A stretch of 64,000 bases of DNA, from positions 864,001 to 928,000 of the forward strand of contig CAVXRD010000002.1 of the NCBI GenBank assembly GCA_963764165.1, in the 5' to 3' direction. The notes beneath the pieces were generated by a model. It was given only the letters and a program-made list of their open reading frames with translations. It was not told where the DNA came from and searched no databases. This DNA comes from an uncultured Verrucomicrobiae bacterium (GTDB taxonomy: Bacteria; Verrucomicrobiota; Verrucomicrobiia; Limisphaerales; Palsa-1400). Position numbers and translations under genes: made by a program. Each line of letters starts with the position of its first letter. Position 1 is the first letter of the stretch. This document shows positions 1 through 64,000 of the stretch, one piece after another.

Positions 1-2
1 GG

Positions 3-2342
3 CGGCTGAACGCGGGCGCGGCACCTAAGACCGCAATCGTAGATTTAAAAACACTCAATACCGCGTTTCGTCGGGCAGAGGCTTTCGGAACCATCCTAAA
101 AAATCCGGTCGCCGCGATCCGTCCTCCAAAAGACGAAAGTTCCGAGCGGGATGTATTCACACATGAAGAGGTTCAAAAGCTCATCGCGGCTGCGCCGTCG
201 CTGGATTGGGAGACATTGATTCTCCTGGGGTATTTCGTCGGCGCGCGGCTGCGAGATTGCGTCCAGATGAAATGGGATAATGTGTTCCCTGAGCAAGGTG
301 TGATCATCTACAACCAGCAAAAGACGGGTAAAAAAGTGATTGTGCCGATGCACCACGAAATCATCAGGCATATCGAATACAAGATCCAATTCGGGACAAC
401 TGGTTACCTGTGTCCGAAATTGGCGGAGAAAGGGCCTGGAGGTAAACACGGATTGTCCGAGGGGTTTAAGCGTATAGTGGTTAAGGCGGGCCTGGACCTA
501 ATGGTCATCCAAGGAAAGGGCTCGCGGAAATTTTGCCGACGGACATTTCACTCGCTCCGTCACAGTTTCAATTCAATATTGGCCAACGCTGGGGTTTCGG
601 ATGAAGTCCGGATGAAATTGACCGGGCACAAGTCAAAGGAAATGAATATCCGAACGCACCAGAGGTTAATGGAGTCTACGCGCCTCAATTTTACGGTTTT
701 CTTGGAAGGAAAGCCAATTGACGAAGATGCGGTAGCTCTTTTTGACCAGCGCCGTATCGAGAGCGGAGAACGAATCCCATTGGGAAGGCACACGGTCACC
801 ATTCGGCACCCGAAAGCGGATGCCTTTTCTACGAATTTAGTTGTCTGGTATGGAGCGCAGAACTTGGGCGCTGTCAGTTTGAAACGAAGCATGGGAGCCC
901 TCGCCATCACTGCAAATCCACGGGCCGGATTGATCACGATTCAGGGACCGGAGTTTTCAACCAAACTCACTAATTCCGCCGGGATGACGCTAAATGTCCC
1001 CACAGACCATTACACGGTCGAGGCGTCCTATGCCCACTGGCAACAAGCGGAAGAAACCACTGTTGAACCCGCGCATACGGGTGCCTGCGCATTTGCTCCG
1101 CGCCTTGGAGCGATGCAACTGGCGTGTGGTCAGCCAGAGGCGTCATTCCAATTATTCAAGGCCGACGGGCAGTTGCTGGAAGCTGGGAATTTGCCTGCGC
1201 TGCTCGTCGAAGTCCCGGAAGGCAACTACCAACTTATCAGTTGGCATCACAAGCATAAGAAAGATCAGACAGTGGCCGTGACGGCAGCGACAACCAATAG
1301 CATGGAGATCGAATTCGTGTATGGGGCCGCCCGATTGGAAACGACCCCATCGGGCGCAACCGTCCTCACTGATGGTCACCAATGGGGCGTAACGCCAATG
1401 CTTTTTTCAGAGCTGACCACCGGGCGGTGGCATTTTGAACTGCAATTGTCCGGCTATTCGCCGGTGGATGCCGTGGTGGACGTCGCCGCTCGGGAAACGA
1501 ACACATTCGTGACAAATCTGGTGAGCATCAATTACGTCCCGGCCATGAATGCTGCCCGGCAATATCTTTCGGCGGGCGATTATGACAAAGCCTTCAGGGC
1601 TGCGGCCGAAGCCTTGGAAGTGAAACCGAACGACCCCGAAGCGATGACGCTCCAAAAAGAGGCGACTGGCAGACGCCATATCCGGCAGGCTGAAGCATTG
1701 GGCAAACGCGGCGATTACATCGGCGCGGATAAGGAATTGGAAGCGGCGCTCGAATCATTGCCGGACAACGATGAGGTGAAACAGCTACTGGCGGATTTCA
1801 AGACGCGGGAACGTGGACAACTGGAACAGTTACAACAGGAACGGCGCGAACGCGGTCAAAAATTGTTCGACACTATTTTGTCTCGATTCAAGGATGCAGA
1901 ATTATTTGACAGTCATGAAATCAAGACCACAAGGCCGCTCAACGAAGTGCAAACGGCAATTCTCAGTGCGCTGAAAATCCGCCCGGAGTTTCGTGTTTTG
2001 AAGTCAAGGTCGAGCGTTGCTGAGACATTCGAAATCAGTGCCGTCCAAGAACTGACCGGAGCGCTCGCCACGAGCGCCGGGCGCCGGCAATGCGTAATTG
2101 TGATGGCTCAAACGCGAGATGATGAAACGCAAATCCTTTTCAAAGTTCTGGAATTCAAAGCTCATCACAGCGTTGGGACCAAAGGGCTGTTGAATTTGAC
2201 CGATAATGTCACGTTCATTCCTGTCCATCCGTCGCGGATTCCTGATTTCACCGACAAGCTGAAATCGCAACTCGAGGAGGGAACGAAAATGGTGACGGAT
2301 CGGATTCAACAAGCAATCGGGGGTGGTTCGGAGAAGAAATAG
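3..2342 (+). CDS. Tyrosine recombinase catalytic domain (5' end outside window) fused in frame to a PEGA-like/TPR protein
   Basis: Frame is open from base 3 (KNPVAAIRPPK..ERDVFTHEEV). Motifs GARLRD, QQKTGK, FHSLRH and TGH are present, but no catalytic Tyr follows (EMNIRTH). Downstream: PEGA-like LETTPSGATVLTDG..GVTP and TPR-like helices. Confidence 0.75.
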   Translation, partial: RLNAGAAPKTAIVDLKTLNTAFRRAEAFGTILKNPVAAIRPPKDESSERDVFTHEEVQKLIAAAPSLDWETLILLGYFVGARLRDCVQMKWDNVFPEQGVIIYNQQKTGKKVIVPMHHEIIRHIEYKIQFGTTGYLCPKLAEKGPGGKHGLSEGFKRIVVKAGLDLMVIQGKGSRKFCRRTFHSLRHSFNSILANAGVSDEVRMKLTGHKSKEMNIRTHQRLMESTRLNFTVFLEGKPIDEDAVALFDQRRIESGERIPLGRHTVTIRHPKADAFSTNLVVWYGAQNLGAVSLKRSMGALAITANPRAGLITIQGPEFSTKLTNSAGMTLNVPTDHYTVEASYAHWQQAEETTVEPAHTGACAFAPRLGAMQLACGQPEASFQLFKADGQLLEAGNLPALLVEVPEGNYQLISWHHKHKKDQTVAVTAATTNSMEIEFVYGAARLETTPSGATVLTDGHQWGVTPMLFSELTTGRWHFELQLSGYSPVDAVVDVAARETNTFVTNLVSINYVPAMNAARQYLSAGDYDKAFRAAAEALEVKPNDPEAMTLQKEATGRRHIRQAEALGKRGDYIGADKELEAALESLPDNDEVKQLLADFKTRERGQLEQLQQERRERGQKLFDTILSRFKDAELFDSHEIKTTRPLNEVQTAILSALKIRPEFRVLKSRSSVAETFEISAVQELTGALATSAGRRQCVIVMAQTRDDETQILFKVLEFKAHHSVGTKGLLNLTDNVTFIPVHPSRIPDFTDKLKSQLEEGTKMVTDRIQQAIGGGSEKK

Positions 2343-2353
2343 AGCGACGGCCC

Positions 2354-2381
2354 TTGCAAATCCGGGGGCCTGTGGCATACT
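2354..2381 (+). promoter_or_regulatory. Sigma70-like promoter for the convergent small RNA
   Basis: TTGCAA (2354-2359), 16-nt spacer, TG-n-CATACT extended -10 (2373-2381). Confidence 0.55.
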
Positions 2382-2387
2382 TAGAAC

Positions 2388-2464
2388 GTTGGGTGCTGCT
2401 GGTCGGCTTGATATGGTTAGCCCAGCCCAACATTAAACCTCGCCTCGGGCGGGGTTTTGCTTTT
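2388..2464 (+). ncRNA. Candidate DUF3800-associated small RNA, convergent with and overlapping the DUF3800 3' end
   Basis: Starts 7 nt after the -10. Stem GTTGGG/CCCAAC encloses GCTG/CAGC and GGCT/AGCC, followed by a terminator hairpin. Confidence 0.55.
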
Positions 2465-3299
2465 GGAACTCATCCCACCCCTCCCGCGCAAAGGAGACAA
2501 GTTCAGAATCTTCTGGAAACACCTTCAGACCATCGAGCTTCTGTCCGCCTTGGCGCTTATAAAAATAGGGAAGCAATTCCTGGAAATAAGGAAAGGCAAA
2601 ATCTTTCACTTTGAAAGCGCGATAGACGTTGTAAGCGCACAAATCCGCGAGTTGGACGCCGTTGGACAATTTGCTGTCTGTGAAAAATGGGTATTCCACA
2701 ATGTGGTTGAATCGAACGTTTTGATTGCCCTCCCGCTGGAAAAATGCGTGTTTCAGGGACACCGCCCGATTAAGCGCCCTGTCGGTGTCATCCATGACAA
2801 TAAGCGCATGGTGTTTCGGATGGAATTCCGCCATGAAATGTTCGATGCGTTCTAAAGTTAATTCATAAGCCTTTTTATGGAGCGTCTCCGGCGTCATATG
2901 CTCGCGAAGTTTCCGTTTGTCCATAACCACCGAGAAGAGCGTCATGCGCTGCGCTGGAATCTGCTGAAAATAGCGCGCCACTAGGCGTTCGCGTTCATCG
3001 GATGACAGGGCAGTGAGGAAGGGACTTTTATCCGCGCGTTCCTTGGGGTTGCGAATCCAGTTGGATTTCATCTCGCAGTCCGCGAGGTCGAATTGGAGTC
3101 TGTGTGTGCGATTCAACTGGTCGGTGAATTGCAGTTTGAGGTTTGCAATTTCCCGTTCAAATTCCCGCCAACGTCCTTCCCAGAGTCCAACTGCTGTCAG
3201 CGAATAGATGTGGTCTTTGGCCTGCACCGAGCCGTCGAGCTTTGTCTCAAAGGCTTTGGGGTCGCGCGAGCCAGATTCATCAAAATAAAAGAAATACAT
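2433..3299 (-). CDS. DUF3800 family protein (RNase H-like fold)
   Basis: N-terminal YFDESG, central VMDD, C-terminal DSKLSNGVQLADLCAY. Confidence 0.85.
   Translation of the reverse strand: MYFFYFDESGSRDPKAFETKLDGSVQAKDHIYSLTAVGLWEGRWREFEREIANLKLQFTDQLNRTHRLQFDLADCEMKSNWIRNPKERADKSPFLTALSSDERERLVARYFQQIPAQRMTLFSVVMDKRKLREHMTPETLHKKAYELTLERIEHFMAEFHPKHHALIVMDDTDRALNRAVSLKHAFFQREGNQNVRFNHIVEYPFFTDSKLSNGVQLADLCAYNVYRAFKVKDFAFPYFQELLPYFYKRQGGQKLDGLKVFPEDSELVSFAREGWDEFQKQNPARGEV
2435..2464 (+). terminator. Intrinsic terminator within the last codons of the DUF3800 gene (antisense)
   Basis: AAACCTCGCC-TCG-GGCGGGGTTT followed by TGCTTTT. Confidence 0.65.
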
Positions 3300-3399
3300 G
3301 TTGCCGATTCGTCAGCCGGATTAAGCGGGAAATCCCCGCTGATGGCGATTAAAAAACCAGCGAGAAGCTGGAGAAATCGAACGCCGCTCATAAACGAGC

Positions 3400-3430
3400 A
3401 AGAAAAAGGGCGGAACCAGTGGTTCCGCCC
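3400..3430 (-). terminator. Intrinsic terminator downstream of ardC
   Basis: GGGCGGAACC-ACT-GGTTCCGCCC-TTTTTCTT on the minus strand. Confidence 0.8.
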
Positions 3431-3491
3431 GTGGCGAGTCGTCATCCATCTCAAGCTATGCCCCCTAGAGCCTGCTCTGAACGGGCTGAGA

Positions 3492-4343
3492 CTACTCGGC
3501 TTCGTCAAATGTCCTGCCAAGAACGAAGTCCGCCGCCCGCTGGGCCTGCGCAGCCGCCTGGACGATCAGTTTCTTGTCTTCTTTGAGGCGTTTCAGCCAT
3601 TCAGCGACATACGCCGCCGAATTGTGGATGGTGCGCTCACCGATCTCCGCTTCTCCGCAGAGAAACGCCGCCCCAATTTCGGCGATCAGTTCCTCCCGGC
3701 AATACGGGTCAGAGCCAAATCCGCCTTTCTCAGTCAAGGTTGACCGATTAAGCCGGTTTTGGTGACCGCTTGCATGGACAAGTTCATGGAAGAGCACCGC
3801 ATAATACTGCGCCGCGCCCTCGAACCGATCCATTCCCGGCATTCCAACGTAATCCTCGGCAGGCGAATAGAATGCCTTGGTGAAGCCATCCTTGATGGTG
3901 GGCTTCTGTGGCATGTTAGCAACAATTTCCTCCGGCTTGCGCGGGAGTTCATTTGCGCCGTTCGCTGCTGGATGACTATTTTTCAATCCCTCGCATTGAG
4001 CGACGTTGAATACGAAGTAATTACGAAGCAGCGGTATGCGCTTCTTTTCCTCGGACTCTTTGTCATCGACGGCGAGTCTCTTCCAAAAGACGACAGGACA
4101 CGCCTTTTCGCCTTTCTTGACTTTGCCGCCAAGCGCGTTGGCTTGGCGAAAGGTGAGCCAATACGGCGATTCGTAGCTCCTACCGAAAAGCAGAAGCACA
4201 TTGATTCCGCGATACGGCTTTTTGTTAATGAGATTCCGGGGCATGGTCGTGGATGCTTTCCACGTCTTGTGCCAGGGAACGGTCCCTTGCTCAAGCAGAG
4301 CGATGATCTGTTCCGTGATGCGGTCATACGCGTTCGCGCTCAT
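3492..4343 (-). CDS. ardC: Antirestriction protein ArdC (ssDNA-binding domain plus zincin-like metallopeptidase)
   Basis: PWHKTW, YRGIN, WLTFRQA, VFNVAQC, HELVH zincin motif, EELIAE. Confidence 0.9.
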   Translation of the reverse strand: MSANAYDRITEQIIALLEQGTVPWHKTWKASTTMPRNLINKKPYRGINVLLLFGRSYESPYWLTFRQANALGGKVKKGEKACPVVFWKRLAVDDKESEEKKRIPLLRNYFVFNVAQCEGLKNSHPAANGANELPRKPEEIVANMPQKPTIKDGFTKAFYSPAEDYVGMPGMDRFEGAAQYYAVLFHELVHASGHQNRLNRSTLTEKGGFGSDPYCREELIAEIGAAFLCGEAEIGERTIHNSAAYVAEWLKRLKEDKKLIVQAAAQAQRAADFVLGRTFDEAE

Positions 4344-4648
4344 TTGAAGCTCCTTTCCTTCCGGTTCAGGATTTCAACATCCGAGTTGGACCAAATCCGC
4401 ACCAAGGCTGGTGGTCGTTCGAATCGGACGGGCCTGTCAAAACGAGTCTTGAACTGGCGCGCTGGCTGTCTCATTAGGAGCACCGCCGCGCATTCGTTCA
4501 CCCTAATCACCCGGCAGAGCCGCTTGTCTAAACGGACGACATCGCCGACACGGAGTCGGAATTGATACTGCTTAGGCCGCCAAACCAGTCCGACTAATTC
4601 AGGCTGGTTTGGGTCGCGCCAATTGCGTTTCTTGAGTTTCGGTTTCAT
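4340..4648 (-). CDS. Hypothetical protein of the element operon
   Basis: ORF between radC and ardC, stop overlaps the ardC start; ATG at 4648 chosen. Confidence 0.6.
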   Translation of the reverse strand: MKPKLKKRNWRDPNQPELVGLVWRPKQYQFRLRVGDVVRLDKRLCRVIRVNECAAVLLMRQPARQFKTRFDRPVRFERPPALVRIWSNSDVEILNRKERSFK

Positions 4649-4652
4649 CGGA

Positions 4653-5153
4653 TTAATCCTGGATGTAGCCGAGTCCTCGCAACGAGCAGTGCGTGGGATT
4701 CCCAACGACTATATGGTCAAGCACCTCAATCTTGAGGAGTTGCCCGGCCCGGACGAGGTCCCGCGTCGCTCGAATGTCTGCATCTGAGGGCTGCGGTTCA
4801 CCGGATGGGTGGTTGTGCATGAGCACGACGGCGGATGCGCCAGCAATCACCGCGCACCTGAATGTCTCCCTGGCTGACACCAGGATGCAATCCAATGTGC
4901 CAATGGACACGAGTTGGTGTCCTTTCGCTTTGCGCCGAGTATTGAGGAGGATAACCACAAAGCATTCGCACTCGGGATTGAATTGAGGCGAAGTAGCGAT
5001 GTGAAGCCTCCAATACTCAACTGCTTTTTCCGGCGTGTCGCAGATTTGCAATCTGTCCGGCGTGGGACATTCGCGCAGGGCGACAACTTTCCATTCCTTG
5101 GGCTGATACTTTGGTTTCTCTTTTTCGGGCTTGAACAAGGGTATCTGTTCCAT
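4653..5153 (-). CDS. radC: RadC-like JAB domain protein
   Basis: ECFVVILLNTRR, HNHPSGEPQPSDAD JAMM motif, LDHIVVG. Confidence 0.9.
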   Translation of the reverse strand: MEQIPLFKPEKEKPKYQPKEWKVVALRECPTPDRLQICDTPEKAVEYWRLHIATSPQFNPECECFVVILLNTRRKAKGHQLVSIGTLDCILVSARETFRCAVIAGASAVVLMHNHPSGEPQPSDADIRATRDLVRAGQLLKIEVLDHIVVGNPTHCSLRGLGYIQD

Positions 5154-5272
5154 CGTATTCTCTTTCTTGCCGTCCACCCGTTGACGCGGGTTGCTTCTGG
5201 TTTTGAGTATTCTCGCTGGAAGCGCGGACGGCGCTTTGTTGAGCAGCAAGATCTTTTGGTGGATGCGTTCAA

Positions 5273-5575
5273 TTACTCGAACGCGAAATCCTGCTGTCCG
5301 AGTGAAGCCTTGATCGCAACGACTTCAGCCTTTTTCGGCGGTTGCCCCTGCTCCAACGCGTCTGGCGACCATAGGCGCAGAGCCAACGGCAGCCACGGCG
5401 TGATGAAGTGGATATTCGACCAAGCGGCCCAAAACTCCAACGATAGAGAATTGCCGTGGATGACCCGCGTAGGAATGCCCCAAAGGGTCGTATTGATGAA
5501 CGCCATATCGCACGCGGTGCGATTGACATCAACTGCTGTGACGCGCAAGCGCGAGCGGGTTTCGTAAAAACGCCT
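5273..5575 (-). pseudogene. C-terminal remnant of an N6-adenine methyltransferase-like gene
   Basis: VTAVDVNRTACDMAFIN..VIHGNSLSLE resembles the SAM-binding half of small mobile-element methylases; N-terminus absent. Confidence 0.55.
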
Positions 5576-6052
5576 GAGGCAATCGACTACTGTGGGCATC
5601 AGCTAATTCGTTGGAATTCTCAGGACGAAGTCTATCTACTTAAAAAGAGTCAGATGAAAGGAGCGCATGCCGAATTGTTCAGTTATTGTCTTTATCAGAA
5701 GGTGCTCCAGCCCCTTTCTAGTCAGGGTCAGCTGGTGCCATTAATGCTCCTAGAATACCAATCTGTTAGCGGCACGGATTCTGAGCCTCATATTTTACTC
5801 GTCTTTTATAAACAAGATTACGATTTGAGGATTAAGGTCGTGTTTAAGAATCGGAGTTTTTTTGTTATTGTTGACTCAAGTTCATTCCAGGATCGGCCCG
5901 ATATTATTACCATTTTCTGTGATTCGCTCGGCTTCGCGCAAATTGAAACTCACCTTTCAAAAGTGATAACTCCACAAGCTATCGAAAGCTCGCTCCTGGA
6001 AATTGCTCAAACTCTGGCTAAGGCGTCCCAAAATGATTCGAGTGAAGCCTGA
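5570..6052 (+). pseudogene. C-terminal fragment of an AT-rich foreign gene (possibly a nuclease C-terminus)
   Basis: Abrupt composition change near 5570; no proper start; sits head-to-head with the methylase remnant. Confidence 0.4.
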
Positions 6053-6430
6053 ACAAATCCAAGCCGGATACTGGAGGAAATCTGAGGCCATCCTCCGCTT
6101 ACATCTGTAGAGTTTTTGTCTTCGTTAACAGAATTCTGCATGGAAACGACAGCCGTGTTGGGGCAAGTCATTTGAAGAGGCACATTAGTGGTTGGATGGG
6201 TTCGCGGCCAAACCGCCTTTCGGGATGCGGCGCCGCAATCGGCGCCATCATCTTGACGGCATCGAGCAGGTGCGCAAACTTTGGGGTGAGCATGCGGCGG
6301 CGGCGCGGCTGCACATTATGGCGGATTTGAAAAAGGAAAGGTGGACGTTTGTTCTAAACTGGCTTTATGCACGTCACACAGGATTTAATATCTCAAATTA
6401 AAAACCTCCCCGTTGGGGGGAGGCGTGATT

Positions 6431-6718
6431 TCAATAGTCTTTGGGAAGCAAGACACAGGTGGAGGATCAGTCGGCTTCGGTGATGATCCAGAATTTGTCT
6501 CCTGCCGTGGAACAATACGCCGACAGAAGGCGAAAGCCCTGTTGCAGGGAGAATTCGTTCTCCTGACGGTCTTCCTCCAGCACGTCGCCCCAATCACCGG
6601 CCTGATGCCGCTGAATGGCTGCCAGAATATCGCGTTGGGCAGCCCTTGCCAGCACGTTCGGGGTAGCAACGATACGGCCAAGCGGAAATTTCGCAGTGGA
6701 TGGGTTTGGTGCGCTCAT
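6431..6718 (-). pseudogene. Plasmid/ICE-type small conserved protein with an internal stop
   Basis: FPLGRIVATP..RHQAGDWGD..WIITEAD*SSTCVLLPKDY; TGA at 6467-6469 where Arg (CGA) is expected. Confidence 0.7.
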
Positions 6719-7043
6719 AGCCCAAAATCCTCCATCGCGGCGGCGATGCTGTCTTCGTCGTCGCCCAGAACCTCCACCAAGCCAGCTTTCAGCGCTGCTT
6801 TGTCGGAATTTGGCTTGGCGTCCTTCGGACAAACATGGCAACGCATCACGTCGAGAATCGAAGCGCCGAATTCCAATCGGGCGGCTCTGAACTTCTCCCG
6901 ATAACGAGGGCCGAGCCGCAGACCGGGTGACAGTTCGCGCCAGACTTTGGCTTCTCATGGCTGAGGTCTGTCTCAAAAACGGCGTCGTGCCGGAGATGAT
7001 AAACATCCCACGGTTCGCCACACGTCGAACAGTGAACATCCAT
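6715..7043 (-). pseudogene. Cys-rich hypothetical protein with a 1-nt frameshift near 6953
   Basis: MDVHCSTCGEPWD.. continues in another frame as EAKVWRELS..RCHVCP..MEDFGL*, ending in an ATGA overlap with the next gene; may be a sequencing indel. Confidence 0.55.
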
Positions 7044-7055
7044 AGTGAACCTCCC

Positions 7056-7358
7056 TTATTCGTTCTCGAACGCGTCGATGGTTTCCCGAATCTCCAGTTC
7101 CGTGAGTGTCCAGCCTGCGCGTGGCAATGCGGCCACAACGGCGGACTTGAAATCTTCATGCCAGCCTATGGCGTCTGCCTCGTTGTCGAGACAATCTGCC
7201 AAGAGTGCCAGCGCCAATTGCGCCGAGCCGCTGCCGACATCGCCCCACTCAAACCCGGTCGGACTGTGATTCCACAAGTCCAGTCGGGAATTGAGTGGTT
7301 GGCCGCCAACGGTGACCACTACGCCCTGCTTCGTTCGTCGTCCTTCGTATCGCTTCAC
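7056..7358 (-). CDS. DUF6166-like protein
   Basis: NHSPTGFEWG..GSGSAQLALALL signature. Confidence 0.75.
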   Translation of the reverse strand: MKRYEGRRTKQGVVVTVGGQPLNSRLDLWNHSPTGFEWGDVGSGSAQLALALLADCLDNEADAIGWHEDFKSAVVAALPRAGWTLTELEIRETIDAFENE

Positions 7359-8401
7359 GCGGCACCCCCAAACAATTGGGACACCTCGTCTGCGGACAGG
7401 TGCTCGGGCTGGGTGCCGGGTTTCTCGAACTGATGCACCTTGACGAAACAGAATTTGGCGAGGCGGGCGGCGATGTCATCGCGCCCGGCCCGGCCAGCAT
7501 CGTCTTCGTCGAGCATGACAATGACCTGGCTTTGTCCATCGGTATGCTTGCGGATCAATTCTTCCTGGCCAGCGGACATGGTGCTGCCCATGAGGGCAAC
7601 GACCTTGCGGCAACCGTTCTGGTGAAGTTTGATGGCGTCAAAGAAGCCCTCGACGATCACCAGCGGTTTTTCGGGTGGTTCTTGGATGGCCCGGTTGAGG
7701 TTGAACAATTCCAGCCCCTTCCTGAAACCGGTGGGCAACTTGTATTTTGGCGTGCCGTCTGGCGGATTGCCCGGCCATCGCCCGGCATACGCCACGAGTT
7801 CACCTTTGACGTTGTTTATTGGGATGGCGATGCGCCCCACCATCAAACCTTTGTCGCCGGTGAAATAACCGAGTCCAAAGTCACCTATGGTCTGCTCGTT
7901 TATACTGCGTTCCGCAAAATGCGGATGCGCCCGATCCAGCTTGTCCAGCCGGAATCGAAGTGGCGGATTTGGCGTCGTGCTCTCCGGTGCCAGGACTGGC
8001 GCCGGTTTGGGGTGCCTCGCGACATTTGCTTCCGGCGGTTGGTCTGCTGCGGCCTCTGGCTCATCCTTTGAGCCGTTGGTCTTGACGTCATCAATGGGGA
8101 CACTGAACCACTCGCACGCTCTGAGTGCGGCGTCGTGAATCGAGATGTCCTCCTTTTTGGCGATGAAGTCCAGGGCGTTGCCGCCGTGTTTGCACTCACT
8201 GAAACAATTCCAGAGATTCTTCTCGGTATCGACGCGAAACTGCGTGGGATTGCTGCCGTGGTGGATGGGGCATGGGCCGCTGAGACGGCTGCCGCTGCGT
8301 TTGAATGTGCCAAGAACACCATAGTGTTCCAGCACCCGTTCCATTGTGACACGGGCGCGAATGGCCCGAAAATCGACAAATGGCTTTCTGCTCGTGGACA
8401 T
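7355..8401 (-). CDS. DnaG-like DNA primase (CHC2 zinc finger plus TOPRIM)
   Basis: CPIH..WNCFSEC zinc finger; VEGFFDA and LDEDDAG TOPRIM motifs. Confidence 0.9.
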   Translation of the reverse strand: MSTSRKPFVDFRAIRARVTMERVLEHYGVLGTFKRSGSRLSGPCPIHHGSNPTQFRVDTEKNLWNCFSECKHGGNALDFIAKKEDISIHDAALRACEWFSVPIDDVKTNGSKDEPEAAADQPPEANVARHPKPAPVLAPESTTPNPPLRFRLDKLDRAHPHFAERSINEQTIGDFGLGYFTGDKGLMVGRIAIPINNVKGELVAYAGRWPGNPPDGTPKYKLPTGFRKGLELFNLNRAIQEPPEKPLVIVEGFFDAIKLHQNGCRKVVALMGSTMSAGQEELIRKHTDGQSQVIVMLDEDDAGRAGRDDIAARLAKFCFVKVHQFEKPGTQPEHLSADEVSQLFGGAA

Positions 8402-8521
8402 GGGAAATCCTTTCTGTTGAACAAGTTGGGATTGACGATTTGAAGAACCCTAGCCGGAAAAGCCGACTTTCCACCGGGCATCGTATCACAGAATCAAAAC
8501 GCAGCCAAATATGTGACAGAA

Positions 8522-9436
8522 TTACAAGAGAGTTTCTTTATTGGCGCGTCCAGACAGCCAAGGCAAGGTCAGGACATTCTCGGCAGATGAAAGCGAAGCG
8601 AAATCTGCGAAAAGAAACAGACCGTGTCCTTGTTCAAGTTGAGCACATGCCTCCACCATGTGCTGTCGCCGTTCGGCGGCGGTGGTCACTGTCAAAACAC
8701 GAAAGCGGTCAAAATCAAATAGGGAACGATGAAGGCCCTGGCGCCACGTCGCTTCGTAGGCGAGGAGTTTTCTGTAGAAACTGCTTTGATCCAAACCGTC
8801 TCGCGTGACCGGCATTGTGCCGCGATCCGCTTCAAGGAAAAACCAAGAGAGAATTTGGCGTCCGCTTTTATCAGTAATCTCCAATCCGAAAACCCTGTCA
8901 GGAATGACACCGCATTTGATGCCGCTGGCGACGTTCACTTTCCACTGGAATGGCTCACGCTGGCGTGCCGCGGCAATCGGGATCGCCGCGTCATCCGGCC
9001 TGATCAATTTTACACCCGCCTGATTTCGGCATGCGACTTCAAACGCAACCATTACGTCGGAAATCAACAAGGCATGATCGAGGAAAATTCGGCCAACGCG
9101 ACTCTTCTGCCCCCATTCGAGGCGGTGATAGGGAAATCCCAGTTCGCGTTTCAAAACCGCAGCACCTTTATTTCCGATCCCGTAAACCATCGGACGAGAA
9201 CCGTTCTGATAATAGTCGATTTGACACCGTGGCCGTTCCAGAAATCCATGGTGATAAAGCAGTTGAAGCCGCCGAAGAATCTGCTGCTTGCTGCCGGGAA
9301 GAAGCGCGCAAAGGTGGCCGGATCGTAAAAATCTGTGGCTGCTGACATGTTTGAGAATTTTCAAGTCGCGTTCGGTCAACCGAAAGCGGGAAATATTCTC
9401 TGATCTATTGAAACGGGGAAGTCGGACAGAACACAT
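8522..9436 (-). CDS. Replication-relaxation family protein
   Basis: LTERDLKIL N-terminal wHTH, LDHAL, IPDRVF, FLEADRGTM, FRVLTVT. Confidence 0.85.
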   Translation of the reverse strand: MCSVRLPRFNRSENISRFRLTERDLKILKHVSSHRFLRSGHLCALLPGSKQQILRRLQLLYHHGFLERPRCQIDYYQNGSRPMVYGIGNKGAAVLKRELGFPYHRLEWGQKSRVGRIFLDHALLISDVMVAFEVACRNQAGVKLIRPDDAAIPIAAARQREPFQWKVNVASGIKCGVIPDRVFGLEITDKSGRQILSWFFLEADRGTMPVTRDGLDQSSFYRKLLAYEATWRQGLHRSLFDFDRFRVLTVTTAAERRQHMVEACAQLEQGHGLFLFADFASLSSAENVLTLPWLSGRANKETLL

Positions 9437-9571
9437 GCCCTAATTTTAACATGAAATGGAGACATTGCTTGCGCTGGTTTGAAATGCAGGTGAATGAGGC
9501 GGATGCCGCTCGGAGGGGCTGGATTTTTGTGTTTAAAAAATGTCTGACGGCTGTATACACTTTCCGAATAT

Positions 9572-9934
9572 ATGAGCACCAAACAATTCTTTCCCATCAC
9601 CTTGACAAACGAGGAGCGCGACGCAGGATTTCGCCTCGTTCATTCGAATATTCCATTGGAATCTTCGAAGTTCGTCGTTGCTGTTCTGATGCTTAGTCCG
9701 AGCGCACGCCTGATCAAGATCGCTGGCGGCTATCATCTCCAATATTACTACGCCGATAAGCATCCGTTCATGAAGAACGTTCCACAAACCGCTGCTTGGA
9801 ACTCGGTCGGGACAGGACCATCGAGCACCATCGAGCACGCTAAACACCGGTTTCACACAGAAAAGCTCGACCCGCATTTCACGCTTGCCATCGCCCCAGA
9901 AGATCCAACGGTTGCTCTGCCTGATCCCCAATGA
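9572..9934 (+). CDS. Hypothetical protein, probable gene cassette
   Basis: 120-aa ORF ending 10 nt before an attC-like site. Confidence 0.5.
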   Translation: MSTKQFFPITLTNEERDAGFRLVHSNIPLESSKFVVAVLMLSPSARLIKIAGGYHLQYYYADKHPFMKNVPQTAAWNSVGTGPSSTIEHAKHRFHTEKLDPHFTLAIAPEDPTVALPDPQ

Positions 9935-9944
9935 ACCCGGAATC

Positions 9945-10043
9945 GCCTAAAACGTCTTCGGAACAAACCGCCGTTGGCCTTGGCCGTTCCGATGTTGCGG
10001 TTCGCGTCACGGGCCGGCGGTGGCTCATCTCACCTTGTTAGGC
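9945..10043 (+). other. Degenerate integron attC-like recombination site
   Basis: GCCTAAA (R''-like, one mismatch to RYYYAAC) to GTTAGGC (R'), with inner imperfect palindrome ACCGCCG../..CGGCGGT; lies between a stop codon and a new short ORF. Confidence 0.6.
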
Positions 10044-10089
10044 GCACAGAACCTGTGAGGAAAAAATAAAGTAACAAAAAAGCATATAT

Positions 10090-10242
10090 ATGGTGTGGCA
10101 CTTAAGAAAGAAACCGTCCGGTATAAAAGCAATCCGCAAGATTCAGCCAATAAAGCCCATCAAGCCGATCAAACCCATTAAACCAATTCGACCGATTAAG
10201 CCGATAGCACCGATTGGGAAAGAGTATTATTGGAGAGATTAA
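10090..10242 (+). CDS. 50-aa basic micropeptide with Pro-Ile-Lys repeats
   Basis: MVWHLRKKPSGIKAIRKIQPIKPIKPIKPIKPIRPIKPIAPIGKEYYWRD; repeat units differ mainly at synonymous positions. Confidence 0.6.
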   Translation: MVWHLRKKPSGIKAIRKIQPIKPIKPIKPIKPIRPIKPIAPIGKEYYWRD

Positions 10243-10253
10243 GCCGCCGACGG

Positions 10254-10502
10254 CTATTCCCGCGCCTCGCGCTTCGCCTGTTTCAGCACGGCCTCAAAAT
10301 CAATGCCAATGGCATCGCAAATCCGCAACACGGTGTCCAGCGTCGGATTTCGTGTTTCCGTCTCAACATAACTGACCATTTGGCGCGACAATCCCGCCGC
10401 TGTCGCCACGGCTAATAGCGACAACCCGCGCTTGTTACGCTCTTCGCGCAAAATGCGCGCGACAGCGGCGCAGATCGCGCGACGAGCTTTTTCAGTTGCC
10501 AC
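10254..10502 (-). CDS. XRE-family HTH regulator
   Basis: LREERNKRGLSLLAVATAAGLSRQMVSYVETETRNPTLDT. Confidence 0.85.
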   Translation of the reverse strand: MATEKARRAICAAVARILREERNKRGLSLLAVATAAGLSRQMVSYVETETRNPTLDTVLRICDAIGIDFEAVLKQAKREARE

Positions 10503-10526
10503 TCCACATACCTAGCAGAAAAAAGG

Positions 10527-10555
10527 TTGACAGTGGAGGCCACTATAGTTACCTT
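10527..10555 (+). promoter_or_regulatory. Promoter divergent from the XRE gene, with an inverted repeat in the spacer
   Basis: TTGACA-17 nt-TACCTT; AGTGG-AGG-CCACT palindrome overlaps the spacer (candidate operator). Confidence 0.5.
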
Positions 10556-10561
10556 TCTGGC

Positions 10562-10801
10562 ATGTTTATGAAGCGAATTGGCCCGGACCCGCATGCGGAC
10601 GGCGCACGAACGTTTGCCTGTAACGGTTGCCCCGACATTCGGGAGCTCGAAGGTGGCGATTTCGCCATCATCGGAACCGACATCTGTGATTTGGCAGATC
10701 GGCTGCCGTCCTCTGCCAATTGCGGGCCCGACGAACGGATTATTCGAATCCCGCGCAAGACTCTTGTTCTGGCCAAGCCTGACATTCCGGACAGCTTGTA
10801 G
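10562..10801 (+). CDS. Small hypothetical protein
   Basis: MFMKRIGPDPH..CNGCPDI..DFAIIG; directly follows the promoter. Confidence 0.6.
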   Translation: MFMKRIGPDPHADGARTFACNGCPDIRELEGGDFAIIGTDICDLADRLPSSANCGPDERIIRIPRKTLVLAKPDIPDSL

Positions 10802-10841
10802 GTTTGGACCATTCGCGTCGGTGCGGTATAATCACCGGTAA

Positions 10842-11294
10842 ATGGGCATTCACGAGTGGTTTGGACAACATTGGTTCGATTTGTTTCAAACGGTGGCTGT
10901 TGTGGGCACTGTGATTTTCACGGGCCTTGCCCTACGAGACCAAACACGCGCCCAACGTCTGACGAACCTTCTCATCCTGACTGACAGCCATAGGGAAATC
11001 TGGAGCAACTTGTTCACATTTCCCGATTTGGCACGGATTCTTGAGCCGTCGCCTGACCTGGATAAAAATCCGACGAACGTAAGCGAACAGCGTTTTGTGG
11101 TGCTGGTAATTCAGCACGTCCATTCCACCTACCAATCGGTCAAGGAGGGCTTGGTGGTAAAGCCGGAATCGCTATATCGGGACGTGGCCTCGTTTTTCAA
11201 ACTTCCCATTCCAAATTTGGTTTGGAATCAATTCAAGCATTTGCAGGACGACGATTTTGTCGCTTTCGTGGATTCTTGCTTAGAATCGGAGTAA
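10842..11294 (+). CDS. Hypothetical protein with an N-terminal membrane helix
   Basis: Hydrophobic FQTVAVVGTVIFTGLAL; upstream TTGGAC-17-TATAAT. Confidence 0.7.
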   Translation: MGIHEWFGQHWFDLFQTVAVVGTVIFTGLALRDQTRAQRLTNLLILTDSHREIWSNLFTFPDLARILEPSPDLDKNPTNVSEQRFVVLVIQHVHSTYQSVKEGLVVKPESLYRDVASFFKLPIPNLVWNQFKHLQDDDFVAFVDSCLESE

Positions 11295-12591
11295 CGGACG
11301 GGGTCTCCATCCAGCGCCTTAGCCGCTGCTCGACCAATATCCTCGGGGTGGCAAACCTCTCTCGCGAACGGAGAACGTGGCGCTGGGGGTGGCGGCCATG
11401 ATTTGCCAACGGCTGCGACGTGGTTCCTCTGAAAGGCACCTTATCCTGACCGTCCTCCATAAGCTTCGCCAGCACCTCGTAGCGGTTCAGGTCAACGAAC
11501 TGCTTTGCAACAAACTCGTTCCCAAATTCTTTTTCCAAAACCGCCGCATCCGTCTGGCCAATCCGAAATGCAATCGTGCTGCCAACATTTCCAAAGACGG
11601 CCTGGCGGACAGGGAGGGTAAGCTGATCGACATACTGATGCGACAGAGTCAGGCAAAGACGATATTTCCTGGCTTCAGCCAGCAAAGAAGCGAACGCATC
11701 GGTGGTGAAGTTTTGAAATTCGTCGATGAAAAGAAAAAAATCGCGGCGTTCTGTTTCGGGTTGACTGGCGCGGGCCATTGCCGCGAGTTGGAATTGCGTA
11801 ACCAGAAGCGAACCAAGCAGATTGGATTTATCATGGCCCAACTTGCCTTTGGAGAGATTGGCGATGAACAAGCGCCTGTTGTCGGTGATGAATTGGAAAC
11901 TTACCTTGCGCTGCACCTGTCCCAAAATGTTGCGGATGACTGGACTCAAAAGAAGCTGGCCGAGTTTGTTTTGGATTGGCGCAATCGCTTCTCGCTGAAA
12001 CCGGGCATCGTAACCAGCATATTCCTTTTCCCAAAATTCGCGGATGAACGGGTCTTTAATTTGGCGGATTACCCATGCGCGGTAAGGGTCATCGGTGAGC
12101 AACCGATTGACGCCAAGCAGGGAAGTGTTTGGGCATTCCAAAAGCGCGGCAATCGAATTGTAAAGAATATACTCCATCCTTGGGCCCCATGAATCCCGCC
12201 AGATGCTTTTTAGAGCTCCAACAATGCCTGATGCAACCAGATGTCGTTCATCAGTCGGAACATTCGCCAATAGATTCAGTCCAATCGGAAAATCCAAGTC
12301 AGCGGGATTGAAATAAACCAGATGGTCCGAACGCGCAGCGGGGATGTGATTTAACAGTTCCTCTGCCATGTCGCCGTGGGGATCGATAAAACCAACACCA
12401 TGCCCGAGGGAAATGAGTTGAATAATCCAGTTCCGAAGCAGGGTCGTTTTGCCGGAACCTGTTTTTCCGACCACATAGACATGGTGCCGCAATTCGGGGA
12501 TTTGGATTCCGAATGGTATTGGCTGGCCCCAGCCGTCGCGGGAGCCGATGTTGATAGTGTTGTCATTCATGATCGCAGACTCAGCCGTCAC
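11233..12591 (-). CDS. Type IV coupling-protein-like / HerA-FtsK superfamily ATPase
   Basis: Walker A GKTGSGKT, IDPHGD, Walker B FIDEFQNF, EARKY, SHQY; alternative ATG at 12570. Confidence 0.85.
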   Translation of the reverse strand: MTAESAIMNDNTINIGSRDGWGQPIPFGIQIPELRHHVYVVGKTGSGKTTLLRNWIIQLISLGHGVGFIDPHGDMAEELLNHIPAARSDHLVYFNPADLDFPIGLNLLANVPTDERHLVASGIVGALKSIWRDSWGPRMEYILYNSIAALLECPNTSLLGVNRLLTDDPYRAWVIRQIKDPFIREFWEKEYAGYDARFQREAIAPIQNKLGQLLLSPVIRNILGQVQRKVSFQFITDNRRLFIANLSKGKLGHDKSNLLGSLLVTQFQLAAMARASQPETERRDFFLFIDEFQNFTTDAFASLLAEARKYRLCLTLSHQYVDQLTLPVRQAVFGNVGSTIAFRIGQTDAAVLEKEFGNEFVAKQFVDLNRYEVLAKLMEDGQDKVPFRGTTSQPLANHGRHPQRHVLRSRERFATPRILVEQRLRRWMETPSVTPILSKNPRKRQNRRPANA

Positions 12592-13390
12592 TCCCGGCCA
12601 TATCGAAAATTCCCCGTGTCAGTTGAACTTTCGACAAAGAAACGCCGCACCGGTGTCAGGCGTTTGAATGGCTGTTCCCGGACGGGAACCATTGGCAAAC
12701 GCTGTTGGGTGCGAGCCAACGGGGTAATGGCGGCTGAGTCTGAAACCCGAAGATACTCATTTTAGCACGGGAAGTTGGCGCGCTGTGCGCGGCTGCTGTG
12801 GATTGGCCGCGTGGCGGCGACACGGGTCAAAATCGGCGGGGCGCTTTTTCCAGGATGCAAAAGCGGAGGTTCGTTCCGCAGGAAACCGTCGTCTCGTGCT
12901 CCGCGTACTCACACGGAGTCGTTGGGCGAATTCGCCCGCGCTCGTGTGTCCGATAGGACTCTCTATGAACCCGTCCCCCCAACGTGTCGGCGGTTAAAGG
13001 ACGATAGGACTGGCGCGGCCGACTTCGCGCTTTTTGGTGAGAGACGACGGTTAGGAGGAACGAATCCCGATAGCCACCTGGAAAAAGCGCGAAGTCGGGC
13101 GTTAGCCGACGACACGTTGGGGAAGTCGTAAGGCCCCGTTGAGCCGTAAAACTCTCGTCGGCGCGATCCGCGCCCCTACATACCATGTATGTAGCCCCTC
13201 GTTCCCGGCACTCATCAAGGACAATACCGCATCGGCGCGATTGGTCATGGTGTAAACTAAATGGGCAGACCGCCGATGCCGGAATGTCAAGCAAAAGGAG
13301 TATTGATTGGAGCCATGTTCGCGCCCAGCGAACCGAAATAGGTGGAGCAAGCCGCGCGACGTGCGCAGCAAGTAACATCCGAATGGGTTA
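12575..13390 (+). other. Large, highly structured non-coding region (ncRNA or ssDNA origin/promoter)
   Basis: More than 10 hairpins and several 12-17-bp long-range complements; wobble pairs read as G-T on the + strand. Confidence 0.6.
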
Positions 13391-13393
13391 AAA

Positions 13394-14191
13394 CTACCCT
13401 GATTTCGGCTGCAACGGCAGCCTAACCGCAAACTTCTCGTCTCGACTCTGGCTTGCGAGGCGAGGTGCCATTTCGCGAAATACCGTTATGTCGCGGATTC
13501 TCTTTTGCCAAGGGTCGCGGTGTCGGAAAAGAACCTCATCCAATGACCCTCCTATCATCCCAACACGAGTTTTAGTGTGTTCGTATGAGCCTTTTCTGAC
13601 GCGGTATGCGATTAAGTCAGCCGCCTGAAGCGGGGTGCAGTCTTTGTCGTCAACAAAGGCCACTGATGAAAACCGAGGATGTTTGATTTTTTGTTTGTTA
13701 AAAACTTCTTTAAAGGACTTAATCCAGTCTGACTTGTTACTATCGCAAAAAAAAGACACCCCATCTGTGTTGCGGGGCCAGTGCAAACTGATTGTTTTTC
13801 CAACACTTTCAAAGAACGCCTCAAACAAAACCGGAAAAGGGTCATCCGGGTCGCCAGTTGCGACATAATCCTTTAAATTGAACATTGAACCGACCGGCAC
13901 TTGTTGCCCCGCTACGGCGGCAAGCTCAAATAGAAAAGTGTCGCGGCGCATTTCCCCCCAGTTGTAATAAGGGCTTTCTGGATCATGTTCGGAATCTCTA
14001 AGTGAGAAAAATTCCCGACAGTGAAAGTGGGAAACGCCATATTTTTTTAACACCGACTCCCAATGCCAACGAAATTTTACCCATTCTTCTACATCGCCGA
14101 TGTATCCTCCGAAAGTCGGAGCTTCCGAGCCACGGAGTCTTCCCGACCGATCATGCGTCCCGGATTCGTCTGCATAAACAACAAGGTTCAC
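13394..14191 (-). CDS. Second DUF3800 family protein
   Basis: VYADESG, FFCD, PLQAADLIAY; GTG start at 14191 chosen. Confidence 0.8.
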   Translation of the reverse strand: MNLVVYADESGTHDRSGRLRGSEAPTFGGYIGDVEEWVKFRWHWESVLKKYGVSHFHCREFFSLRDSEHDPESPYYNWGEMRRDTFLFELAAVAGQQVPVGSMFNLKDYVATGDPDDPFPVLFEAFFESVGKTISLHWPRNTDGVSFFCDSNKSDWIKSFKEVFNKQKIKHPRFSSVAFVDDKDCTPLQAADLIAYRVRKGSYEHTKTRVGMIGGSLDEVLFRHRDPWQKRIRDITVFREMAPRLASQSRDEKFAVRLPLQPKSG

Positions 14192-14365
14192 AAAAATCTT
14201 TCCCGAAAACAAAGAAACCCACTCAGCAAATCCTTTTGCCGTTTGAAGCGGCGTTTTTGTTGCGCTTTTTGCCTCTAAAGATTAAGCCCTTTGGCCACCG
14301 GAAAGCAACGGCGATATCTTGTTAGACATAAACCTAATCACGGGGTATTTTTGGCTTCGGTCTGC

Positions 14366-14725
14366 ATGAATCCGGTAAAAATCCATTCGGTCACGCTTAA
14401 AAATTTCACGGCAGAGGAGTTGAACGGCCAACGCCTGGCTCATTTGGTTTGCGGCCACATTCATTGTGGTGACGTGGAGATGCACGTTTCAGAATCTTTT
14501 GAGGAGCTAGGAAAACACGTCGTTTCCATGACATTGGTAGTTGTCTCAGAAGCCAAGCATGGCGCAGAGCTTGGACAAATCCGCACAAACAAAGTAACAC
14601 TGGATCAAGCCACCGTTGATAAAATTGAAGTCGCAAATGATACGACCGAATACGGGCGATATGCCAAAATGGGGGGATGTCCCTTTGTTGTCCTAGTTGA
14701 GCTTTTTTCTCCAATGAGTCAATAA
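14366..14725 (+). CDS. Hypothetical protein
   Basis: ORF from MNPVKIHSV; no recognisable motif. Confidence 0.4.
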   Translation: MNPVKIHSVTLKNFTAEELNGQRLAHLVCGHIHCGDVEMHVSESFEELGKHVVSMTLVVVSEAKHGAELGQIRTNKVTLDQATVDKIEVANDTTEYGRYAKMGGCPFVVLVELFSPMSQ

Positions 14726-14860
14726 TCCATTGACTGGCAGTCGCGGTCGGACGATTAAGCAACAATTGCTGGCAGCGGGTTACAAGTTTTGTTTCCGCAC
14801 ACTTGCTGCCAGCACTGGATTTCATACCACGGATGATCAAGGGAGAATGGCTCAACAGGG

Positions 14861-14971
14861 CCATCCAACGATGTTTGGATTGCTGCCTTGGCGAGGCAGC
14901 ACAATTTATCAGTCTTGAGCGCCGATTCTCATTTCGATAGCGTTCCTGGCGTCCGCCGGATTAGCTGGTGA
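14861..14971 (+). pseudogene. vapC: C-terminal remnant of a PIN/VapC toxin
   Basis: PSNDVWIAALARQHNLSVLSADSHFDSVPGVRRISW*; N-terminal part absent. Confidence 0.75.
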
Positions 14972-15113
14972 CTTGGAGCAAATGAATTTCGCTGGGTTTG
15001 ATTCCCATCATCTGCCCCATTGATTGCCGTTATGGTTCGGCGTCAAGCCGCCGTCGCAGCTCCAGTTCGTCCAAACTACTAGGAACACCTTTCAATTTAA
15101 CGCCCGGATGACT

Positions 15114-15308
15114 TCAATCACGACCTTTGGCCTTCATAAACCAGCGTTGTTGCTCGACCAGTCCCGAGGTTGGTTTGGGCGCGCGCGGTGGCACGCGATA
15201 GTCCGCCGGTCCGCACAAGAGCACCAAGGTCCGTTCGGAGTTGGACCCGCGCAATTCCCGCCGCCGGACTGCCTCCAACGCCGGAGTCGCGTCATGCCAC
15301 GTCTGCAC
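15114..15308 (-). CDS. Small hypothetical protein, possibly antitoxin-like
   Basis: LEAVRRRELR..SGLVEQQRWF; the coupled downstream ORF stops after a few codons. Confidence 0.4.
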   Translation of the reverse strand: MQTWHDATPALEAVRRRELRGSNSERTLVLLCGPADYRVPPRAPKPTSGLVEQQRWFMKAKGRD

Positions 15309-15474
15309 TCAACGCTGGCCGCTTGCGATTTGCTCGGGGGTCCAGTTCGAAATAGCGGACTTTTTCGAGTTCACCGTCAGAATCTAACAGTACAACCCAT
15401 TCACAGCAAAGTCATTTGAGCCGGAGAACTGCGGCAGCTACCGCAGCGACTGAGCGGACACTTGAAGGGCGGGA

Positions 15475-15570
15475 GCGAAATGTTACCGATTGGCTGCCAT
15501 ATTGTTACCGTTTTTGCAGCCCGCTTAAATGCCTGACTATCAATAATGTAGCCGATGTTACCGTTTTTTA
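15475..15570. repeat. Dispersed ~95-bp element, copy 1 (phased TGTTRCC motifs plus IHF-like site)
   Basis: Aligns with 53006-53098: shared CTTAAATGCCT..ATCAA..TGTA..GATGTTRCC. Confidence 0.65.
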
Positions 15571-15731
15571 GAGATTGGAGACGTATTCGCACGGTAACGA
15601 CGGCTTGATTCCATTCACAGGCTCCAACTTTCGGATGGACATAGGACGGCGGTCAGGTTCAAGTTGGATGTGCTGATTCCACGAATCGGCAATAGTGAAA
15701 GTAGAGCCTGTCAAACAACATTCCGCGGTGG

Positions 15732-17126
15732 ATGCGAGGCGATCTCGCCGCCAGCCGTGCTGAGCCTTCCGAAACTCCGCCAGTGAACGTGCCTTCCATT
15801 TTGCATTCGATCCAAGCTCATTGGCTGGCCGTTGCCGTCGCCGCGCTGGCCTTGTGGGTTGGTTACAAGTTTATTCAGAATGAGGATTTCGCCGAACACC
15901 TGTCTGTCTTGAAATTTGGGCTTGTCCTGTTGGCGGCCACTTTCCTTGTCGGCATGTCCATCGGCAAATTTTCCGGCTCGCCGCTGGCCGGGGCCTGCGC
16001 TGGCGTGGTCCTTGCGATTCCCGCGCTTCTTTTCCTCTTCAAAGTGTTTGATCGGGCTTTTAACGATTCGCTGGGTGGCTTTGTGTTCGATCTGCTTTTT
16101 AATGAAGGGCCTTTCGCCGAGAAGATTCGGACTGCCAGGAAAAAAAGGCCGAACCTGACCCTGCTGCGCCATTGGCGCGATACCGGACAGGTCCGCAAAG
16201 CCAACCGCGCGGCGAGCGGGGCTCTGGCCAACGATCGCCAGTGCTTCGGCCATTGGCTGTTTGCCATCGAAACGGCGCTGCTCTATGAACGGTCGCCCTA
16301 CAAGGCCAGACGTCTGGCCCGCAGGCTCATTCGGTTGAAGGAGATCAGCGAAGAGCAAAAACTTTATGCGGTCAAACAGCTCGAGACCTGGAGTGATTTA
16401 ACCGGAAAAAGAATCAGCCTGAATCTGCCCACACGAGTTGTCCGGCGAAAACCATTTGAGGAAGCCATCGCACTGCGTGACCATGGGTTCTTCGAGGAAG
16501 CGGAGACCAGGCTGCGGCACGTCCTAACGCGCGATCACCATGATTTCGCCGCCTTGCAACTGCTGATTCGCCTTTACGCGCAGGATTTGAAAAGGCCCGA
16601 TTTGGCTGAAAAGACGTTTGAGACTCTGAAGGACGCCCCGCATGTTCCGAGTTCATTGGTCGATTTCGTCGATAAGAGTATTTCCGATTGGAACGCCGCG
16701 CCGCCCTGCGCCGAGCGGAAAAAAAGATCGTTTTGGGAGCGTCTGTCCTTTCGTTCGCCGAAAGTTCCGATTTCCGGTTCGCTGTCGCCGGACTCGGGAG
16801 TGGCAGTCGAGCTGCCGACGGCTGAATCTCCGGGGTTCGGGCCCGACCCGTCCATGTCGGTCGCGGATCTCTTGAAAGACGGATATATGGGAACAGCCTT
16901 GGAACGGGCCCAAACGGAAGCCGAGGCGGCCCCAACCGACTTCGCCCTCCAACGCCAGTTGCTGGACGCTTATTGTCACGGTTTCATCTCCATCAAAAAT
17001 GCTGAGAAACTGCTGGCGAAGATCGAGAAGGAGCCGAAATTCAACGAGCAACAAAAACAGGAAGCCCAGCGGATCGTCAATGACGCGAAGAGCGCGGAGC
17101 GCGAACTCGCCCGTCGAATATATTAG
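15732..17126 (+). CDS. Membrane protein with a TPR-like cytoplasmic region
   Basis: Three or four N-terminal hydrophobic helices followed by helical repeats. Confidence 0.7.
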   Translation: MRGDLAASRAEPSETPPVNVPSILHSIQAHWLAVAVAALALWVGYKFIQNEDFAEHLSVLKFGLVLLAATFLVGMSIGKFSGSPLAGACAGVVLAIPALLFLFKVFDRAFNDSLGGFVFDLLFNEGPFAEKIRTARKKRPNLTLLRHWRDTGQVRKANRAASGALANDRQCFGHWLFAIETALLYERSPYKARRLARRLIRLKEISEEQKLYAVKQLETWSDLTGKRISLNLPTRVVRRKPFEEAIALRDHGFFEEAETRLRHVLTRDHHDFAALQLLIRLYAQDLKRPDLAEKTFETLKDAPHVPSSLVDFVDKSISDWNAAPPCAERKKRSFWERLSFRSPKVPISGSLSPDSGVAVELPTAESPGFGPDPSMSVADLLKDGYMGTALERAQTEAEAAPTDFALQRQLLDAYCHGFISIKNAEKLLAKIEKEPKFNEQQKQEAQRIVNDAKSAERELARRIY

Positions 17127-17140
17127 GCTCGGCCCACTTC

Positions 17141-17259
17141 CAGGGCAGACGCATCTTAATTATTGTAATTCTTTAAAAATCAACGAGCGCCAAGCTCGTT
17201 GACAGGCAGGGACGCCTCGGCGAGGCGTCCCCACCTTTTAATAAGATGCGTCTGCCCTG
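17141..17259. mobile_element. 119-bp MITE with ISAs1-like ends, carrying a REP hairpin
   Basis: Perfect 18-bp TIR CAGGGCAGACGCATCTTA; 10-bp flanking direct repeats GGCCCACTTC/GGCTCACTTC. Confidence 0.8.
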
Positions 17260-17402
17260 GGCTCACTTCAAATTCAGGTTGCAAAGCGGCGTAACTCTGT
17301 CAACTTGCAGAGCGCTGGCATGCAACCCTGCGTGAGCAGCAGAGCCTTCCCCCAAGCTGGCGCTTTTTCGGCAACCATGGAATTCCCCCAAATTCACGAG
17401 AA

Positions 17403-18722
17403 GTGTTTATGCGAACATCGACATTTGAATTGAGAGCGTTCTTGGTGATCTTGTCACTTGCCCCGTCAGCCATGCATGGCGCGGGCGCCTGGCTTAGCAT
17501 GGGGTCGGGCTTGAATGGCCACGTGAGCGCCCTTGCCGTGTCGGGAGACATCCTGTATGTGGGCGGGTCGTTTACGACGGCGGGTGGCAACGCAGCCAAT
17601 CATATCGCGCAATGGAATGGGACCAATTGGGCGCCGCTGGGATCCGGTGTGAGCGGGGGCAGCTTTGGCACGCATGTGGACGCGATTGCGATCTCGGGAG
17701 GCACCCTTTATGCAGGCGGCTCATTTACGACCGCGGGCGGCAATGCGGCCAATTACATTGCGCAATGGAACGGAACCAATTGGTTGCCGCTGGCGTCCGG
17801 CATGAGTGACCGCGTGGAGGCGATCGCGGTTTCGGGCCAGACGCTCTACGCCGGAGGAGTGTTCCATTCGGCGGGCGGCAAAGTGGCTTACTACATTGCG
17901 CAATGGAACGGCAGCACATGGTTTCCGCTGGGCTCGGGCTCCGATTTGAACAACGAAGTCAACGCGCTGGGGGCGTCAGACAGCACGCTTTATGTCGGCG
18001 GCTATTTCACGATGGCAGGCACGAACGCGCCCGGCAGCATCGTGCAATGGGATGGGACGTCATGGCTGGCCCTCGGCTCGGGAGTAAATGGCTCCGTCAG
18101 CGCGCTGGCGATGGCGGGCAGCACTCTTTACGCAGCGGGAGATTTCACGACTGCGGGCGGCAATCCGGCCAATTGCATCGCGCAATGGAACGGCAACAGT
18201 TGGGCAGCTCTGGGATCGGGTGTCAACGGTCCAGTGAGCGCGCTGGCGGTATCCGGCAACACAGTCTACGCGGGTGGCTCATTCACCAATGCCGGCGGGA
18301 ATGCTGCCAATTACATAGCGAAATGGGACGGAACCAATTGGTCGCCGTTGGGGGCGGGCATGGGTGGTGGCTCTTCCACTGAGGTGAATGCGCTGGCGGT
18401 TTCGGGAGGAACCCTTTTTGCGGGCGGCAATTTCCTGACCGCAGGGACAAACGCGGCCGACTACGCGGCTGAATTCGATATCACGGCCTCCCCTCTTGCC
18501 ATCATTGCCACGAACATCGCATTCGGGTTTAGCAACGGGTTTTTTGGTTTTAATGTCTCCGGGCCTCCCGGTTCCAACGTCGTCATTCAGGCGTCCACAG
18601 ATTTGAATCTGGCGAACTGGGTCGCGCTGCAAACCAACCTGCTGGATGGAAACGGGCTGGCCTATTTTTCGGATTCCAACTCCGCCACTCCACAAAAATA
18701 CTACCGCGCCGTGATGCCGTGA
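17403..18722 (+). CDS. Secreted repeat beta-propeller-like protein
   Basis: Signal peptide; about 6 repeats of V.ALAVSG..LYAGG.FT.AGG..ANYIAQWNGTNW..LGSG; shared C-terminal domain. Confidence 0.85.
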   Translation: MFMRTSTFELRAFLVILSLAPSAMHGAGAWLSMGSGLNGHVSALAVSGDILYVGGSFTTAGGNAANHIAQWNGTNWAPLGSGVSGGSFGTHVDAIAISGGTLYAGGSFTTAGGNAANYIAQWNGTNWLPLASGMSDRVEAIAVSGQTLYAGGVFHSAGGKVAYYIAQWNGSTWFPLGSGSDLNNEVNALGASDSTLYVGGYFTMAGTNAPGSIVQWDGTSWLALGSGVNGSVSALAMAGSTLYAAGDFTTAGGNPANCIAQWNGNSWAALGSGVNGPVSALAVSGNTVYAGGSFTNAGGNAANYIAKWDGTNWSPLGAGMGGGSSTEVNALAVSGGTLFAGGNFLTAGTNAADYAAEFDITASPLAIIATNIAFGFSNGFFGFNVSGPPGSNVVIQASTDLNLANWVALQTNLLDGNGLAYFSDSNSATPQKYYRAVMP

Positions 18723-18859
18723 CCGCACTGCGATGACGGGCCAGCAAGGTTTCGGAATCCGCTGCAAGAACCGGAAGGAGTTCTCCTCACGAGCCACACC
18801 GCTCGTTTTGCATTGCCAAACCGGGCCCGGCCATTAGACAGTTTGAAGAAGAGAATAAA

Positions 18860-20305
18860 ATGACGACGAGCCCCAAAAACCAATTCCTTTCGATGATGAT
18901 TTTAATGGCCGCGCCAGCCATGCTATCGCTGGCCGCCAGTGCGGAGATCGAGACATGGCCGCAGTTTCACGGGGCCAACGGCTCCGGCGTCGCAAGCGCC
19001 GCGAAGCCTCCGGTGAACTTTGGGCCGACTAATGGCGTGCTTTGGGGCGTGGATGTCCCGTGGTCTCCCTCCTCACCTTGCGTTTGGGACAACAAGATTT
19101 TTCTCACGACATTTAATAATGGCGAGCTTGAAACCCGCTGCCACGACGCTAAAGACGGCAAGCTTCTTTGGGCTCACGGAGTAAAACCCGCCGCCATCGA
19201 AGACTACCACAATACAGACGGCAGTCCTGCCGCTTCAACACCCGCTTGCGACGGACAGCACGTCGTGAGTTATTTTGGTTCGTTCGGCGTCATTTGCCAC
19301 GACACCAACGGCAAGGAACTTTGGCGCCATCCGCTTCCGGTGGCGCTGAGCGCCGGCCAATACGGCACGGGAACCTCGCCGATTATTGCCGATGGCCGCG
19401 CCATCATCAGCCGCGACCAATTTCGGGATTCGTCGATCCTGGCTCTCGACTTGAAAACCGGAGACAAACTTTGGGACGCTCCGCGGCCGGATTCCCGCGG
19501 GAGCTTCGGAACTCCGACATTATGGAACAACAACGGCGTGGATGAAATCGTCCTCGCCTCGGGCGGACACATCAAGGGCTACGATTTGAAAACCGGCGCG
19601 GAACGCTGGGTCATTGACGGCGTGACGGGCTTCGTTTGCACGACGTCCGTGGTTGCCGACGGCATGCTTTACTTCGCGGCGTGGTCCAACGGGACAGTGG
19701 ATTCCCAAATGCCGACATGGGAGGAATTTCGCAAAGCCTTCGACAAAAATGGCGACGGCGTTGTCACGTTCGATGAGATCGATCCCAAACTTCTGCAATA
19801 CATGCGCGGCATGGACGCGAATCGCGACGGCAAATTCACGAAGGAAGATTTCGATTTGATGAAGGCGGGGTCCGCGCATTGTGAAAATTTGGTGGTCGCG
19901 GTAAGGCCCGGCGGCACAGGCAATATCACGGCCTCACACGTCGCCTGGAAATTCACCAAGGGCCTTCCCTATGTCCCCTCTCCAATCTGTTATGATGGCC
20001 GCGTTTATTTCGTCAAAGACGGTGGCATGCTGACATCGCTGAACGCAAAAACGGGCGAACCGTTTTACACGCAAGAACGGCTTCTTGAAGCGGCGGGAGC
20101 CTACTACTCCTCGCCCGTCGCGGCAGACGGCCGCATTTATCTCGCATCGCTGAAAGGCACGCTGACAGTGGTCAAAGCCGGTGGCGAGAAACCGGAAATT
20201 CTGCACCAGGTGGATTTGGGCGACCGCATTCTTGCCACACCCGCTTTGGTCGGAGACAAAATATACGTTCGGACGACTGGAAAGTTGTGGGCTTTCGGGA
20301 AATAA
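18860..20305 (+). CDS. PQQ-like (BamB-like) beta-propeller protein with an EF-hand insert
   Basis: Signal peptide, WPQFHG, propeller blades, DKNGDGVVTFDE and DANRDGKFTKED. Confidence 0.85.
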   Translation: MTTSPKNQFLSMMILMAAPAMLSLAASAEIETWPQFHGANGSGVASAAKPPVNFGPTNGVLWGVDVPWSPSSPCVWDNKIFLTTFNNGELETRCHDAKDGKLLWAHGVKPAAIEDYHNTDGSPAASTPACDGQHVVSYFGSFGVICHDTNGKELWRHPLPVALSAGQYGTGTSPIIADGRAIISRDQFRDSSILALDLKTGDKLWDAPRPDSRGSFGTPTLWNNNGVDEIVLASGGHIKGYDLKTGAERWVIDGVTGFVCTTSVVADGMLYFAAWSNGTVDSQMPTWEEFRKAFDKNGDGVVTFDEIDPKLLQYMRGMDANRDGKFTKEDFDLMKAGSAHCENLVVAVRPGGTGNITASHVAWKFTKGLPYVPSPICYDGRVYFVKDGGMLTSLNAKTGEPFYTQERLLEAAGAYYSSPVAADGRIYLASLKGTLTVVKAGGEKPEILHQVDLGDRILATPALVGDKIYVRTTGKLWAFGK

Positions 20306-20327
20306 CCTTTCGAGCCGCCCTTGAGTT

Positions 20328-20975
20328 TTAAGGACGCGCTTGCTTGGCGCCCTGCCTGGTCTGTTCGAGCACGCGATCCAGCTCGGCCTCAGCCTCGGTC
20401 ACTTTGCCCGCTTCAATGAGAGGCTTGAACTTCTCTTCCATCGCCTTGCCGATGGCCGACGGATCGCGCCCGCTGGCGGCCCATTCTTGCATGGCCTCCT
20501 TCACGCGCTGGACTTTTTCCGTGAGACGCTGGCGGGTCGCTTCCACGAACGGCGCGCTGCCGCCTTTCGTGATTTCTTTCAGTTTTGCCTGCTGCTCCGG
20601 CGTCAGGAAATTCTTGGTCCAGGCAAGCAGACCAATATGCAGGTGCTTCAAATCGCGTTCCGCATCGAGGACTTTGTCGAGCTGCGCAGTGAGGGCTGCC
20701 TCGTCCACCCGCTCTTGTCTGGCGAGGGAAGAGAGCGCGGCGGTTTCGCGGGTTAGCCGCTCCGCGAGTTCCTTGGATCGCGGCTGGATCTTCTCAACGT
20801 GGGCGCGAAATTCCTCCCGCTGGTCCTTCGTCAGGCCGATTTGCTCGCCAGCCATCATGACAGCTTCGGGCGGAAAAAAAGCTCCCGCCAGCGGATCGGT
20901 TTCAGCGGCGGGCTTGTCTTCCGCGGCCAGGCGGCAAGCAATGAACAGGACAGCGATAAGGTTTCTAATTTTCAT
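20328..20975 (-). CDS. Periplasmic Spy/CpxP / heavy-metal-sensor-like protein
   Basis: Signal peptide MKIRNLIAVLFIAC; IGLTKDQRE and LTPEQQAKL motifs. Confidence 0.75.
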   Translation of the reverse strand: MKIRNLIAVLFIACRLAAEDKPAAETDPLAGAFFPPEAVMMAGEQIGLTKDQREEFRAHVEKIQPRSKELAERLTRETAALSSLARQERVDEAALTAQLDKVLDAERDLKHLHIGLLAWTKNFLTPEQQAKLKEITKGGSAPFVEATRQRLTEKVQRVKEAMQEWAASGRDPSAIGKAMEEKFKPLIEAGKVTEAEAELDRVLEQTRQGAKQARP

Positions 20976-21030
20976 GGTGGATGATTCGAGTATGTTTGTT
21001 TTTGAGATTTGTTGCAGGATTGAGCCCTCA

Positions 21031-21489
21031 TCATTGCGGAACTGTCGGAGCTTCGAGCAGCGAGGCCGTCGGTGACATCCACGCTGGAAGCACGGAACTG
21101 GTGTCGAACGCGAGGCGCGCAACCGCGTCCTGGGAGGAAGCAATGGCGGCGGCTACGTCCGGTGTGCCGCGCAGGGGTTTGGTAGCTCTCGGCAGCGCTG
21201 CGAATACGACCAAAGCCGCAATGGCTGCCGCCGCCGCGGCCCAGCGCCGATGGCGCGGCCCTGCCCCGGCACGGGATTCGTGCAGCGAGGTCATCTGGTT
21301 GGATCCGGTTTCCTCAGCGGCGAACGCATCCGCCATGGCGCCCAAAGCCATGTCGAGATTCATGTAATCGAGATACAAGTCGCGCAGATCGGCGTCTTGG
21401 TTGAGGGCATTGAGCAAAGCGCCCGTCTCTTCCACGCTCAACTGTCCGTCAACATACTGCTGAATTCTTTCGTGCCAATGCGATTTCAT
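21031..21489 (-). CDS. Putative membrane-anchored anti-sigma factor
   Basis: IQQYVDGQLS N-terminus, single TM helix, overlaps the ECF stop codon. Confidence 0.7.
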   Translation of the reverse strand: MKSHWHERIQQYVDGQLSVEETGALLNALNQDADLRDLYLDYMNLDMALGAMADAFAAEETGSNQMTSLHESRAGAGPRHRRWAAAAAAIAALVVFAALPRATKPLRGTPDVAAAIASSQDAVARLAFDTSSVLPAWMSPTASLLEAPTVPQ

Positions 21490-22019
21490 TGCAGGCCTTC
21501 CCTCGAGAGTTGACGACGCGCGCACTCCAGCAGCGCCTGCCGAATCCGGTGCAGCGCCTTGTAAAGCGACATCGCTGTCTGGCCGCGCTTGGCCGCAAGT
21601 TCATCCATGCGCGTGCCCTTGGCGTAGGCACAGAGGACAAGTTCGCGCTGCGCCGGCTTTAGCTTTTGCAAACACGCCTCGAGAGCCTCGCGTTGCGCAT
21701 CATGCCGCGGCTCAGCCGCCGCCGCCTCGGCAGCGAGCCGATTGACAAGCGCCTCGTCAAACACATGGCGGTCGCGCGCCAAATCGCGCAGGCATGCCAG
21801 CGCTTCATAACGGGCGACGCCAAAAGCCCACTTCCGAAAGTCCCGCGAACCGTCAAATTCCCCGAACTTCTGCCAAAGCACGACCGCAACATCCTGCATG
21901 ACTGCCGAGGCGTCGCCACGCGAAGGCAGCAGCGAACGAATGTAAGTGCGCAGGGCAGGTTCGTGTTCGGCGAAAAGCCGAAGGAACAGTGTATGATGCT
22001 GGTCGTTCAAGTTGCGCAT
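21486..22019 (-). CDS. ECF sigma-70 factor
   Basis: LRTYIRSLL..VMQDVAVVLW..FRKWAFGVAR; region 4 LYKALHRIRQAL. Confidence 0.9.
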   Translation of the reverse strand: MRNLNDQHHTLFLRLFAEHEPALRTYIRSLLPSRGDASAVMQDVAVVLWQKFGEFDGSRDFRKWAFGVARYEALACLRDLARDRHVFDEALVNRLAAEAAAAEPRHDAQREALEACLQKLKPAQRELVLCAYAKGTRMDELAAKRGQTAMSLYKALHRIRQALLECARRQLSREGLQ

Positions 22020-22362
22020 AGGGCCGCCATGCCAAGTGTCTCCAAAACAGCGCTCCATTTGCCGAAAAATCTTCAGACAATTTTCGTGAGCATGCCATGT
22101 TCGATCTGATCTGGCATTATTAACCAGACAGAGAATAGCACGTGGGTCCGATTTCGTTCATCCTCCAGTCCGGCGCGATTCTTCATGCTTGTCACTCACG
22201 TTCCACAGGAATAAAAAGTTGAAATCGTGATTAAGTTCCCAGACAGCATTGCGCATGTGCCAGCAGCATCGGGCTCTGTGAATTTCGCGGCCGCGGATTG
22301 CATTGCGGGCCGGGTTGGCTCAATTGCGGCATGGAGTTCCGAGCGCATCCAGTGAGGAAGCA

Positions 22363-23145
22363 ATGAGCATCCCGTATTATCAAGTCGATGCATTCACAAA
22401 CACCCTTTTTTCCGGCAACCCGGCGGGGGTTTGTTTATTGACAGAATGGCTGCCAGACGCCGTCCTACAATCGATTGCCGCAGAAAACAATCTCGCGGAG
22501 ACTGCCTTTGTCGTGCAGAGGGACTCCCACTTCGACCTCCGCTGGTTCGCGCCCACCTTGGAAATGGACTTGTGCGGCCACGCGACGCTCGCTCCCGCTC
22601 ATGTCATCTTTCGGCACCTTGGCTGGCGTGGCTCCCTGGTGCGGTTTCAGACGCCATCCGGCTTGCTGACGGTGACTCGCGAGAATGATCTTCTGTCGCT
22701 TGACTTTCCATCCCGCCCTGCCGCTGACTGTTCCGCGCCGGCAGATCTGATTGAGGGTCTCGGCTGCACGCCAAGCGCCACCGCCAGGGCGCGCGATTAC
22801 ATGGCCGTTTTTGACTCGGAGCAGGCCATCCGCAGTCTTAAGCCTGGCATGACCGCACTCATGCGCCTCGATTGCTTGGGAATTATTGTCACGGCGCCAG
22901 GCGAGCGATGCGACTTCGTCTCGCGCTTTTTTGCCCCGCGCGCCGGTGTTCCCGAGGATCCCGCCACGGGCTCCTCGCACTGCACATTAATTCCATATTG
23001 GGCGCAGCGTCTCGGGCGCCAAACGTTTCACGCGTTGCAACTCTCCAAGCGCGGCGGGGAATTTTATTGTGAGGACCGCGGCGGACGCGTCGGCATCGCT
23101 GGGAGGGCTGTGACCTATTCAACGGGCTTCCTGCATGTGGGGTGA
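22363..23145 (+). CDS. PhzF-family isomerase
   Basis: QVDAFT..GNPAGV, ETAF, LCGHATLA, EDPATGS. Confidence 0.9.
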   Translation: MSIPYYQVDAFTNTLFSGNPAGVCLLTEWLPDAVLQSIAAENNLAETAFVVQRDSHFDLRWFAPTLEMDLCGHATLAPAHVIFRHLGWRGSLVRFQTPSGLLTVTRENDLLSLDFPSRPAADCSAPADLIEGLGCTPSATARARDYMAVFDSEQAIRSLKPGMTALMRLDCLGIIVTAPGERCDFVSRFFAPRAGVPEDPATGSSHCTLIPYWAQRLGRQTFHALQLSKRGGEFYCEDRGGRVGIAGRAVTYSTGFLHVG

Positions 23146-23237
23146 GCCGCGTTCAAGTGAGGCGCCCGGCTGATGCCTCAAAAAACGCTGCGCCTTTTTG
23201 GGCTGGTTTTCGCTTTAAGATATAGAATGTTGCACTC

Positions 23238-26200
23238 TTGATGAAAAGCCAACGCGAGCGCGAAGCGGCGATTTTTAGCGAGGCCCGGCGGCTGTCCCCA
23301 CCATTGCGGGCGGAGCACCTCAGCCGTGCCTGCGCGGGTGATGCCTCTCTTCGAAAACGGGTGGAAGAGTTGCTGCGGCATTTTGAGGCGGCGGAAGGGT
23401 TTATGGACGAACCGGCGATTCTTGCGGCAAGACCCGGCCCGCAACCTGCGGATTCAGCCGCCTCCGAGAAGCCTGGTGGCCGCATCGGGCGATATAAACT
23501 CCTGCAGCAAATTGGCGAAGGCGGCTGCGGAGTCGTCTACATGGCGGAGCAGGAAGAACCGGTCCGCCGCCTGGTCGCGCTCAAAGTCATCAAACTGGGG
23601 ATGGACACCAAACAGGTGATCGCGCGGTTCGAAGCCGAACGCCAGGCGCTGGCGATGATGGATCATCCAAATATCGCCAAAGTTCTGGATGCGGGCGCCA
23701 CGGAGTCCGGGCGGCCATATTTTGTCATGGAGTTGGTGCGCGGCATCAGGATCACCGCGTATTGCGATGAAAAAAGGTTTTCGACGGAGGATCGGCTCCT
23801 CCTGTTTATTCAAGTCTGCCATGCCATTCAACACGCCCATCAAAAAGGCATTATCCACCGCGACATCAAGCCATCAAATGTGCTGGTGACATCGCGGGAC
23901 GAAATTTCGGTGCCCAAGGTGATTGATTTTGGGATAGCCAAGGCCACCACCGACCAACGGCTCACGGACAAAACGCTTTTTACCGCGTTTGAACAATTCA
24001 TGGGGACGCCGGCCTATATGAGCCCCGAGCAGGCGGCGATGAACGAGATGGGAATTGACACGCGCAGCGATATTTATTCGCTCGGCATTCTGCTTTATGA
24101 ACTATTGACTGGCGCCACCCCGTTTGACACCGCCGAACTGATGGCGGGAGGATTGGATGCGCTTCGGCAAACGATTCGATTGAGGGAGCCGGTCCGGCCA
24201 TCCACGCGCTTAAGCACGATGGTCTCCGCCCAGTTGACAAGCCTGGCGGGGCAGCGGCAGACTGACGCTCCCAGATTGATCCATTTGATTCGGGGCGACC
24301 TGGATTGGATTGTGATGAAGGCGCTGGAAAAAGATCGCGCCCGGCGTTATGAGACGGCCAACGGCCTGGCACTGGACGTCCAGCGGTTCTTGGACAACGA
24401 ACCAGTCCTGGCGCGCCCTCCGAGCAATTTTTACCTTCTGCAAAAGCTTGTAAACCGCAACAAGCTCGCCTTTGCAGCCGCCGCCGCGGTGGTCGCGGCG
24501 CTGATGGCCGGTCTGGGACTTTCGACTTATCTGCTCGTGAGGGAAAAGGCGGCCAGCCGGCGGGCCATCAAGGCGGAAACCTCATCCAGGATGGCGGCCG
24601 CGCAGAGCGAGCAGATTGCGAAGTTTCTGGAACGGATGATCGAGGCCGCCGGACCGGAGGCCGCGCTCGGGCGCGATACGCAAATGATGCGGGAAATACT
24701 TGACAAAACGGAGAAGGAAATGGGCACGGAACTCAAAGGGCAGCCGGAAGTGCAAGCGCGGCTGACGATGACCATTGCCGGAGTCTACGATCAATTGAAC
24801 GACTTCTCGAAGACAGAGGCGCTTTGCCGGCACGCCATTGATTTGCGCCGGGGCGCCGTCGGAGATGAAGATGCGACGATCGGGCAGTGGCTCGATCATT
24901 TGGGCTCGGTGCAGATGCAGCGCGGCGATTTTGCCGGCGCGGAGGTGTCGCTTCGCCAGGCATTGGAACTGGAAAGGAAACTTTTCCCGGGCGGCGGGTT
25001 TCCAGTTGCAAACGTTTTGACTGACCTCGGAAGCTTGCAAGCGAAATGGGGCAATCCGGTCGAGGCGGCATCGACACTTCGTGCGGCTCTCGAGCCATTG
25101 AAAACACTCCCTGCCTCCGAAGACAAGTCGGCCTTGGAGGGCCATGTGCTGAATGAGCTGGGGCTGGTGCTTTGGAGGCAGGGCAATCTGGAGGAGGCGG
25201 AAGAGTCATTTCATAGAGCGATCTCTTTGGGGAAGCTCGCAGGAACTCAAAATACTCCTGAATCCCTGACTTCGCTGGGCAACCTTGGTTTATTGCTCTG
25301 GGAACGTGGCAAGCTGGAGGAAGCCGAAGAGGATCAACGCCAGACCCTGGCCATGAAAATCAAAGTCCTTGGAACGGAAACCAACACCCAGATTGCCGGC
25401 ACTCTGCACAATCTGGCGCTGGTTCTTCGGGATGAAGGCAAGCTGGCCGAGGCCGAGGGGTGCTCGCGCCGCGCACTGGTAATTGAAACGCGGCTGGTGG
25501 GAGAGAATCACCCTGACGTGGCGACCGCGCGAAAAGCCCTTGCGACGATCTTGCGTCGGCGCGGCGAGTCCGAGAATAACCCCGGGCTGCTCGAGGAGGC
25601 GCTGGCGCTGAACCCCGCCGATTTCCGAACGGCGGACGCGTTAACCGTCATGTTAGGGCGGAAGGCTGTGGCGTCCTCCGACGCACAACAAACCTCGTGG
25701 CGCTATAGCATTGCCGATCCCGGGCCCGAATGGGCGTCGCCAGAATTTGCCGACCACGCCTGGCTGGTTGATCCGCCCGCGCGGGGAACGCCAAATTGCC
25801 TGCCGCGTTCGGAACATGCGGTGACGCCTACGACCAACATCTGGCTGCGGCGTTCCTTCGACCTGAAAACTCTTCCAGCCAGCCCTGTTGTTTTTTTGGT
25901 GAGCGGCGATCATGACGCTCAGATTTTCATCAACGGCGCCAAGGCGGCCAACGTCGGCTGGTCGGATGCCGGCCAGTATGCGCCGTGCTTTGCGGCAGCC
26001 CAGTCAAAGCTAAGGGTGGGACGCAATGTGCTGGCTATGAAATGCAGCGATGCGGACAACAACGCGCGCATCGCAGCCGATATGATGTCTGATGAGGGCC
26101 AGGCCGATGGCCAGCGCCAAGTGATGGAATTATACGACGGCTGGCTGGCCAAAAACCCCCAGCGCGCCGAACTGCATGTGGGAAGGGCCGATGCATTGGC

Positions 26201-26873
26201 GAGGCGCGGGCGATGGCGCGAAGCGGCGGCCGATGTCAAGGAAGCGCTCAAGCTGGATTCGTCCGACTCGATTCAATGGTTTCGCTTGACACTATTGCTG
26301 GTTGAAACGGAGCCAGACGAAATCTACGCGCAGCAACGAGAATCGGCCTTGGAGCGTTTTTCTGATTCGAGTGATCCGACGGCGGCGGCCCGAATTTCCA
26401 TCGCAGCGCTGCTTAAGCCCGCCAGCGGAGCGGTGCTGGAAAAGGCCGGCAACCTGGCCGATGCCGCGGCAAAAGGGGAATACCGCGATTCCACATTGCC
26501 GCTGCGGCAACTGGCCAAGGCCCTGGCGGATCTTCGCCGCGGACGCTTTGCCGAGTCACAACAATGGGCGCGCAAAGCCATGGCGAATGCGGCGTCTCGC
26601 GCGGTTCCTGCATGGACGTGCGAAAGAGAAGACGATCTCGGCGCGCTGGCTCGTTCCGTTGAAGCCATGGCGCTTTGCAATTCAAACGCATTTGCCGAGG
26701 CCGCCGCGGCTCTCAATGCCGGAGGCGTATCCGAACTTTCCGAGGAAGACCGCAAGCGCTTGGGATCTGATTGGGCCGAGCGAATCATCGGAGATATTTT
26801 GTTCCGCCAGGCAAAGGCGCTTTGCCTGCCCGAAAATTCGGCCCGCCCTTCAGAAAAGCAATCCCTCCGTTAA
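23238..26873 (+). CDS. Membrane Ser/Thr protein kinase with TPR repeats and a jelly-roll sugar-binding-like insert
   Basis: GEGGCG, VALK, HRDIKPSN, DFG, GTPAYMSPEQ; TM helix; TPRs; WRYS..IWLRRSF..IFING..GRNVLA. Confidence 0.9.
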   Translation: MMKSQREREAAIFSEARRLSPPLRAEHLSRACAGDASLRKRVEELLRHFEAAEGFMDEPAILAARPGPQPADSAASEKPGGRIGRYKLLQQIGEGGCGVVYMAEQEEPVRRLVALKVIKLGMDTKQVIARFEAERQALAMMDHPNIAKVLDAGATESGRPYFVMELVRGIRITAYCDEKRFSTEDRLLLFIQVCHAIQHAHQKGIIHRDIKPSNVLVTSRDEISVPKVIDFGIAKATTDQRLTDKTLFTAFEQFMGTPAYMSPEQAAMNEMGIDTRSDIYSLGILLYELLTGATPFDTAELMAGGLDALRQTIRLREPVRPSTRLSTMVSAQLTSLAGQRQTDAPRLIHLIRGDLDWIVMKALEKDRARRYETANGLALDVQRFLDNEPVLARPPSNFYLLQKLVNRNKLAFAAAAAVVAALMAGLGLSTYLLVREKAASRRAIKAETSSRMAAAQSEQIAKFLERMIEAAGPEAALGRDTQMMREILDKTEKEMGTELKGQPEVQARLTMTIAGVYDQLNDFSKTEALCRHAIDLRRGAVGDEDATIGQWLDHLGSVQMQRGDFAGAEVSLRQALELERKLFPGGGFPVANVLTDLGSLQAKWGNPVEAASTLRAALEPLKTLPASEDKSALEGHVLNELGLVLWRQGNLEEAEESFHRAISLGKLAGTQNTPESLTSLGNLGLLLWERGKLEEAEEDQRQTLAMKIKVLGTETNTQIAGTLHNLALVLRDEGKLAEAEGCSRRALVIETRLVGENHPDVATARKALATILRRRGESENNPGLLEEALALNPADFRTADALTVMLGRKAVASSDAQQTSWRYSIADPGPEWASPEFADHAWLVDPPARGTPNCLPRSEHAVTPTTNIWLRRSFDLKTLPASPVVFLVSGDHDAQIFINGAKAANVGWSDAGQYAPCFAAAQSKLRVGRNVLAMKCSDADNNARIAADMMSDEGQADGQRQVMELYDGWLAKNPQRAELHVGRADALARRGRWREAAADVKEALKLDSSDSIQWFRLTLLLVETEPDEIYAQQRESALERFSDSSDPTAAARISIAALLKPASGAVLEKAGNLADAAAKGEYRDSTLPLRQLAKALADLRRGRFAESQQWARKAMANAASRAVPAWTCEREDDLGALARSVEAMALCNSNAFAEAAAALNAGGVSELSEEDRKRLGSDWAERIIGDILFRQAKALCLPENSARPSEKQSLR

Positions 26874-27004
26874 CACCGCAAGCGCCGCGCTGGCGGCCCA
26901 TTGCGCCTTTCCCCCAGAAATCTCGCTTAAGACCAATGACGGGCAAACGAATTTTGTCCGCGTTGTCGCAGCGGGCATGACGCCCGCGTTTGATCCCAAA
27001 TGTT

Positions 27005-29179
27005 ATGAAACACAAATTGCTTAAGCTACATGGAAACTTCGTCGTTGCCGCACTCTTGCTGTGGGCACTCGCCTTTCAAACCGCCTCCGGGCAGGTCCTG
27101 CCGCCCTCAACGCAGCCTTACGGATTCAGCTACTCCGATTGGGCGGCGCGATGGTGGCAATGGACGCTGGAACAGTCCACTAACCACATGAATCTAGTCA
27201 GCGAACCCGTGTCCGGGCCAGTCCGGTTTCTGGCCGGGGCGGCGGGCACCGAAACGGTGACCAATAGCGTGACTGTTCCGGCCGGCACGTCCCTGTTTTT
27301 CCCGATCCTCAGCATCTGGGTCGATAACTCGGGCTGCCCGGATTTTTCGAGCAACACCCTTGCGGAATTGCAGGCGCAAGCGGATGGCGAATGGAGTTCC
27401 GTGACCGTTACGACCTGCATTATCGATGGCGTTCCTGTCAGCGGCCTCGACGACCCGCAGACCAGCGATTACTTCGTCCAAGCCACCCCGTTCAGTTACA
27501 CCACGGCCGCGACTAACAGCGTTGTCAACAGCATCTACGGCGAACCATGCTTGCCCGCGGGAACGACCATTGATCCCGCGGTGGCCGACGGTGTGTTTCT
27601 AATGCTATCGCCATTGGGGCAAGGGACGCACACTGTTGAGTTCATCGGCGCCGCCGGGCCGACCAATGCGCCGTTCGTGGCCCTTGACCTGACTTATGAA
27701 ATCACCGTGCCGTCCCCCGCCGGAGTTTTTCCTCCAGGCGGCACGCCATTTGGCAAAAGCTATGCGGATTGGGCGGCGGCTTGGTGGGAGTGGACCCTTT
27801 CGCAATCCACCAACCAGATTCAATCGGTGAGCACCCCTGTGGCGGGCGTTGCATTTCTCGCCGGCGCCGCCAATAGCGACACCGAGACACGCAACATCAC
27901 CGTCTCCTCCGGCGACGCGTTATTCTTTCCGATTCTAAGCGCATGGGTCGACAACTCCGGCTGCCCCACCTTCACGACGAACTCCCTGGAGGAATTGCAG
28001 GCGGAAGCGGATGGAGATTGGAGCGCCGTGACGGTGACCACTTGCACGGTTGACGGCGTGCCCGTCAGCGGATTGGGTGACCCCCAAACGAGCGGTTACT
28101 TCACCCAAGCTGCTCCGTTCACGTATACGACGGCATTGAGCAACAGCGTGGTGAATGACATTTACGGCGAACCTTGCATTCCCGGCGGCACGACGATCGG
28201 GCCTGCGGTAGCCGACGGCGTTTTTATGATGCTGGCGCCGCTGGCGCCCGGACAGCACACGATTGAATTCGTGGGGATCGTCGGCCCGACGAATGCGCCT
28301 TATCTTCTCGAAGATCTAACATACCAGATCACGGTGGTGCCGGACACAGGCGTGTATTCGGCGCGATCCTTGCCCGCCGGCAAGAGCTACGCGGATTGGT
28401 CCGCGGCCTGGTGGCAATGGACCCTTTCCCAGTCCACCAACCAGACAGCATGGGTGAGCAGTCCCATGGCAGGTTCTGTTGCGTTTCTGGCCGGCGCGGC
28501 TGGCACCGACACTGAAACTCGCGACGTCACCATTCCTGCCGGCGTCTCGTTGTTCTTCCCCATCTTGAGCATTTGGGTTGATAATTCCGGCTGTCCCGAT
28601 TTCACCACCAACACACTGGATCAACTGGAGGCGGAAGCCCAGGAGGACTGGAGCGGCGTAACCGAGACTGCCTGCACGATTGATGGAGTGCCCGTTCCAG
28701 GCTTGGAGAATCCTCAATATTCGCCTTACCTGACGCAGTCCCTGCCCTTCAGTTACACGACCGCCCTCACGAACAGCGTGCTCGGCCCCGTGTATGGAGA
28801 GCCTTGCATTCCCGGCAGCACGACCATCGGCCCGGCAGTGGCGGAAGGCGTCTATCTCATGGTGCCACCCATGACAGCGGGCAATCATACAATTAACTTC
28901 ACCGGCATCGTCGGCCCCGCCACCGCTCCTTACCTTGCCGTAAATCTAACTTATAACATCGCTGCGCAGCCACCCGCATTGAGCATTTCAACGCTAGGTT
29001 CTGGCGTCGAGCTTTCGTGGCCGCAGTCGCAGAGCAGCTACATTGTTGAAACGGCGACGAATCTAGCTTCACCGGCCTGGTCGCCCTTTGGCGCGCCTGT
29101 CCTGGCATCGAACGGGGTCCTGCAAGTGACTGTTCCCACCGGCAGCGGAAGCCAATACTTTCGTCTGCGTGGGCAATAA
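27005..29179 (+). CDS. Secreted protein with three ~208-aa tandem repeats
   Basis: Signal peptide; 3x SY.DW.A.WW.W..FLAG..FFPILS..ADGVF.ML; shared C-terminal domain. Confidence 0.85.
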   Translation: MKHKLLKLHGNFVVAALLLWALAFQTASGQVLPPSTQPYGFSYSDWAARWWQWTLEQSTNHMNLVSEPVSGPVRFLAGAAGTETVTNSVTVPAGTSLFFPILSIWVDNSGCPDFSSNTLAELQAQADGEWSSVTVTTCIIDGVPVSGLDDPQTSDYFVQATPFSYTTAATNSVVNSIYGEPCLPAGTTIDPAVADGVFLMLSPLGQGTHTVEFIGAAGPTNAPFVALDLTYEITVPSPAGVFPPGGTPFGKSYADWAAAWWEWTLSQSTNQIQSVSTPVAGVAFLAGAANSDTETRNITVSSGDALFFPILSAWVDNSGCPTFTTNSLEELQAEADGDWSAVTVTTCTVDGVPVSGLGDPQTSGYFTQAAPFTYTTALSNSVVNDIYGEPCIPGGTTIGPAVADGVFMMLAPLAPGQHTIEFVGIVGPTNAPYLLEDLTYQITVVPDTGVYSARSLPAGKSYADWSAAWWQWTLSQSTNQTAWVSSPMAGSVAFLAGAAGTDTETRDVTIPAGVSLFFPILSIWVDNSGCPDFTTNTLDQLEAEAQEDWSGVTETACTIDGVPVPGLENPQYSPYLTQSLPFSYTTALTNSVLGPVYGEPCIPGSTTIGPAVAEGVYLMVPPMTAGNHTINFTGIVGPATAPYLAVNLTYNIAAQPPALSISTLGSGVELSWPQSQSSYIVETATNLASPAWSPFGAPVLASNGVLQVTVPTGSGSQYFRLRGQ

Positions 29180-29353
29180 TGAAAATCCAATGGCACCTCG
29201 GGCAACCGGGGTGCCTCTTCTGCTCGAACGGCGGCGGTTGCCCGATTTATGCGCCAGAAGGGATGGCTTCCGCCGCGCTGCGTGCCGGATGACATCGAAA
29301 TGGCGAGCAGATTTGCCTAGCCCATTGGCGATTTTTTTCATAGTTTTGCCGCC

Positions 29354-29914
29354 TTGAGCGACGTTACACGAATCCTCGAATCCATCGAGGGCGGCAACCT
29401 CCATGCGGCGGACGAACTGTTGCCGGTGGTCTATGAAGAGTTGCGCCAGCTGGCGGCGAAAAAAATGGCTCGAGAATCTCCCTGCCAAACCTTGCAAGCC
29501 ACGGCGCTGGTTCATGAGGCATGGCTGCGCTTGACAGGCGACAGGGCGCCGAAATTTTCCAACCGGACTCATTTTTTTGCGGCGGCCGCTGAAGCCATGC
29601 GCCGAATTCTCATTGATAAAGCCAGGAGCAAACGCGCCGTCCGCCATGGCGGGGGCCAGGTTCGCACTGCGTTTGATGAAAAGCAGCTGGCCGCAGAGGA
29701 AAGCGCCGAGGACGAAATGTTTGCCGTCCATGAGGCGCTGGACCGATTGACTGCGGAGAACCCGCGCGAAGCCGAATTGGTAAAGCTGCGTTATTTCGTC
29801 GGCATGACGCTGGGGGAAGCTGCGGAGGCGCTCGGAATTTCCGAGCGCACAGCGGACAATGATTGGGCTCACGCTCGCGCATGGCTCCATTGCGAAATCA
29901 AGGGCAGCCGATGA
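29354..29914 (+). CDS. ECF sigma factor of the kinase-associated TIGR02999-like type
   Basis: LLPVVYEELRQLA..QTLQATALVHEAWLRL..AAEAMRRILID..WAHARAWL. Confidence 0.9.
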   Translation: MSDVTRILESIEGGNLHAADELLPVVYEELRQLAAKKMARESPCQTLQATALVHEAWLRLTGDRAPKFSNRTHFFAAAAEAMRRILIDKARSKRAVRHGGGQVRTAFDEKQLAAEESAEDEMFAVHEALDRLTAENPREAELVKLRYFVGMTLGEAAEALGISERTADNDWAHARAWLHCEIKGSR

Positions 29915-30017
29915 CTTCTTGCGCCCTTCGTTAAAATGGCTGGCGGCACACCGGAGATGCACCGCCCCCGCATGAACATGTTATTTATTTGGCGCGGGCG
30001 CTTGGTATAATTGCGTA

Positions 30018-33000
30018 ATGCCTCGTCGCGTTTTCTCGTTATCTTTGGGCTTTGTGCTGGCTCTGTTCGGCTGCCAGATCGCCCGGGCGGATGCGATGCT
30101 GGAGGTGTTCCAACTGACTTGGAACCAGATTTCGCAGAAGATGCCGGAGATCGCCGAGGCGGGTTACGACAGCCTTTGGGTGCCTAATCCGGCCAAGGGC
30201 AACAGCGGCGCATCTTCCGTTGGCTACGATGTGTTCGACCCGTTCGACCTGGGCAGCGTCAACCAGCAAGGCACCATCGCGACGATGTACGGCACGGAGG
30301 CCGAATTGCTTCAAATGGTGCAGACGGCCCATCGTTTCGGCATTCGCGTTTACTTCGATAATGTGATGAATCATCGGGCGTTCACCGTGCCCGGTTATCC
30401 TGGCTCGGGCACGCCGACCAACTATTACCCCGGGCTCGTCCCGGCGGATTTTCATTTTCAAACCGTTTCCGGCGGATACGAAAATTGGCCGGCGGTCAGC
30501 GAGTGGTGCAATGTGCAAAACGTCGAGAATCAGCCGTTGCTCGGGCTCTGCGACCTGGCCAACGAGCCCGGTTCAATGAATTGGAATTTCGGCCCCAACC
30601 TCGGCGATACGACGAACAAGCCCGTGTTCATTCGCTTCCCGGGACGGCCGGATTTATATATGGACACGAACGGGCCGTTTCTCGGCACCGGATGGTCGGC
30701 GGCGGGGTGGCGTCCTTTTGACGGCAACGGGCAGCCGGTGGCGGAGGATGTTTCGCTGTATCTTTGCCGCGCGGTCGCGTGGACGCTTTACACGACGAAA
30801 TGCGATGGCTTTCGTCTTGACGCAGTGAAACACGTCCCGGTCGATTTTTTCGGCGGCGAGACCGGCCAGACGGATGACCCGCAATTTCTCGGTTACACTG
30901 GCGCAATTCAGGCGATGTTCGATTACGTCCACGGTTACGGCAGCAACGTCACCGGCAACGGCTACGTCGAGACGGATGGCAATCGCAACAGCCTGTTCAA
31001 CACCGAAGCGCCGCGCAACGACGCCATGATCTTCGGCGAATACGAGCCGTCCGCCCTCGCGGCGGGCGAGGACTTCAACGACTATCTGCAATCGGGCATG
31101 CGGCTGCTAAACTTCCCACTTTACAGTCAAATGAACAGCGTTTTCGGCGGTTCCTCAATGTCCGGCATGGACGGGCGCGATTTCACGCCGCCGGGCGGAA
31201 ACTGCGACGCGAACGGGAACTTCAGCGCGGCGCAGGCGGTGAATCTGCCGCAATGCCAGGACAGCGGCAGTTGCTGCCCTGCTAATCAGCCGTTGGAGGA
31301 TGCCTACTTTTTCATGCACGAGGGCATGCCGATGGTTTACACGGATGGCTTTAATCACAACACGAACGGCGGCACGCCGATTGTGTCGTATGCGAATTTC
31401 CTCGGCGAATTTGGCGACAACACGATTCCCGATACGATGCATGTCCACAATCAGCTTTCCTGCGGCGGCACATGGTCGCGCTGGAGCGACCAGAATATTG
31501 TGCTGTTCGAGCGTTACGATTATCGCGAGGGCAACTCGAGCCAGCCGCAAACCCAGGACGTCGCGCTCTTTGGCATGAATGACAAGACGAATTATCCCGG
31601 CGATATTTCGTTTGACGACGGCATCAATCGTCCGACCGACGGCTTCTATCAAAATCCATCCAACACCACTTCCACCGCAGTTTCAAATTCGCGCGGTTTG
31701 GGGATCGTGGTGGGTTTTCCTCCGGGCACGATTCTGGCGCAGCTTGCCAGCGCATCGCCAACGGGAGGCCGCGCGTATCAGAAACTGCTCGTGCACGGGG
31801 CGACCACGAATTATCAGACCGCATTAAATTCTGCCAGCGTGGCGAATCCTGCCCAGCGCTTAATCTATATTGGGGGCCAAACACCCGCTCCGGGAGGCGG
31901 CGCAATTGAACTCACAATACCGAGCGATTCGTGGGTCATGTATGGCTTGCAATGGCCGGAGCCAAGCCGCGCAGCGCTGACGGACGCAATCGAGTTTCGC
32001 CAAGGCGGCGACATTGTTCCGCGCATGACGATTTACCGGACAGACGGCCCGAACGGCGACACGAATTTCAATCCGCTTTATCCCTTCAAGATGCGCGGCC
32101 GAGTCGATCAAAACGGAAACGTCATCACCGGACAAAATGTGAGCAATCTCACCTACGCCATCGACATCCCCATCCTCACCAATGGTCCATTCGACATCAT
32201 CATCCGAAATGACGCTTCGTCTTCCAACACGCTGGTAAAACTGGACGGCGGAATCGATCTCAACAGCCAGATGGGACTTGGCGTTTCCAACACTTACACG
32301 GCGCAAGCTCGCGATTTGCGAGACAACAAGCCCGGCTACGCGGACGATGTTTTCCTGGGTTACGAACAGAGCGCCTTTGATTTCCGCCTACGGCCCGGAA
32401 AAATTTGCGGCGGAGAATGTCGTGCGCAACAACGTGACGGCGTCGAACGCGGAAACGTACTCTTACATCGTCGGAGGAACGAACTCGGTCGTGCTGGGAG
32501 CGGGAAACGGAAGCGCCATCACCAACAGCGCCGCAACCTGGGTGTATCACAATCCCGCCGACATCGTGAACATCAGCAGCGGCGCTCCACCGACGCAGCT
32601 TAATCCGATCTCCCCCACTAATGGTCAATCAGTTGATGTCTGGGTGAAGGTTGGCTACCAATTTCAAATCAACCAATGCACGTTGTATTATACGACAGAC
32701 GGAACCGCCCCGCAGGGTTCCTTCGGCAATGGCGCGGGCACCACCAAAACTGCCGCCGGAGTGTGGATCGCGCACGATCAAACGGATTCGACCATTGACT
32801 GGTGGAAGGCGACCATTCCCGGGAGCGTCAATACTACCGGCAAAACGATCCGTTATTCGGTGGCGTTGTTCAACAACAGCGTTAAGCCTATCACGAATGC
32901 TGTTGCGGATAAACTTTATGGCCTTACGGAGGCTTCAATTACGAATTTCAATCCGGCGACCGCCCTCGTTTGGACGGCCAATGATTTGAGCACAAACAAT

Positions 33001-34131
33001 CTTGTGACTGGTTTGCAGCCGGGCATGCACATCGTTCGCGCCCGGACATTTCTTCCGCGGCCGGGGCAATCGAGCGCCTACAATACGTTTTTGAAATCCT
33101 TCTTTTTCGACAGCGCCACTCCGTCTGGTGTGATTGTTTCTCCGCCTTCAGGCTCAACCGTGACCAACGGCACATGCACGATCATCGTCCGCGCGGATAG
33201 CTCGGCGACAGGAGCTTCCATTAACATCCAGGACAGCAATCCGGAGAACGACGACGCCATCACCGGCTATCGTTTCGGCAACGGCAACCGGAATGGCGTT
33301 CCCGTCTTCGTCAGCGCGCAACCCGTGTCAACAACAACACCCGCGCTTGACGCGCTTTACCCAAACCTTCCCGAGGAATATCACTTCACCTATCCCGCGG
33401 TGCCTTCCAGCGGCACGGCCAGCATCACCGTTCTGTTGAGCGAAATCACCACGCCCATTTTGACCAACCGAGTGACGACGCTGACCAATTCATTCATCAC
33501 AGCCGCGCCACCATCCTCATTGCAAATCACCGCGCCAGCCACTGATGGAACAGCCCTCCTGCTCGGCTCGAATTCGACTTACAACGTGCAGGCGTGCTTC
33601 ACCTCGACGCTCGACACCAACAACATCACCGATTTCACGGTTTGGATTAACGGCGCGGAACAACCGCGCTTTGGGGCGAATCCCGGCTCGCCATATTCCA
33701 TCGGCGGCTCGGCGTGCGGGGTGGGATTGCGCACATTTAATTTCGCATGGAGCGCGCCAACGCCCGGCACCAACACGATCCAAATCACGTTCAACGGCGA
33801 TCAAGTATTAAGCGCACAGCGCACGGTTTTGGTTTTCGATCCGGCCAGCAATTCCACGAATTTTGGATTGCCCGGTTATGATTTTTACGTGGCGGGCTCC
33901 AATCCTTCGAACACCAACACGTGGCTGAGGATTACCAGCGTCAACCAGGGATTGGTGAGTTGGAACAGCGTCGCCGGAAAGACATATCAAGTGCTCGCAA
34001 GCACGAATTTGAGCGCCGGCTTCCAATCCATCAGCCCCGTGCTGACTGCGACCGGCACAAACACAACATTCCTCGACAGCGCTTATACGAACGCGCCAGA
34101 TCGATTCTATCGGATTCAGGTTTCGCCGTAA
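30018..34131 (+). CDS. Large secreted GH13 alpha-amylase-like protein, split by a 1-nt insertion near 32387
   Basis: GYDVFDPFDLG, DNVMNH, DGFRLDAVKH, IFGE; frames join as AFDFR-YGPEKF if one C is removed from TTCCGCCTACGGC. Confidence 0.8.
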
Positions 34132-34322
34132 ATCTGCTATCGGCCTGAGGATATGCGGCTAATCTGAGCGGCCGTGCTATGTCAGGATGCAGGCATGTAT
34201 CTATCCGCCGATTTTTAGCGCACAAGCAAACCAGCGCCGTGCGGAAGTTGATTAACTTATTGTCATGTTCTCCGCTATTTAGTTTGACAGTGATCATAAA
34301 AAATGTTTATTCCGTGCCGCCA

Positions 34323-35759
34323 ATGAAGAGGCTCTCTTTTTTCGGATTTGGGTGCGTCCTTGCAATCGCTTTATCCATCCCTCCCTGCGCTCATGCGCAA
34401 TCTGCGGCTGGGCCTAAAATCGATTCTCCCGCGGTGGCGGTTCCTGCAATTTCGGCGGCCGCACTCTCAACTACCGTGACGCCCGGCCCTCTGGCAGCTT
34501 CGGTTTGGTTTGAATGGGGGCTGGACGCTACTTATGGCAACGCAACCCCGATGGCGGCTATGGCGGGCACGGACGCACAAACCGTCCAGGTTGTGATTCC
34601 AGGTCTCACGCCGTATACCACTTATCATTTTCAGGCGTATGCCTCGAACGCCAATGGCGTCGTTTCGAGCGGAGACGCCAGTTTTATCACTGTGCCTAAG
34701 TTTGTTCAGGCAGGCACAATTTCGAATTGGACCGCGGCTGTTCTTTCGGGAGACGGCCATGAGCTGGTTGCCACATTGAATGACGTCATCTACATCTCGA
34801 CGAATTTCGGAGGGACATTTACTCCGACGGCAGGGACCGGTTCAGTGGCTGCAACTTCTTATGATGGCTCAGTGATCCTCGCTTTGAGCGGGGCAAACCT
34901 GATTAAGTCCAGTGATGGAGGCGTTAGCTGGGCGACCAACGGGACGCCCGCAACATTTGTTTGCCTGTCAGCCTCGACAGACGGGCATACAATAGTCGCC
35001 ACGGACGGAAATCGAAGCTTCTACACGACCACCAGTTTTGGCCCGCCATGGGATGAAGTCACGGTTTTTTACCCGCCCATAACTCACGTGGCGTCATCAT
35101 CGGATGGCAGCTATTTCTACGGCGATTGCATTGATTACGGCACGCTCTACGTTTACGGCGTGGAAAACAGAGGAAGAACCTGGTCTATCTTTAACTCAAT
35201 CTACGGAGCCTCGAACGACGGGGGGATTGCATGCTCTGGGGATGGTTCAGAAGTTGCCGTCGGCACGAGCGGATTCTGGCTTTCCCAGGATTTTTGCTCT
35301 TCATTCACTGATCTCGATCCGTCGCCGACGAACAACCTGGCGGTTGCAGTTTCCCAGGATGGATACACGTTTGTCAGCTCTGTCGGCAGCGCAATAGAGG
35401 TGGCGCCGTACGGAGGAATGGTCTTCTACAGCGCCACCGTCGTTCCGGCCGTTTCGGCCAGTCATCCGTTCACCAGCGTGATGTCCTCCGGCGATGGCAG
35501 CATCCTCGCCGCGTTCAATGGTTGCATATATATCTCCATCCCACCCGTTTTGCTTTCCGCCCCGACGGCGGCGGGGGGCATGTTGACGTTTGAGGTATAT
35601 GGCCAGGCCTACAGCACATACCAAGTACAGGTTTCCTCGGATTTGTTGAACTGGTCGAATCTCGACGCCGTTTCAACTGGCGGCGACGGAACAGCGCAAG
35701 TCAGCGAATTGACCTCTACCAGTTCGAACTGCCAGTTTTTCCGAGTTGTCAGCCAGTGA
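34323..35759 (+). CDS. Secreted protein (FN3-like plus propeller-like regions, shared C-terminal domain)
   Basis: Signal peptide; WFEWG..YG..GLTPYTTYHFQAYASNANG; S.DG repeats. Confidence 0.8.
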   Translation: MKRLSFFGFGCVLAIALSIPPCAHAQSAAGPKIDSPAVAVPAISAAALSTTVTPGPLAASVWFEWGLDATYGNATPMAAMAGTDAQTVQVVIPGLTPYTTYHFQAYASNANGVVSSGDASFITVPKFVQAGTISNWTAAVLSGDGHELVATLNDVIYISTNFGGTFTPTAGTGSVAATSYDGSVILALSGANLIKSSDGGVSWATNGTPATFVCLSASTDGHTIVATDGNRSFYTTTSFGPPWDEVTVFYPPITHVASSSDGSYFYGDCIDYGTLYVYGVENRGRTWSIFNSIYGASNDGGIACSGDGSEVAVGTSGFWLSQDFCSSFTDLDPSPTNNLAVAVSQDGYTFVSSVGSAIEVAPYGGMVFYSATVVPAVSASHPFTSVMSSGDGSILAAFNGCIYISIPPVLLSAPTAAGGMLTFEVYGQAYSTYQVQVSSDLLNWSNLDAVSTGGDGTAQVSELTSTSSNCQFFRVVSQ

Positions 35760-35890
35760 CAAAAATTCAGCAACCGCCGCCCCTGCGAAACTGTGGCGGT
35801 CGCGCCTGCGTCGCTGCCAAAAAGTAATATGCGCCCTCCCTAACCGTCGCCGCTATTGACTGGTGCAGATGTAAAACGTAGTATTACGGT

Positions 35891-36118
35891 ATGATTAAGA
35901 CCATTTCCAAAGTTGGAAACTCAAACGGCATCATATTCGACGCGGCGATCATGGACTTGGCGCGACTTCAGACTGGCGATCAGGTCAACCTGGAGATCCA
36001 TGAAGGCGGCACCATCACGCTGACCCCGATCCGTCCACACCCTTCGCGCGAAAAGATTACCAAGACGATCAAATCCACGGTCAAGAATTACGCCCGCACC
36101 CTGAAACGGCTGGCGTGA
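35891..36118 (+). CDS. AbrB/MazE-fold antitoxin
   Basis: MIKTISKVGNSNGII; upstream TTGACT-17-TAGTAT; coupled to a doc-like start. Confidence 0.85.
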   Translation: MIKTISKVGNSNGIIFDAAIMDLARLQTGDQVNLEIHEGGTITLTPIRPHPSREKITKTIKSTVKNYARTLKRLA

Positions 36119-36189
36119 GTGTCACCCCAAATCATTGTATTCACCTCACGGTGGAGATTGTCCGCGAGATGCACGCGGTGGTCATCGAA
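36115..36189 (+). pseudogene. doc: N-terminal remnant of a Doc/Fic toxin
   Basis: GTGA overlap; HLTVEIVREMHAVVIE resembles the Doc N-terminus, then similarity is lost. Confidence 0.6.
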
Positions 36190-36292
36190 TGTTTTCATGT
36201 CGCACAATATAACTTGGACGACGTGCCAGTTGAAAAAGGCTCAATTCGGTGACGGTTTTGGCACAAACTACGTCGCACAATAATTCGACATC
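36190..36292. mobile_element. Possible transposon end (TGT terminus with repeated binding sites)
   Basis: TGT at the doc breakpoint; GTCGCACAATA repeated at 36199 and 36272. Confidence 0.4.
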
Positions 36293-36451
36293 ACGTTCGG
36301 CCATCGCGCAGAGATAGACAAAGCCCATTTGCATCTCGGAGCGTCAGCGTCTTTGGAACTATGAAAATGGTCCCCTTGACAGCCCGACCATGTGTGTGTT
36401 GTTGTCACGCTTTGCTTGCTTTTCGGTGAAGCGCGGTGGTATTATAATCCT

Positions 36452-36545
36452 GCACTTGTGAGAGCATTAGTTCTCCAGCGGTCGACTCAAAACCGCAGAC
36501 GAGTGCTTGACAAAGGCCACCGGAAATCCCGGTGGTTTTTGCTTT
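36452..36545 (+). ncRNA. Candidate three-way-junction small RNA convergent with the putative nuclease gene
   Basis: TTGCTT-18-(TG)TATTAT promoter; closing stem GCACTTGT/ACGAGTGC; inner hairpins GAGAGC/GTTCTC and GCGGT/ACCGC; terminator GGCCACCGG/CCGGTGGTT plus T-run. Confidence 0.6.
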
Positions 36546-37023
36546 AGTCCAGTGCCGGTGTCCCGCTGTGGATAAGCCGCTTTCCATACTCGTTCTGCGT
36601 CCAAAACGGAATGATGCTCCAGAATATTCTCATGCCGCCCGGCAATTGTTTGACAATGACTTTGAATCGTCGACCTTCCAGAACGGCGATGAACTCGTAA
36701 TAGGTGACTGAAACCAGCAGCTTTTCCCATTTGCCGTGCCTCTGTCGCCGCTGCCATTCGTTGACTTCCTCGATGCCCTGCACGGTCCGCGATAGCCGGA
36801 GAATTGCTGGCGCATTGGCAATCTGTTTAAGACGCATAAACTGGTCTGGCCTGTGACGCCCTCGATTCCAAGTCTGATGGCGAATATGCTCGAATCCTTG
36901 AGCGTTGAATTTGACCGGGCCGGAAAAGTAAGGGCAATGCACGGTGTCGATACTCTCGTAGAAATCGTGTGCTTTTTGAAGGACGGCGGAAAATTCCGAT
37001 TCGGTAAATTCAAGGCCAGCCAT
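36544..37023 (-). CDS. Hypothetical protein, putative BECR/RelE-like ribonuclease
   Basis: VKFNAQGFEHI..RLK..YYEFIAV..FKVIVK..FWSIIP pattern; fold is inferred. Confidence 0.6.
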   Translation of the reverse strand: MAGLEFTESEFSAVLQKAHDFYESIDTVHCPYFSGPVKFNAQGFEHIRHQTWNRGRHRPDQFMRLKQIANAPAILRLSRTVQGIEEVNEWQRRQRHGKWEKLLVSVTYYEFIAVLEGRRFKVIVKQLPGGMRIFWSIIPFWTQNEYGKRLIHSGTPALD

Positions 37024-37336
37024 TTTAGAATTGAATGATGGCTATCGGCGATTTCGACTCTGCATCAAGCAAGCGGCGATTCTTTGAGCGAACAGCGATC
37101 CTCGTTTGAATAACCACGTCACCACTGTTTTCGGCTGCCTGAGATCGAAGCCATTCAAGGAGGGTCTGAATTGTAAGCGGTTGCACTTCCATGATGTTTC
37201 ATTCTACCGCATTTTGTCGCTGTCGCGCAACTTGACGCCTTCGGCTTGGCCGCTATTTCGCGACGTTCCCGAGTTATCCCCACACCTTAAAAGGAAATCT
37301 CTTATTCTTTATCTGTATATTCTTATATAGAGAGAG

Positions 37337-37402
37337 GTAAACCTACTTACCTTAAGATGTCGGCAGGTTTACGTCTTGAAGTAAACCTATTTACATCTGG
37401 AT
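37337..37402. repeat. Three 22-bp iteron-like repeats beside an AT-rich tract
   Basis: GTAAACCTACTTACCTTAAGAT / GTCGGCAGGTTTACGTCTTGAA / GTAAACCTATTTACATCTGGAT. Confidence 0.6.
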
Positions 37403-37757
37403 GCTCCCAACCTCCGTTTTGACCGTTAACCTGGAAATGAATTGTATAAAGGTTGGTCTTGCCCTGGCCGCGACGGTTAATGGTTACAAGGCCAAAGCGC
37501 ACCAATTCCCCAATCAACTGCGTGACACGAACCCGTGTCACGCCCATATCGTCGGCGAGCCGTTCTTGCCCCGGAAAGCATGAGTCGTTGTGCCATGCGT
37601 AGCTCAAAAACATCGCGTAAGCAACCTTCGCGCCGATTGACAACTTTGGATCTCTTAAAATGAAATTCGGAACCTGGGTAAATCCGCCTCGCAACACCGG
37701 ATTGTCTGTGTCCAGTTGCAGGTTCTTCTCCTTGATGATTTCACCTATGGTTTTCAT
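37347..37757 (-). CDS. Winged-HTH replication-initiator-like protein
   Basis: GFTQVPNFIL..LSIGAKVAYAMFLSYAW..CFPGQERLADDMG..RRGQGKTNLY. Confidence 0.8.
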   Translation of the reverse strand: MKTIGEIIKEKNLQLDTDNPVLRGGFTQVPNFILRDPKLSIGAKVAYAMFLSYAWHNDSCFPGQERLADDMGVTRVRVTQLIGELVRFGLVTINRRGQGKTNLYTIHFQVNGQNGGWEHPDVNRFTSRRKPADILR

Positions 37758-37839
37758 TTGTGGTATGATTGTCCCATAAGTCCGCGTGCGCTCCAAATGT
37801 GGATAACCCGGACTTCCCCACCTTCATAAAAAAATCTTT

Positions 37840-38529
37840 ATGGATCATAACAATGAAAATCAATCCGGCACGGTGCTGCCAGATAACGCAGAGTTCGGAA
37901 ACGTGCAGAACAATTCCGAATCGTTCGGAAAGATTCCGCACGTTGCGGAAAGGTTCGGAAGAATTCCGAACGATGCCGAAAGGTTCCGAAGCGTTCCGAG
38001 GGCTTCCGCAAGGAACGAAAATCACACGCTTACAGTCCGCGACTCGGCTCGGATGTTCGAGGCCGCAGGGGTCGCTCGGACGGAACGGAGCATTGTTAAT
38101 TGGTGCCAGCCTAACAAATCAGGTATCGCCAGATTGGACGCGTATTTCGATCCAAATGAACGTCGGTATTTTATTACGTCCCAAAGTGTGGAATCCGCAA
38201 TCGCGGAAGAATTGGCCAAAGCGGCTAAGGGCGGCGAGCCTTCCGAACCTGACGGCATGCTTCGGAAAGGTTCGGAAAAGCCGCAAACCGATAGCGAGTC
38301 GCATAGCGACAGCGACCGGAGCAGGGAATTGGAAAAGGAGAACCTGGATTTGAAGATCACCAACCGGGGCAAGGATTTTTTCATCGAGCAACTTCAGAAA
38401 GAACGGGAATCCTTTGCCCGGGAGCGCGAGAATTATGTCGAAAAATTGATGTCCTTCAACCGGCAAGTTGGTGAACTCGAGGCCAAGTTACATCAATTAG
38501 ACTCTCCAAAATCAAGCCCTTCCTCTTGA
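37840..38529 (+). CDS. HTH-like plus coiled-coil protein, divergent from the rep-like gene
   Basis: LTVRDSARMF..RTERSIVNWC; C-terminal heptad coiled coil. Confidence 0.7.
   Translation: MDHNNENQSGTVLPDNAEFGNVQNNSESFGKIPHVAERFGRIPNDAERFRSVPRASARNENHTLTVRDSARMFEAAGVARTERSIVNWCQPNKSGIARLDAYFDPNERRYFITSQSVESAIAEELAKAAKGGEPSEPDGMLRKGSEKPQTDSESHSDSDRSRELEKENLDLKITNRGKDFFIEQLQKERESFARERENYVEKLMSFNRQVGELEAKLHQLDSPKSSPSS
37891..38010. repeat. Twelve tandem 10-bp degenerate repeats (nnnTTCSGAA)
   Basis: GAGTTCGGAA ACGTGCAGAA CAATTCCGAA TCGTTCGGAA AGATTCCGCA and so on. Confidence 0.85.
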
Positions 38530-38759
38530 CAACCGCAATCGCGCCTGCAAAATCGAAGCATCATCAATGATCCAATCGCCTCGCAAACGTAAACCGAGGC
38601 GAGCAGTGAAATACTCCGGTGCTCGCGCGCGAAGGGAAAATTGGTTTTTTCGCGTCCTGGGAGAATCCCGAAGTGAAGTGAATTGCTTTGCCCCCTGATT
38701 TTTAACTAAAGTGGCCGTGTTCCCGACAATCGAGGACAACAACGATAAGGCATTGAGAC

Positions 38760-39524
38760 GTGATGAACAGAGGCAATAAAGCGAGTTTGGATCAGGGAGC
38801 AGATTTGCTCGACGCCGTTGCAGCGGATGGCGGCGATGGGCGCGAGTCCCTTTCTGGTTTGGAGATAGCCCGATCTGAAAGCGCGGTGGCCGCTGGATTT
38901 AAATTCGGCACAAACGGTCCTCATTCGAGCCGGACGATGATGATCAATGACCTGTGCGTATTGCTGGAACGGACTCCTCCGGAAGCCTCGCTCGCTGATT
39001 TTCGGCGAATTATCGTGGACGAAAATCTGCTGAACAAAAAAACCGATTCCACTCGACGCGAAACTTTGCGGCGACTGCGGGAGCTTTACGCGCTTGACGG
39101 GGATACACCGGTGTTCCGCGTCCTCCGAAATTACTGGTCGCACGACCCCGTTGGACGCCCTCTGTTAGCTCTACTCGTCGCGCTTGCCCGTGACCCGTTG
39201 TTGCGAATTTCTTCGTCGGTCATTTTGAATGCGCGGCTTGGAAGTGAAGTGCCTGTCAGCTTATTTGACGAGGCCCTCTCGCGTGCCATGCCAGGCCATT
39301 TCCGTCCCAAGATACAGGCCGCGACGGCGCGGCACATCGCCTCCTCTTGGGAACAGTCTGGTCATCTCGCAGGGAGATTGCGCAAGACACGCGCTGTTGT
39401 GTCTCCGACGCCGTGGACTGTTGCTTTGGCGGTGTTTCTCGCATATCTTGCGGGTGGGCGAGGCGAATACACCCGGTCTGTTTCCAAAAAGCTGAAGGTT
39501 CTGTCGTTATCCTCAAGTTTTTGA
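38760..39524 (+). pseudogene. brxA: BrxA-like BREX protein, truncated near 39467
   Basis: GFKFG..SSRTMM..ENLLNKKT..LRELYALD..ARDPLLR..SSWEQSGHL; similarity ends at GGRGE; no other brx genes present. Confidence 0.65.
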
Positions 39525-39917
39525 GCGGCTTCCGATTCCCGGATTCCTGGCAAAAATCGTTTCTTCTTGAGGTGTTTCCCAAGGGGTGTAGGCCCTTTTC
39601 GGTGTCCATATAGGCGCAACGTCCTTTCGAGAGACGAATACGATGCAGTCGCAAAAAAGGCAATATCGCGCACGCAGGACAGCGAAATACGAGGTTTGTC
39701 ACCGAATGGAGTCTCAGGAAATGGATTCCGAGGAAAACGGGCATCTTATTCTCACTCCGCACGTTGTGAGAATCGCTTTAACCTGCTGCAAATGCAGGGC
39801 TTTCCGAGGCGACTTCAAAAATCTCGCTGCTGTTATTCTCACTTTTATTCTCATTATGTGAGTTTTGGGAGTGCGTTAATTTCATAAGCGCTTGAACATC
39901 AACGCACTAATTGTGAA

Positions 39918-39947
39918 TGGAGCGGGTGAAGGGAATCGAACCCTCGT
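39918..39947 (-). other. 3' fragment of tRNA-Gly (att-site duplication), not a full tRNA
   Basis: ACGAGGGTTCGATTCCCTTCACCCGCTCCA = T-arm, acceptor 3' strand and CCA; 5' half absent. Confidence 0.85.
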
Positions 39948-40063
39948 CTCGATGACTCGCATTGAGTGCATAAAAATTCGCCGCGCTGGCGCAAATGAAT
40001 GCGCTGATCGATCGCACCGGCATCGGTGCTTGAAAATCCGCCGGCGTATGGGAAGATAGCCGC

Positions 40064-40300
40064 ATGAACTCGGACGACCTGCGATTAATTGACAGCCGTT
40101 TTTGATCCCGCGCCAGAGAGCAGCTACACCTGCCACTTCGAGAATTGCCAGAGATTTTTTCCGAAGGCGAAACCGTGGAGCAGGCCAAGGCAAACCTTTT
40201 GGATGCGCAGACGCAAGTGATGGAGTATCACCGGGATGAAGCGCGGAAGAACCCCGTACACGGCTCGATGCGCGAAGAATTCGAACTTGCGGCTTCGTGA
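40064..40300 (+). pseudogene. hicB: HicB-like antitoxin with two frameshifts
   Basis: LTAVFDPAPESSYTCHFE/ELPEIFSEGETVEQAKANLLDA reconstructed across frames. Confidence 0.7.
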
Positions 40301-40365
40301 AACGGCTGGATTTGGAACGCCACCTTCGCGCTCATGGCTGTCTTCTTGTCCGCGAGGGCGGGCAA
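40297..40365 (+). pseudogene. hicA: HicA-like toxin N-terminal remnant
   Basis: GTGA overlap; VKRLDLERHLRAHGCLLVREGG, then degenerates. Confidence 0.65.
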
Positions 40366-40430
40366 CCGACGAAAAGCGCAGAACGAAATATGGATTGCCG
40401 GTCACTTCTGACAGCCTTATATTGCGGAGC

Positions 40431-40652
40431 GTGACTACGTTAGCCAAAATCCAAGCCGCCACAGAAATCTTGCCTCTGAAACAGCAAAAGGAATTGTATC
40501 GTTTCCTGGGCGCACGTCTGCGCCCGGCGCATCGGCGGATTCGGAAAGCGCGCCTCATTCGGAAGGGCGGTGACACGCTTCTCGCGGCCCCGTCCGGCGC
40601 GCCGCCCATGACCGCGGAAAACGTGAAGCGGATGTTGGAAGACTGGCCCTAA
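40431..40652 (+). CDS. Putative antitoxin
   Basis: 73-aa ORF from GTG, ending 2 nt before the PIN toxin. Confidence 0.65.
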   Translation: MTTLAKIQAATEILPLKQQKELYRFLGARLRPAHRRIRKARLIRKGGDTLLAAPSGAPPMTAENVKRMLEDWP

Positions 40653-40654
40653 GC

Positions 40655-41068
40655 GTGAAGTGGCTTCTGGATGTAAATTTCATCTTGGCATCGCGATGGA
40701 CAACTCATCCCAACCATCGGGCGGCGACGGCTTGGATTAATTCGATAAACGGGTTTTGCACGTGCGCGATTAGTGAGTTGGGATTCGTCCGAATCAGTTT
40801 AAGCAGCGCCTATGGGGCTACGTGGGGCGACGCCCAAGAAAGCCTGAAAAGACTGCACGCGCGTAACGGCCATCAATTCCTTGCGGATGATGTAAAGGGC
40901 ACTGACGCCCCGGAGACTGGTTCAAAGGATACAACCGATGCACATCTCGTAACGCTGGCGAAGCGGCACGGATTGAAGCTGGCAACTTTGGATACTGCCT
41001 TGGCCAGCAAACCATGGGCCGCAGATGTGGCAGAGAATCCATTGGCCCGTTCAGCGCAATCTCCCTGA
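40655..41068 (+). CDS. vapC: PIN-domain VapC toxin
   Basis: LLDVN, SELGFVRI, TTDAHLVTLA, LATLD. Confidence 0.9.
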   Translation: MKWLLDVNFILASRWTTHPNHRAATAWINSINGFCTCAISELGFVRISLSSAYGATWGDAQESLKRLHARNGHQFLADDVKGTDAPETGSKDTTDAHLVTLAKRHGLKLATLDTALASKPWAADVAENPLARSAQSP

Positions 41069-41161
41069 TTGCATTTGCCTTCAGAAGGGCGGCCCGCTAA
41101 TTTGACCCGAGTGACCCAACAATTGCTTTGCAAAGAGCAGCCTTCGCATTAACTATTGTTT

Positions 41162-42940
41162 ATGACGGAACACGGTCAGTCGGGTGAGCGCGTTTACAAA
41201 GGGATTCCTGTCTCCGCCGGCATTTGCCAGGGCAAAGCCTTCGTGCTTCACAAAGCTCAGACCCACATCCCTCACTACGCTGTGGCCGAGGCCGACCTTC
41301 CCCATCAGGTCCAGCGCTTTCACGACGCCCTCGTCCTGACCCGCCAGCAAATCCAGGGCGTGCAAAACAAAGTCAGCCAGGCTCTCAACGCCCAGGAAGC
41401 CTCTATTTTCGACGCCCACCTGCTGGTGCTGGATGACCCGACCTTGATCGATTCGGTCACGGAATTAGTGTTTACAAAGCGCATCAACGTCGAAGCCGCG
41501 TTCCATGAATTCACGCAGAAATACACCGCTACCCTTAGCGCCATCGACGATGCCTATTTGCGCGAGCGCGTGGCCGATCTGCGCGATGTGACCTCCCGCG
41601 TGATGAGCAACCTTCTCGGCAACGCCCAGCACCAGGCGCTCGAGGATATCACGGAGCCATGCATTATTCTGGCCGACGACCTAAGCCCGTCCGAGGTCGC
41701 CATTGTGGATCGAAAGGTCGTGCTCGGTTTTGCCACGGACAGCGGCAGCAAGACATCGCACATGTCCATCATGTCGCGCTCGTTGAAGGTCCCGGCGGTG
41801 GTGGGATTGAAGGACACAAGCGTCAAGATAAAATCCGGCCAGCAAATCCTGCTCGATGGGTATAACGGCACGATCGTCGTCAACCCGAGCGACCAGACGC
41901 TTTTCGAATACGGCAAACTCGTTCGCCAGCAGGCGTCCATCGAGGAAAAGCTTCGCTCACTTCAGGATCAGCCGGCCATTACGCTGGATGGGCTTCACAT
42001 TACGCTTTCCGCCAATATCGAGCAGCCTGGCGACGTTGCGGCAGCGCAGGATTGCGGAGCGGAGGGTGTCGGGCTCTTTCGCACCGAGTTTCTGTTTCTG
42101 AACCGCGACAATTTGCCGACGGAAGAGGAGCAATACGAAGCCTACCGAACGGTTGCGGAAGGCTTGAAGCCGGCGGCGGTGATCATTCGCACGCTGGATA
42201 TCGGCGGCGACAAATTCCTTTCGCACCTCCAAATTCCGCTGGAGATGAATCCGTTCTTGGGCTGGCGCGCCATTCGTTTTTGCCTTGAGGAAAAAGACGT
42301 CTTCCGCGCCCAGCTTCGCGCGATCCTTCGCGCCAGCGCGTTCGGGAATGTCAAAATCATGTATCCGATGATCTCGCATCATTCGGAAATCGATAAGGCG
42401 AACGAACTGCTCGAAGCTTACAAAAAGGAACTCGAAGCCGAGAATATTCCATTCGACAAAAACATCGAAGTTGGCGCGATGATCGAGATTCCGTCCGCGG
42501 CGGTAACGGCGGACATGCTGGCCAAGCGCGTGAAATTTTTCAGCCTGGGCACAAACGACCTCATTCAATACACGCTGGCGGTGGATCGCTTGAACGAGCG
42601 CATCGCGCATCTATACGAGCCGACGCATCCGGCGGTGTTGCGCTTGATCAAATGGACGGCCGAAGCGGCGCAGAAAAATGGATTGTGGTGCGGTGTCTGC
42701 GGCGAAATGGCAGGCGATCCCTACATGACGCCGCTTCTGCTCGGCTTGGGCGTGCGAGAATTGAGCATGTCCCCGCCATCGCTGCCGCGCGTGAAATTTT
42801 TGATTCGCCGCCTGAAAATGGAGGATGCGACAGAATTAGCCAACTTCGCCTTGAGCTGCGAATCAGGGTGTGCGATTTTGGAACGATCTATCGCATTGGC
42901 GCGCCGGACCGCGCCGAGTTTATTCGAGAATGAGACATAA
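41162..42940 (+). CDS. ptsI: PEP-protein phosphotransferase (PTS enzyme I)
   Basis: GSKTSH phospho-His motif, GLFRTEF, RTLDIGGDK, GTNDLIQY, CGEMAG. Confidence 0.95.
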   Translation: MTEHGQSGERVYKGIPVSAGICQGKAFVLHKAQTHIPHYAVAEADLPHQVQRFHDALVLTRQQIQGVQNKVSQALNAQEASIFDAHLLVLDDPTLIDSVTELVFTKRINVEAAFHEFTQKYTATLSAIDDAYLRERVADLRDVTSRVMSNLLGNAQHQALEDITEPCIILADDLSPSEVAIVDRKVVLGFATDSGSKTSHMSIMSRSLKVPAVVGLKDTSVKIKSGQQILLDGYNGTIVVNPSDQTLFEYGKLVRQQASIEEKLRSLQDQPAITLDGLHITLSANIEQPGDVAAAQDCGAEGVGLFRTEFLFLNRDNLPTEEEQYEAYRTVAEGLKPAAVIIRTLDIGGDKFLSHLQIPLEMNPFLGWRAIRFCLEEKDVFRAQLRAILRASAFGNVKIMYPMISHHSEIDKANELLEAYKKELEAENIPFDKNIEVGAMIEIPSAAVTADMLAKRVKFFSLGTNDLIQYTLAVDRLNERIAHLYEPTHPAVLRLIKWTAEAAQKNGLWCGVCGEMAGDPYMTPLLLGLGVRELSMSPPSLPRVKFLIRRLKMEDATELANFALSCESGCAILERSIALARRTAPSLFENET

Positions 42941-42945
42941 TTGAT

Positions 42946-43698
42946 ATGAAGGTACTGATTTTGGCCGCCGGCTACGCAACCCGGCTTTACCCCCTGACAC
43001 TGAACCAACCGAAACCGCTCTTGCCCGTCGCGGGGAAGCCACTGATCGACCATGTTCTTGACAACATTGCACCCATCGGAGTGGATCACGTTTATGTGGT
43101 CACGAACGAGAAATTCGCCGGCCACTTCCAGAAGTGGGCGGACAATTACCGCGCCACCAAGCACAAGCTCGATTTCACGATCGTCAACGATAAATCCACC
43201 GACGACACGAACAAGCTCGGCGCCATCGGCGACCTGCACCTCGTGTTGACCAAGGAAAAGGTGGACGATGATTTGATCGTCGTTGCCGGTGATAACTTGT
43301 TCAGCGAGACCCTCGAAAAATTCGGAGAAGTCTGCCGCAGCAAAAACGCCCCCGTGCTGGCCGTTTACGACGTCGGCAATTTGGAAGAGATTAAGAAATA
43401 CAACTCCATTTCCGTTGACGAATCCGGCAAAATCACGTTCTTCGAGGAAAAACCCAAACAGCCGACGAGCACGCTCACCGGCATTGCGCTTTATTACTAT
43501 CCGAAATCGACCCTGCCCCTGATCCATCAATACATGGCCGAAAAGAACAACCCGGACCAACCGGGCCGCCTTGTCCAATGGCTTTACACCCGCACCCCCG
43601 TGTACACGTGGAACGTGCCGGGAATCTGGTTCGACATCGGCGCGAAAGAAAGCCTGGAAGAAGCCGACCGCGTATTTTCGAAAAAGAATGTGGCTTGA
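42946..43698 (+). CDS. Sugar-phosphate nucleotidyltransferase family protein
   Basis: LILAAGYATRLYPLT..PKPLL, FEEKP, WFDIG. Confidence 0.9.
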   Translation: MKVLILAAGYATRLYPLTLNQPKPLLPVAGKPLIDHVLDNIAPIGVDHVYVVTNEKFAGHFQKWADNYRATKHKLDFTIVNDKSTDDTNKLGAIGDLHLVLTKEKVDDDLIVVAGDNLFSETLEKFGEVCRSKNAPVLAVYDVGNLEEIKKYNSISVDESGKITFFEEKPKQPTSTLTGIALYYYPKSTLPLIHQYMAEKNNPDQPGRLVQWLYTRTPVYTWNVPGIWFDIGAKESLEEADRVFSKKNVA

Positions 43699-43725
43699 CC
43701 TTTCGAAAGGTAGGGACGCCTCGCC

Positions 43726-45408
43726 GAGACTGTCTCAAAACGTTTTAGTCTGGCCGATCTGGTTATATGGGCACCAATAGGGGCTGTGGAAACGGGTGTC
43801 AACTTTTAGTTGTCAGAGCGTGGCTGGCGTCAGCGATGACGCCAAGCTTCCCTTTCCCTCCTTTTTTAGGCCGCCATCGCCAAATTTCCTTCAACCGCGG
43901 CGGTTTTGACTTCCATTTTCGGCGTCTGGACCCGGGCCTGCCACTTTTTATAGAGGATTCGCAGGTTCAAGGTGGCGCATAACAAGGCCCATTGGGCTTG
44001 CACGGCTTCCAGACCCCAAACTGTCCAACGCCGAAAGCCGTCGTGTTGCTTGAGCTGCCCAAACCGGCGTTCGATGATCTCTTTGCGCTTTCCATAAAGC
44101 GCGGCGGGTCCTGGCTCTTGCAGCCGGGCCCGCATGGCTTGCACCAGCGTGGTGTGCGGCCACACTTCGACTTGCCGCCCTTTGGGATCGCGGCTGCAGA
44201 GGGCGCGCACGGGACAGTCTCGGTGATGGCAGCGGAAGCGCTCAACGGTCTGGCCTTTCTTGGTGGTCTGGCCTTCGTGGTCCAGAAGGCGCTCTTGCGG
44301 GCAGGTGACGGTGTGGGCCGCCTCGTCATAATGAAAATGCTGCGTCGCGTAGGCGTTGTCGTGGGCTGGCTTGCCCTCCGCCGGCGGGGCCAGCACATTC
44401 ATCTGCTGTTCCACGGCCGCTTTCAAGTCGGCCCCGCCCCCATAGCCGGCGTCGGCGGCGGTGAGGGTTGGAATGGCCGCCGGACCGAGGTTTTGCCTCG
44501 CTTCTTCAATCATGGGGACCAGCTGGCCGGCGTCGGTTTCCTGGCGGGTGGCTTGACAGGCGACCATGATGCCCTCCTGGCTGTCGGCCACCGCCTGGGC
44601 GTTGTAGGCAAAGCGGTTGGTGTCGCCGACTTTCATCCGGCGCGCCTCCGGTTCGGCTGGATGGTAATGGTGGCGCCCGTCGGCCTGCAGCTGGGCCAGG
44701 CCTTTTTTGATTTCCTCGCGCAGGGCCTGGCGCTGGGCCAACCCGGCGGGCAGCCGGCAGCCCGGTGCGCTGGAATCCTGGTTCTCCGCCACGACTTTGA
44801 GCTCGATTTCCTCCAAGGCGCCATCCAGCTGGGCCAGGAGCTTCTCCATGTAAACCTTGCTCCAGCCCTGCGGCCCGCTGCAGGCGGCTTGAATCTTGGT
44901 GCCGTCCAACGCTTGCAAGGCAAATCCCACCGCCCCGGTGCGGAGGGCCAGCTGCACGGTTTGCTTGAAAACCTGGCGCAGGGCCTTTTTGTTTCCGTCC
45001 CAGAACCGCCAGAGGCTGTTGTGGTCGGGGGCGTTGAGCCCCGTCAGCCACAGCAGCAAGACATGCTCCGTGCAGGCGGTTTCCAGCTTGCGGGTGGAGC
45101 GAATGCGGTGGAAATAACCGTAAAGCCAAATCTTGAGCAGGAGGCTGGGGGCATAGGGCGGACGGCCTTCGGCGGCGGCGGGAATGACAAACCCAAGCTG
45201 GGGCAGATCCAACTGGTCGACAAATTCGCGCAGGAAGCGGGCGGGATGGTCGGCGGACACCCAGTCCTCCAGGGCGGGCGGGAGGAGGAACTGCTGTCCG
45301 TAATCAGGGGCAATCGGTTGAGCCATATTTGTTGAACGGCATTGTCAACTAAAGGCTCACATATTGTCAAATACATTCCTCAAAAAACAGAAGTTTTAAG
45401 ACAATCTC
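43726..45408 (-). mobile_element. IS1182-family insertion sequence
   Basis: TIRs GAGACTGTCTCAAAAC / GAGATTGTCTTAAAAC (14/16); 4-bp target duplication CGCC. Confidence 0.9.
43866..45326 (-). CDS. IS1182-family DDE transposase
   Basis: LLPPALEDWV..HPAR, GRPPY, LDGTKI, ADAGY, IERRFG.LK. Confidence 0.95.
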   Translation of the reverse strand: MAQPIAPDYGQQFLLPPALEDWVSADHPARFLREFVDQLDLPQLGFVIPAAAEGRPPYAPSLLLKIWLYGYFHRIRSTRKLETACTEHVLLLWLTGLNAPDHNSLWRFWDGNKKALRQVFKQTVQLALRTGAVGFALQALDGTKIQAACSGPQGWSKVYMEKLLAQLDGALEEIELKVVAENQDSSAPGCRLPAGLAQRQALREEIKKGLAQLQADGRHHYHPAEPEARRMKVGDTNRFAYNAQAVADSQEGIMVACQATRQETDAGQLVPMIEEARQNLGPAAIPTLTAADAGYGGGADLKAAVEQQMNVLAPPAEGKPAHDNAYATQHFHYDEAAHTVTCPQERLLDHEGQTTKKGQTVERFRCHHRDCPVRALCSRDPKGRQVEVWPHTTLVQAMRARLQEPGPAALYGKRKEIIERRFGQLKQHDGFRRWTVWGLEAVQAQWALLCATLNLRILYKKWQARVQTPKMEVKTAAVEGNLAMAA

Positions 45409-45533
45409 CGCCCAGGCGTCCGGAGACGGGAAGGTTTGTGGGCGCATAATTTCGCGCCGAGATCTGGCAAACCGAAGACTTTTCGTGCGGAGCTATTTGA
45501 GAAATAGATCGCACTCTGGATTGTCATGGCATC

Positions 45534-45559
45534 GGACGCCTCAGCGAGGCGTCCCTGCC
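45534..45559. repeat. REP hairpin; inverted partner of the IS-interrupted REP at 43709-43725/45409-45421
   Basis: GGACGCCTC-AGC-GAGGCGTCC-CTGCC; same family as the copy at 17205-17235. Confidence 0.75.
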
Positions 45560-45560
45560 T

Positions 45561-46445
45561 TCAAATGGCCTTCGGCGTGTGCCGGCCCTTGAATGTCAAT
45601 TCAGCCACGCCAGATTTATCCAATTCGCCCAGACCTTCGGCGATCATTTTGTCGAATTGCTTTTTTGTGGCGGCGGCCAGCGGGAGATTCAGCCCCAGCT
45701 CTTTCGCCAATCGGAGCGCGATGCCCGAATCTTTGGCGGCGTGCGCGGCGGAAAAAAAACAGCAATGCTCGCGGTTCTGCATGTCTTCGCCGTCGGTCTG
45801 CAAGACACGCGAGTTGGCGCCGGTTTGCGAAAACACCTCGCGCAAGAGCGTCAGATCCAAACCGAGCGCCGCGCCCAATCCAAGACCTTCCGCCAACCCA
45901 GCCGTGTTAATGTTCATCACCATGTTGACGAGCGCCTTGACCTGCGCGGCCTTGCCCGCCGCGCCGATGTACCGAGTGGAATTGGACAATTTCTCGAGAA
46001 TGGGCTTGGCGCGATTGAAGGCGGCCGCCGTTCCGCCGCACATCAAATAGAGCGTGCCTTCACGAGCCTGCGTTATGCTTGACGCCATGCACGCCTCCAA
46101 AACTTCCGCCCCGGTCTTATCGGCTTTTTGCTGCACCCAGGCGTGGATGTCCGGCGACACGGTGGCGCAATTGATGAACAACTTGCCCCGGCTGCGATTC
46201 AACAAACCACCGAGATAAATTCCCTTCATCGCCTTGTCGTCCGTCACGACAGTGATGATGACGTCCGACAATTGTGTGATGCTTTTCAAATCCGACGCCG
46301 CCTCGCAGCTCAATTCAAGAGCAAGGGCTTTCGCCGCTTCCGGGTTAATGTCATAAACGGCGGAGACAGTGAACCCCTGTTCTTTGAGGCGGCGCGCCAT
46401 GTTGGCGCCCATCCGGCCCACTCCGACAAATCCGATCTTTTCCAT
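45561..46445 (-). CDS. 3-hydroxyisobutyrate dehydrogenase family NAD(P)-dependent oxidoreductase
   Basis: IGFVGVGRMGANMA; VKALVN; AAKD. Confidence 0.9.
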   Translation of the reverse strand: MEKIGFVGVGRMGANMARRLKEQGFTVSAVYDINPEAAKALALELSCEAASDLKSITQLSDVIITVVTDDKAMKGIYLGGLLNRSRGKLFINCATVSPDIHAWVQQKADKTGAEVLEACMASSITQAREGTLYLMCGGTAAAFNRAKPILEKLSNSTRYIGAAGKAAQVKALVNMVMNINTAGLAEGLGLGAALGLDLTLLREVFSQTGANSRVLQTDGEDMQNREHCCFFSAAHAAKDSGIALRLAKELGLNLPLAAATKKQFDKMIAEGLGELDKSGVAELTFKGRHTPKAI

Positions 46446-46454
46446 AAATTTATT

Positions 46455-47207
46455 CTACTTCACCAGCCGCTTCGCCTTCCAAATCCACCAGCGATCCCGT
46501 TTGCGCTGGAAGCCCGGGGCGTGGCGGTCGTCGCTGATGGTTGCTCGAAATTCCGCCTGCGCCAAATCATTTTGTCCTGTGGCCAGATAGAGTTCGCCAA
46601 GTTGAACGCGGGCGCGAGCGTAGTTGTGATCCTTCAATACTTGCTGCCAGACACCAATCGCGCCTTCCTTGTCGCCCAAAGCGCCGAGCGCCTCGGCATA
46701 CGCCATCAGCGAATAACCGTAATCGTGCTTGGGATTTTCCGTGCAGACGTTGTAAAGCAGCGGACACGCTTCCTGCGCTCTTTTCTGCCGCAGCAAGCAT
46801 TGGCCTAGGTGCGCGCGGGCATCGATGTCCTGCGGATCGCGTTCCAATGAAGCGCGATAGCACGACTCGGCTTTCGTCATCTTGCCCTTGCGGAAATAGA
46901 TGTCACCCAGCTCGAAATAATGGTGGGGTTTGTCGAGATTATGAATCAACGCTTCAAGCTCCTTGATGCGCACGCGGCTGCCGGCGCCGGGAAGTTCAAA
47001 GGCCCCCACCGACGAGGGCGTGCCTCGATAAACGTAGAAAAAATACCAGATTGCGCCGATTCCGGGAGGGATGAAAATGACCAGCGCCCATAAATATTCA
47101 CCGCGGCGAATGGCATCGACGATCATCCAAAGCTGGAACGCGAATACCAAAAGCATCCACGGCTTTTCGCGCACCAAGCCTATATAATACTCCGGATTAA
47201 AACCCAT
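46455..47207 (-). CDS. Membrane-anchored TPR protein
   Basis: Two N-terminal TM helices followed by TPR repeats. Confidence 0.8.
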   Translation of the reverse strand: MGFNPEYYIGLVREKPWMLLVFAFQLWMIVDAIRRGEYLWALVIFIPPGIGAIWYFFYVYRGTPSSVGAFELPGAGSRVRIKELEALIHNLDKPHHYFELGDIYFRKGKMTKAESCYRASLERDPQDIDARAHLGQCLLRQKRAQEACPLLYNVCTENPKHDYGYSLMAYAEALGALGDKEGAIGVWQQVLKDHNYARARVQLGELYLATGQNDLAQAEFRATISDDRHAPGFQRKRDRWWIWKAKRLVK

Positions 47208-47253
47208 TCGCGCCGAATGCTCCACTAACGGACAGCGAGAGGTCAAATGCAAA

Positions 47254-48495
47254 TCATATAACGGGCGATAGCTTCTGCGCCATGGCTTTGCCCGCGATCC
47301 CCCCTGTCGTCCAAGCCGCTTGGAAATTGAATCCGCCGGTGATGCCGTCGATATCCAGCAATTCTCCACCGAAATAAACGCCCGGGCAAACGCGGCTCTC
47401 CATCGTCTTGAAATTGACTTGGTTCAAGCTGACACCTCCGCACGTCACGAATTCATCCTGGTTCAATGTTTTGCCGGAGATATTTAGCTGGGTGTTTGCC
47501 AGTTGCTGGACGAGTTGATGGCGCGCCGAGCGTGAAAGATCCGCCCAGCGAGTCTCGCGATTCAAGCCGGACGCCAGCACCAGCCGCTCCCATAATCGCG
47601 CCGTCAGCGGGGCCACCGGCACGTTCACGACGAATCGCGCGGGATGAGCGGCGCGGCGGGCCTCTAAATGTTCCGCAATGCGTTCGTGATTCAATTTCGG
47701 GAGCCAGTTGATGTGCAGCGGAAACTGGTAATTGAGCTTGTGCAGCTCGCGCGCGCCCCAGGCAGAGAGCTTTAGAATCGCGGGCCCGCTCACTCCTGCG
47801 TGTGTGATTAATATCGGGCCGCTCTCGCGCAATCCAGCGGCGGGAATGCTCGCTTCCACGGGATCAATCGAGATGCCTGACAATTCCCGCAGCCAATCCT
47901 CTTTTGCGTGGAACGTGAAAAGCGAGGGCACCGGAGCTTCGAGCGCGTGTCCGAGCGACACAGCCAACTGTCCCGCTGCCGCCGACCGGCAGCCGCCAGT
48001 GGCGAGCATCAATTGCCCGCATGAAATCGTCTTTCCCCCAGCGAGCGTCAACGCGAACTTAGCGCCGTCCCGCGCCACCCTTTCAACACCGCTGTTCGCC
48101 AGCATTTCAACTCCCGCCGCGCGAGCCGATTGAGCAAGGCAGTCGATAATCGTTTGCGAAGAATCGGTGATGGGAAACATGCGCCCGTCCTCTTCGGTTT
48201 TCAGCCGAACGCCGCGCCCCTCGAACCACGCCACGGTGTCGCGCGGTTGAAAGGTGTGAAACGGCCCGCGCAGCGCCGATCCGCCGCGCGGATAACGGCG
48301 GCTCAATTCGCGCGGATCAAAACAGGCATGGGTGACATTGCAGCGCCCGCCGCCGGAGATGCGGACCTTGGCGAGGAAATGCGAACTTTTTTCGAGGACG
48401 GTAATACGCGCGCCGGGAGCGGCCTCAGCGCAGATAATAGCGGCAAACATCCCAGCCGCGCCGCCTCCCACAATCACAACATCACGTTCGCTCAT
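47254..48495 (-). CDS. HI0933/YhiN-family flavoprotein
   Basis: GGGAAG, ISGGGRCNVT, VTCGGV, DGITGGFNFQAAW. Confidence 0.95.
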   Translation of the reverse strand: MSERDVVIVGGGAAGMFAAIICAEAAPGARITVLEKSSHFLAKVRISGGGRCNVTHACFDPRELSRRYPRGGSALRGPFHTFQPRDTVAWFEGRGVRLKTEEDGRMFPITDSSQTIIDCLAQSARAAGVEMLANSGVERVARDGAKFALTLAGGKTISCGQLMLATGGCRSAAAGQLAVSLGHALEAPVPSLFTFHAKEDWLRELSGISIDPVEASIPAAGLRESGPILITHAGVSGPAILKLSAWGARELHKLNYQFPLHINWLPKLNHERIAEHLEARRAAHPARFVVNVPVAPLTARLWERLVLASGLNRETRWADLSRSARHQLVQQLANTQLNISGKTLNQDEFVTCGGVSLNQVNFKTMESRVCPGVYFGGELLDIDGITGGFNFQAAWTTGGIAGKAMAQKLSPVI

Positions 48496-48554
48496 TCGCG
48501 AGAACGCTACCGCATCGCAGGCCCAAAACGAAGCCGCTTTGACAGAATAAGCAT

Positions 48555-48666
48555 GGTAGGGCGAGGCTCTGCCGAGCCGTCCCATTATTCCCATGCCTCG
48601 CATGAAACTGGGAGTTATGGGACTAATGGGAGTAATGGGAAGGCTCGGCGGGAGCCTCGCCCTACC
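48555..48666. repeat. REPIN-like inverted GTAG-REP doublet
   Basis: GGTAGGGCGAGGCTCTGCCGAGCC ... GGCTCGGCGGGAGCCTCGCCCTACC. Confidence 0.8.
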
Positions 48667-48675
48667 GAGCTTCAA

Positions 48676-48906
48676 TTAAGGCCGCTTGCGAAAATACGCA
48701 AACAGCGCGGCCAATCCGCCAACCAGCGCCACCGCCCGGAGCACCCGCATGAGCGCGAGCACCCAGGCGAGGCCGATTCCGAGCGCAGCCCACTTCACCC
48801 ACCATTCGCCGTGATAAGTCATCGCGTTCACGATGAGCAGAAAAACCAAAATGACCGGGCCTTTGATCAGGAACCTTGCCGAGCGGAATGTTCTGCAAAA
48901 GAGCAT
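48676..48906 (-). CDS. Small membrane protein
   Basis: Two or three hydrophobic helices. Confidence 0.7.
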   Translation of the reverse strand: MLFCRTFRSARFLIKGPVILVFLLIVNAMTYHGEWWVKWAALGIGLAWVLALMRVLRAVALVGGLAALFAYFRKRP

Positions 48907-48934
48907 AATTTTGCCTTTCCGTATGAGTTGGTTG

Positions 48935-49891
48935 TTATCGTTGGTTTACAAGCGGTAGCAGGTCGCTGACGTTGACCTGCCGGGACTGTTGCAAAATGTC
49001 GCCGGAATACCGGCTTTGAAGGGATCGGCCGTTCGCGAGCATTTGCGAGAAGGCATCTTTTAGCTGACTGGTAGTGAGCGTGCGGCCGCTCGCATAATAC
49101 CGCCGCGCCACTTCGCCGAGCGCATAGGTGGAGGCAAACGCCATCGCAGACCCAGTCGCTTCGCCGATCAATCCGCCAATCAAGCCGCCCGCCAAATGGT
49201 GGGCAAATCCTCCTATGAGCTGGCGCGTGAAGCCTTCCAAAACCTGCGAGCTTAAACCGACGCCGACCGTCGCCAGAAAATCCTTCACGTGGCCGCCGTC
49301 CAATTCAAATCCGTACTCCTTGCCAATTCGATACACCAGTCGCATCTGCAACGGGACAATCGCCATCGTGGCCAGCGTGTGCGGCATGATCTCCAGCGCG
49401 CCGTTCAATATCGCAGCGTTCAAAATCATCTTGTCGATCTCCGTTTCACGATTCGCATTCACGCCCGCGCTGGCAGCGGGAGGAGCCCCGATCGGCGGCG
49501 CCGCTCCAAGGGATTCGGCAGTTTGCTGATGAACGGAAGTGGAGGCGCTGTCAAGGCGAAGGGCTTGATGCAAATCCGCGAGAAATTTCTTTTCGGCGTC
49601 CGTGGCGACTCCATCGGCGTCGCAAACGCACACGGCCATTTCGTAGGCCAGCGCCCGGCCTTGCAGCGATTGGATTTGACTCGCGGCCGCGGCCAGCGTG
49701 AGGTTGCCGCTGAGGACGTTTTGATAGACTGGCGCGGGGTCGAGCGCTTCGCCAGAGAATCCCTTGGCGATTTGCAGGATGCGGGCGCGTTCACTTTCCA
49801 CCTGCACGCCATCCGCAAACGCCGCCAAAATACAGACAGCGAGAACCGCCCGGCGTTCCTGCTGATCAATCGGAGAAATTGTATTTGTCAT
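48935..49891 (-). CDS. TerB-like plus YcjF/DUF697-like protein
   Basis: AAFADG..ER; VCDADG..EKKFL; IVPLQMRLVYRIGKEYG. Confidence 0.8.
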   Translation of the reverse strand: MTNTISPIDQQERRAVLAVCILAAFADGVQVESERARILQIAKGFSGEALDPAPVYQNVLSGNLTLAAAASQIQSLQGRALAYEMAVCVCDADGVATDAEKKFLADLHQALRLDSASTSVHQQTAESLGAAPPIGAPPAASAGVNANRETEIDKMILNAAILNGALEIMPHTLATMAIVPLQMRLVYRIGKEYGFELDGGHVKDFLATVGVGLSSQVLEGFTRQLIGGFAHHLAGGLIGGLIGEATGSAMAFASTYALGEVARRYYASGRTLTTSQLKDAFSQMLANGRSLQSRYSGDILQQSRQVNVSDLLPLVNQR

Positions 49892-50044
49892 GGGCAGACT
49901 ATGATGCAATCCAAGTTTGTCATCTATTCCAAAGGGAAGGGAGTTTTGTAATGTGCCAAAGGATCCAAAAGGCGGCGGCTGGCTGAAACAAAATTGCATT
50001 CTGGACCGGGTGAGGGAAATTCCTGACAATGGAAGTTCTGTATA

Positions 50045-50259
50045 TGAAGAAAAAGGGCCAGGTGACCATTCCCAGCGCGGTGCAAGCGCGGCGGAACCTC
50101 GGTTACAAGTCCACCTTGGTGTTTTTGGAAAGCGCCAGTGGCGACATGATTTTGCGTCCGTCGAAGGCCAACCCGGAGCTTGATCTTGTGGATCATCTGC
50201 GCCGTTTCAAAATGCTGGAAATTCCGGAACGCCAGCACCAGGCGCCCCCGCGCACATGA
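50045..50259 (+). CDS. Orphan AbrB-fold DNA-binding protein/antitoxin
   Basis: KGQVTIP..RRNLG..MILRP; no adjacent toxin. Confidence 0.65.
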
Positions 50260-50270
50260 ATTTCGGCGGA

Positions 50271-50365
50271 GCGCGGCTGTGTCGAAGACCAGCCGCAGCA
50301 ACGTGGAATTGACCGACGCGCCTGGAGGGTCAACGCGCTGCGGCTGGTCTTCGACACAGCCGCGC
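50271..50365. repeat. Long inverted repeat (REP-like)
   Basis: Perfect 29-bp arms GCGCGGCTGTGTCGAAGACCAGCCGCAGC. Confidence 0.85.
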
Positions 50366-50425
50366 CTAACGGGCAGCGACCCTCACCCACTTCTAATCAC
50401 ACCCCATTAGAATGGCTCGGCAGAA

Positions 50426-51100
50426 TCAGCTCGCTTTGCGCAGGGACTTGGCTAACTCACTCTTTCGCACAAGCGGTTCGACCAGTTTCCAAATCGATTC
50501 CGTCACAGCTTCGCGCGTTGCCGTGGCGTCGACGGTGCGGACGCGTTGTGGTTCATCGATAGCCAATTGCTTGTAGCCTTTTTCGACGCGCTCGAAAAAG
50601 CTGCGATCCGCTTCTTCCATGCGGTCGCGAATGACTTCCAAGCCGGGCAGCATCCGCGCTTTGCGCCGGTCTTCGCTCAGCTGAACGGGCACCATCAGCA
50701 ACAGGGTCAAATCCGGCTTTGTTTCGCCGACGGCGCACTCGACAATCGCGCGGACGATTTTCAAATCCAACCCGCGCCCGTGCCCCTGATAGGCGATGGT
50801 GGAATCGTAGAACCGATCTGTCAGTACCGATTTCACCAGCGGCCAGCGCGGGGCGGATCAATTCGCGGACCAATTGGGCGCGGCTGGCGTTCATGAGCAG
50901 CAACTCCGTTTCCGGCATCATGGCGTGATTGACGTTGCTGTGCTTCAGCGTGTGCCGGATTTCTTCGCCAATGTCCGTGCCGCCGGGTTCGCGAAATCTC
51001 CGAACCACGCAGCCTTCCTCTTGCAGGCGTTCGGCCAGGATTCCGATTTGGGTGGATTTTCCGCTGCCTTCCGTGCCCTCGAAGCTGATGAAAAGGCCGC

Positions 51101-51104
<4 letters not shown>
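50426..51104 (-). CDS. tmk: Thymidylate kinase with an apparent 1-nt insertion near 50828
   Basis: FEGTEGSGKST, REPGGT; removing one G restores GEIVLTDRFYDSTIAYQG. Confidence 0.9.
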
Positions 51105-52516
<1,412 letters not shown>

Positions 52517-52617
52517 TGGACGGCTATCTAATCCCTTGCTCGAAATTATTTCAATCCCCATTCGCGGCAGGTTGTGAAACGGGTGTAAGACAAAATTCTT
52601 CATTCCGCGTTGCCGCC

Positions 52618-52784
52618 AAGCGCCGTAGGCGCGGCACCGTTGCAGAAATGATGCCAAAAGATTTTCAAGCTCCGTCAGGAGCGGCGCCTGCCCCGCACGA
52701 GTGCTTGCCTCCAGTGCCGCTCCTGACGGAGCTCGAGAATGTTTTCGGATGCTTTTCTACAACGGTGCCGCGCCTACGGCGCTT
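52618..52784. repeat. Nested inverted repeats (REPIN-like)
   Basis: 31-bp outer arms with one mismatch; 18-bp inner arms AGCTCCGTCAGGAGCGGC. Confidence 0.85.
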
Positions 52785-53005
52785 CGGAGGTTCCGAGATT
52801 TTCCCGCGCGCCCGGCACTTCTTCCAGCGCATCTTCAATGCCTGGATACTCTGGCGAGGGAAATATGCTTAATGAAGAATCTGGTATCATCCCCTAGTGA
52901 AACAAGTTCTTCGTTTGCTTCGTTTCCTTGTTGTAGAAAGTTTCATGCAGTCTATTTTTTGGAAGAAAAGGCGGCGCGTGCCGAACCGGATCAGGGCCGC
53001 GAGCC

Positions 53006-53098
53006 CGAAAATGTTGCCGGTTGTTGCCACCTTGTTGCCATTTTTGTTGCCACTTAAATGCCTTATAATCAACAGTGTAACGGATGTTGCCACTTTTT
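53006..53098. repeat. Dispersed ~95-bp element, copy 2
   Basis: TGTTGCC at 53012, 53022, 53033, 53045 and 53085; homologous to 15475-15570. Confidence 0.7.
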
Positions 53099-53265
53099 GG
53101 AGATTATAGCATATTGCGCATTCGATGGCGCTTCACACGGACCTTGCAATGTCTTTTTCGCCTCAGAAGAAAACTTGCGCAGCGGCACTTCTGCGTCTAA
53201 CTATCTTAAAGCCGGATAAGGCTCACCTCTTGTTTGGCCGGACAGAACAATTGTCTATTTGACGC

Positions 53266-53736
53266 ATGAGCGAGCCTTACGAAGAAATTGTGCATGGGGA
53301 GACGGTGATGCGTTCACCGCCCGGTATGCGCCACGAAAAAATCTGCGCCCGGCTCCACGCCCGAATGGCCCGGGGCCTGGCCAATACCAGCGTCACCCGA
53401 TTGCTTTCCCCACGCTCCATCGTGCAGATGTCGGCGGGAACGATGGTCCGGCCCGATCTCGCGCTGGTAACCGCGGCGACTGGAAAATTGTGGCTGGCGG
53501 TGGAGGTCATCGATTCGGAAGACCATCACGTTGACACGGTTCTGAAAAAATCGATTTACGAGGACTCCAGCCTGCCGCGCCTTTGGATGGTGGATCCACG
53601 CTACGACAACGTGGAGCTTTACCACGGGATGCAATATGGTCTGGCATTGCGCGGAATTCTGGCGGGCAAAGAAAAACTGGTGGAAGCGTTGATACCGGAG
53701 TTCGACATTGTGATTGCTGAGTTATTCGATGTTTGA
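53266..53736 (+). CDS. Uma2-family endonuclease
   Basis: SPPGMRH, VRPDL, LAVEVI, KKSIY, WMVDP. Confidence 0.85.
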   Translation: MSEPYEEIVHGETVMRSPPGMRHEKICARLHARMARGLANTSVTRLLSPRSIVQMSAGTMVRPDLALVTAATGKLWLAVEVIDSEDHHVDTVLKKSIYEDSSLPRLWMVDPRYDNVELYHGMQYGLALRGILAGKEKLVEALIPEFDIVIAELFDV

Positions 53737-53739
53737 CGT

Positions 53740-54984
53740 ATGCGACGCGCGATGATTTTGCTTTTCCTTCTATGCTGTTTCGCCGCCTCCGGGCTGCGCG
53801 CTGCGGATTGGCCGCAATTTCTTGGGCCCACCCGCAATGGCGTTTATCCCGGATCGCTCACCAACACATGGCCGAAAGACGGACCGCCGGCTGTTTGGAA
53901 GAAATCGGTCGGCCACGGTTTCAGCGGACCGGTTGTTGCAGGCGGGAATTTGATTCTTTTCCAACGAATTGATGACAAGGAATTGATCGATTGCATGGAT
54001 GCGCGAACCGGAAATCCGAAATGGAGCAAATCCTACGCAACTTCTTACCGCGACGACTTCGGATTCGACGATGGACCACGCGCCACTCCCTGCATCGCGG
54101 GCGGCAAGATATATACGTACGGCGCGGAGGGAATGTTGAGCTGCCTTGATCTCGCGGACGGAAAAATCATCTGGCAAAGCGATACAAAAAAGCAGTTTCA
54201 CCAATCGAAAGGATTTTTCGGAGCCGCTTGCTCGCCGTTGGTGGAAGGGCGCGCGGTCCTGATGAACATTGGCGGCGAGGATGGTGCGGGCATCGTAGCC
54301 TTTGACGCCGCGACTGGAACCGTGCTTTGGAAAACCAGCCATGATGAAGCCGGATATTCGTCACCCATCGCCGCCACCGTCGAAAACCATCGTTGCGCGC
54401 TTTTCTTCACGCGGGCCGGATTGGTAGGGCTGGCCCCGGGCGACGGAAAAATCCAATTCGATTACCATTGGCGCTCAATGATGAATGCCTCCGTCAACGC
54501 CGCCACTCCGCTGGTTGTCGACGACATGATTTTTCTCTCCGCTTGTTATGGAACCGGCGCAATTCTGCTGCGCGTCCACGACAACAAATTGGAAAAAATC
54601 TGGTCGGGCGACGACCTGCTTTCGAACCATTACGCCACCAGTATTTACGCCGACGGATTTCTTTACGGCATCAACGGACGAGCTGACCCCGGTTTCAGCC
54701 CTTCGCCGAGCCTGCGCTGCGTCGAGTTCAAGACAGGAAAAGTGCGTTGGGACGAGAGTTCAGTGGGCGCAGGGACGGTGGTGTTGGCCGGCTCTAATTT
54801 GCTAATCCTAACCGAGGGAGGCGAATTGATCCGCGCCGCCACCGCTCCCGACGCATTCAAGTCTTCCGACCGCGCCCAAGTGATGCCGAATGGTGTTCGC
54901 GCTTATCCGGCACTCGCGGACGGCTTTCTCTACGCGCGCAGCACGGACAAACTCTACTGCGTCGACCTCGGTTCCAAGAAATAA
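53740..54984 (+). CDS. PQQ-like beta-propeller protein
   Basis: Signal peptide, DWPQFLGPTRNG, GPRATP, YSSP. Confidence 0.9.
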   Translation: MRRAMILLFLLCCFAASGLRAADWPQFLGPTRNGVYPGSLTNTWPKDGPPAVWKKSVGHGFSGPVVAGGNLILFQRIDDKELIDCMDARTGNPKWSKSYATSYRDDFGFDDGPRATPCIAGGKIYTYGAEGMLSCLDLADGKIIWQSDTKKQFHQSKGFFGAACSPLVEGRAVLMNIGGEDGAGIVAFDAATGTVLWKTSHDEAGYSSPIAATVENHRCALFFTRAGLVGLAPGDGKIQFDYHWRSMMNASVNAATPLVVDDMIFLSACYGTGAILLRVHDNKLEKIWSGDDLLSNHYATSIYADGFLYGINGRADPGFSPSPSLRCVEFKTGKVRWDESSVGAGTVVLAGSNLLILTEGGELIRAATAPDAFKSSDRAQVMPNGVRAYPALADGFLYARSTDKLYCVDLGSKK

Positions 54985-55034
54985 TTTCGTTCGTTGGACA
55001 GTCTTTGTCCAACCCCGTCCGTTAGTGTTCTCGC

Positions 55035-55229
55035 ATGAATACGAACACGAATGGACAATCCGAAATCAAAAACAAAAAACAAAAAGTCATCGCCCGCTTC
55101 GGTGGCGCTGCCCTCATTCGCGGCCAAAATGGAATTTGGCAGTTACAGGGCGGCTCGAAAGATGACAAAGTTTCCGCCCAGGAATGGGCCAGCCTCTTCC
55201 AGCATGAGGCGGTGTTTCAGTTCAATTGA
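55035..55229 (+). CDS. Small hypothetical protein
   Basis: IARFGGA.L..GGS.DD..AQEWASLFQHE. Confidence 0.55.
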   Translation: MNTNTNGQSEIKNKKQKVIARFGGAALIRGQNGIWQLQGGSKDDKVSAQEWASLFQHEAVFQFN

Positions 55230-55323
55230 TTTTCTTCGCCACGCTAAAAAGTAAACTCGTCCTCCGCCACGCGCACGGATCGGCCCCGCTTCCGATTCGT
55301 GCGCGAATTTATTTCATGGGACT

Positions 55324-55641
55324 CTACGGGACGGCGCCGTGAATGGAGCACAATGTTTTGTCTCCAATGCGGCCTAACGAAATTTTCCCGCCAGAGGGAC
55401 ACGTCGGCAAATCACCGTTCGGCCCTTTTCCAAGGTATGGGCGCAAATCATCCATAGTCACTTCGTTCGTCAGCTTTTTACCATTCTCGTCAGCCCATTG
55501 CTTTTTCGACGTGTCATAGAGCCGAAGATTATTCAAGCACGCGTAGGAATAGTCATGCGGCGGCAGCCTGCCCTGCCGTGAGCAGGAAACGCAGAGGATG
55601 GCGCTTGCCAAAATTACCAAGAATGCGGCACTCGGCTTCAT
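55324..55641 (-). CDS. Small exported/lipoprotein with a pilin-like C-terminus
   Basis: Lipobox-like CVSC; ACLNNLR..KKQWA..PTCPSGG..CSIHG. Confidence 0.7.
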
Positions 55642-55803
55642 GGTGGTAAAACAATACCGACGTTATCGCGCGTGTTCAAGAAAGTAACGCAAACTGCGTT
55701 CGCAAAAAATATTTTCATTTGTTTCGCGATTCGCATTGAACCGCGGCGCGGAGAATTTCAATATCGGCGTTGGCGCGCTATCCAGCCGCCATTCACAAAT
55801 GCC

Positions 55804-57093
55804 ATGAGCGCGAAGAACGAACGATTTCACGTGGTCGGCGGAGCGGTTGTTTCCGGCGAAATCACGCCGCAGGGAAATAAAAACGAAGCGCTGCCCGTCT
55901 GCGCCGCCGCCTGCCTGACCGATCAACCAGTGACGATTGATAATCTTCCCACCATCGAAGATGTCACCATCATGCAGCAGATTCTGCGCAAGCTGGGCGT
56001 GAGCGTCGAGGTGACCGGAAATTCGGCCACGATTTGCGCGGCGAATAATCCGAAGTCCGATCTGCCGGCGAAACTTTGCGCGCAACTGCGCGGCTCCGTA
56101 ACGCTGGCCGGTCCAATTTTGGCGCGCAGCGGCCGCGTGTTTCTGCCCAAGCCAGGCGGCGACCGCATCGGACGCCGGCGCCTCGATACGCATGTTCTCG
56201 CGTTGCAAGCGCTCGGAGCCCAGGTGGAAACGCGCCCGGACGGATTCGAGTTGAAGGCAAGCAAACTCCGCGGGGCCGACGTTCTGCTTGACGAAGCTTC
56301 GGTGACCGCGACGGAAAATGCGGTTTGCGCCGCCTCGCTGGCCGAGGGTCAGACGATTTTGCGCAACGCCGCTTGCGAACCGCACGTCCAAGGTTTGTGC
56401 CGGATGCTGGTGCAGATGGGCGCGAAGATCGAAGGCATCGGGTCAAACATTTTATACATCCAGGGCGTTGATCGCTTGCATGGGACACGGCACAAAGTCG
56501 GGCCGGATTATTTGGAAGTTGGCAGTTTCATTTCCGTCGCGGCGGTGACCGGCGGAAAATTGCTTATCAAGGATGTCTGCCACGACGACAACCGGATGCT
56601 GCTGCAAATTTACAATCGCCTCGGCATCGAAGTGGTCGCACAAGGCAATGACCTGCTCGTACCCTCCGGGCAATCGATGAAAATCACCCACGATCTCGGC
56701 GGAGCGGTTCCAAAAATTGACGACGCGCCGTGGCCAGGTTTCCCGGCGGACTTGACGTCTATCGCGCTTGTAACGGCCACCCAATGCGCAGGCACGATTT
56801 TGATCCACGAGAAAATGTATGAATCACGCCTGTTCTTCGTGGACAATTTGATTGCGATGGGCGCGCAAATCATTTTGTGCGATCCGCATCGGGCCGTCGT
56901 GATCGGCCCCGCGAAATTGCGTGGCTCCACGCTCACCAGTCCCGACATTCGCGCCGGCATGACGATGCTAATTGCCGCGCTTTGCGCCGAGGGCGAATCG
57001 ACAATTCACAACATCCGGCAGATCGATCGCGGCTTCGAGCGCATCGACCAGCGGCTCAATGCGCTGGGCGCGAAGATTCAGCGGCTGGATTAA
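55804..57093 (+). CDS. murA: UDP-N-acetylglucosamine 1-carboxyvinyltransferase
   Basis: [41 protein letters not shown]. Confidence 0.95.
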
Positions 57094-59210
57094 TGCACCG
57101 GATCGAGCGCGGATTTTCGCGCCACAATCGTGGTGTCGTCCACTGCGCCCGCTGTTTTGTCCGCGAGGTGCTCATCCAAAACGAGCACCCCGTGCGGCGG
57201 GATGTCGTAATTGCCGCTGAACGTTCGCTCGGTCAGGAAATCGTGCATCGGCTTGTAAAACGTGATGCGCACCGGGGTGTTTTGGTGATTGAGCAGGAAG
57301 AAAATGCGCGTCCCCTCCTTTTGCCGCATGCTCACTTCCACGGAATCCGGAACCTTCAACAACGAACCCAGCAGGCACAAATTTCTCAGCCAACTCACCA
57401 GATCGTAATAGAAATATTGCTGCGAGACCGTCCCGACGTAAATAGCCTTGCCAAGGCCAAATTCATTCAGGGTCAGCGCGGGTTTGCCCGAGTAAAAATC
57501 CTTCGTGAATGTCGAAAGAATCTGGCAGCCGTTCGCCTCGATGACATCGCACCACAAACGCGCCGTATGCAGATGGCTCGTTGCGAACCCGCCCTTGAAC
57601 GCGAGATGATTTTCCTCGTCGGGCGCCAGCGGATCGAATTCGACGACCTCCAAGCCGAACAAATCCGTCAGATCGTGCGGATATCCTGTGTCGGCGGCAA
57701 TGTGATGCTCGTCGACGAGACCGGTATTGCACGTCGCCACCAGCGTGCCGCCGTTTTGCACATACAATTTCAGCGCGTCGGCTTCGCAGCCCGCCAGCAA
57801 GCTCATCGACGGTGCGATGACAAGCTTGTACTTGGACAGATTTTCGCTGGGGCGCGCAAAATCGACCGGGATGTTGCGGTCATGCAGCGCGGTGTAAAAA
57901 AGCTGGACGTGGTCGCGCAGCGAAAAATGCTTGTTTGGCTGGCGCGGCAAACCCATCGACCAGGCATTTTCGTGGGTGTAAAGAATTGCGACTTCGGGCT
58001 GGACGGTTGTTCTCTCCAGGGCGGGAGCCAGGCGCTTGATCTCCTGCCCAATTTCGCTGATTTCCTTGTACATGCGGTTGTCCCCGCGCCCGTTATGCGA
58101 AAGGATGCCGCCGTAGAATTTCTCCTGGCCCATGCGCGGCTGCCGCCAGTAAAAATAGAGCATTCCGTTCGCGCCGCGCGAAAGCGCCTGATAGGTGAAC
58201 AGCCGCACCACACCCGGACGCACCACAGAATTCACGTCCTGCCAATTCACCTGCCCCGCCTTCTGCTCGATGCCCCAAAAACCACTCGAGGCGCCCGGCA
58301 TATTGACGTTTTCCTTTTTCAACGAGCGCAAGAAATCCAATTCACAGGCATTTTCGGCGGACTTGGATTTGATGGTGGCGGCGCTTGTCAGCGACACAAA
58401 ATCAAGAACGTCAGCCACGTCAAATAAATCCAGATTCTGACCAAAGGCGCGCATGTTCGTGGTGACGGGAATATTGGGAGAAAGCTCCTTCAGCAATTCC
58501 GTCTGCATCCGCACGAAAGCGACCACGGTATCGCTGCAAAAGCGATGCCAGTCCATCAGCAGCGCCGGATTGTGCGGGGCCGGAGCGGGGCGCGGCATCG
58601 GGATGTGCGACCAATCATCAACAGTCTGGCCCCAAAAACGGCAGCCCATCATGTTGTTGAGGTTGTCGATGGTTTTGTATTTGGCCTCCAGCCACAGGTG
58701 CCAGTCGCGTTCGGTTTCCTGGTTGAAACACGGCTGAAGTGAATGCGCACCGATGTTATTATCAATTTGCCAGGCAATCAGTTGCGAATGTTTGCCCAGT
58801 GCCTCGCCCAGCGCCCGAATAATCCGTCGCGAGTAGTCCCAATAGAGGTCACTGTTCAAGCAGCATGAGTGGCGGGTTCCGTTGCAAAGCGGATGGCCGC
58901 GCTCGTCAGTCGGCAGGATTTCCGGATGTTTTTTTGTCAACCAAACGGGCGGCGCGGCGGTCGGCGTGGCGAGGACGACTTTGATGTTTTCCTCGCGCAT
59001 CAAATCCATCACGCGCTTCAGCCAGGAAAAATCGAATTCACCGTCGCGCGGTTCGCAGAGGCCCCAGACAAATTCCCCCATTCGTGCCACGTTCATCCCG
59101 GCAGTCACCATGAGGGCAACGTCTTCTCGCCAGCGGGATTCGGGATTTTCCGCTGTCCCGGCGAACGGATGGACCCAATGTTCAGGGTGGTAATCGGCTC
59201 CGAAATACAT
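57090..59210 (-). CDS. GH42 beta-galactosidase-like protein
   Basis: [35 protein letters not shown]. Confidence 0.9.
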
Positions 59211-59378
59211 AAGCGATTCCTCTGGTTAAAAGCATCACCGACTGAGACGACTGGATTATACCATATCCACCCCAATGCTGGCAAATGAAATTGACAAGAA
59301 CAAAGTTTTTGACATTACCCGAGGCCCGAACGCTCAATCCATTTGGCAAGCCCTGTGGAAAGGCGTAGTTTTGCGGGC

Positions 59379-59678
59379 ATGAGTGCAACTCGACATTGCC
59401 ATCGGTGCGGCTGGGAATGGAATCTGGCCGGACAGCCGGGCCGCGGCGATTCGTGCCACCGCTGCAGCGCGGATCTGAAAGTTTGCTTGAATTGCGTCAG
59501 CTACGACGCGCGGGTGGCCCATCAGTGCAGGGATCGCCGGGCGGATCCGGTTCAGGAGAAAGCGGTGGCGAATTTCTGCGAGTATTTCGAGATGGCACGC
59601 CGCGAATTTGCCGCGAAAGGCGCAAGCCCGCGCGAAAGCTCAGCACGCGATCAATTGAAAAAGCTGTTCGGCGATTGA
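59379..59678 (+). CDS. Cys-rich small protein (zinc-binding)
   Basis: CHRC..CHRC..CLNC..C..NFCEYF. Confidence 0.8.
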   Translation: MSATRHCHRCGWEWNLAGQPGRGDSCHRCSADLKVCLNCVSYDARVAHQCRDRRADPVQEKAVANFCEYFEMARREFAAKGASPRESSARDQLKKLFGD

Positions 59679-59680
59679 GG

Positions 59681-60943
59681 TTACGCGATCAGGGCGCGCC
59701 GAATCATGTCCAAAGCTTGCTGTGTCGTGACGTTTTTGAATGTTTCGCGGTCGAACGGGTTGAATTGGCGCTGCGCTTCACTCCCCTTTTCGCTCGCAAT
59801 GGCCAGGAAAACGGTACCAACTGGTTTTGACTCGGTGCCGCCATCCGGCCCGGCAATGCCTGTTATGGCAATTCCAAAATCTGCGACGGAATTTTTTCGC
59901 GCGCCTTCGGCCATTTGACGGGCGACGGTTTCGCTGACGGCGCCATGTTCCTCCAGACTGAAACGGCTGACGCCAAGCATTTGTTCTTTGGCTTCATTGC
60001 TGTAGGTGACAAAGCCGCATTTCAAGACGCTTGATGCTCCAGGGATATTCGTAATTCGGTGCGCGAGGAACCCCCCTGTGCAGGATTCAGCCGGGGCGAC
60101 GGTTTTGCCTGCAGCTTTCAGCAAATTCACGACGACGGACTCAAGAGTCTCATCGCCAACGGCGTAAATTGAATTTCCCAGGATGCGCCGCGCAATATGC
60201 TCAGATTGCTGGACGATGTTGACCGCCTGTTCGCCCCGGGCGGCGAGGCGAATTTCCACTTCGCCGATCCGCGCACAATAGCCCAAGTCCAAACCAGCGT
60301 TGACGAATTCCTCCAATGGACCCGAAATCGCCTGCTCAACGGCGGATTCCCGCAATCCCGTCGTCCGCAATATCAGGCACACGGACACTTCGGGCAGCGG
60401 CATCTCCTGATTTAGCAGTGGAACAACACATTCCGCGAACATTGGACGAAGTTCCCGAGGAGGTCCGGGCAGCAAAATCAGCCACGAGGCTTTTCCGTCG
60501 GCACGAAGTTTGTTTGGACTCACATGAATCGCAAGGCCTGGCGCTGTCCCATTGGAATTTGTCAAAACCCGTGCGCCCACGGGAATCATTGCCTGAACTT
60601 TCATGCTTTCGAGCAATTTTCCTTTGCGACGGGCAACGAAGTGTTCCAAACGCTCCAAAGTTTCTGGATGGAGAATCAGTTTCCGGTCGAGAAGCTGCGC
60701 AATTAACGTGCGGGTGATGTCATCGGAAGTCGGCCCCAGCCCGCCAGTGGCAATTACAAGATCGGCACGGGAAAGTGACTCCGCGACGGTGGATTGGATT
60801 TCGCGGGCTTGGTCGGCGATGGCGATTTGCCTTTTCACTTCGTAACCGAGATCGGTAAGCTGCCGACAAAGCCACTGCTGATGGGTGTTGAGAACCCGGC
60901 CGATCATCAACTCGCTGCCCGTATTGACAATTTCAATATGCAT
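59681..60943 (-). CDS. cinA: Competence/damage-inducible protein A (MoCF-like domain plus NMN deamidase)
   Basis: GSELMIG..NT, TGGLGPTSDD, GTAPG, AESCTGG, GIAGPDGG. Confidence 0.95.
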   Translation of the reverse strand: MHIEIVNTGSELMIGRVLNTHQQWLCRQLTDLGYEVKRQIAIADQAREIQSTVAESLSRADLVIATGGLGPTSDDITRTLIAQLLDRKLILHPETLERLEHFVARRKGKLLESMKVQAMIPVGARVLTNSNGTAPGLAIHVSPNKLRADGKASWLILLPGPPRELRPMFAECVVPLLNQEMPLPEVSVCLILRTTGLRESAVEQAISGPLEEFVNAGLDLGYCARIGEVEIRLAARGEQAVNIVQQSEHIARRILGNSIYAVGDETLESVVVNLLKAAGKTVAPAESCTGGFLAHRITNIPGASSVLKCGFVTYSNEAKEQMLGVSRFSLEEHGAVSETVARQMAEGARKNSVADFGIAITGIAGPDGGTESKPVGTVFLAIASEKGSEAQRQFNPFDRETFKNVTTQQALDMIRRALIA

Positions 60944-60965
60944 CGGGTGGAAATATAGGGCTGAA

Positions 60966-61008
60966 AAACAAAAAAAGCCGAAACAATAAAGATTTTGTTT
61001 CGGCTTTA
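60966..61008 (-). terminator. rRNA operon terminator
   Basis: AAAGCCGAAACAA/TTGTTTCGGCTTT stem followed by a T-run on the minus strand. Confidence 0.8.
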
Positions 61009-61015
61009 ATTAAAG

Positions 61016-61131
61016 ATCTGGCGGCGTCCTACTCTCGCAGAAGCTATACAACTACTACCATCGGCAAGACTGTGTTTGACGGCCGTGTTCGGGATGGGAA
61101 CGGGTCGGACCACAGCTTCATAGCCACCAAA
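61016..61131 (-). rRNA. rrf: 5S rRNA
   Basis: Reverse complement contains CCGTTCCCATCCCGAACACGG, GCCGATGGTAGT and GAGAGTAGGACGCCGCCAG. Confidence 0.95.
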
Positions 61132-61249
61132 AAATTGTCAAAAGATCGTGCTGGAAACGATTCCAGGAATATTCACTGAAAACTACACACAGAACAAAGG
61201 ACACAGCAATCCAATTCGCGAGTTGAAATCACTTATTCTCCGAAGAGAA

Positions 61250-64000
<2,751 letters not shown>

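Follow-up and report, generated by a model that had tools for sequence, protein, structure and literature searches.

Genetic context of the flagged region

The window, by which we mean the whole 64-kb stretch of DNA that was analysed, encodes a VirD4/TrwB-like ATPase on its minus strand, and the stretch flagged by a first-pass annotation of this DNA sits 5′ of that gene (Table 1). Searching the ATPase against NCBIfam returned TraD-like matches, all under the cut-off. Downstream of the ATPase, also on the minus strand, are genes for a Replic_Relax relaxase and a CHC2-Toprim primase, together with radC and ardC; the plus strand is indeed the template for all five genes, as first annotated. An XRE protein is encoded at 10254–10502. 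A PF13814 relaxase and a VirD4-like coupling protein are thus both encoded (Pfam), the combination by which a MOBC integrative mobilisable element is recognised. PF13814 is classed as MobC in Table 1 of PMC5357655, and class 8 of the streptococcal IMEs in that paper consists of VirD4, MobC and a serine integrase. We found two further paralogous elements in the same genome besides that of the window, and located serine recombinases: two flank or sit on the C1 paralogue, and one was seen on C4. A scan of 52 of the 118 ORFs from seven regions detected no mating-pore family.

Table 1. Positions of genes, structural elements and the predicted promoter in the window
Feature	Position	Strand	Details and basis
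VirD4/TrwB-like ATPase	11233–12570	−	445 aa from AUG; Pfam TrwB_AAD_bind, DUF87
VirD4/TrwB-like ATPase, longer form	11233–12591	−	452 aa counting from GTG at 12591
Replic_Relax (MOBC-type) relaxase	8522–9436	−	Pfam PF13814; winged helix and nuclease-like domain (model, fold searches)
CHC2-Toprim (DnaG-like) primase of the element	7355–8401	−	Domain searches
Module B, structured unit and probable 5′ leader of the ATPase gene	12564–12751	−	80/83 loci, covariation, strand tests
P1 closing helix, 5′ arm	12723–12751	−	Bulged A at 12725, near inner end; first four bases of the arm pair with the UG of the AUG and the two bases after it
P1 closing helix, 3′ arm	12564–12594	−	GGAG at −24, in-frame GTG at 12591, AUG at 12570–12568
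P2 (7 bp, 12721–12715 with 12696–12690) and P3 (3 bp), internal loop between	12690–12721	−	Covariation
C/A-rich loop of P3	12710–12703	−	Loop composition
P4 variable insert	12636–12689	−	Missing from shortest copies; holds most of the small hairpins of the first-pass annotation
P5 hairpin	12603–12634	−	A/C-rich loop ending CGG; usual but dispensable
Extended −10 box TGCTAAAAT	12759–12767	−	7 nt before module B
Module A, predicted ssDNA origin, separate unit	12841–13194	+	Loop type, wobble-poor stems, DNA z-scores
Module A parts: rod; alternative partner; terminal palindrome	12977–13122; 12841–12851; 13176–13194	+	GnTAG mini-hairpin loops

The structural model of the relaxase has an N-terminal winged helix, resembling that described for TraX (PMC12857230), and a wide fold search with this model was dominated by winged-helix matches. 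With Foldseek, the best match was BstEII (E value 0.003), with MunI and HamA scoring weaker; all of these matches are weak. The relaxase sequence had no match in the PDB. A search with a model of the element found it in 4 of 40 relatives and in 0 of 150 genomes from across the phylum, so its distribution appears to be patchy. Among the plasmids of PLSDB we found no DNA match, and relatives of the ATPase there were less than 40% identical.

Conservation and covariation of module B

We assembled a homologue set of 83 loci, consisting of the best 80 of 365 ATPase-encoding genome stretches (labelled mostly Verrucomicrobia), the two paralogues and the window. Across these loci, the non-coding DNA that stretches from about position 13195 as far as the AUG contains two conserved blocks, which we call modules A and B. 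The gene-proximal block, module B, corresponds to the flagged stretch; the unit runs from 12751 to 12564 on the minus strand, and not from 12575 to 12830 as first delimited. The two modules usually adjoin, and some loci have 1.2–6 kb of genes, on either strand, between them. Where other genes separate the modules, module B keeps its place at the AUG; in two loci, L064 and L115, it is the relaxase gene that intervenes. Module B was found before the ATPase gene in 80 of the 83 loci (79 by profile and one more by covariance model), and the remaining three loci end without upstream DNA. Each element carries one full copy, located at the ATPase AUG, and no copy was found before ardC or radC, either in the 83 loci or in the window's own genome. 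We also collected an independent set using the module A pattern alone, which gave 120 matches, 80 of them with flanks. Module B was present in 40 of the 47 loci in this set having at least 1 kb downstream, and the ATPase followed it in 38 of these 40. Viral contigs yielded 0 matches to the module A or module B pattern.

Module B is represented by 124 distinct natural copies; the fold spans 95–190 nt, and a minimal form has 93 nt. Each copy is closed by a helix of about 28 bp, P1, in which the first bases of the unit pair with the 24 bases before the AUG and with the UG-AA of the first codons. Across 72 aligned copies, the 34 pairs of the structure were 89.6% paired and 22 of them had two-sided changes. 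These values were matched in 0 of 500 shuffles, a control that ignores kinship, and slid controls were 28–50% paired. Parsimony on a 72-leaf ATPase tree counted 88 changes to other Watson-Crick pairs. All seven pairs of P2 had two-sided change, with 94.6% of cells paired, and in P3 69.9% of cells were paired. The loop of P3 contained 420 C, 287 A, 66 T and 56 G, as counted with a parse in which the P3 register is one off in many copies. The insert between P2 and the 3′ arm varies from 1 to 97 nt, and the P5 motif, a pattern picked after viewing the alignment, was present in 81 of the 121 insert-bearing copies. The ATPase coding region showed little extra structure; only 3 of its 109 four-fold sites reached at least 80%.

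The long stem that the first-pass annotation had placed at the gene start (12576–12590 with 12728–12742) is real and covaries across 72 homologues. Its 15 bp were kept on the plus strand in 44 of 71 homologues and on the minus strand in 51, and it is one of 11 inverted repeats in the window with arms of at least 15 nt, at most one mismatch and a span of up to 230 nt. The annotation was right that the structure belongs with the start of the coupling-protein gene, and across homologues it is conserved. The arms of the smaller hairpins were likewise all present where they had been placed; as hairpins, these small plus-strand structures are mostly not conserved. GTTGA/TCGAC was kept in 6 of 71 homologues and CTGTTGG/CCAACGG in 11 of 71, and both compete with the conserved P5 or P2/P3 helices. 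AAACGCC/GGCGTTT (kept in 6 of 71) and AATGG/CCATT (11 of 71) have their first arms within one subgroup's variable insert, and GTTCCC/GGGAAC was kept in 2 of 71. Two other listed pairs touch neighbouring features: TGAGT/ACTCA shares positions with both the long stem and the promoter, and GCGCGGCT/GGCCGCGT falls beyond the promoter on its upstream side and outside module B.

Folding strand, promoter and the neighbouring module A

On the minus, coding strand, the consensus fold of module B has an energy of −33.7 kcal/mol, compared with −13.9 kcal/mol on the plus, template strand, and the RNA z-score was better on the minus strand in 17 of 20 copies. Changes in inner P1 and P2, read on the minus strand, comprised 66 G.U versus 18 A.C, and the majority-wobble columns on this strand were three G.U and one A.C. 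In the outer half of P1, 38 A.C versus 21 G.U changes were counted, which is the wobble pattern of the plus strand and speaks against an RNA reading. A G.U bias identifies the strand, not whether the molecule is RNA or DNA, and PMC5737381 urges like caution on telling RNA from ssDNA motifs. With DNA parameters, the strands tie across 20 copies (z −4.3 vs −4.4). The window's own copy folds better on the plus strand as DNA (z −6.4 vs −3.4) and on the minus strand as RNA (z −7.0 vs −3.7); positions 12560–12850 fold moderately better than shuffles on both strands, with z values of −2.7 (plus) and −2.6 (minus) as DNA and −1.6 (plus) and −3.4 (minus) as RNA. The template-strand folding first reported therefore holds for the window's copy treated as DNA, whereas the family consensus favours the minus strand. 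The G-T wobbles cited for the plus strand did not generalise: the T-G pair at 12588:12730 is a private change and is C-G in 70 of 72 copies. We found no enrichment of RNA-type tetraloops in module B.

Upstream of module B, an extended −10 box places the predicted transcription start near 12752, about 7 nt past the box. The pattern TGnTAnnnT occurs within 45 nt upstream of module B in 40 of 73 loci, mostly 7–10 nt away; among control windows, it occurs in 1 of 292 from coding DNA and 1 of 441 from non-coding DNA. A relaxed −10 pattern was present in 53 of 73 loci versus 11 of 201 controls. These promoter calls are consensus matches only. In several loci with genes inserted between the modules, no promoter adjoins module B.

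The first-pass annotation had suggested a Frpo-type single-stranded promoter, acting on the plus strand as both template and transferred strand and driving early genes. Like the Frpo and ssi promoters of F and ColIb-P9, module B is a large stem-loop domain 5′ of a gene in a conjugative-type element; in addition, the window's copy as DNA folds better on the plus strand, that strand is the template for the ATPase, relaxase, primase, radC and ardC genes, and module A does fold on it. In the known Frpo, which lies in the leading region, a stem of the incoming strand reconstitutes the −10 and −35 boxes (PMC9849209). Module B fails in the three features that can be tested, namely strand, boxes in the stem and gene context. 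Its fold favours the minus, coding strand across the family; no sigma-70 −35/−10 pair occurs within 12400–13400, and the sole promoter box is an ordinary double-stranded one outside the stem; and the single copy per element always stands at the ATPase, ahead of a coupling protein rather than anti-defence genes and never ahead of ardC or radC. Moreover, if the plus strand were transferred from a nick near 13194, module B and the ATPase gene would enter the recipient last, which is the wrong order for an early promoter. We consider a promoter of this type highly improbable.

Module A has the loop signature of DNA, cGNNAg, and stems that are almost wobble-free, with 1366 Watson-Crick cells and 3 wobble cells in its shared stems. 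Of its 260 tetraloops, 96 are GNNA on the plus strand (81 closed by C-G, 8 GNRA), against 38 of 433 for shuffled sequences; in the metagenome set the count was 162 of 390. DNA z-scores favoured the plus strand in 13 of 16 cases. Clear three-way changes were seen in single loci, and the swap control for the distal pairing was weak, with the native combination better in 37 and worse in 25 of 83 loci. GNNA-type mini-hairpins, which have a much higher stability in DNA than in RNA, are a mark of the DnaG priming sites of G4, St-1 and alpha3 (PMC13037366). Module A resembles these DnaG-dependent ssDNA origins in having GCGNNAGC mini-hairpins, which in the phages lie at priming sites, and GCGTTAGC of St-1 and alpha3 (PMC13037366) also occurs at 13099–13106 on the plus strand. 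It differs from the phage origins in being larger and in having two alternative pairings. A ssDNA origin had been among the first suggestions for the flagged stretch; a structure in this intergenic region does fold on the plus strand, located at 12841–13194 and so outside that stretch. The original observation is thus partly confirmed, and its interpretation is partly supported, for the neighbouring module.

With a probable ssDNA origin adjoining it, module B may itself be folded ssDNA, of either strand, with a role in DNA processing (recognition by the relaxase or coupling protein, or termination) as a part of the transfer origin that lies apart from the rest. Consistent with this, most pairs of P1 are Watson-Crick and the helix can form on either strand (the 15-bp stem is kept in 44 of 71 homologues on plus and in 51 on minus), the DNA z-scores are tied, the outer part of P1 has a plus-strand wobble bias, and TraX binds 70–120 bp from its own nick site (PMC12857230). 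However, module B goes with the AUG, not with module A, across up to 6 kb. It does not have the DNA mini-hairpin loops of module A (C-G-closed GNNA loops make up 3 of 45 tetraloops versus 81 of 260), and it is wobble-rich, against the 3 wobble cells of module A. Folded ssDNA would also leave unexplained both the start-codon register and the promoter 7 nt upstream, and we regard it as unlikely. The two adjoining modules, one predicted to act as ssDNA on the plus strand and the other as RNA on the minus strand, can be told apart by their loops, their wobbles and the partners they travel with.

A further suggestion was that the flagged stretch forms the 5′ part of a large non-coding RNA, which would join both modules in a single molecule of about 630 nt. 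Positions 12560–13320 do give a strong RNA fold (z −5.5 minus, −4.7 plus), and the modules are mostly adjacent. Nevertheless, the 1.2–6 kb inserts with genes on both strands split module A from module B, a promoter is located between the two, no conserved promoter lies upstream of module A, and module A has its non-GNRA GNNA loops on the opposite strand. One joint RNA is therefore the kind of explanation to which we would give hardly any weight.

Start-codon pairing and the predicted lock

A start codon stands directly behind the helix in 110 of the 124 distinct copies and is lacking in 14. In these 110 copies, the U of the AUG is paired by G.U or A-U in 103 and the G by C-G in 108, and the two bases after the AUG are paired in 107 and 95, respectively. 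The A of the AUG is predicted to be bulged, with a mean unpaired probability of 0.86, compared with 0.20 and 0.10 at the −1 and +2 positions. Opening −20 to +12 would cost a median of 24.6 kcal/mol (25 copies) versus 12.0 kcal/mol at 60 other starts in the same genome, these control starts being the first ATGs of long ORFs and unverified. The cost falls to 13.5 kcal/mol when the 5′ arm is removed. For the narrower interval of −11 to +12, the medians are 15.5 and 9.0 kcal/mol. The words GGAG, GAGG and AGGA occur at −16 to −5 in 0 of 124 copies, and a paired GGAG is found at about −24 in 110.

Our preferred explanation, to which we assign a probability of roughly 0.6, is that module B is a 5′ mRNA leader that buries the ATPase start codon and keeps translation off by default. 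Two results point to a start-burying leader: the structure computed to covary on the mRNA strand pairs the initiation region, and a consensus match to a promoter lies upstream, from which the leader could be transcribed. RNA polymerase would begin some 7 nt beyond the extended −10 box, the leader would close once the AUG is transcribed, and a ribosome could not load on the closed form. The lock may be tuned: its outer half, next to the AUG, is rich in mismatches, and its inner half is conserved. Because the inner helix and loops are highly conserved in sequence, release would most likely come from a protein that binds them, or from cleavage of the helix. The ATPase gene is directly followed by those for the relaxase and primase in compact elements, so that the leader would head the entire mobilisation operon. 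An island that is mobilisable but has no mating pore of its own has to match the timing of its transfer proteins to a helper, and a conserved RNA lock, if this reading is right, would be a translation-level control point for MOBC elements. The 124 natural copies, the 93-nt minimal form and the fixed AUG register make such a lock directly testable.

Rather than blocking translation, an mRNA leader of this shape might aid expression by protecting the 5′ end and positioning ribosomes, with the weak outer half melting and the inner helix placing ribosomes on the AUG without a normally spaced Shine-Dalgarno sequence. The distribution of Shine-Dalgarno words described above would fit, as would the mismatches in outer P1 and a host with little Shine-Dalgarno signal (91 versus 76 of 857, a crude count). 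The cost of opening even −11 to +12 argues against such a role, as does the UG-AA pairing, kept in 95–108 of 110 copies per position; we think it decidedly unlikely.

As to how a translational lock might open, we give a very small chance to a switch in which the RNA is cut once, at the bulged A of the AUG, either through self-cleavage or by a nuclease that is provided when a helper is present. The cut mRNA would become leaderless and begin at the AUG, with only four weak pairs remaining, and the coupling ATPase would be made only if transfer is possible, that is, with a helper conjugation system present. P3 with its C/A-rich loop could, in such a switch, fold back on the invariant CAG/CUG pairs of P1.

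Other features that a regulatory leader might have were searched for. A leader peptide in the frame F-G-F-Q-x-Q-P-P-L-P was rejected: an in-frame upstream start exists in only 39 of 73 loci and at scattered places, early stops occur in 4, and the synonymous share was 18 of 49 versus 12–17 of about 50 in other frames. A consensus scan for an antisense promoter over the leader found opposite-strand −10-like boxes without a positional cluster. Candidate alternative partners for the 5′ arm between −700 and +1400 were scattered, and in the three copies inspected none paired as strongly as the native arm. Between the P5 loop and module A, pairing hardly differed for own and swapped combinations (5.9 vs 5.7 nt), and no covariation was seen. 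In metatranscriptomes, two runs contained low-depth contigs of relatives. Run X18 gave one 229-nt contig over 12566–12791, promoter included, that is 90–95% alike and may be DNA, and contigs of run X4 span both modules. As these contigs also cover the promoter and module A, they cannot show expression of the leader.

RNA leaders that bury a start are familiar from plasmid R1 repA/tap, ColIb-P9 repZ/repY, the read-through protection of IS10 and IS50, and the MS2 replicase operator, in which a bulged A lies beside the AUG. Module B is predicted to share with these leaders a stem that covers either the start codon or the ribosome-binding region of a gene central to mobility. It is unlike the rep-gene and IS leaders in having no conserved leader peptide and no sign of an antisense promoter, and unlike the MS2 operator in that the bulged base is the A of the AUG itself. 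Its helix, which is also much longer than in any of these, begins at the predicted 5′ end and encloses a multi-stem domain, and the gene under predicted control is a conjugative coupling ATPase.

Rfam searches with the window, eight homologous loci and three short stretches found no family at the gathering threshold. The best Rfam match for module B, rdlD, reached 18.5 bits against a cut-off of 50 (E value 0.12), occurred in locus L052 and was absent from L049, and was discarded. Verrucomicrobia also have a large motif known as MISL. This name is absent from the main text of PMC5737381 and from the papers that a search for it listed. A literature search found no description of such a MOBC leader, with the possibly relevant supplement of PMC5737381 (224 motifs) outside its scope, and the portions of the IME class 8 and MOBC descriptions that were covered contained no mention of a structured leader. 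Module B is therefore best read as a structured mRNA leader without a match in Rfam or in the literature searched, and as a predicted lock on the start codon of the coupling ATPase in MOBC islands of Verrucomicrobia. The element behind it resembles IME class 8 (PMC5357655), MOBC CloDF13 and pAD1 in combining a VirD4-like ATPase with a PF13814 relaxase. It differs from them in adding a DnaG-like primase, radC and ardC, and its paralogues differ in carrying a second, larger TraD-like ATPase.

Module A as a candidate single-stranded DNA origin

Module A, the unit neighbouring the structured leader (module B) of the VirD4-like ATPase gene, is likely an ssDNA origin on the + strand, for priming or transfer. 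Wobbles are nearly absent from its stems, and on the + strand 96 of 260 tetraloops were GNNA, with only 8 GNRA, against 38 of 433 in shuffled sequence. GnTAG motifs occur in module A at 12.6 per kb, two of its pairings compete, and a palindrome marks its sharp end. An inverted repeat of 23 nt, 87% complementary and spaced by 2.4 kb, encloses the ATPase gene together with modules A and B.

Cargo between the modules and variants of the ATPase start

The interval that separates module A from module B is a hotspot for cargo genes, as seen in three loci homologous to the ATPase region (L059, L010 and L049). The window also holds a three-gene cassette, composed of an XRE helix-turn-helix gene and ORFs of 101 and 150 aa that match no known family; this cassette was found again in many elements at varying positions, including the A-B gap. 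At the ATPase start, reading by eye found that the A of the AUG is missing from the copies in L031, L032, L033, L049 and L053, and that this loss brings a TTG within the 3' arm into frame.

Other genes and related elements

Near the start of the window, PEGA and TPR domains share one frame with the C-terminal part of a tyrosine-integrase, possibly a fusion at the end of a decayed element. A Pfam scan of the 108-aa ORF gave no match; a + strand ORF overlaps its start, and paralogous elements carry an N6-methylase gene at the corresponding position. Among the further elements of the source genome, the one on contig C1 ends at a ChlI/comM-like gene and carries two serine recombinases along with a type I restriction system and a second, larger TraD-like ATPase.

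Coordinates of features in the window, homologous loci (L) and other contigs of the source genome (C)
Feature	Position	Remark
Module A	window 12841-13194	+ strand
CBASS pair (nucleotidyltransferase, TIR-STING)	L059:4376-7003	between modules A and B
Double-GTPase system	L010:1772-7605	between modules A and B
Astacin and ATP-grasp genes	L049:4574-7758	between modules A and B
XRE cassette	window 10254-11294	
23-nt inverted repeat	window 10807-10829 / 13224-13246	
Further long inverted repeats	window 17140-17260, 48555-48666, 50271-50365, 52618-52784	15-31 nt
PEGA/TPR/integrase frame	window 216-2342	
108-aa ORF	window 5273-5599	within region 5273-6052
5S and 23S rRNA genes	window 61016-64000	minus strand
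Group II intron domain fragment	L025:4758-4890	downstream of ATPase
tRNA gene	L027:542-614	7.4 kb upstream
Further elements (n=2)	C1:1540287-1574984; C4:753800-779900	C1: L219-L220

Follow-up and report, generated by a model that had tools for sequence, protein, structure and literature searches.

The window analyzed in this work is a stretch of 64,000 nucleotides from an uncultured Verrucomicrobiae bacterium (contig CAVXRD010000002.1) and harbors an island of ~40.5 kb with a tyrosine integrase at its left edge. The island is bracketed by two identical tRNA-like direct repeats, presumably of tRNA-Gly, one at 39922-39953 on the + strand and the other next to the integrase, about 537 nt outside the left end of the window. 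Tandem TTATTCTCAC-like repeats, which are probably integrase arm sites, adjoin both att copies (window 39830-39860, L001 19560-19585). On the − strand, a DUF3800 gene is followed by the structure studied here and then by genes for a coupling-protein-like ATPase (TrwB_AAD_bind, DUF87; 11233-12591), an HTH protein, a Replic_Relax protein (8522-9436), a predicted DnaG-type primase with CHC2 zinc ribbon and Toprim domains (7355-8401), a DUF6166 protein, a RadC/JAB protein (4653-5249) and an ArdC-like anti-restriction protein (3492-4343). The primase gene cluster is found in 46 loci. Two small + strand genes with no Pfam match lie between the ATPase and HTH genes (10496-11294) and occur in ~23-24 relatives; at the other end of the window, 5S and 23S rRNA genes occupy 61016-64000 on the − strand. 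The island thus carries an integrase, att repeats, a relaxase candidate and an ATPase, and no mating-pair gene was found among the ORFs scanned, the cargo ORFs at 22-40 kb lying outside the scan. An integrative mobilisable element with its own coupling protein and a MOBC relaxase is described for Streptococcus in the available part of PMC5704250.

Two sister elements in the same genome share the structure; their recombinases are of the serine type, and they have an additional coupling protein of larger size. They end in large serine recombinases (L023 13357-14952, L025 7575-10386), which adjoin tRNA-Ser and a comM-like (Mg_chelatase/ChlI) gene, so that one backbone is associated with three integration modules in a single genome. 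The integrase frame of the studied island (window 1-2342, L001 19589-20000) continues stop-free into a PEGA/TPR protein, and what the sister elements have at that end is instead a serine recombinase together with a coupling protein of 1050 aa; the island therefore looks truncated or chimeric.

The Replic_Relax protein (Pfam Replic_Relax, E 1e-19) is a MOBC-like relaxase candidate with invariant residues P179-D180 and E202-A-D204. It has no sequence relative in the PDB. Its structural model (pLDDT 87) contains an N-terminal winged helix (Z 10.8, rmsd 3.0, 80 aligned) and resembles restriction enzymes weakly (BstEII, E 1.7e-3; MunI, E 0.05). As modelled, this layout matches the description of TraX given in the available text of PMC12857230, short of proof. 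In related loci, a HTH_36 winged-helix gene, a possible initiator, often lies directly upstream of the structure in the same orientation (L035 3009-3542, L102 5640-6065); in the studied copy it was not seen there. A gene with WGR and ATP-dependent ligase domains (L057 15376-16491) recurs in 7 related loci and could be relevant to DNA rejoining, if the relaxase makes no covalent link.

Between the DUF3800 and ATPase genes lies a non-coding element of ~360 nt (12841-13196), a candidate oriT and single-strand initiation signal, with the + strand as the putative folded strand. A preliminary description of this DNA had proposed two competing multi-stem hairpins at 12841-13122, sharing the segment 13082-13090. 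All arms were recovered at the positions given and the shared segment was borne out; the span corresponds to the core of a larger conserved unit that reaches 13196. Fold A consists of helix A1 (12841-12854/13077-13090; 14 bp, 100% paired, conserved core 12842-12851), helix A2 (12868-12877/13057-13066, with one G.T on the + strand) and helix A3 (12884-12895/13041-13052; 12 bp, 100% paired); the arms of A2 and A3 (12868-12895) are less conserved and their partners fall inside the loop of fold B. Fold B is formed by two perfect helices on the + strand, the outer helix P1 (12977-12989/13110-13122; 13 bp) and the inner helix P2 (13019-13035/13082-13098; 17 bp). The switch segment (13077-13098) can therefore pair either through 13077-13090 with its distal partner, the left arm of A1, or through 13082-13098 with its proximal partner, the left arm of P2. 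The left arm of P1 is nearly invariant and is a probable protein-binding site. At the outer edge of the element, a conserved palindrome with 8-bp arms and a 3-nt spacer (H0; 13176-13194) is a candidate relaxase binding site or alternative nic, and a further conserved motif (13136-13146) lies outside the long helices.

Several local motifs accompany these helices. A small + strand hairpin with a c(GATA)g loop (12947-12960) has further CGNTAG copies at 13002, 13068 and 13100, and the CGATAGGACT repeat noted earlier is indeed present at 12951 and 13002. The + strand motif GTCGGG (13094-13099), of which GTCG is invariant, marks a candidate nick at 13093/13094, and is followed by the DNA mini-hairpin GCGTTAGC (13099-13106, + strand), a sequence reported for St-1/alpha3 primase origins. 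The 14-bp palindrome that had also been pointed out exists (12925-12938), but in our alignment only one close relative shares it. Conservation extends from 13196 to about 12840 and then across a promoter region up to the ATPase gene. The ATPase leader of ~160 nt (12600-12757) is conserved, contains hairpins (12576-12595/12723-12742) and may be a cis-regulatory RNA. Behind the DUF3800 gene (13220-13398), there is a hairpin at 13220-13237/13271-13288, and the stretch 13251-13398 matches another genome (G010, locus L029) without the rest of the element. Folding of a 306-nt region of the element was more stable than that of shuffled sequences on both strands and with both RNA and DNA parameters (z = -3.8 to -4.4; equalled by 0/100 shuffles) in the comparison with shuffles that the preliminary description had suggested as a check.

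Homologues were detected by profile HMM. Using the ATPase, we fetched 80 loci, whose titles mostly name Verrucomicrobia. Upstream sequence of 700 nt or more was available for 62 of them, and the element lay upstream of the ATPase gene in 60 of these 62, with a profile built largely from the same loci. A single-sequence search gave the same picture, and in a metagenome set picked by a 28-nt DNA motif alone the ATPase was downstream in 44 of 49 sufficiently long loci. The element is thus intergenic and upstream of a coupling-protein gene, where MOBC oriTs sit according to the available text of 10.1101/2024.01.30.577996. Position alone proves little, since the positions of known sso are flexible, as indicated in the accessible part of PMC5703833. 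In a phylum-wide sample of 401 genomes, the exact motif was present in 2, and a DNA match was present in 12 of 61 relatives. No DNA match was found in the plasmid collection, in which one relative of the relaxase (41%) belongs to a Bradyrhizobium plasmid that has neither the ATPase nor the element. In viral contigs, one of 120 pattern loci was a true copy, also upstream of the ATPase, and no relative of the relaxase was found. Some copies have no ATPase nearby (L011 5320-5520, L015, L021, L112, L118, L119, L147); certain of these are truncated past fold B or trailed by inserted genes, and they are possible orphan origins mobilised in trans. A description of the element was not found in the searched literature, which did not extend to subscription papers or to bioRxiv supplements that may list MOBC nic sites; as far as these searches reach, this would be the first origin proposed for these Verrucomicrobia islands.

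Both folds are conserved by compensatory change. The main alignment (alignment A1) contained 68 of the 73 full-length copies, L011, L015, L021, L100 and L109 being omitted as truncated, divergent or near-duplicate. For fold B and H0, both-sided changes were seen in 18 of 38 pairs and 95% of cells pair, with a covariation score matched by 0/500 shuffles; helix P2 contributed both-sided changes in 11 of 17 pairs, and there is hardly any variation in P1, outer P2 and H0. In the 10-bp core of fold A, both sides changed in 7 of 10 pairs and 92% of cells pair. This pattern recurs in independent metagenome copies: a distal helix with 9 or more bp and no mismatch was present in 53 of 84 non-redundant copies, and a copy's own switch segment outscored foreign segments in 70 of the 84. 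When 160 copies were pooled, 123 passed the length and register filters, and 83 of these had a distal partner matching at 9-10 of 10 positions, against 1/123 in shuffled windows; perfect partners accompanied 11 different fold A cores. Parsimony on a tree of the 97 copies scoring at least 8 gave 37 compensatory changes and 46 breaks. A distal partner above chance was missing in 26 of the 123 copies, including the divergent L078/L100/L106/L109 group. Fold A is therefore dispensable and can be lost. Taken together, selection acts on both of the competing long-range pairings, which are real. Helix A2 and the palindrome hardly occur outside the studied copy and its close kin, as might be expected of a recent inverted duplication or of chance pairing without function; covariation in 68 aligned and 84 metagenome copies makes that explanation hardly credible for the element, and a recent duplication without compensation, which had been named as the result that would overturn the proposal, is refuted by the compensatory changes in the two folds.

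No reading frame is conserved in the element, lengths modulo 3 being distributed 25/20/23 among the 68 copies, in agreement with the earlier statement that it holds no credible ORF; a peptide-coding or type I toxin reading was ruled out on this ground. In Rfam 15, nothing reached the gathering score in the window region or in five homologous loci (best 17.8 bits vs 65.3), and the three matches returned were at chance level (E 0.14-4.2). A likely promoter of the transfer operon, an extended -10 (TGnTAnnnT) at 12759-12767 on the − strand, was found in 49/115 copies vs 5/115 shuffles. Since this site is downstream of the folds, both folds are probably upstream of the operon mRNA, and their reading as a 5' leader was rejected.

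Fold B looks like a DNA structure that belongs to the + strand. The B domain was more stable on the + strand in 54/54 copies, by a median of 7 kcal/mol, and the mismatches in P2 read on this strand were mainly G.A (32), G.T (22) and G.G (8), against A.C (5), C.T (4) and C.C (4). The GCGNNAGC motif occurred 168 times on the + strand (13.6 expected) vs 3 on the − strand, the + copies being spread over 62 of the 68 rows, and 139 vs 16 times in the metagenome set outside the anchor, in counts that take in homologous positions and are thus not independent. RNA-type CGNRAG loops were depleted (46 vs 99 expected) and the third loop base was T in 231 of 281 hairpins. Mini-hairpins of this type are far more stable as DNA than as RNA, bind SSB poorly and are found at the G4/St-1/alpha3 and RSF1010 priming sites, according to the available text of PMC13037366. 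Strand-specific hairpins with DNA mini-hairpin loops, which characterize primase-dependent ssi, are therefore present in the element. The near invariance of P1, outer P2 and H0 is what protein-binding sites show, and the pairings might be imagined as co-evolving operator or relaxase sites in duplex DNA; however, neither the freely varying compensated pairs of P2 and A1, with their 11 perfect cores, nor a strand asymmetry of 54/54 is expected of such sites, and we regard this as very unlikely.

The same data bear on an RNA switch, which might be a + strand antisense RNA folding into A and then B, a ColE1-type gene-sense primer RNA or an sRNA for mobilisation as in SGI1, whose mobilisation needs an sRNA encoded beside oriT (available text of PMC9299015). 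A + strand RNA is indeed predicted to follow the same A-to-B order as DNA, the + strand has 11 c(TTCG)g loops, and A3 contains G.U-type mismatches. On the other hand, the loops favour GNTA and avoid GNRA, the commonest mismatch in P2 is G.A, CTTCGG is without strand bias (15 vs 13), no sigma-70 consensus site is present in 12600-13450, an internal -10 (TAnnnT at 16-18 nt) exists in only 26 of 120 copies, and an Rfam match is absent. We therefore consider an RNA switch improbable as an account of the element. The preliminary description had left ssDNA and RNA side by side as carriers of a conformational switch: both the surrounding genes and the DNA-type loops agree with the ssDNA option, and RNA is disfavoured for fold B only, the RNA option for fold A being one that still has to be reckoned with.

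Fold A is less clearly tied to a strand. The A domain is about strand-neutral, being lower in energy on the − strand in 36 of 54 copies with a preference of only about 1 kcal/mol, and the mismatches in helix A3 favour the − strand (G.T 27, A.G 15, A.C 3; 78 of 127 copies have the helix). Thus, the two folds might be divided between the strands of an opened origin, fold B on the + strand and fold A on the − strand (as DNA or gene-sense RNA), giving two signals of opposite direction as in RSF1010 ssiA/ssiB and no switch within one molecule. The DNA minimum free energy folds of the studied copy are just these, B on + and A on −. In addition to the G.T-rich mismatches of A3, a T to C change in the switch was compensated distally in 17 copies and proximally mostly not, and GNA-type triloop motifs of the distal half (offsets 180-299) number 57 on the − strand vs 14 on the + strand. 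Nevertheless, the − strand minimum free energy fold is still fold B in 52 of 54 copies (pB 0.81), so that such a division would need proteins to overcome fold B on that strand; together with the slight strand preference of fold A, this makes it a rather unlikely arrangement.

In the studied copy, fold A and fold B are within 1-8 kcal/mol of each other. This is not the case in the family. In the 54 of 68 alignment rows that have both helices in register, the median cost of forcing fold A with DNA parameters was 12 kcal/mol on the − strand and 17 kcal/mol on the + strand, and with RNA parameters 15 to 18 kcal/mol, in a comparison that used pseudoknot-free folds, though fold A pairs for the most part with the fold B loop. 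The term bistable used in the preliminary description therefore goes too far, although two selected pairings do compete; with fold B ahead by a median of 12-18 kcal/mol in 54 homologues, equilibrium bistability was rejected as a family property, near-equal energies being essentially confined to the studied copy. Fold A is better read as a transient fold that depends on a nick or on the strand than as an equilibrium alternative, and the overall interpretation given earlier is partly supported. When the + strand was folded up to 13091, fold A was obtained in 30/30 and 25/25 copies, and up to 13093 in 49/54, an outcome that is partly by construction since these ends cut away part of P2; with ends at 13097-13098 the folds were mixed, and with the strand lengthened to 13125 fold B was obtained in 30/30 and 25/25. 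The offset behind this succession is real: the bases specific to A come out first and those specific to B last, as in toehold strand displacement.

From the observed conservation, position, covarying pairings, + strand bias of fold B and DNA-type loops, we infer a mechanism whose steps are conditional. An origin that acts as single-stranded DNA is likely. That the element is the transfer or replication origin of a MOBC-like integrative mobilisable element, acting as a folded + strand, is the fuller version that we favour on balance. An A-then-B order on one strand is a plausible part of it that we hold with some doubt. The + strand is antisense to the transfer operon; as the transferred strand, it would put the operon in the trailing region, as is usual. 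The Replic_Relax protein would bind H0 or P1 and nick the + strand within the element or a short way past it, so that the element would be displaced last and exposed from low to high coordinates. As long as the strand ends near 13093, or is not unwound further than that, pairing of the switch segment with its distal partner would form fold A. Upon completion or re-closure of the strand, bases 13091-13122 would serve as the toehold of fold B and displace fold A. Fold B, with its SSB-resistant GNTA mini-hairpins, might then be the start site for the element's primase, which would make the complementary strand towards the operon.

The position of the nick would decide what the switch reports. With a nick at H0, it would report completed unwinding. 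With a nick at 13093/13094, the linear strand would end in fold A, and fold B would need re-closure; whichever position is used, the element's primase would start from fold B. The sequence at this candidate nick was GTCGGG in 123 of 160 copies, GTCGGC in 25 and GTCGCG in 12, the anchor pattern having required this region. GTCGGG is identical to the 3' half of nic in CloDF13 as quoted in PMC5935869; the match is of 6 nt and concerns the 3' half only, and GTCG is invariant at four places. A nick-gated DNA switch, in which the cut falls in the right arm of fold B and the linear 3' end is held in fold A, is a tentative proposal that we think unlikely as it stands. If true, DNA folding would couple circularisation to complementary-strand priming. 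This question is of interest given that the available text of PMC12857230 reports no covalent DNA intermediate for MOBC relaxases and treats strand handover and rejoining as an open question; for HUH relaxases, nic-adjacent hairpins that form in the recipient are known (available text of PMC4176350). The element offers a defined origin candidate of which more than 100 variants exist in nature; it has a candidate nick, and its two pairings can be separately mutated and compensated. Moreover, covariation-backed alternative folds in ssDNA have seldom been documented.

Among known systems, the element is closest to MOBC oriTs such as those of CloDF13 (MobB/MobC) and pAD1 (TraX), which are likewise intergenic and followed by genes for a coupling protein and then a relaxase. 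Its relaxase candidate has a modelled N-terminal winged helix as TraX does, its GTCGGG matches the 3' half of nic in CloDF13, and a conserved site is ~80-100 nt from the candidate nick, comparable to the distance of 70-120 bp between binding site and nic for TraX. In contrast to CloDF13, the 5' half of nic differs and the set of five direct repeats is absent. Unlike MOBC oriTs, the element is a covarying structure of 360 nt with two alternative long-range folds, and it has no plasmid DNA match. Its GCGNNAGC mini-hairpins, including the St-1/alpha3 sequence, recall the origins of G4/St-1/alpha3, for which a hairpin-to-mini-hairpin change has been proposed (available text of PMC13037366), and the ssiA/ssiB signals of RSF1010, which, like the element, encodes its own primase. 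It differs from these primase signals by its much larger size, by two to three mini-hairpins per copy, by an alternative pairing over about 250 nt, by a primase of the DnaG type and by its location on a chromosomal island. For MOBC systems, the available part of PMC11541004 reports no leading-region enrichment of anti-defence genes. With ssoA/ssoU and Frpo, which function on one strand only, the element shares a long imperfect hairpin; unlike these RNA-polymerase-primed signals, it has no conserved -35/-10 pair in the stem, and its place is next to the transfer operon, at the putative trailing end and not in a leading region. Mutually exclusive pairings also link the element with plasmid antisense and primer RNA switches such as ColE1 RNA II and the IncI pseudoknot, and with the sgm-sRNA of SGI1. 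Like a pseudoknot, fold A uses the fold B loop for most of its pairs; in contrast to these RNAs, the element has DNA-type loops, lies upstream of the operon promoter and is without ribosome-binding-site coupling. By analogy, the element would appear to work like a MOBC oriT joined to an initiation signal of the G4 or RSF1010 type, and is a candidate member of either group.

Follow-up and report, generated by a model that had tools for sequence, protein, structure and literature searches.

What does a small structured RNA do for a gene that it faces from the opposite strand, with its terminator set against the gene's stop codon? This question is raised by a locus in an uncultured Verrucomicrobiae bacterium (GCA_963764165.1), where a gene for a basic protein of 159 amino acids converges with such an RNA. 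The original prediction, made from the letters of the DNA, was that the gene encodes a nuclease and that the RNA is a candidate antitoxin acting on the protein. The stretch analysed, called the window throughout, comprises 64,000 nt (contig CAVXRD010000002.1, positions 864,001–928,000), and its relevant features are collected in Table 1.

Table 1. Features of the gene–RNA unit and its immediate surroundings, in window positions.
Feature	Position	Strand	Basis
Predicted sigma-70-type promoter of the small RNA: −35 TTGCTT 36416–36421, 18-nt spacer, TG extension 36437–38, −10 TATTAT 36440–45	36416..36445	+	Direct reading of the sequence; spacing in homologs
Core of the three-way-junction RNA, ~55 nt	36452..36506	+	Fold; covariation
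Helices of the core: P1 GCACTTGT/ACGAGTGC, enclosing the hairpins P2 GAGAGC/GTTCTC and P3 GCGGT/ACCGC	P1 36452–59/36499–506; P2 36460–65/36470–75; P3 36478–82/36492–96	+	
Predicted intrinsic terminator, hairpin and T tract, possibly bidirectional (stem 36517–23/36529–35; T tract from 36536)	36511..36543	+	Fold, z −5.2; adjoins the gene's stop codon
Gene for the 159-aa basic protein (pI 9.7), a standalone, putatively LPD3-related domain (stop codon 36544–46)	36544..37023	−	ORF; homolog alignment
55-aa ORF, ending 1 nt before the ATG of the 159-aa gene	37025..37192	−	
Promoter-like site that may drive the gene's mRNA: TTGCGC-18-TAGAAT, 8 nt upstream of the 55-aa ORF	37201..37230	−	Inspection by eye
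HTH_36 gene, backbone common to the Verrucomicrobia mobile element carrying the unit	37347–37796	−	Pfam
229-aa gene, backbone common to the same element	37840–38529	+	

A covarying RNA near-obligately paired with the gene

Gene and RNA form a unit with a constant layout, a covarying fold, a defined RNA strand and a near-obligate pairing of the two partners. In the window, the promoter, the closing stem, the two hairpins and the terminator at the stop codon all lie where the original prediction had placed them. P1 begins 6 nt past the −10 box, which is overlapped by a second −10-like TATAAT (36443–48), and the −35 box has only 3 of 6 consensus matches; a generic promoter and terminator scan of the window listed neither the RNA promoter nor its terminator. 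The + strand folds exactly as proposed (−44.3 kcal/mol, z −6.3, with 0 of 200 shuffles equally stable), and the RNA core by itself gives z −2.6 on the + strand vs +0.1 on the − strand. Both gene and RNA are single-copy in this genome, which holds one extra, stop-ridden and weak protein match (E 0.004).

The survey of homologs covered the best 80 of 88 genome homologs and the best 80 of 293 metagenome homologs, less ten loci with a flank of at most 61 nt or a gene running off its contig. These come from Verrucomicrobia and mostly from Patescibacteria, at 36–72% protein identity, plus one record each under the labels Rhizomicrobium, Nitrospira, Gammaproteobacteria and Woesearchaeota. All 77 genome loci and 71 of the 73 metagenome loci carry the RNA, opposite to the gene and directly beyond its stop codon, which makes 148 of 150; each of the 148 matches beside a gene is downstream and on the other strand, with one RNA copy per gene-linked locus. 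Duplicates are present, the 146 parsed RNA matches amounting to 121 distinct cores. The covariance model R1 was built from the window and 83 loci, so that the 58.6 bits scored by the window RNA are high by construction; among the loci outside model building, 65 of 67 matched. The two misses are a full-length gene beside which foreign DNA replaces the RNA (L094) and a gene with an altered 3′ end (L136).

Base pairing in this family is kept while the bases change. Across 84 distinct sequences, 98.0% of the paired cells can pair vs 89.4% in shuffles, and 187 two-sided changes were observed vs 67, values that none of 500 shuffles reached; in slid-register controls, 33–50% of cells pair. Mapped on the protein tree, the compensatory changes recur: both sides of three P1 positions have changed 11–12 times, and those of two P3 positions 3–4 times. 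The covarying structure downstream of homologs, which the original prediction had named as a check, was therefore found, and it points to an RNA structure under selection. Within the named pairs of homolog loci there are 178 G-U vs 8 A-C cells, an excess that fixes the RNA strand as the one opposite to the gene and agrees with the G-U wobble proposed for the + strand. Pair counts from a model-fitted alignment were set aside, as it takes in weak hits and hits on the wrong strand. A structure acting at the DNA level is disfavoured by this bias together with the fixed promoter distance. The closing stem, put at 8 bp, has that length in the window, but as a rule for the family it gives way to a conserved P1 of 7–8 bp ending at a G-C pair, the inner U-A pair of the window's P1 being clade-specific.

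Much of the junction does not vary at all. Eleven alignment columns are invariant across phyla, including the unpaired G10 and one loop adenine, and the invariant bases include G8, G10, A11, C25, U26, C31, G33, C50, G52 and C57. A further conserved pair spans the junction (alignment columns 28–55; U-G, U-A or C-G) and is formed in 82 of 84 sequences. The loop L3 is 5–14 nt long and, in 144 of 145 loci, has AA at its end, and P2 is often closed by UUCG, CUUG or GNRA-type loops, which are stable caps. ACCA directly follows P1 in 5 of 145 loci, and no conserved CCA is present. The top covarying pairs are all nested, with no complementary loop–loop pair among the top 16, a count to which invariant tertiary contacts are invisible. 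Between Verrucomicrobia and Patescibacteria, identity is 60% in the core, 52% in the terminator and 44% in the upstream DNA, vs 43%, 37% and 39% in the respective shuffles.

The flanking signals were compared in 132 distinct homolog loci, with L126 left out of these counts as it was of the loop-pairing test, the protein-tree mapping and the termination-switch and loop counts. The −10 box ends 5–7 nt before P1 in 119 loci and carries the TG extension in 99; a T tract stands behind the terminator in all 132 and an A-run 5′ of its hairpin in 103, both counts without a control run. This A-run suggests that the mRNA stops before the junction, with termination working both ways. Further upstream, at 36376–36410 (+), the window has a second conserved TTGACA with a GTGTG/TGTAAC-like stretch, ~60 nt before the −10 box of the RNA; it is present in most Verrucomicrobia-type loci and is possibly a tandem promoter. 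A similar spacing precedes the gene itself in L085, L089, L093 and L094.

The layout extends beyond recognisable RNA sequence. A wider protein profile finds homologs in 30 of 401 evenly drawn Patescibacteria genomes (the centre genome included by construction), and an automatic test, in which the best opposite-strand promoter is picked and 72 nt are folded from its predicted start, places a two-armed junction at that start in 25 of 29 evaluable Patescibacteria loci, at ~25% protein identity. The same test is positive in 135 of 148 loci of the first set vs 25 of 800 ends of other genes within these loci. R1 matches 14 of 27 distant homolog loci (E<0.001), always opposite the gene. At L196, L199 and L200, among the most distant homologs, the RNA sequence is unrelated and the topology the same, which suggests further RNA families for LPD3-like genes; the junction was recognised by eye in L191, L196 and L202, and the fold at L200 is no better than shuffles. 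Several distant loci have a T tract directly after P1, without a separate terminator hairpin, while L186 has a 3′-truncated gene without RNA and L201 carries the homologous domain within a 1783-aa protein at a contig end.

In some loci the RNA stands without its gene (a second copy in L014, and L205 and L206) or beside a broken one (L029, L034 and L202). Such asymmetric decay, with the RNA outliving the gene in a small sample, is expected for an antidote. L205 (1437–1550) holds two junction-RNA subtypes in tandem, gene-less, the only tandem pair found. In the Rhizomicrobium-labelled L014, RNA and terminator are duplicated (1090–1179 and 4410–4499, 93% identical), with another small gene opposite the second copy; as the protein of this locus nests within Patescibacteria sequences, this is transfer or a binning error.

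Gene homologs were found in none of the viral contigs, plasmid records or phage records, and two RNA patterns gave 0 and 1 match in viral contigs, the single one at a contig end where no gene is available for comparison. No sequencing run was listed as a holder of the RNA, a result that carries no weight in either direction. Within a Verrucomicrobiota sample the homolog occurs only in this genome, 1 of 401, and the RNA model applied to 151 genomes of the same class returned its own match and one weak partial match (L172, no homolog beside it), at a sensitivity that was low because just 37 candidates per genome were scored. Rfam yields only rRNAs at gathering score and no match for the RNA core; the best local match of the element is SpF25 (E 0.91), driven by the terminator, and ARAGORN finds no tRNA in the window. 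Neither the RNA nor its pairing with the gene was found described in the main texts, mostly open-access ones, to which the literature search extended, and the available text of bioRxiv 10.64898/2026.09.22.753630 and 10.64898/2026.08.28.747851, PMC11980606 and PMC8770471 held nothing relevant by term. We regard the RNA as a real structured family of two bacterial groups that is apparently undescribed.

The protein and its genetic surroundings

Kinship of the protein with BECR/RelE-like ribonucleases had been proposed, and a structural search of 48,161 chains supports it at weak Z scores, at most 5.0. The top 11 chains all belong to CDI, TA or colicin nucleases and toxins and comprise two CdiA-CT, a Salmonella TA complex, BrnT, RegB, YxiD, MqsR, a sequence-specific RNase, two RelE and colicin D. 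Neither ToxN/MazF nor HEPN proteins appear among the 50 structural matches listed, and Foldseek finds nothing in the PDB at E≤0.001. The BECR core was defined as an early helix followed by an antiparallel beta-sheet, and the active-site pattern of BECR RNases, as given in the part of the source consulted (PMC5512222), combines a His of the early helix with a Ser/Thr on the last strand. By sequence, the family agrees with this residue pattern: His46 is conserved in 87 of 87 aligned members and in 153 of 154 homologs, and position 136 is Ser or Thr in 153 of 154, Ser136 in the window protein. The 159-aa protein is thus predicted, from fold comparison, to be a colicin-D-like BECR ribonuclease.

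There is also kinship with LPD3 (PF18798), which 29 of 77 homologs match at E≤0.05, one of the 77 exceeding the 27-bit Pfam gathering score. In the viral fold comparison, the three best matches carry the annotation large polyvalent protein, and for two of these it reads LPD3. The 159-aa protein itself matches nothing in Pfam or PADLOC, the 87-member alignment has no PHROGs or PDB sequence match and only sporadic weak ones in NCBIfam and PADLOC, and among Pfam families neither ToxN/CptN/TenpN nor Abi_2 is matched by the protein or its 77 homologs. On these comparisons the protein appears to be LPD3-related without being a formal LPD3 member.

No protein partner is universal across homolog loci, in keeping with the prediction that an obvious protein antitoxin is lacking. 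That account had passed over the 55-aa ORF directly upstream of the gene. Of the 150 loci, 36 have an ORF of 50–95 aa that ends at the gene's start codon, and none of the 36 falls below 55% protein identity; only some of the Verrucomicrobia-type loci have this slot occupied, and the occupants are of at least two unrelated ORF types, one with an MEVQP-like start and one Arg-rich (window 37025–37192, −; L002, 4820–4996; others). One subfamily is conserved at the protein level, and the 55-aa product matches no Pfam or NCBIfam family. These small ORFs end in [IT]x[FY]-stop a few bases from the ATG and are possibly leader peptides involved in translational coupling.

Among about 59 Verrucomicrobia-type loci, 27 have the HTH_36 family, 27 the 229-aa family and 30 a coupling-protein cluster, of which 7 of 7 members tested match TrwB; one such locus also has Replic_Relax and an integrase. 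From this gene content, the Verrucomicrobia-type unit appears to ride on a conjugative-type mobile element, which looks decayed in the window. In Patescibacteria, the unit stands alone among varied genes, with RM genes or PemK adjoining in a few loci.

At the left edge of the element in the window lies an AbrB/MazE-type antitoxin gene (35891–36237, +) resembling a Doc partner (TIGR02609, E 3e-7), overlapped by a short GTG-start frame that matches no family and is maybe a cut-off toxin gene. Near the same edge (36198–36300), two copies of the motif GTCGCACAATA, ~70 nt apart, could be recombinase or regulator binding sites. The 229-aa protein belongs to no known family and is kept in 27 related loci; it has N-terminal 'SERFG/AERFR'-like repeats and a C-terminal, Pfam-weak coiled-coil-like region. 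A lone BrxA-like gene (38760–39524, +; PADLOC E 1.5e-68) and a 44-nt tRNA-Gly(CCC) 3′ end (39906–39949), matching a full gene on contig C1, seem to be what is left of an integrated element that carried defence genes. The tRNA fragment is followed closely by a PIN-domain gene (40236–41068, +) with an upstream partner ORF; the two look like an ordinary VapBC-type pair.

What the RNA may do

We consider it likely that the RNA is a protein-binding antitoxin of the convergent BECR-fold RNase. A small RNA of ~90 nt, from P1 to the terminator, would be transcribed from its own predicted promoter, and would bind and inhibit the enzyme encoded by the convergent gene. The 159-aa protein would be an active RNase with a His46/Ser136 site, its target probably tRNA as in colicin-D-like enzymes, and would recognise the junction through the invariant bases and the L3 adenines, not through the variable loops. 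Should RNA synthesis be lost, via loss of the element or phage shut-off, the RNase would be freed, with addiction or abortive infection as the outcome. This reading is favoured because a predicted RNase without a protein inhibitor almost never lacks the RNA, because the junction is invariant and the loops are not, and because the RNA outlives the gene.

The orientation invites another explanation, in which the RNA base-pairs in cis with the convergent mRNA within its 3′ UTR, or hinders its transcription, and so lowers synthesis of the enzyme as in type I systems. The layout is convergent in every locus, and some loci have no separate terminator hairpin; enzyme toxins under type I control do exist, e.g., RalR/RalA (PMC4041452). 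Pairing of this kind needs no sequence conservation, and we infer that the conservation of unpaired bases across phyla speaks instead for an antitoxin. The junction bases are invariant and the loops, such as L3, variable; P2 often carries the stable caps described above, the A-run (again with no control) suggests an mRNA ending before the junction, and orphan RNAs persist. Pairing of the loops with the gene's ribosome site was tried and rejected, the own start region scoring no better than others (mean rank 0.43–0.49, chance 0.5, n=116). Against antisense control stand the lack of pairing with the start region and of overlap with the CDS; the RNA may still overlap the 3′ UTR, and cis-antisense control is weakened and, in our judgement, quite unlikely.

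An unlikely reading, though one that the coupling and conservation data fit equally well, makes the RNA part of a working ribonucleoprotein, in which it would be cofactor, sensor or dedicated substrate, e.g., a phage sensor or activator, and not an inhibitor. The DUF3800, drum and skipping-rope RNAs, likewise protein-linked and terminator-ended, have no known role in the text available (PMC5737381). Against it, the RNA outlives the gene oftener than the reverse (in a small sample), the protein keeps RNase-type residues without a conserved protein inhibitor, and its relatives are domains of phage polyvalent proteins. The succession of promoter, compact fold and terminator pointing into the gene also recalls an attenuator or riboswitch, whose read-through would yield antisense RNA; we hold this very improbable, since a termination switch was rejected for the absence of a competing antiterminator in 122 of 122 transcripts, where forbidding the terminator costs a median of 17.6 and a minimum of 10.7 kcal/mol. 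No more credible would be an ordinary type II system with the upstream 55-aa ORF as antitoxin and the RNA incidental: the coupled small ORF is present here and in 36 of 150 loci, with one subfamily conserved as protein, but it was not found in the other 114, including all below 55% identity, and two or more ORF types without kinship share its slot, against a near-universal RNA.

If the antitoxin reading is taken further, the RNA, with an acceptor-like stem of 7–8 bp at its 5′ end and two short arms, could be a tRNA-shaped decoy for a colicin-D-like tRNase. It would be a separately transcribed, single-copy, unprocessed junction, spread in Patescibacteria and into Verrucomicrobia on conjugative-type elements, with unrelated junction RNAs serving distant enzymes. 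We offer this version tentatively, and rather doubt it as a whole.

Relation to known systems and meaning

The label 'type III TA-like' given to the locus holds as an analogy, and fails on co-transcription, repeats and toxin family. ToxIN, CptIN and TenpIN likewise join an endoribonuclease, here a predicted one, to a small structured RNA whose structure and sequence are both constrained, and they too occur on mobile elements and close to defence genes; in the text available (PMC5086642), their antitoxin RNA lies upstream in one operon with the toxin, with a terminator between, and is a tandem repeat array processed to pseudoknotted monomers. Here, in contrast, the RNA lies beyond the gene's end on the other strand and has a predicted promoter of its own; it is a single-copy nested three-way junction without pseudoknot signal, and the protein is BECR/LPD3-like and not ToxN-like. 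The AbiF/RCd22 pair (10.1101/2025.04.15.648962) resembles the proposed system in that a stem-loop RNA binds an RNase-type toxin directly and so neutralises it, there also in trans. RCd22, however, is transcribed together with its toxin as a 5′ leader that contains two abiF motifs, and the toxin is HEPN-like, whereas the present RNA converges on the gene from its 3′ side, the enzyme is predicted to have a BECR fold, and neither Abi_2 nor Rfam is matched.

The nearest orphan analogy is that of the DUF3800-type RNAs. DUF3800-I, drum and skipping-rope are conserved structured RNAs that end in an intrinsic terminator and accompany a single protein family, also from the opposite strand (PMC5737381); RNA (by lack of an Rfam match) and protein differ here, and the orientation is fixed, convergent and at the stop codon. 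Early-helix His and last-strand Ser/Thr are shared with LPD3 (PF18798), PBECR and colicin-like BECR RNases, but the gene is a standalone cellular one and not part of a polyvalent phage protein, and no RNA partner is found in the available text on these families (PMC5512222; bioRxiv 10.64898/2026.08.28.747851).

In the convergent type I system txpA/RatA, toxin gene and small RNA meet at their 3′ ends, as gene and RNA do here. Type I toxins, though, are mostly small hydrophobic peptides (PMC2887945), unlike the enzyme fold of ~160 aa, the lack of CDS overlap and the invariant junction of the present unit.

An RNA antidote for this enzyme would be a new form of RNA-based toxin–antitoxin system. 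To our knowledge, few protein families are held in check by a bound RNA. Those named in the parts of the literature searched are ToxN, CptN, TenpN, AbiF and AvcD, none of BECR fold, and for type III TA and AbiF the RNA is described there as co-transcribed upstream (PMC5086642; 10.1101/2025.04.15.648962). RNA-controlled RNases are also thought, in the text available, to be the stock behind programmable systems, e.g., Cas13 (PMC12373285). The whole unit of ~620 bp could be tested directly in E. coli, and natural gene–RNA pairs at 25–70% protein identity permit specificity swaps. No such system was found for Patescibacteria in the literature searched; if the antitoxin reading is true, it would bring a new fold, the BECR RNase, and a new architecture, a convergent and independently promoted junction RNA, under RNA control, and it would give LPD3-like domains their first function.
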